From Geosiphon pyriformis uo1 (taxonomy: Eukaryota; Fungi; Glomeromycota): a stretch of DNA of 20,908 nucleotides. The DNA lies in the NCBI GenBank assembly GCA_016748015.1, contig JAAOMT010000451.1, positions 5,586-26,493 of the forward strand. The letters are read 5' to 3'. This document shows, in pieces, positions 1 to 20,908 of this stretch. The position numbers and the translations under genes were made by a program. How positions within the stretch are numbered: position 1 is the first letter of the stretch; the number at the start of each line of letters is the position of its first letter. The notes under the pieces were generated by a model that was given only the letters and a program-made list of their open reading frames with translations, was not told the origin of the DNA and made no database searches.

Positions 1-482
1 AAAGCTGCTCTAAGTTTGTAGCGAGTGTTTGTTAATCCAGCTGCTGTCTTAAATTTATTGTGAATTTGTTTTTGTATAGACTCAGAAGTGATGTTGGTTG
101 CTTCAAGTTCCAGTTTTCATTCATAAAGTGTTTTTTCAATATAAAAATATTTATATGTAAGGGTATGTTCCTTGTTTTGTTTATTGAGAAATAGTAGTAG
201 TTTTTGTTAAATTGTGGCATTTGGTGGAATGTCAATAGGGGCAAATAAAAGGTTTTCTTTTAGTCCTTGCTTCAAAAGTTCTGGTAACCTATTTTCAGAG
301 TGACCTCTTGTTTTTTTTCTATAGAGATGATAGTTCTGAGAATTATTTACTATTGGAACTGTGGTTTTTTTTTGAATGTAATTAATTTGACTTCCATTAA
401 TCGTTATGGATAAGTCAGGAAGTGTTTTCAAAGCTAACATTAATTTTTGGAATATTTGTTGAATATTTCGGAGAATAATCAT
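1..482 (-). pseudogene. Element B ORF3: unknown protein, truncated by the window edge
   Basis: MIILRNIQQIFQKLMLALKTLPDL... aligns in frame with A ORF3 across two stops (YFYIEKTLY, KLEL, IQKQ, FKT, YKLRAA). Confidence 0.8.
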
Positions 483-640
483 GATTAAAATTGACTAATT
501 AATGAAAAAAAAGAATAAAAAAAATTTTTTTTTTTTTGGATATGAGGTTTTATTTGTTTTTGGATTTGTGTGTTTTTGTAATTATTTACTATTTTTGTCT
601 TTATGTATTATTAAAAAGATTATTGTAAAATTGTGTTGAA

Positions 641-2026
641 TTAAATGTTCAAGTTTGGTTGTTGTTCTATTATGACTATTGGTTCTAAATTTTGGGGAAT
701 ATCTTCAGGATTAATTAAAGGGGAATGTGTACTAATTTGTGGAATTAATGGTTCAGGATTGTTTCTGGAGTGATAGTGTTTCAATCTATCTCTATGTGCA
801 ACTTTTGCTAGTACTTTGTCATCAAGTCTTAACTTGCATGATCTATTGTCTAGAATTTCGTAAATATAAAATGGTCCATCTCATTTGTTTTCAAATTTTC
901 CACTCCATTGTTTTTTAGCCTTAGTTCTATGTAGGAAAACTTTATTTCTAACTTTAAATTCGTTGGTAATGGGTGGTAATTTGTTGTCATGTCTTTTTTT
1001 TTGTTGAGCTTAGAAATGTTCAATGTGAGTTGCTGCTATCTTTCTTTTTCCTTTTAGTGCACTAAGAAGAGTGTAGGCCCTTCTTTAGAGTGTTTTCTGA
1101 AAGTTCTCTTCATTAATTGGTTGCACAGGGTATGTTTCTACTGTAAAATTAATTGGTAATATTGCTGTCCTTCCATAAGTTAAATCAAATAGTGTGTGTT
1201 TCATAGTATCTTGTTTTAGTGTTCTATATGCTAATAATACTGATGGAATAAAGATATCCTATTCCTGCTCAAAATTTGTTGAGACTTTGGCTAGAGATTC
1301 ACACAATGTTCTGTTGAAACATTCTACAAGTCTATTTGTTTGAGAGTGATAAAGTGATAATAGAGATTTTGTAACATTGAATCTTTCACAAATTTTTTGT
1401 ATCAAGTTGTTCACAAAATGTGTTTCTTGATCAAATAAAAGTTCAATTGGGCATCCATGTCTACAAATAATGTCTTCATTGATAAAATTTACTACTGATT
1501 TTGCATCTGCTCTTTGGATGGCTCTAGTTTCAGGCCATTTGGTAAGATAATCTACTGCAACTGCAATATAATAATTTTCTTGGATTGTAATAGGCAGTGG
1601 TCTGACTAAATTAATTCTAACTCTTTCAAAAGATTGTCCAACTTTGATTGGATTTAAAAGTTCTGTGGGGTGAGTTTTTTTTCTTCTTTGACAACTGTCA
1701 CAAGATTCTACGTATTGTCAAATGTCTTTTTGCAAGTGAGGCCAAAAATAATGTTCAAGAGTTCTTTGGATTGTTCTATCTCTTCCCAAATATGCTGAAA
1801 ATAGATCTGTGTACATGTTGTATAAGATTGTTTTTTTTTATTCTCTTGTACTAGTCTGAGTGATTGGTTTGGATTTCTGCAATTTTTGTAATAAATTTTG
1901 TTATGGTGTATGAAATATTGTTTGAATTGGTGTTGTAATCGATGTTTTTCACTTGGAGACCAATTTTCTGACATTTATAAGAGTCTTCAAATAGTTTTTA
2001 AGATTGTTGTAAGTTCTGGAATCCAT
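641..2026 (-). pseudogene. int: Element B ORF2: integrase, degenerate
   Basis: ATG at 2026 (MDSRTYNNLKNYL), CDSC, DYLTKWPE, SDQETHF, DGPFYIYEIL; ends EPIVIIEQQPNLNI-TAA; colinear with A 8836-10219. Confidence 0.92.
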
Positions 2027-2084
2027 TGTTGTTTGGTTATTTTGTTGGTAGATTGGTAAGTTTGTGGTGGATTTGTTGGAAGTG

Positions 2085-2138
2085 TTAATCTTGTCTCATT
2101 CTTAAGAGGCTATCAACATTGGTGTGTAGTTTTTTTGG
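2085..2138 (-). pseudogene. Last codons of element B RNase H, split off by the insertion of A
   Basis: KLHTNVDSLLRMRQD-TAA, homologous to A's KLHTNVDCLSRIRQD-TAG. Confidence 0.85.
2135..2138. repeat. Left copy of the 4-bp target-site duplication of element A (TTGG; right copy CTGG at 12037-12040)
   Basis: Removing A plus one 4-bp copy restores B's frame as HHKPEKLHTNVD, which matches A's own HHKSRKLHTNVD. The one mismatch is a C>T transition. Confidence 0.85.
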
Positions 2139-2354
2139 TGTTACCAGATGAAATTAGAAATATTATTTAACATAAAATTATCCTTATAATTCCTAGCATT
2201 AATTAGCATATATTATTGTTTCAAAGTATCACTTATTATATTAGCAAAATATCTGAAATTATTATTTAATTAATAACCCAATTTGTACATAACACAAATG
2301 TAACCTAACTGTAATGATCAATCATATAATATCCCGAACTATGTAATATTCAAA

Positions 2355-2469
2355 AGTTTGCCAAAATTTGTAAAAATTTGCTGAAATAATTGAATAGTTC
2401 ACCGAAATATCTAATAGTTTGCAGAAATAACTTGTAGTTCGCCAAAATGTATCTTTAGTTCAGCGAAAT
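2355..2469 (+). promoter_or_regulatory. Array of six degenerate AGTTCGCCGAAAT motifs in the LTR (putative U3 enhancer); also at 11271-11385, with five copies in B at 18317-18411
   Basis: Motif starts at 2355, 2375, 2396, 2416, 2436 and 2457 (20-21-bp spacing). The repeat is observed; regulatory function is inferred. Confidence 0.6.
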
Positions 2470-2844
2470 TGTAGAAATAGCAAAAGTTCAAGTTCATAGA
2501 ATAGTGTTATGACAAGTTGTATAAAAAAAGAGCTTCTTTCTTCAAAAAAATGTATTTTATCTTTGATTTAGTAATTAGAATTATTCCTATACACACAAAA
2601 ACAAAATAAATATCAAATAATTTGAAAAATCAATTTTTTAATTATTATACTTGCAATAACACCTAAAAATCCCGACTAACGTTTTAAAATTGATTAGCTA
2701 CCAATTTTAATAAACTGTTAGTGACTCCAGGTCTGGATAGAAAACGTTTTCCTTGATAAAATTTTATTTCTTTTACATTTTTTTTATTTTCTTTTATTTT
2801 CTTATTATAATTATTAAGGTAACCTACAGACGAGATTCCTGTAG

Positions 2845-2945
2845 AAGAGTTGACTTTCACAGCAAAGTAACTGCACATTTTTAGTGAGCTTCTAAACAAG
2901 CAATTCTTGGGAAAGAGTTGACGTTTACTACAACGTAACTACACA
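2845..2945 (+). repeat. Two 33-bp direct repeats 68 bp apart in the LTR, each folding into a bulged stem-loop
   Basis: AAGAGTTGACTTTCACAGCAAAGTAACTGCACA and AAGAGTTGACGTTTACTACAACGTAACTACACA; present in all three LTRs. Confidence 0.8.
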
Positions 2946-3122
2946 AAGCAACTGGCACAGAATTGGCTATTTCACTTATAAGCCTAGTAGTTTAAATTAT
3001 AGGAGATAATTTGAAGATAAATTCAGTTATTGGAAATTCAATTACTTCCAGAAAACGTGAATTCACAGCAAATCAACAATTATAACGTTCAAAAAAAGAG
3101 ACCAAAAACCTTTGGTAACATT

Positions 3123-3140
3123 TGGTGCTCTCCTACAGAA
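3123..3140 (+). promoter_or_regulatory. Primer-binding site of element A (TGGTGCTCTCCTACAGAA)
   Basis: Begins with TGG (complement of tRNA CCA) 2 nt after the 5' LTR; near-identical 18-mer in element B. Confidence 0.85.
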
Positions 3141-3903
3141 ACAACACAGCAAAAACAACTTCAAAGTGGTGACCACACCAGATGCAACAACTCTAGAGTA
3201 TTACTAGTCAATTTATACCCACTGCAAACAAAGATTTAACATCCCAGACAGAATTGAAGTTATTAAGAAATCAGTATACCAATACATTGAAAACTGCATT
3301 AACAATTATCTTTTTGGAAATTACAACATCTCAGAAGTTAGAAGCAACCTTTACAATAATTTAGTGCACTATTCACAGTTGGGAACTGAAGACCTTAACA
3401 GTAAAACACTTGCTACCTATTTTCAAGAACTTAATTTTAACATCATTGAGTATTGTGAAAAAAAATACCTAGTACAGTTTCAATACTTTATTGACTTCGA
3501 ATCAGAGATAGAAACAAGCAACAAAGACAGACAAAAATTGAAACAATATTCAAGAACTACACCAAACACTCCAATACTACAAAAGACAACTGCCAAACAC
3601 TTGCAAACATCTGAACAAGAAACCAATGTCAAATTACCACTTTCTATTACACTATTTCCAATTTCACTTGCTCAACCACAAATACCAAGCTCACCACTTA
3701 TTCGGTTTTCAAGAATAGAAGATTTTCAGTCACCTAAAAGCCCTATTCAACAACAAGAATCTCTTTTAACTAGCACTAATCGTCTTGACTTTTTAACAGA
3801 AAATCAAAGTGAACATTCTGAGACAGCCAGTCATGACAAAAACAATTCTGAATTATCTGAAAAAGAAGAAGAATCAATCCACAATGAAAGTGAAGAAGAC
3901 GAA

Positions 3904-4650
3904 ATGACAGCTTATATTGCAAAAATTCCCGAATTTAATGGAGAAGATATTGAAACCAGTCCCCAAGAATGGCTTGACCAAGTTACTAAAGCGGAAGATG
4001 CAAATGGATGGAATGCTGCCAGAATGTTAAGAACAATTCCTTACTTTCTCAAAGGAACAGCAGGCAAATGGTTTGAAAACTTGACCACCCTTTTTAATGA
4101 CTGGACAGCTTTCAAAACTGTCTTCTTAGAACAGTTTACCAACAACAATACTTCTATCACTTTCTGGAATCGCTTCCGAAATATCAAACAAGAGCCATCC
4201 AAATCTGTCATGATTTATATTGGGAAATTCAACAAACTTCTCAGACAAATTCGCCAACTTGAAACTAATGATTATTATTTCAATGCTCAAATCTTGGACC
4301 AATTTATCACTGGTTTAAAGAATAAACTGATTAAAAAGATTCACCCACATGTCCCAGAAGATTTAAACTCTGCCATTCAGCATGCAAAAAAATATGAAAT
4401 GGCCATGGAAGAAGCCAATCATACAAAACTTGTGAACTTAACTATTAGAAAAACCAGCTCAGCAGCTGAGGAAAAAATCGACCAACTCACAAAAAAAGTT
4501 GAAAACTATTTCACCAACCAACAACAACAGCAACCCCAAAGATATCAACCACCCCAAAGACGAAATCAAAACAACTTCGCATTATCCTCTAATAACCAGC
4601 CTCAGAATTGCCATTACTGTGGAATTCCTGGCCACTGGAAAAGAGATTGC
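3904..4650 (+). pseudogene. gag: Gag capsid region and CCHC zinc knuckle of element A
   Basis: Retrotransposon Gag-like motifs (IPEFNGED, PQEWLD, YFLKGTAGKWF, IKQEPSKSV, QFITGL) and CHYCGIPGHWKRDC = CX2CX4HX4C at 4609-4650. Confidence 0.9.
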
Positions 4651-5199
4651 AGAAAGCTACAAAGAGATTAACAAAACAGAAGCAATCAATATTACTCTTT
4701 ACTATAGCAGTCTTATTATCAAACATTACCACCAGCTTACTATCTATCAAGACCCCAATACCAAAATAACTATTATTAGTCTGCCCCACAGCCAATCCAA
4801 CAGCAATACCAACAACCACCCACACAATATTATCAAGTATCTGCTCAAAGATTGATTCTGCAAAATCAATTCACATCACAAAACCAATACCAAATAAACA
4901 ACAATAGAATCAATTCAAACAACCAATTGGTTCCCCAAAATTCCACTTAACCAAGACCCACTCACTATTACACTCAACCCAGTTATTTAACAATACCAGA
5001 AGAACAGAATTTTTACAATACTGCACTTTTAGAAGGTAGAGCTGCAGCACAATAACAAAACCTTTTCTATACCTCTACCACAATTCTACCAGCCAGAATT
5101 GCTGAAAATGCCAACCTTTCAGATATATTCTCTTTTGAATTTGAAACAAATGAATCACCATTTTTACTTAGCAATGTCACTGCAAATGAACAGAAAGCA

Positions 5200-5560
5200 A
5201 TCACAGCTATGTATACCAAAGCTGAAATTGAAGGAAAGCCAATTCGCTTAATCCTAAACAATGGATTTGCCGAAAGTATCATCACCTATCAGTTGATGCA
5301 ACAACTGAAAAGAAATATCGACTGACCTGCACAAACAGTCATTGTTACAACTGATAGCATAAAGAAAACCCCAGTAGGCGAAATTGATAATTTTCTCTTC
5401 ACAATTGACAGAATCACTATTCCAGTTAAGGTATTGGTTATAGATGCTCCCCAATACCAAGCTCTTGTTGGAAATAATTGGCTCCAAAAAGCCAATGCCA
5501 ACTTAAATTGGGAAACCCAAGAATTAACAATTTTTTATCAAAGACAACATGTCTGAGTAC
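5200..5560 (+). pseudogene. Retropepsin-like aspartic protease of element A (degenerate)
   Basis: EIEGKPIRLILNNGFAESII (decayed LDSG motif; B has LNSGLAGSII) and YQALVGNNWL (decayed LG-DWL); same frame as Gag. Confidence 0.85.
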
Positions 5561-5789
5561 CTACCACTTGTGGTACATTCAACAAATGCTCTAAAAAAGC
5601 CCCGGCTTTTGAATTCGAACCAGAAAAAAAAAACCAATAGTCAAAACATTCATGGCCCTTGGATCAACGTCCAATTGGGCTGACAAAACTGAACAAGAAC
5701 ATTTTACACCATACTCTAAACCCAAAACCCCTGGATGGAATATCCCCTACTCAAAGCCTGAATTAAGAAAATGATGCCCCTACATTCCC

Positions 5790-6400
5790 CTTAAATGTAA
5801 GGACTGCCACAAGAAACTATCATCAATGGGAGCTTGTATTTCACCTGAGGAAGAATATGAAAGTCACACCTGTTATTATTGCAAGACCTGTCATCAAAAA
5901 TAATGGGGCCACTTGATTAAAAAAAGTGGAAAATGGGATGAAACACCCTGTCTTACTTGTGGAAAGCAGCTTCTTGATAAATGTGACTGGATTAATGTTG
6001 TATTTAGAGGAGGAGTATGTGATCAAACTTGTCAATATGCTCTTTTTATAGCAGAAAAAGTAAAACATGGAACACCTTTTGATGCCGCATATAACAGTGC
6101 CCTCAACAAACTTTATCACTACCTCCATGACGCCAAAATGATCTACAAACTTGCCATGGTTTTAATTAACAGAGGAACCAAGGAAGATGTTTTTCAAATG
6201 AAGAAAGCTGAATATATCGAATATACATTGGAATTAGCTGGATTTGATTATAAAGATGAAGTTGAAGAATATTACCAAATTGCAAACCATTCATACCCAA
6301 CCCAAGAAGCTCAAATTCAATAATTAGAGCAAATGAATATTCAATTATGTGAAAAATGTATTATGTCTTGTAATGATAAATGGTGTCCAGAATGCTATGC
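5790..6400 (+). pseudogene. Uncharacterised cysteine-rich domain with several CxxC pairs between protease and dUTPase (element A)
   Basis: CKDC...CYYCKTC, CLTC...CDQTC, CEKC-IMS-C-NDKW-CPEC; colinear and conserved in B at ~14380-14990 (-). Confidence 0.75.
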
Positions 6401-6519
6401 TCTTAGTGTTCCTCTACCAAGTGAAAATGATGAGTTTGAAATTGAATTTGAAAAGCCCGAAATAACAGAGGAAATTGAAACAACCCCAATCTATCTCCTT
6501 AAAAATCACTCTGCCCTAC

Positions 6520-6947
6520 AACTCAAGTATTTTAACAACAATGGCCAAGGAATAAAACTGGAGAAAGCCCATGAAATAGATGCTGGATATGATCTGAGAT
6601 ATCTAGGCAAAGATACCCTTATCCTTCAGCCAAACTCCCTTACCAAAATCAATCTAAAAATTGCCCTTGAAATCCCACCAGGAACAGTGGTTCAAATTGC
6701 TTCTCAATCATTCTTGGCAAGCAAAGGAATCAATATTAGAGGAGGAATTATTGATGCTGGATATACAGGAAACATCACAATTATGTTACAAAACAAAACT
6801 GATAAACCATTCAGAATTGAACATGCTGAAAAAATTGCTCAAGCTATCTATTTACCTTTAATCAACATTTTGGGCTTACAGTTAGTCAATCAAAGAGAAC
6901 AATTGGAAAAAAGTGAAAGAGGAACACAAGGTTTTGGTTCAACTGGA
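6520..6947 (+). pseudogene. dut: dUTPase domain of element A
   Basis: All five trimeric-dUTPase motifs recognisable: DAGYDL, ASQSFLASKGI (RSS-like; B has ASRLSLAS), GGIIDAGYTGNI, EKIAQAI, SERGTQGFGSTG. Confidence 0.93.
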
Positions 6948-7559
6948 TGATTCACAGTTCCAGTAAACATAGCTCTCAATGAACAGAAAGAATCCCACCA
7001 GATTCTTCGACTTCCACAACCAAACACTATTTCACCTTTTGGAGAACACCCCAAAATTTATACTTGTGAGAAACCAACAATAAGCCAACAAATTTTTGAA
7101 TCCAATGAACAAATTTGTTTGGAACATAGTATTTTAATCCCAAACATTTATATTCCAAAAGGAACAAAAAAAATCCGAGTTACTTTCTATAATCCCAACA
7201 ATTACCCTATTGTTTTGTTAAATAACTTAGAAATTGGAGTTATTCACAGTAACATCTTTTAACAAAAATTACCTCAGACAGTTCCCAATTTCTCAGAAAT
7301 TATTGGACATTCACTACCAAAAATCAACCCAAATCTCAGCTCCAAAAACTATCATGTTGTTACTGAAAAACTAGCTTGAATCAACATGAAACAGCTCAAA
7401 CCACAACAGCAGAACCAGTTCAAAGAATTAATAGCAGAATATGCTGATATTTTCATTAAGAACAACAATAATCTAAGAAGAACTAATTTGGTTCAACATC
7501 AAATTTATACAGAAGATGCCAAACCAAGATGACAACAAGCATATTGAGTCGCCCCAGAA

Positions 7560-8787
7560 AGCCACCAATTCATTCACAAAGAAGTACAACGGATGCTTAA
7601 CAATGAGCTTATCTAACCATCAATGAGCCCATGGGCTTCATCTGTGGTTTTAGTTAAAAAGAAAAATGAAAAAATACAATTTTGTGTTGATTATTGACAA
7701 CTTAACAGTGTTATCATTGAAGATGCCTACTCTCTTCTCCGAATCGATGACATGTTAGATGCCCTTGGAAAATCCAAATACTTTTCAATATTAGATTTGG
7801 AAAGTGGATACTGGCAAATCACCATGGATCCCAAAGATCACCCCAAAACAGCTTTCATCACCCAAGGAAGAAATTACGAGTTCAACATAATGCCTTTTGG
7901 ACTATGCAATGCACTTGCAACATTTCAAAAACTCATGGATATTGTATACAAAGGCCTCCTTTGGAAATCAGTAATTGTCTATCTAGATGATACAGATGTT
8001 TATTCACCATCTTTTGAGTTATATTTAATTCACTTGTGAGAAGTTTTTCAATGATTACAAAAAACAGGATTGAAACTGAACATTGAAAAATGCTACTTTG
8101 GAAAAACAAGTCTGGCCTTTTTTGGTCATATTGTTAGCAAAAATGGGATTAAACCTAATTCTGCAAAAATTAGCACAGTCAAAAACTTCAAGACTTTCTG
8201 AAACACCATAGAACTGAAAGGATTTATCGGATTAGCATTCTATTATCAAAAATTCATTAAAGAATTTTCAGATCACAAAACCTCTCAACCAACTGATCAC
8301 CAAAAATGTCGAATATAAATGGACTGTTGAACATCAAAAAGCTTTTGAAATTCTTAAGGAAAAACTTACAACAGCTCCAATTCTTGCCTAACCTGATTTT
8401 AGTAACTGATTTTGACTAGCTACGGATGCTTTTTATGCTGCCTTTGGTGCCATCTTATTACAATTAGATGACAACGAAAATGAGTGAGTAATCGCTTATG
8501 CCAGCAGAACACTAAAACCAGTAGAAAAAAATTACCCAGCAACAGAACTAGAAACAGCAGCAGTAATTTGGGCCCTACATCATTTCAATCTCTATCTTAG
8601 ACCTAAAAAATTCGATATTATTACTGATAATATTAGACTCAAATGGTTACAAAACCAAAACACTCAACTCAATACAAAACAAATCTGATGGATAGAATTC
8701 TTAGCAAACTATCAATATATAGTGCACCACAAATCAAGAAAACTCCACACCAATGTTGACTGTCTTTCAAGAATAAGGCAAGATTAG
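7560..8787 (+). pseudogene. pol: Reverse transcriptase and RNase H of element A
   Basis: Ty3-type RT motifs (CVDY-QLN, LDLESGYWQI, KTAF, MPFGL, VYLDD, LNIEKC, FFGHIVS) followed by RNase H. Confidence 0.95.
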
Positions 8788-8835
8788 AAAAACACAAGCA
8801 ACACTCAATTCAACCAACAAAGACAGCCACAAACA

Positions 8836-10219
8836 ATGAACCCTAAAAACTACAACAATCTCAAACAATATTTGGAGACATTAACAATCCTAACAAATTG
8901 GTCTTCAGATGAAAAACACTGATTACAACAAAAAGCCAAACAATATTTTCTACACAACAACACTATTTATTATTGAAACTTCAGAAATCCAGACAAATCA
9001 TTCAGATTAATACAGGAAAATGAGAAAGAAACTATCTTATACAACATGCACTCAAACCCTTCATCAACACATTTAGGAAAAAATAGCACTACTCAGAGAA
9101 CACTAGAATATTACTTTTGGCCTCGAATGAGAAAAAACATTCATGAATACATCAAATTTTGTGATAGTTGTTAAAGAAGAGAAGGAACTCGCCCTATAAA
9201 ACCTTTAAACCCAATCAAAGTTGAACAGTCTTTTGATTAAGTTGGTATCGATTTAGTCAGATCACTACCTATCACCAACCAAGAAAACCAATATATTGCA
9301 GTAGCTGTAGATTATCTTACCAAATGGCCTGAAACCAGAGCCATTCAACGAGTAGATGCAAAATCAGTAGCAAACTTCATTTATGAAGACATTATTTGTA
9401 GACATAGATGTCCAATTGAACTTTTATCCAACCAAGAAACATATTTTGTGAACAACTTGATACAAAAAATTTGTGAACAGTTTAATGTCAAAAGACTATT
9501 ATCTTCGCCCTACCATCCACAAACAAATGGACTTGTAGAATGTTTCAACAGAACATTGTGTGAATCATTAGCCAAAGTTTCAACTGATTTTGAGCAAGAA
9601 TGGGACATTTTTATTCCATCAGTGTTATTAGCATACAGAATGCTAAAACAAGATACCACAAAACACACACCATTTGATTTAACTTACAGAAGGACAGCAA
9701 CATTACCAATTAATTTGACAATAAAAACATACCCAGTACAACCAATTAATGAAGACAATTTCCAAGAAACACTTCAACAAAGAGCCTACATTCTGTTTAG
9801 TACATTGGAAGGAAAATAACGAATAGCAGCCACCTATATTGAACACTTCCAAACTCAACAAAAAAATGGCATAACAACAAATTGCCTCCAATTACCAATA
9901 AGTTTAAAATTGGAAACAAAGTTCTCTTACACAGAACTAAAGCTGAAAAACAATGCAGTGAAAAATTTAAAATAAATGGGATGGGCCATTCTTTATCCAT
10001 GAAGTTCTAGGCAATGAATCATACAAGCTAAGACTTGATGACAAAATCCTAGCAAAAGTTGCACATAGAGATCATTTGAAACACTATAATTCCAGAAACA
10101 ATCCTGAATCATTAATTCCACAAATTGGTACACATTTCCCTTTAATCAATTCTGAAGATATTCCCTAAAACTTAAAACCAATAGTTGTTATTGAACAACC
10201 TCTTAACTTGAACACTTAA
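8836..10219 (+). pseudogene. int: Element A ORF2: integrase (HHCC, DDE, GPY/F), no chromodomain
   Basis: NMH...THLG and CDSC (9160-9171); VGIDLV, DYLTKWPE, decayed SDQG, SSPYHPQTNGLVE; WDGPFFIHEVLGN; ends PIVVIEQPLNLNT-TAA; starts at ACAATG after the ORF1 stop. Confidence 0.93.
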
Positions 10220-10366
10220 TTTAAATTTACTATAGTTATTCCCTTATAAATTAAAAATAATTTCACAAAAATAAAACAAGACAAAACACACTGAAAAACA
10301 AAAATAACATAAAAATCCATATACCAAAAATAATTTCAGTCTATTTTTTTTATTCAAAATTTTATA

Positions 10367-11086
10367 ATGACTATCCCTCAAAATATTCAACAATTATCTG
10401 GAAAATTAATGCTAGCTTTAAAAACAATACCCGAATTATTTATTACTATTACTGGAAAACATATTAATTATACCCAAACAAAAATAGTTACAAATTTAGT
10501 TCCAAATTCACGAAAATGTCACCCCTATAAAAAGAACACAAAAAGTTATTCTGGAATTCATCTACCAGAACTTTTAAAGCTTGTTTTAAGAGAAAACTTA
10601 TTGCTCACTTTTATTAGTATTTTACTGAATGTTACTATTCAACAAAAACTTCAACTGTGTCTTAATGAGGAAAACAGCAAATACCTCTCAATATATAGAT
10701 ATTTCTACATTGGAAAAACACTTTACAAATGAAAACTGGAGCTTACAACAGCAAATCTCATAAAAGAAGCTATTCAAAAACAACTCTACAATGAATTCAA
10801 GACAACAGTTGGACCTACAAACAACCACTATAAACTAAAAGCTGCTTTTAGACTTTATGACCTATTTCACACCTGTGAAAACGTCCTACAAAATCCAGTT
10901 TTACAACTCTTGAAAATTCAATACATTGGAAAGCTCACAGAACTGAAATTTCAACAATTTTCAGACCAAATTTCTTTAATTATTTTGGACTACTATCTGG
11001 AAATTACAAACAGTACTTGGACTTCAACAGAACTCAGTCTTGAGGAGGAGGTTATGTTACCAAATGAAATTAGAAATATTATTTAG
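10367..11086 (+). pseudogene. Element A ORF3: unknown protein (~239 codons, one internal TGA at 10730-10732)
   Basis: ATG 10367; frame stays open after the TGA (KLELTTANLIKEAIQKQLYNEFKTTVG...YKLKAAFRLYDLF...) through the PPT to TAG 11084-11086 inside the LTR; homologous ORF in B at 482 to <1. Confidence 0.8.
11042..11051 (+). promoter_or_regulatory. Polypurine tract of element A (GAGGAGGAGG)
   Basis: Purine run 3 nt upstream of the 3' LTR. Confidence 0.85.
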
Positions 11087-12036
11087 CATAAAATTACTCT
11101 TATAATTCCTAGTATTAATTAGCATATATTATCATTTCAAAGTATCACTTATTATATTAGCAAAATATCCGAAATTATTATTTAATTGATAACTTAATTT
11201 GTACATAACACAAATGTAATCTAACTGCAACAATCAATCATGTAATACCCCGAACTATGTAACATTCAAAAGTTCGCGGAAATTTGTAGAAATTTGCCAA
11301 AATAATTGAATAGTTCACTGAAATATCTAATAGTTCGCAGAAATAACTTGTAGTTTGCCAAAATGTATCTTTAGTTCAGCAAAATTGTAGAAATAGCAAA
11401 AGTTCAAGTTTATAGAATAGTGTTATGACAAGTTGTATAAAAGAAAAGCTTCTCTCTTCAAGAAAATGTATCTTACTTTTGATTTAGTAATTAGAATCAT
11501 TCCTATATACACAAAAACAAAATAAATATTAAATAATTTGAAAAATCAAATTCTTAATTATTATACTTGCAATAACACCTAAAAATCCTGACTAACATTT
11601 TAAAATTGATTAGCTACCAATTTCAGTAAACTGTTAGTGACTCTAGGCCTGAATAGAAAACGTTTTCCTTAATAAAATTCTATTTCTTTTACATTTCTTT
11701 TATTTTCTTTTATTTTCTTATTATAATTATTAGGGTAACCTACAGACAAGATTCCTGTAGAAGAGTTGACTTTCACAGCAAAGTAATTACACATTTTTAG
11801 TGAGCTTCCAGATGAACAATTCTTGGGAAAGAGTTGACATTTACTACAACGTAACTATACAAAGCAACTGGCACAGAATTGGCCATTCTACTTATAAGCC
11901 TAGCAGTTCAAATTATAGGAGATAATTTGAAGATAAATTCAGTTATTGGAGGTTCAATTACTTCCAGAAAACATGAATTCACAGCAAATCAACAATTACA
12001 ACGTTCAAAAAAAGAGACCAAAAACCTCTGGTAACA
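11055..12036 (+). repeat. 3' LTR of element A (982 bp)
   Basis: Starts TGTTACCAAATG, ends CTCTGGTAACA; direct repeat of 2139-3120; preceded by a purine tract. Confidence 0.97.
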
Positions 12037-15000
12037 CTGGTTTGTGGTGTACAATGTATTTATAGTCTGCTAGAAAATTATTTTATCAAGACTGTTTAGC
12101 ACTTTGTTCAGTTTTCTTTTTATTGAGCCATTTGAGACTAATATTGTCAGTTATAATGTCAAATTCTTTTCCATTTCTCAGATATTGTTGAAAATGTTTG
12201 AAAGCTCATATGACTGCAGCTGTTTTTAATTCAGTTGAGCCATATTTGAGTTCTGTTGGCTTGAGTGTTCTGCTGGCATAAGCAATAACTTGTTCTTGGC
12301 CATTTTCATCTAATTGTGATAAGATGGCACCAAATGCTGTATGTGAAGCATTAGTGATTAGTTGAAACCATTTGTTAAAGTCTGGATAAGTAAGAACTGG
12401 GGCTGTTGTCAATTTTGTTTTGAGAGTGTCAAATGCTTTCTGTTGTTCTTCAGTCTATTTGTATGGCACATTTTTGTTGGTAAGGTAATTGAGTGGTTTG
12501 ACAATTTCTGAAAATTCTTTTATGAATTTTTGATAATAAGAGGCTAACTTTACAAATCCTCTTAGTTCTGTGGTATTTTTGGGAGTTTGAAAGTTTTTGA
12601 CAGCACTTATTGTTTCAGGGTTTGGTTTGACTCTATCTTTGCTAACAATGTGTCCAAAAAAGATTAGGCTTGTTTTTCCAAAGTGACATTTTTCAATGTT
12701 CAATTTTAATTCTGCTTTCTGTAATCGTTAAAAAACTTCTCACAGATGGATAAGATGGGCTTCAAAGTTTGATGAGTATACATCAGTGTCATCAAGATAG
12801 ACAACTACTAACTGCCATAAGAGTCCTTCATATACAACATCCATGAGTTGTTGAAATGTTGCTGGTGCATTGCAGAGTCCAAAAAGCATTACATTGAACT
12901 CATAGTTTCCTCCTTGAGCGGTAAATGCTGTTTTGGGTCGATCTTTTGGGTCCATTTTGACTTGCCAGTATCTACTTTCCAAGTCTAAAGTTGAGAAGAA
13001 CTTGGCTTTTCCTAGAGCATCTAGCATGTTATCAATTCTTGGAAGAGGGTAGGCATCTCCAATTGTAACACTATTCAGTTGTCTATAATTAACACAAAAT
13101 CTGATTTTTCCGTTTTTCTTTTTAACTAAAACTACTGGTGAGGCCCAAGAACTTCTTGATGGTTGAATCAATCCGTTATTGAGCATTCTTTGGACCTCTT
13201 TTATAATAAATTAGTGGCTGGCAGATGGCACTCAATAAGCTTGTTGTTTTTTTGGTGGAGCATCTTCTGTGTGAATCTAATATTGAACAATATCAGTTTT
13301 TTTCAGGTCATTGTTGTCTTTTGCAAAGATATCTGCAAATTCAGCTATTAACTGTTTCAACTGTCTTTGTTGTTGGGATTCTAAAAGACCCATGTTGATT
13401 TGAGAGAGTTTTTTTTCCAAAAGATGGTAGTTTTCAGTAGTAGAAATGATGTTTGAATTTGAAAGTAGGGTATGTCTTATAATTTCGATAAAATTAGAGA
13501 CAATTTGAGGGTTTTCATCTTGGAAGATATTATTATGTATGATTCCAATTTCTAATTTATTTAATAGAACAATAGGATAATTGTTGGGGTTGTAGAATAT
13601 AACTTGAAATTTTTTTATTTTTTTAGGAATATAAACGTTTGGGATTGAGATTTCATGTTTCAAACAGATTTGTTCATTGGATTTAAAGATTTATTGGGTA
13701 GTGGTGGGTTTTGAGCAAGTGTAAATTTTGTGATGTTTACCAAAAGGTGAAATGGTAATTGGTTGAGAAAGTTGAAGAATCTGGTAGAATTCATTTTGTG
13801 CATTAAGAGCTATGTTTACTGGTACTGTAAATCATCCAGTTAAACCAAAACCTTAAGTTTCTCTTTCACTTTTTCCCAATTGTTCTCTGTTCTTTACTGA
13901 TTGTAAACCCGAAATATTGATTAAAGATAGATAAATTGCTTGGGCAATTTTCTCAGCATGTTCAATCCTGAATGGTTTGTCTGTTTTATTTTGTAATATG
14001 ATGGTAATGTCTCCAGTATATCTTGCATCTATGACTTCTCCTCTAATGTTGATTTCTTTGCTTGCCAACGATAATCTAGATGCAATTTGAACCATTGCTC
14101 CAGATGGAATTTCAAGAACAATTTTAAAATTGATCTTTGTTAAGGACTTTGGTTGAAGAACCAAAATATCTTTTTCTGAATATCTTAAATCATATCCAGC
14201 ATCAATTTTGTGTGCTTTTTCTGGTCTAATTTCTTGGCCATGGTTGTCAAAATATTTAAGTTGTAAAGATGATTGCTTTTTAAGAAGATAGACAAGAGTG
14301 GTTGGTAGTTTTTTTACCAGTTCAGATACTCCAAATTTGATTTCATTTTCATTATTTTTCTCTGGCAGGGGAATGCTAAGAGCATAACATTCTAAACACC
14401 ATTGGTCATCACAAGGCATAACACATTCTTCACACAATTGAATGTTCATTTGCTCTAATTGTTGAATTTGAGCTTCTTTGGTCGAATATGTGTGGCTTGC
14501 AATTTGGTGGTAGGTTTTTACTTCATCTTCATAATCAAATCCAGCTAATTCCATGGTGTACTCAATATATTCAGCTTCTTTCATTTGGCAAACATCTTTT
14601 TGGGTGGCTCTATTGATCAATGTCATTGCTAAGTCAAAAATCATTTCAGCATTATGTAAGTAGTAGTAAAGTTTATTGAGAGCACTGTTGTATATTGCAT
14701 CAAATGGTGTTCCTCTTCTGACTTTTTCCGAAATTAATAGAGCATATTGGCAGGTTTGGTCACATACTCCTCCTTTCATTGCAACATCAATTCAGTTACA
14801 TTTTTCTAGTAGCATATTTCCACATGTAAGGCAAAGTGTGTTGTTTTATTTTCCACTCTTTTTGGGATATCCAAATCGTTCTTTATGGCATGCTTTGCAA
14901 AAGTAGCAGATACAAGTTTTATATTCCTCTTCTGGAAAAATACATGCTTTTATTGATAAAAGTTTTTTGTTGCAATCTTTGTATTTGAGTGGAATGTAGA

Positions 15001-17650
15001 GTGGTTGTTTCTGTGGTTCTGGTGTGGAATATCTGACTTTCTTCCATTTTTTTGATTTTTCAAAAATCTTCTGTTCTGTTTCTTCAGCCCAATTGGATGT
15101 TGATCCAAGAGCCATGTAAGTTTCAGTGAGTGGCATTTCTTTTTCCTCTTCAAATTCAAATACTGGAGCTTTTTCTGTTCATTTGTTGAAAGTTTTACAA
15201 GTAGCAAGTACTATAATGTATTGTTCTTGGTATGAGATTTTTAGTTTCTGAGTTTCCCAATCTAAGTTTGCATTGGCCTTAAGAAGCCAATCATTTCTGA
15301 CTAGAACTTAGTATTGGGGTACATCCATGACTAAAACTTTGACTGAGATGGTAATTCCATCAATGGTAAATAGAAAATTGTTAATTTTTCCTACTAGTGT
15401 CTTTTTCATATCATCTGCTGTAATAATTACAGTTTGGACTGGTCTGTCAACAGTTTTTTGAAATTGTGGTATTAACTGGTAAATAATAATACTTCCTGCT
15501 AATCCACTGTTTAAAATTAATTAGATAGATTTTTCTTCTACTGTAGCTTCAATGTACATAGCAGTGATGGCTTTCTGTTCATTAGCTGCTGCATTACTAA
15601 CCAAGAATGATAATTCATTTGCTTCAAATTCGAATGGGAATATATCTGAGAGATTGGCATTTTGGGCAATTTGAACTGGTGGAATGGTATTGTTGGAAGA
15701 GTTTGATCTTGGTGCTGCAACTTCACTTTCAGAAAGTGCAGTTTATTAAAAATTCGATCCTTCTGGCATTGTAAGATAACTGGGTTAAGTGTGATAGTGG
15801 TTGAATCTTTGCTGACCAGAATTTCAGAAAACCAACTGGTTATTTGAGTTGATTCTGTTGTTGTTATTCTGAAATTGATTTTGGGATGTAAATTGGTTAT
15901 GTTGAACCAATTTTCTGACTGGTATTTAATATTGTTGAGTGGGTGTGTCTGATTTTGCTGAATTGGCAAAGGTTGTTGATATTGTTGTTGAATTGGTTAT
16001 GGGGCTGGTTGATAATAACTGTTTTGATTTTGTGGTTTTGGTGAATAATAAGTTAATGGTAGAGGTTGGTAATAAGATTGTTGTGGTGAAGAGTAACATT
16101 GATTACTTCTGTTTTGTTGGTCTCTTTGCAATTTCCTGCAATTTTGTTTCCAGTGTCCTGGAATTTCACAATAATGACAATTTTGAGATTGGTTGTTAGA
16201 TGGTGATCCAAAATTGTTTTGGTTTTGTTATTGTGGTTGTTGATATCTTTGTGATTGTTGCTGTTGTTGTTGGTTTGTAAAGTAGCTTTCAACTTTCTTT
16301 GCAAGTTGATCTATCTTTTCTTCAGCTGCTAAGCTGGTTTTTCCAATAGCTAGATTTACAAGTTTGGTGTGGTTTGCTTCTTCTATTGCTATTTTGTAGT
16401 TTTTTGCATGTTTTATGGCAGTTGTTAAGTCTTCTGGGGCATGTGGACGAACTTTCTTAATGAGTTTGTCTTTTAATCCAGCTATGAATTGATCCAAAAT
16501 CTGGACATCAGAATAGTAATCATTGGTTTCCAATTGTTGAATTTGTCGAAAAAGTTTATTGAATCTTCCAAGATAGGTTATGACAGTTTTAGATGTTTCT
16601 TGTTTGATATTGCAAAAGTGATTGTGAAGAGTAATAGAGGTGTTGTTGTCAGTGAATTGTTGTAAGAAAACATCTTTGAATGCTTGTCAGTTCTCAAATA
16701 GTTCTTCCAAGTTTTTAAACCATTCTCTTACAGTTCCTTGGAGAAAGTATGAGATTGTTTTGAGCATTCTTGCTGCATTCCAACCATTTGCATCTCCTGC
16801 TTTTTGAACTTTGTCAAGTCATTCTTGAGAACTGGTATCATTATCTTTACCAATGAATTCTGAGATGTTTGTAATGTAAGCAGTTGCCATTTTTTCTTTG
16901 TTTTCTATGGTTTCTTCTTGTTCTGATTCAGTTTCTTTACTTTCCAAGTTTTCTGAAAGATTACTTTCGATTTTCTGTAAGTACTCAATAATATTGGTAC
17001 TTGTTGATATTGGTTCCTGCTGTTGAATAAGATTTCTAATTGACTGAAAATCTTCTGGTCTGGAGAAATAGCTAAGTAGTGAACTTGGTGTTTGTAATTG
17101 AACAAGTGAAATTAGAAATAGTGTAATAGAAAGTGGTAATTTGACACTGGTTTCTTGTTCAGGTGTTTGCAAGTGTTTGGCAGTTGTTTTTGTAGTATTG
17201 AAGTGTTTGGAGTGGTTCTTGAATATTGCTTCAATTTCTGTTTGTCTTTGTTGCTTGTTTTTGTTTTTGATTCAAAGTCAAGAGAGTATTGAGACTGTAC
17301 TGGGTATGTTTCTTTACAATACTTGATAATATTAAAATTAAAGTTCTTGGAAGTAGGTGGCAAGTGTATCACTGTTAAGATCTTCAGTTCCCAATTGTGA
17401 ATAGTGTACTAAATTATTGCAAAGGTTGCTTCTCACTTCTGAAATGTTGTAATTTCTAAGAAGATAATTGTTGATATGATTTTCAATATATTGGTATACT
17501 GATTTTTTGACAACATTAATTCCGTCTGAGATGTTGAATCTTTGCTTGCAATGGATGTAAATTGACTGATAATACTCTAGGGTTGCTGTGTCTGGTGTGG
17601 TCACCACTTTGAATTTGTTGTTGCTATGTTATTTCCGTAAGAGAGCACCA
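12037..17650 (-). pseudogene. gag-pol: Element B ORF1: Gag-PR-Cys-rich-dUTPase-RT-RNase H, degenerate
   Basis: Track ORFs give Gag (ATG 16890; knuckle CHYCEIPGHWKQNC at 16138-16179), protease (~15200-15560), CxxC domain, dUTPase (DAGYDL, VIDARYTGDI, KIAQAI; ~13835-14260), RT (YLDD in ORF 12740-13186) and RNase H (12206-12412). Confidence 0.92.
17633..17650 (-). promoter_or_regulatory. Primer-binding site of element B (TGGTGCTCTCTTACGGAA)
   Basis: 2 nt downstream of the LTR, starts TGG, matches A's PBS at 16 of 18 positions. Confidence 0.85.
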
Positions 17651-17652
17651 AA

Positions 17653-18618
17653 TGTTACTGGAGGTTTTTGGTCTCTTTTCTTGAATGTTGTAAGTGTCAA
17701 TTTGCCATAAATTCATGTTTCCAGAAAGTAGTTGGACCTCCAGTAACTGAATTTATCTTCAAATTATCTTCTATAATTTGAACTGCTGGGCTTATAAGTG
17801 GAATGGCCAATTCTGTGCCAGTTGCTTTGTGTAGTTACATTGTAGTAAATGTCAACTCTTTTCCAGAAATTGCTCATTTGAAAGCTCACTAAAAATGTGT
17901 AGTTACTTTGCTGTAAAAGTCAACTCTTCTACAAGAATCTTGTCTGTAGGCTACCTTAATGATTATGATAAGAAAAGAAAAATAAAAAAATGTAAAAGAA
18001 ATAAGATTTTATCAAGGAAAACATTTTCTATCCAGACCTGAAGTCACTAACAGATTATTGAAATTGGTAGTTAATCAATTTCAAAATGTTAGTTGTGTTG
18101 AGGGAATTTCAAGTGTAATAATTTTAAGGATTTGTTTTTCGAATATTTAATTTTTATTTGAATATATAAAAGGTAATTTGTTTCAATTAAGATTCTAAAG
18201 TGAAATACTATGTTAAGATACTATAAGAAAATACATTTTTTTGAAGAGAAAAGCTTTTTTTTTATACAACTTGTTGTAGTACTAGTCTTTAAACTTGCAC
18301 TTTTCTCTTTGCTATAATTTGGGTGAACTAAAGATATATTTTGGCAAATTTACAAGTTATTTCACTAAACTATTGATTATTTCGACAAATTTTCATTAAT
18401 TTCGGCAAATTTTGACTATGTTAAAAGGTTCAGGATATTGTGTAATTCGATTATCTTAATTTCTAAAGTACAAATCGGATTGTTGATTGAGTAATGATAT
18501 TTGATAATTTGATTAAATAATAAGTAATAATCGAATTAATAATAATGTATGCTAATTAATAATAGGAATTATAAGAGTAATTTCATGTTAATTAATAGCT
18601 AAAATTCTACTGGTAACA
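17653..18618 (-). repeat. 5' LTR of element B (966 bp)
   Basis: Minus strand starts TGTTACCAG and ends CCAGTAACA; homologous to A's LTRs, most strongly in the PBS-proximal ~430 bp. Confidence 0.93.
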
Positions 18619-20650
18619 ATGGCCTTAAGACTTTCAGATAAGTGCAAGCTGAGAATTCTTTAGCAAATTTGGTGATTTTTGGCAATTTAAAAAGCATTCT
18701 TGGCAAGTTGTTCAAGCATTGAGCCATGGATTTGCAGACTATTAGCTGGATGTCTTAACAATCTCTCAATTTTCTGATTTCATTGTCAATCAACTTCTTG
18801 AATTGCTTCCTAGCTAGTGTTATCAACACTTTGGCTTTGTGCAAATTTTTTTTGAGTGGTTTTCTGTCTAATGTTTTTTACACTGGTGGTAATGTTGCTG
18901 TTGTTGATGTTTTAGGCTTGGATTAATATCTGAGTGTGATGGACTCACTCAAGAGATTTGGTTTGGTCTTCACTAACCAGCTTTTGAATCATCATGGCAA
19001 GTGTTTTACTTGAAAAAGCTTTCACAGATAGAAGAGACTAAATCCCAGAGGGTTCATTCCTAATTGGTACAGTTTGCTTGTCAATTTCATTGAAAATGGT
19101 GGCTTGGTCTATGATTGTGCTTTTGCTTTCAGTCCTGTTCTCAGTTACTGTTTGGACAAAGTTAATTCTGTTGGTAGATGTTTTTTAGAGTGCAGATTAG
19201 GCCACTTTGTTGTTTATACTAATGATTTAATCAAGGATTTTAATACTGTAAATGCTTATGGTAGTGCTACTGCATACTTTTCAAACATAGACAAAGGTGT
19301 TAGAGTTGAAGTGTGTGGTCTGCTTTCTTTAATTTTAATGGAATTGCAGGCTATTACTTTTACTTTGGATTGTGTGCTAGTGTTCAGCTTGGTAATTTTG
19401 TATATGGATAGTCAAGCTTTTTTGAATTATGCTTTGTTTGGGAGTAATACAGATTTTGATTTTCATAAAAAATATTGGTTGGAGAAAGAGTGTATCTATT
19501 AAATAATTATATCTAAGAATTTGTTAATTAGTTAGAACAAGATCAAGAGTTATTCTGGAGTTGTTGACAATAAGCATGCTGATTTTCTGGCTGATACTAC
19601 CACCAAATCCAATTTTGCACTGCTTGTAGATATGTCATGCTATTTTTTGACCATTAAAAACATACTTGTTTCCAAAAATGTTTGTTATTTTGTTAGGTGT
19701 CTTTTTGATGCTATAAGTTTTGTTGGTTGAAAGTCCAAATGCACTGGGTGTTTTGTGAATAGTAGTCTGTATGATAAGTTTGATATGGATTAAATTTTTA
19801 GTGTATGACATCTCGATAGTAAGTGTCATTCCAAATTTACTAGCTTTGCTTCTGTGGCACTTAGATTTTACTTTATAAAAGTCTTGCATTGCCAATTATC
19901 TGTTGCCAAAAAAAAGAGACTGTATAATTCAAAATATCCCAGTGTTCTGTATATTTACTGTGGTTTGGTCAAAAACTCTAACCACACATTTTTCTATATT
20001 TATGATGCACATGTTAGAAGAGATCTCATTAATAAGACTATTGATTATTAGAATGATCTGCTAGATGCCTGTGCTACTAAGAATATAGTAATAGGTTTTT
20101 TGTATAAGACTGAGTTTTCTAATTGGTTGTACATATCTTTAGCCAAAGATTTTGTAATGAGTGAGTAAGTAACTGACACTGCTCATTTGTTGGGTGGTAG
20201 TTCCAATGGTGCATCTCTGATTATTAATTTGATTTAGAGTTTTACTAAGGGTCACAAATCCACTATGTGGCTGCTAACTGCCAAGTTGAAAACACATTAT
20301 AAGAAACTGGGTCTCCTACCACATGATAAATCTGCAGTGTCAATAGTGTCTGGTCTAGTTTTTTTGTGGTCTCTTAGTAAAATTTTTGATTTTGATATTA
20401 GGTTTGATATCTATGTTTGTTTTGGTTTGCATTCCCATCTATTTAGTATAAGTTTTAATATCTTGTGTAACTTCTCTGTTGTAATTAATTTTGGTGTTTA
20501 GTGTTGCCTTAATTGGTTCAAGTGGCTAGTTACATGTAAAAAATGCATGAGCCATACTTATTATAAAAACTTGTATGATCCTATAGCTTTAAGTAATAGT
20601 TGGGCTATACTCATTAAATACTTAATAAAAAAAAAATAAAAAAATAAAAT
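18619..20650 (+). mobile_element. 3' part of a heavily degraded non-LTR (LINE-like) retrotransposon: ORF2 C-terminal region, 3' UTR and poly(A) tail
   Basis: Decayed RNase H (VYTND from YTDG; MELQAI; LYMDSQA; KIKSYSGVVDNKHADFLA from KVKGHSG..GNE.AD) at ~19209-19595; decayed CCHC finger (YIYCGLVKNSNHTFFY) at ~19944-19997; ORF ends at 20501; AATAAA plus A-run at ~20624-20650. Confidence 0.8.
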
Positions 20651-20908
20651 AACTATCAATTTATTTTTATTGTTTTTATAATATTTAAAAGTTTTTTGTA
20701 TTAGATATTATAATTATTAAATGGTTTATTATAGAAAAAATTAAAGTTTATAAATTGACTTAACTATAATTTAATTTTATTATTAGCTTTTTTTTTCCAT
20801 AATATATTAATATAATTTTATTATTTTTGTTTTATAATCTATTTTTTTGAAATTTTTTACAAATTATAAACTTTTAAAAAAAATTTATTAATTAAATATT
20901 AGTTTAAT
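20651..20908. other. Extremely AT-rich low-complexity intergenic DNA
   Basis: Almost no G or C, homopolymer runs, no ORF. Confidence 0.7.

Follow-up and report, generated by a model that had tools for sequence, protein, structure and literature searches.

In LTR retrotransposons, integrase enters the particle as part of Gag-Pol. The locus described here, from the glomeromycotan fungus Geosiphon pyriformis uo1, raises the question of whether a Ty3/Gypsy-type element can carry its integrase in a gene of its own and, if so, how that enzyme is made. LTR sequence accounts for 41.2% of G. pyriformis according to PMC11952901, and the window, that is, the whole stretch of 20,908 nt analysed here (contig JAAOMT010000451.1, positions 5,586 to 26,493, forward strand), contains two dead copies, A and B. 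We give about an even chance to the reading that these are dead copies of Ty3/Gypsy type with a separate integrase and a third gene, the integrase likely being made by restart on the same RNA.

Two nested copies and their layout

Element A occupies positions 2139-12036 on the + strand. Its 982-bp LTRs (5', 2139..3120; 3', 11055..12036) both run TG..CA and are identical at 910 of 982 positions, with transitions making up 70 of the 72 differences. They are flanked by a 4-bp target duplication (2135..2138 and 12037-12040) with one mismatch between its copies. A TGG-led PBS-like site lies two bases past the 5' LTR (3123..3140, the same site being present in B) and a polypurine tract precedes the 3' LTR (11042..11051). 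The Pfam domains follow in the order Retrotrans_gag, zf-CCHC, aspartyl protease, dUTPase, RVT_1, RT_RNaseH, Integrase_H2C2, rve and SH3_Tf2-1. Upstream of the Gag capsid and CCHC zinc knuckle (3904..4656), the first-pass annotation had described an N-terminal Gag extension; the open frame is there (3121..3903), but it has no in-frame ATG, its third-position excess is weak (39/38/58) and it matched no Pfam family. The aspartyl protease (5218..5487) has Asn at the catalytic Asp position in both copies. A Cys-rich block (5796..6395) follows, in which 15 of 16 motif-position cysteines are common to A and B and the third-position excess is 71/49/115 across 5631-6500; no Pfam family was recognised, the best match being HypA at E 0.12. 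After the dUTPase (6561..6947), reverse transcriptase and RNase H (7371..8787) end in a TAG at 8785-8787. A C/A-rich spacer of 48 nt (8788..8835), unstructured and without an ATG, separates this stop from a decayed stand-alone integrase ORF (8836..10219), which opens with an ATG at 8836 and ends soon after a C-terminal SH3/GPF module. ORF3 (10367..11086; 239 codons, one internal stop) crosses the polypurine tract into the 3' LTR.

Element B is a relative of A in the opposite orientation. It had been taken for A's neighbour and is in fact the host of A's insertion, its RNase H being split by A at 12037/2138. On the - strand, B comprises a 5' LTR (17653..18618), gag-pol up to the insertion point (12037..17652), the RNase H tail, spacer and integrase (641..2138; TAA at 2087-2085, a 58-nt spacer, ATG at 2026-2024) and an ORF3 cut by the window end (1..482). 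Hence both copies share the layout Gag-protease-Cys-rich-dUTPase-RT-RNase H, stop, short spacer, ATG-integrase, ORF3. Frame breaks fall at about 5630 and 8279 in A, where B is intact, and at about 15950 in B, where A is intact; because these places differ, gag-pol was once a single frame. Gag-pol of A carries 26 premature stops, four of them common to B, and the internal ORF3 stop is also common to both. The first-pass argument that two agreeing copies establish a family property is undercut by these shared lesions, although its conclusion stands on other grounds.

A separate integrase across relatives

Those grounds are relatives in soil metagenomes, where 573 stretches were confirmed and the best 80 fetched. 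Every one of the 47 loci that match both RNase H and integrase has the two split, some of these informative loci being near-copies. Gaps at the junctions range from -20 to 1026 nt and are below 100 nt in 34/47 and above 140 nt in 13/47. Stop and start codons overlap in eight (as TAATG in L047 and L051), and ten junctions have either an overlap or a gap of at most 2 nt. Of 120 integrase homologues, Rhizophagus proteins among them, 102 begin with Met no more than 15 residues from where the query begins. In the contigs of run X1, neither the stop nor the ATG shows an alternative letter at ≥8%. As family properties, the separate integrase and ORF3 extend far beyond this family. Viral contigs yielded only three weak integrase fragments. 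A search of the open-licence literature returned no description of a separate-integrase Gypsy lineage.

The split elements cluster in two quick RT trees, with SH-aLRT 91 in one and the grouping broken by L061 in the other; 14 long-branch or near-identical rows were dropped from one of the two. In a likelihood comparison that also dropped 14 such rows, the tree uniting the split elements had the higher likelihood at p-AU 0.61, a value that shows no clade. We infer one ancestral event that put a stop plus an ATG in place of the protease cleavage site ahead of integrase.

By most features A belongs with Ty3/Gypsy elements: two direct TG..CA LTRs, a target duplication, a polypurine tract, a CCHC Gag and the order PR-RT-RH-IN. 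The top solved-structure matches are Ty3 RT for the reverse transcriptase (4OL8, E 2e-52) and Ty3 integrase for the integrase (7Q5B, E 7e-46). However, integrase is part of pol in the standard layout outlined in PMC10224137 and PMC5408684, as in Ty3 and other Metaviridae, whereas here it has its own ORF and is joined by a conserved non-Env ORF3. The chromodomain of chromoviruses was found neither at the integrase C terminus (no chromo match at E 0.5) nor when 120 homologues were scanned for domains. A stand-alone Gypsy-like rve integrase is also known from Ginger DNA transposons and GIN genes (PMC5751038), but these, compared by description, differ from A, whose integrase has RT-RNase H upstream and flanking LTRs. 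Ginger has integrase only, without RT and LTRs, whereas RNase H lies upstream in 47 of the 80 loci and most others are short of flank. A rule based on rve only would score such free integrases as Ginger.

The earlier picture of four unusual modules travelling as one package does not hold across relatives, given that neither the dUTPase nor the Cys-rich block matches in any of the 80 related loci; both were gained locally, in the Geosiphon family. Retroviral dUTPases limit uracil in cDNA, and by analogy the dUTPase of this family would do the same. Fungi, rotifers and planarians already have published examples of a dUTPase lying between protease and RT (PMC2864245, PMC6431247). The Gypsy elements concerned (Postia PosPlaTy3-5, Phanerochaete, Tuber Tmt1, bdelloid Juno/Vesta/TelKA and planarian Burro) carry it in the same place; what is given of them in PMC2864245, PMC6431247 and PMC5408684, on which this comparison by description rests, mentions no separate integrase, whereas here a Cys-rich block also stands ahead of the dUTPase. 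Two further parts of the first-pass reading gained no support: the hairpins of the supposedly structured LTRs fold no more stably than shuffled sequences do (z -0.26 and -1.67), and the likeness to a complex retrovirus finds no Env and no enrichment of splice-acceptor signals.

Possible routes to a free integrase

Judged from the arrangement of the junctions, termination-reinitiation is the likeliest mechanism: ribosomes that have finished at the RNase H stop would restart at the integrase ATG of the same RNA. Precedents are the SART1 UAAUG overlap, the 63-nt spacer of LINE-1 and the victoriviruses, as described in PMC5972666, and in these too a downstream enzyme ORF sits behind a stop, with an overlap or a spacer of ~60 nt (PMC5972666). 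They are, however, non-LTR elements or dsRNA viruses, whereas here restart would follow an upstream ORF of ~1,900 codons. Sub-lineages would have tuned restart in different ways, through stop-start overlaps, short unstructured spacers (the A/B family, whose spacers are both unfolded), repeated short motifs or a 37-nt structure; a second spacer class among relatives gave no consensus structure. According to PMC5972666, stop and start usually have to be close for restart in viruses, and simple restart is hard at the 13 loci with the longest spacers, since their gaps exceed 140 nt.

These long spacers would be expected if integrase and ORF3 were made from subgenomic RNAs of their own, through an internal start, distant splicing or RNA processing, which we regard as possible but doubtful. 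The start context, counted in favour of restart too, also fits a normal scanned 5' end, being strongly Kozak-like (purine at -3 in 62/68, G at +4 in 64/68) and depleted of upstream ATGs (15/66 vs 40 in shuffles), and the third ORF of an LTR element is usually expressed from a spliced message (PMC5408684). But a branch site plus AG shows no excess in the 60 nt before the integrase ATG (18/66 vs 17.8), the B spacer has no AG at all, and the ten junctions that overlap or nearly touch argue against a separate message.

Internal ribosome entry, with no dependence on termination upstream, is unlikely in our estimate. Its candidate entry sites are A-rich spacers and a covarying 37-nt RNA motif that occurs in a sister group (26/80 loci), once per locus and 0-30 nt upstream of the integrase ATG. 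In a structure drawn from these same sequences, seven of 12 pairs have double changes and 97.7% of cells are paired; a fixed U-G pair points to RNA of that strand. Yet the motif is absent from the window (best E 0.18 with RNA model R1) and from 52/80 loci even with weak scores included, and internal entry leaves the conserved closeness of stop and start unexplained. The motif is not in Rfam, whose families gave no credible match to the window or to 20 loci, and its pattern had 0 matches in viral and prokaryote collections.

A Gag-Pol-IN fusion through readthrough or frameshifting at the junction is very improbable: A does keep RNase H and integrase in one frame, interrupted by one TAG, and readthrough seems to be employed elsewhere in the lineage, at a TGA-CTA between protease and RT, but B is in another frame, the 47 junctions are spread over three frames (12/19/16) and all three stop codons, and the start Met is conserved in all 55 aligned integrases. 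Four close long proteins annotated as RNase H-integrase fusions (P0244-P0247) look like stitched gene models with junction residues missing. That the stop arose by C-to-T decay and ORF3 is a remnant is scarcely credible, for all the heavy transition load and the four shared premature stops, because intact relatives show the same split and so bear out the first-pass view that the layout is no decay artefact, the control junction between RT and RNase H is open in 32 of 37, 23 of the 120 Geosiphon ORF3 matches listed are full 239-residue proteins, and the ORF3 core family comprises 594 clusters.

A free integrase may have to reach the cDNA uncarried by Gag-Pol. Foamy viruses make Pol apart from Gag. 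Together with errantiviruses and complex retroviruses they offer the parallels of three ORFs and of an enzyme packaged without a Gag anchor; unlike in errantiviruses and complex retroviruses, ORF3 here has no transmembrane segment and there is no sign of splicing or of an extracellular stage.

ORF3 and the wider lineage

Geosiphon ORF3 appears to belong to the 594-cluster family, to which its sequence is weakly and distantly linked (hhalign 43.7%); the core profile has no match at 15 of 35 long-flank loci. The core is modelled with confidence as all-helical and soluble, while the Geosiphon model, from a shallow alignment, is unusable (pLDDT 41). The claim that ORF3 is soluble was upheld: 19-residue hydropathy exceeds 1.6 in 0/120 Geosiphon ORF3 and 1/125 core proteins, with the decayed window copy at 1.75. 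An Env or membrane glycoprotein was rejected, there being no transmembrane helix in the family. Searches of the core against solved and viral folds gave a best Z of 4.5 and no Foldseek match at E <=0.001; no recurring Pfam or PHROG family and no solved sequence relative was found, and the Atlas gave leads only. A resemblance to DUF1016/DUF3102-type helical domains is unsupported (one match, E 0.11). ORF3 carries conserved Arg and aromatic residues and, as a small protein modelled as soluble and helical, might aid packaging or nuclear delivery.

A wider reading, which we hold to be rather doubtful, is an undescribed Glomeromycota clade with a polycistronic programme, in which integrase left Pol a single time and is produced by restart or by internal entry, steered in one branch by the new pseudoknot-like 37-nt RNA, and a new-fold ORF3 delivers it to the cDNA; free integrase genes of this kind could then be the step to a Ginger-like DNA transposon.

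The lineage that breaks the link between integrase and Gag-Pol is widespread, and it poses the question of how integrase, once free, is produced and delivered. Its overlaps, spacers and compact RNA structure unlisted in Rfam are natural variants of eukaryotic polycistronic translation, and ORF3 is a conserved family whose confidently modelled structure has no fold match. Annotations of mycorrhizal genomes list such integrases and ORF3s as host genes or transposases, including at least 120 'hypothetical proteins' of Geosiphon.

Nested elements and their modules

Element A (2139-12036, plus strand), a decayed Ty3/Gypsy-type LTR retrotransposon, carries two 982-bp LTRs and lies inside element B, a relative on the minus strand (B LTR 18618-17653). 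The gag-pol of B extends as far as 12037, where it breaks off within RNase H, and resumes at 2138, with a 4-bp duplication (one mismatch) at the A insertion site. The LTR pair of A is identical at 910 positions and 70 of the 72 differences are transitions, which suggests broad cytosine deamination after insertion. These transitions (2139-3120 versus 11055-12036) fall in many sequence contexts, CpG not alone, and CpG observed/expected is 0.19 in the window. Each A LTR also contains two 54-nt repeats, 68 nt apart (2824-2945 and 11740-11861), that form hairpins and show a single apparently compensatory change; the first-pass annotation had proposed structured LTR elements, but these hairpins fold no better than shuffles. 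The stretch at 18620-20908 is AT-rich and decayed, and a Pfam search with one 156-codon stop-to-stop frame in it gave no match.

The Pfam order is Gag, CCHC, protease, dUTPase, RT, RNase H and integrase. Because frameshifts sit at different places in A and B, gag-pol was formerly a single reading frame, about 1,890 codons long. In both copies it is followed by a stop, a C/A-rich spacer and an ATG, and since the spacer measures 48 nt in A and 58 nt in B, the integrase frames differ between them. RT, integrase and domain order are those of Ty3/Gypsy, whereas canonical members carry integrase within pol (accessible part of PMC10224137). Chromoviruses, env-bearing elements and Ginger were considered, and A and B fit none of them.

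The combination noted earlier, of Gag extension, Cys-rich block plus dUTPase, separate integrase and ORF3, is not one package: the dUTPase, Cys-rich block and Gag extension of the window match none of 80 related metagenome DNA loci. The Cys-rich block was formerly coding, with differences of 71/49/115 by codon position against 65/53/57 in the LTR control, and 15 of its 16 motif cysteines are kept between the copies. This signal is weaker in the Gag extension (39/38/58), which has no in-frame ATG in A or B; of 15 related loci with a Gag match, 11 have extensions that are unrelated to it, start with Met and span 54-540 codons. At 6 of 20 loci an in-frame TGA separates protease and RT (L011:2498, L012:2882, L015:870, L058:3290, L080:780, L073:3109), directly followed by CTA in five. 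TGA-CTA is a readthrough-like context, and these sequences suggest that readthrough after protease may be programmed there. A dUTPase between protease and RT has already been published (accessible parts of PMC2864245, PMC6431247 and PMC5408684).

A separate integrase gene

The separate integrase is real. It had been taken as a family trait from the two copies, and relatives bear this out, but A and B alone are insufficient because 4 of 26 premature gag-pol stops of A, plus an internal ORF3 stop, are stops in B too. The split is settled by three further tests, on X1 contigs, integrase homologues and metagenome loci. Contigs of X1, a DNA sequencing run that holds many copies and is possibly the source of the window, hence not independent of it, have no alternative letter at ≥8% at the stop (8785-8787) or the ATG (8836-8838); loose ends past 8786 have A as their first letter, as in the TAA stop of B-type copies. 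Among the 120 best integrase homologues, 102 start with Met no more than 15 residues from where the query starts, and the RNase H end motif occurs in none of the 120. As that search covered proteins of 189-602 residues, longer proteins were also searched, giving four close matches, all eukaryotic gene models without junction residues, after which identity falls to 41% or less. In the RT tree the sister of P0245, one of these long gene models, is L001, which has a separate integrase. Relatives with a name are proteins from Rhizophagus, Cetraspora, Gigaspora and Glomus.

RNase H and integrase are both present in 47 of the 80 loci (kept from 573 confirmed; several are near-copies, on contigs that carry no host assignment) and fused in none. 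The junction overlaps in 8, and its gap is 2 nt in 2, 24-97 nt in 24 and 149-1026 nt in 13; as a control, the RT-RNase H junction is open in 32 of 37. In eight loci (L024, L027, L039, L044, L054, L056, L074, L077) the pol frame extends 219-343 codons beyond RNase H, with no Pfam family in the extension.

Quick RT trees, built without named reference clades, allow a possible single origin of the split elements. In the 97-row tree the 31 split elements form a group (SH-aLRT 91) that also takes in one long branch and the two gene models; with 83 rows, L061 is placed with a long plant branch, and a tree keeping 33 rows together is 6.55 log units better (p-AU 0.61). Searches of open-licence papers gave no description of a Gypsy lineage with separate integrase. 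In their accessible parts, mycorrhizal transposon surveys give superfamily counts only (PMC11952901, 10.1101/2021.03.30.436303, PMC5751038) and three further sources hold nothing on a separate integrase (PMC2774666, PMC13468544, 10.64898/2026.05.21.726589).

Production of integrase

Termination at the gag-pol stop with restart at the integrase ATG is the reading we favor, at about an even chance. The arrangement here resembles SART1 and LINE-1 restart, both in its stop-start overlaps (for example TAATG) and in spacers of roughly 60 nt (accessible part of PMC5972666). The ATG context is strong (purine at -3 in 62/68, G at +4 in 64/68), and upstream ATGs are rarer than expected (15/66 versus 40 in single-base shuffles). 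The spacers of A and B are unfolded. Synthesis from a subgenomic RNA is a tentative second; splice signals are not enriched before the ATG.

A new 37-nt RNA element, absent from the window, occurs once directly before the integrase ATG in 26 of the 80 loci (L020:1218-1255, L024:3352-3388, L037:1130-1166 and 23 further). Both sides change in 7 of its 12 pairs and 97.7% of cells pair, in a structure drawn from the same sequences it was scored on, 25 of 26 or so rows being kin; the pairs include a possible 2-bp pseudoknot, which varies on one side only. Rfam has no match to the element in the loci scanned. A second, unstructured spacer class carries two or three copies of a short GGA-type motif ahead of the ATG (L001, L002, L004, L005, L007, L009, L010, L013, L014, L016, L017, L022).

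Internal ribosome entry is doubtful. Recoding, by which gag-pol translation would pass into integrase, is improbable; relative to RNase H the integrase is in frames 0/1/2 in 12/19/16 of the 47 loci. Least probable of all is that the split is decay.

The third gene

In A, ORF3 lies 3' of integrase and extends across the PPT into the 3' LTR. Its homologues among the 120 matches listed are all Geosiphon pyriformis proteins, 59-85% identical, which makes this fungus the most likely host. Where the flank was long enough (31 loci), an ATG-started ORF of at least 100 codons lies behind integrase in 20, against 2 on the opposite strand. One BLAST component joins Geosiphon ORF3 with 24 of 26 such ORFs, via L003 (32%, E 3e-15) and L049, and at E 0.001 a profile search gave 594 clusters. 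When a profile was built from 125 members outside Geosiphon, themselves gathered with a profile containing three Geosiphon rows, it placed 92 of 120 Geosiphon proteins (not independent of one another) below E 1e-4, versus 1/480 shuffled and 0/120 reversed sequences. The reverse test is weak (4/125; hhalign 43.7%). We read Geosiphon ORF3 and the wider family as probable distant homologues.

The core profile finds no ORF3 at 15 of 35 long-flank loci, some of which hold a divergent ORF3 (L003, L008) or other genes. The ORF3 position is occupied by a NUDIX hydrolase ORF (E 1e-10) in L031:1945-2889 and by an HTH-bearing ORF in L017:6546-6944. ORF3-like domains also lie within longer Gigaspora and Cetraspora gene models, P0394 (twice) and P0486; these could be stitched models or domains captured by the host. 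The model of the core, from the wider family, has eight helices (pLDDT 97); fold comparison gave no match (best Z 4.5) and family searches no recurring family. ORF3 had been described as soluble, and indeed no membrane segment was found. The breadth of this family and its model are new, and our guess, from position and necessity, is that ORF3 may deliver integrase.

What the first reader, a model, noticed from the sequence alone, without database searches (positions are those of the whole stretch)
10367..11086. Conserved unknown ORF3 in the env position, overlapping the PPT and 3' LTR
Seen: a ~239-codon sense ORF with its own ATG after an AT-rich spacer, conserved in frame in B (KLMLALKT.P.L.ITI.G..INY; LPELLK..L.ENLL; YFYI.KTLY; IQKQ..N.FKT; YKL.AA). 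It has no obvious signal peptide or transmembrane stretch, so it is not env-like. It reads through the PPT (EEE) and stops 32 nt inside the LTR, a position like lentiviral nef. Low-confidence inference: the C-terminal half (YFYIGK...LYNEF...AFRLYDLF...IGKLT..KF) recalls an uncharacterised helical domain I remember as expanded in arbuscular-mycorrhizal fungal proteomes. It could be a transactivator, anti-silencing or nucleic-acid-binding accessory protein.
Basis: partly seen in the sequence, partly recalled or inferred. Interest (0 to 1): 0.78.

Follow-up and report, generated by a model that had tools for sequence, protein, structure and literature searches.

The report
Novel accessory gene of fungal retrotransposons
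A jumping-gene family abundant in the fungus Geosiphon carries an extra conserved gene after its integrase, here as a broken copy; the protein matches no known family and is likely a nuclear regulator of the element, which would be a retrovirus-style accessory gene in a fungus.

Summary
The frame 10367-11086 is real but broken here: codon 122 is TGA, a CpG-decay stop. It is the third gene of a dUTPase-bearing Ty3/Gypsy element (2139-12036), most likely from Geosiphon pyriformis, whose annotation holds at least 76 full-length copies. The gene is under purifying selection (transversion dN/dS about 0.3 between two copies, p=0.0004). Homologues only 27-29% identical occur in metagenomes; one sits in the same place (integrase, spacer, ORF3, PPT, LTR). 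It is not env-like. AlphaFold gives a confident all-helical core with no significant match in Pfam, PDB or viral folds; a weak DUF1016_N/ParB-HTH lead failed a profile test. All five subgroups keep a basic-X2-5-PY motif in a low-confidence linker, resembling a transportin nuclear signal. The read-through into the LTR is likely incidental: the conserved tail is PPT DNA, and a third Geosiphon subgroup appears to stop at the PPT in another frame, so the nef analogy is positional only. Best reading: a nuclear trans-acting regulator made from an internal transcript, in the manner of foamy-virus Tas (about 40%). Function and expression are untested. New protein family within a known kind of gene.

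The parts
10367..11086 (+). ORF3, 239 codons, broken by TGA at codon 122 in this copy
   Evidence: relatives
10730..10732 (+). In-frame TGA at a CpG-decay hotspot (R/Q/W in relatives)
10379..10477 (+). N-terminal helix plus beta-hairpin module (residues 5-37), conserved pattern in all five subgroups, low-confidence model
10511..10528 (+). PY-NLS-like motif (residues 49-54, R-X3-PY) in a basic linker with pLDDT under 50
10559..10999 (+). All-helical core domain (residues 65-211), no significant sequence or fold match
10220..10366 (+). A+T-rich spacer between integrase and ORF3; TATAAAT at 10245-10251 (candidate internal promoter, not significant alone)
11042..11051 (+). Polypurine tract, read as EEE by ORF3
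11055..12036 (+). 3' LTR of element A (TG...CA, 982 nt); ORF3 stops 32 nt inside
2139..3120 (+). 5' LTR of element A, 910 of 982 positions identical to the 3' LTR; 70 of 72 differences are transitions
3208..4671 (+). gag (Retrotrans_gag, zf-CCHC); the frame runs on into the protease region past decay-type stops
6324..6950 (+). pol stretch holding the dUTPase domain
7380..8787 (+). Reverse transcriptase and RNase H, decayed, ending at a TAG (8785-8787) whose position is shared with copy B and L001
8836..10219 (+). Integrase with its own ATG, decayed (stops and frameshifts)
1..482 (-). ORF3 of copy B (subgroup II), first 160 codons, stops at codons 92 and 122, cut by the window edge
12037..18618 (-). 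5' part of copy B (LTR to RNase H); element A is inserted antisense into it, likely 4-bp target duplication TTGG/CTGG; B continues at 2138->1

Best explanation
This is a broken copy of a conserved, selected third gene of a fungal Ty3/Gypsy retrotransposon lineage, whose intact product is predicted to be a soluble helical protein that is likely imported into the nucleus and likely regulates the element's own expression in trans. SHOWN: position after integrase, many full-length copies, purifying selection, five divergent subgroups, no membrane segment in intact copies, a conserved basic-X2-5-PY motif. PREDICTED: a compact all-helical core behind a flexible basic linker. INFERRED: the gene cannot be part of the Gag-Pol polyprotein (stops and a spacer precede it, and integrase is itself a separate frame), so it needs its own message, most likely from a promoter in the A+T-rich spacer; the PY motif would bind transportin/Kap104; the helix-turn-helix-like part (residues 133-167, conserved G-x-x-N turn followed by a helix with K/R) would contact element DNA or RNA and raise transcription from the LTR or export of the full-length RNA, as foamy-virus Tas or Cer1 CERV do. 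The run through the PPT into the LTR is inferred to be incidental. Step odds: real protein gene 0.93; nuclear 0.55; regulator acting on the element's own nucleic acid 0.4.
For: Selection: A versus B, 155 codons, transversions only: 16 of 67.5 synonymous sites versus 32 of 397.5 non-synonymous, ratio 0.34 (0.27 corrected), Fisher p=0.0004; gag capsid 0.14, RT 0.14, integrase 0.20, RNase H 0.29; the two shifted frames give 1.9-2.0; stricter count 7 of 25 fourfold sites versus 12 of 158 second positions, p=0.006. Copies: 204 of 483 candidates at E<=0.001, 120 of 120 listed named G. pyriformis; 76 of 185 close relatives among the 231 stored proteins are full length and nearly ungapped. Depth: P0147, P0148, P0149 at 27-29%; five subgroups on the tree. 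Synteny: L001 has RT-RNase H, integrase, spacer, intact ORF3, PPT and TGTTAC LTR start, integrase 51-57% identical to the window's versus 32% for ORF3; L002 has integrase tail upstream; 19 of 231 stored gene models join ORF3 to an integrase tail, 18 with the tail first, at least 6 from subgroup III. Fold: domain model pLDDT 92.9, pTM 0.88. Nuclear signal: R/K/H-X2-5-PY in 5 of 5 subgroup representatives, aligned in one column, segment net charge +3 to +5, 2-4% per sequence in shuffles; matches the published rules of disorder, basic character and motif (PMC2408616, passages). No conserved acidic or His catalytic set: invariant columns are I, I, L, N, F, L. TATAAAW 111-126 nt before the first ATG in 3 of 4 spacers. 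Precedent: Tas from an internal promoter (PMC12789967, passages); CERV (PMC10309623, abstract).
Against: No nucleic-acid-binding family was matched: DUF1016_N 13-14 bits against a cut-off of 32.8 and profile-profile score 13.0 versus 12.0+/-2.1 in shuffles, 13 of 60 as high; ParB-type HTH structures only at background Z 3.2-4.5. The whole protein is not consistently basic (pI 5.2-9.7 in 9 intact relatives). The PY motif was noticed after the fact, the subgroups share ancestry, and 49 of 149 close relatives lack PY (mostly LY or SY, as decay would give). The TATA box is absent from copy B and has a 6-12% chance per spacer. dN/dS rests on one pair of decayed copies and the first 160 codons. Nothing here tests transcription, localisation or activity.
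Confidence: 0.4

Rival explanations
1. Counter-silencing protein: a nuclear factor that binds host chromatin, methylation or small-RNA machinery rather than the element's own nucleic acid.
For: The element is heavily hit by C-to-T/G-to-A decay (70 of 72 LTR differences are transitions; CpG observed/expected 0.20-0.26); AM fungi methylate TEs and make TE small RNAs (10.1101/2021.03.30.436303, passages; shown for Rhizophagus); ORF3 evolves faster than pol, as conflict genes do; LTR elements cover 41.2% of G. pyriformis (PMC11952901, passages); overall charge is not strongly basic.
Against: No likeness to a known suppressor was found; faster evolution fits any accessory gene; no sign of positive selection was tested.
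Confidence: 0.25
2. Integration or particle cofactor: ORF3 helps import or target the separately made integrase or the pre-integration complex.
For: Integrase is a separate frame in 3 of 3 elements examined, so it needs another way into particles or nuclei; ORF3 always follows it; the PY motif could serve import of a complex.
Against: An extra ORF lies between integrase and ORF3 in L002, so the two are not tightly coupled; no chromatin-reader fold was matched.
Confidence: 0.15
3. Captured fungal gene: ORF3 derives from a helical domain common in Mucoromycota proteomes and is kept for a role unrelated to regulating the element.
For: Top two Atlas clusters for the domain are Mucoromycota hypothetical proteins (0.93, 0.92); bdelloid elements show repeated capture of unrelated ORF3s (PMC5408684, passages).
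Against: Shared features 161 and 153 of 256 are under the 170 guide, and unrelated clusters score as high; phmmer and three word-seeded searches found no non-element relative. Origin by capture does not exclude a regulatory role.
Confidence: 0.12
4. No protein function: the frame survives only as a by-product of copying a successful element and of cis-acting DNA.
For: Both copies in the window are broken; the C-terminal motif is explained by PPT DNA.
Against: Synonymous excess in this frame only; ATG, length and fold kept at 27-29% identity.
Confidence: 0.04
5. Env remnant or cell-to-cell movement protein.
For: It occupies the env position.
Against: No hydrophobic 19-residue stretch above 1.33 in 9 of 9 intact relatives, 1-3 cysteines; all-helical soluble model; no viral fold match.
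Confidence: 0.04

Closest known systems
Additional ORF3s of dUTPase-bearing Ty3/Gypsy elements of bdelloid rotifers (Juno, Vesta, TelKA; PMC5408684, passages)
   Same: Third ORF after pol in an element with dUTPase; non-env types exist; said to be separate transcription units.
   Different: Those ORF3s are env-like, transmembrane, coiled-coil, GDSL esterase or DEDDy exonuclease; this one matches none, and here integrase is a separate frame.
Foamy-virus tas/bel-2 region (PMC12789967 and PMC7828637, passages)
   Same: Regulatory gene between the structural genes and the 3' LTR, made from an internal promoter, nuclear transactivator: the working model for ORF3.
   Different: No sequence or fold similarity found; Tas follows env in a vertebrate retrovirus; promoter and transactivation are untested here.
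Retand TRP28 additional ORFs of plant Gypsy elements (PMC11963269, abstract)
   Same: [quoted passage not shown]
   Different: TRP28 ORFs are antisense in a 2.9-6.6 kb region; ORF3 is sense, in a 0.8 kb region, and gave no Pfam match.
CERV of C. elegans Cer1 (PMC10309623, abstract)
   Same: Novel nuclear accessory protein of an LTR retrotransposon, needed for genomic RNA export.
   Different: Made from a spliced mRNA; no similarity tested or found; no conserved splice acceptor before ORF3.
Lentiviral nef (PMC12789967, passages)
   Same: Coding sequence runs into U3 of the 3' LTR.
   Different: Only 32 nt overlap, apparently dispensable (subgroup III ends at the PPT); no N-terminal glycine for myristoylation (recalled feature of Nef); no similarity.
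DUF1016_N (PF17761), DUF6192 and ParB-type HTH domains
   Same: Weak recurring look-alikes: Y-x-IG-x-x-L helix followed by a helix-turn-helix-like pair (VIA rows 1vz0, 6s6h, 1r71).
   Different: All below significance; profile-profile test no better than shuffles.

Membership tests
Ty3/Gypsy LTR retrotransposon (host element) | Two direct LTRs with TG...CA ends | tested here: met
   2139-3120 and 11055-12036, 92.7% identical
Ty3/Gypsy LTR retrotransposon (host element) | gag, then RT, RNase H, integrase in that order | tested here: met
   Pfam Retrotrans_gag, zf-CCHC, RVT_1, rve; RNase H by tblastn to L001
Ty3/Gypsy LTR retrotransposon (host element) | PPT before the 3' LTR and short target-site duplication | tested here: met
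   GAGGAGGAGG at 11042-11051; TTGG/CTGG flanks, one transition apart
Ty3/Gypsy LTR retrotransposon (host element) | Integrase is part of the Pol polyprotein | tested here: not met
   Stop after RNase H at the same codon in A, B and L001; ATG 48, 58 (out of frame) and 24 nt later
Accessory ORF3 of LTR retrotransposons | Separate ORF between pol and the 3' LTR | tested here: met
   A and L001 fully; B and L002 on the 5' side
Accessory ORF3 of LTR retrotransposons | Maintained by selection on the protein | tested here: met
Accessory ORF3 of LTR retrotransposons | Expressed from its own (spliced or internal) message | not testable with these tools
   No RNA run was available to lay; TATA-like site in 3 of 4 spacers is suggestive only
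Env glycoprotein | Transmembrane anchor or signal-type hydrophobic stretch | tested here: not met
   Best 19-residue hydropathy 0.44-1.33 in 9 of 9 intact relatives; no dedicated signal-peptide predictor was run
Env glycoprotein | Similarity to a viral fusion protein | tested here: inconclusive
   No match at E<=0.001 in BFVD or PDB
DUF1016_N (PF17761) | Score above the curated cut-off (32.8 bits) | tested here: not met
   12.9 and 14.0 bits, 2 of 24 alignment members
DUF1016_N (PF17761) | Profile-profile similarity above shuffled controls | tested here: not met
   Probability 0.2%, score 13.0; 13 of 60 block shuffles as high; template profile of only 11 sequences; probability 0.7%
ParB-type HTH DNA-binding domain | Structural match standing above background | tested here: inconclusive
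   1vz0 Z 4.5, rmsd 4.3, 88 aligned; 6s6h Z 3.3, rmsd 3.1, 59 aligned; 1r71 Z 3.2; no chain of 48,161 reached Z 5
PY-NLS (transportin/Kap104 cargo) | R/H/K-X2-5-PY in a disordered, basic segment of about 30 residues | tested here: met
   5 of 5 subgroup representatives; pLDDT under 50 at 39-65; net +3 to +5 (rules from PMC2408616)
PY-NLS (transportin/Kap104 cargo) | Binds the importin and drives nuclear import | not testable with these tools
   Needs a binding or localisation assay
   Atlas 0.93/0.92 without alignment; none in HMMER searches; the clusters' sequences could not be fetched
Tas-like transactivator | Activates LTR and internal promoters by binding DNA | not testable with these tools
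   Reporter and binding assays needed

The most novel reading that the evidence does not exclude
An old lineage of fungal LTR retrotransposons has a complex-retrovirus-like, three-gene layout (Gag-Pol without integrase, a stand-alone integrase, and ORF3), and ORF3 is a dedicated nuclear transactivator or counter-silencer with a fold not yet solved, made from an internal promoter, that helped these elements fill much of the Geosiphon genome despite heavy cytosine decay.
Probability: 0.3. Interest if true: 0.8.

Novelty: new variant of a known kind. Interest (0 to 1): 0.5.

Why it matters
Accessory regulators are well studied in retroviruses but only a few are characterised in LTR retrotransposons, and seven searches of the held library (listings only) showed none for Glomeromycotina. 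LTR elements cover 41.2% of the G. pyriformis genome (PMC11952901), so a regulator or counter-silencer in a dominant family would bear on how these genomes grew. It also reassigns at least 200 'hypothetical proteins' of the G. pyriformis annotation to a transposon gene family, and gives a small, confidently modelled domain without a solved relative plus a concrete, cheap test (PY-NLS, LTR reporter).

Tried and rejected
Family libraries: Pfam gave nothing for the window protein at E<=0.1 and only weak scatter for 24 alignment members; PHROGs best E 0.0012-0.002 to unnamed families; NCBIfam FtsQ at E 0.00046 in 12 of 24 members, which are near-copies of one another, not followed up and not supported by the all-helical model; PDB sequences 1 hit at E 0.14; tblastn of phages no match. 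Folds: Foldseek PDB and BFVD no match at E<=0.001; VIA best Z 4.8, 4.6, 4.3; this shows neither a new fold nor absence of a known one, and no AlphaFold-DB library was available. DUF1016_N lead failed against shuffles. Homodimer prediction returned no verdict, score 0.01, alignment not used. No RNA holder listed. No relatives of ORF3 or of the L001 integrase in IMG/VR or GTDB scans; these collections are not expected to hold fungal DNA. The metagenome scan stopped at 31 of 64 parts and gave 2 loci of 593 pattern matches. No genome was held for the window, so genome-wide dN/dS and synteny could not be run; one search gave only short contig pieces. Programmed read-through of the TGA at codon 122, suggested by the same stop in A and B, was rejected. 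A conserved splice acceptor before the ATG was rejected: YAG at -30 in A and -15 in B, none within 260 nt in L001, none in L002. The bacterial promoter scan and tRNA scan are uninformative here. Searching the ORF3 profile in two prokaryotic records was empty and shows nothing.

Full report
SETTING. The window is a nest of two related Ty3/Gypsy LTR retrotransposons. Element A runs 2139-12036 between two 982-nt LTRs that differ at 72 positions, 70 of them transitions. It is inserted antisense into copy B, whose halves lie at 18618->12037 and 2138->1, with a likely 4-bp duplication. Pfam finds gag, zinc knuckle, dUTPase, RT and integrase in A. No genome is held for the window; the host is inferred to be Geosiphon pyriformis (Glomeromycotina) because 120 of 120 listed relatives of ORF3, up to 84% identical, carry that name. 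LTR sequences cover 41.2% of that genome (PMC11952901, passages).

THE OBSERVATION. ORF3 starts at ATG 10367, after a 147-nt spacer of 84% A+T, and ends at TAG 11086, 32 nt inside the 3' LTR, reading the PPT as EEE. The shared stop is not recoding. Annotated relatives have R (74), Q (71) or W (28) there out of 176 aligned, and genomic contigs of run X1 vary at all three bases in the way a CG-containing codon decays. Both window copies are therefore dead, like their pol genes.

IS IT A GENE? Yes. Counting only transversions between A and B, to set aside cytosine decay, ORF3 has 16 changes in 67.5 synonymous sites and 32 in 397.5 non-synonymous sites (ratio 0.34, p=0.0004); capsid and RT give 0.14, integrase 0.20, RNase H 0.29, and the two wrong frames 1.9-2.0. 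A stricter count gives p=0.006. This is one pair and 160 codons. The family is large: 204 of 483 candidates, and 76 of 185 close relatives among my 231 stored proteins are full length. It is also old: phmmer over 1.84 billion representatives gave 32 hits, three of them at 27-29% identity, and the tree shows five subgroups, three in Geosiphon and two from unnamed metagenome records. Two further profile searches added only P0181 outside Geosiphon; they are word-seeded and miss distant relatives.

POSITION. ORF3 lies downstream of integrase in 4 of 4 loci with DNA: A, B, L001 and L002. L001 shows the whole layout with an intact gene: RT-RNase H, integrase, A+T-rich spacer, ORF3, PPT, TGTTAC. Its integrase is 51-57% identical to the window's, its ORF3 32% over 135 residues. 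L002 has one more ORF between integrase and ORF3. For subgroup III the evidence is indirect: gene models fuse it to an integrase tail.

THE LTR OVERLAP. The tail motif shared by four subgroups is best explained by DNA: A and L001 match at 31 of 37 bases across the PPT and LTR start but 6 of 20 just upstream. Read in the -1 frame, the L001 DNA there spells the same ending as subgroup III proteins but for the last residue, followed by a stop at the PPT. So subgroup III appears to end at the PPT on the same signal, and running into the LTR is not required. I could not see subgroup III DNA, so this step is inferred. The nef comparison is positional only.

THE PROTEIN. AlphaFold gives a low-confidence N-terminal helix and hairpin, a linker with pLDDT under 50, and a helical core; the core alone, from L001 with 24 sequences, reaches pLDDT 92.9 and pTM 0.88. 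Intact relatives have no membrane-length hydrophobic stretch and 1-3 cysteines, so it is not env-like. Invariant columns are structural residues, with no catalytic-looking set. No library gave a significant match. A lead to DUF1016_N and ParB-type helix-turn-helix domains recurred weakly but scored no better than shuffles in a profile-profile test, so I do not file it there. The one positive functional clue is a basic-X2-5-PY motif aligned across all five subgroups in the basic, low-confidence linker. It meets the published PY-NLS rules, and a yeast Hrp1 signal ends in a very similar YHPY (PMC2408616, passages). It was noticed after the fact, and 49 of 149 close relatives have lost it.

EXPRESSION. 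RNase H ends in a stop at the same codon in A, B and L001, and integrase begins at its own ATG 24-58 nt later, so the element has at least three separately started frames. ORF3 follows a further stop and spacer, so it needs reinitiation or its own message. No splice acceptor is conserved; TATAAAW lies 111-126 nt before the first ATG in A, L001 and L002 but not B, with a 6-12% chance each. An internal promoter is the most economical reading, unproven.

MECHANISM. I commit, at about 0.4, to a nuclear protein that acts in trans on the element's own DNA or RNA, as Tas does from the foamy-virus internal promoter (PMC12789967, passages) or CERV does for Cer1 RNA export (PMC10309623, abstract). Counter-silencing through a host partner (0.25) and an integrase or particle cofactor (0.15) are the main rivals; a captured gene with another role (0.12), no function (0.04) and env (0.04) follow.

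WHAT IS KNOWN. Extra ORFs after pol are a known kind: env-like, GDSL and DEDDy ORF3s in dUTPase-bearing bdelloid elements (PMC5408684, passages) and antisense TRP28 ORFs in plant Retand elements (PMC11963269, abstract). This protein belongs to none of them by the tests run. Seven searches of the held library (listings and abstracts' openings only) showed no description of it; the Geosiphon genome paper and published repeat libraries were not seen, and no supplements were read. Earlier scan notes describe similar layouts in other genomes, but a look-up by sequence found no look-alike; they are leads, not support.

VERDICT. A real, selected, previously unnamed accessory gene family of fungal Gypsy elements, seen here as a dead copy. 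New variant of a known kind; interest 0.5, rising to 0.8 if a regulatory or counter-silencing activity is shown.

Noticed in passing
window 8785-8838; window 2087-2024 (minus); L001 772-801: RNase H ends in a stop at the same codon in three elements and integrase has its own ATG 48, 58 (out of frame) and 24 nt later, so integrase is a separate gene. Earlier scan notes describe a start codon overlapping the stop in other genomes; here the two do not overlap.
   Followed up: partly
L002 425-811: An extra 128-codon ORF lies between the integrase tail and the ORF3 homologue, right after the A+T-rich spacer; no Pfam match, no match in the window. This element may carry two accessory genes.
   Followed up: partly
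window 5904-6420: A cysteine-rich stretch of unknown kind between protease and dUTPase is under purifying selection (transversion ratio 0.24, p=1e-5 for 5904-6320) and has no Pfam match.
   Followed up: partly
window 2800-3900: The gag frame seems to extend about 100 codons back into the 5' LTR once decay-type stops are ignored, with an ATG in 2 of 3 LTR copies; the N-terminal part of gag (3208-3900) has few synonymous changes, hinting at an overlapping cis-acting signal.
   Followed up: partly
window 2824-2945 and 11740-11861: A 54-nt unit repeated at 68-nt spacing in each LTR, also in copy B; a candidate binding site for a transactivator test.
   Followed up: no
window 3123-3133: Candidate primer-binding site starting TGG two bases after the 5' LTR, conserved in copy B; the priming tRNA was not identified.
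   Followed up: no
window 2139-3120 versus 11055-12036: Only 20 of the 70 transitions between the LTRs are in a CpG context, so decay is not confined to CpG; it may reflect non-CG methylation or a RIP-like process.
   Followed up: partly
window 18620-20600: Decayed coding-like sequence on the minus strand beyond copy B's LTR (capsid-, zinc-knuckle- and RT-like peptides by eye), probably another retroelement; not examined.
   Followed up: no
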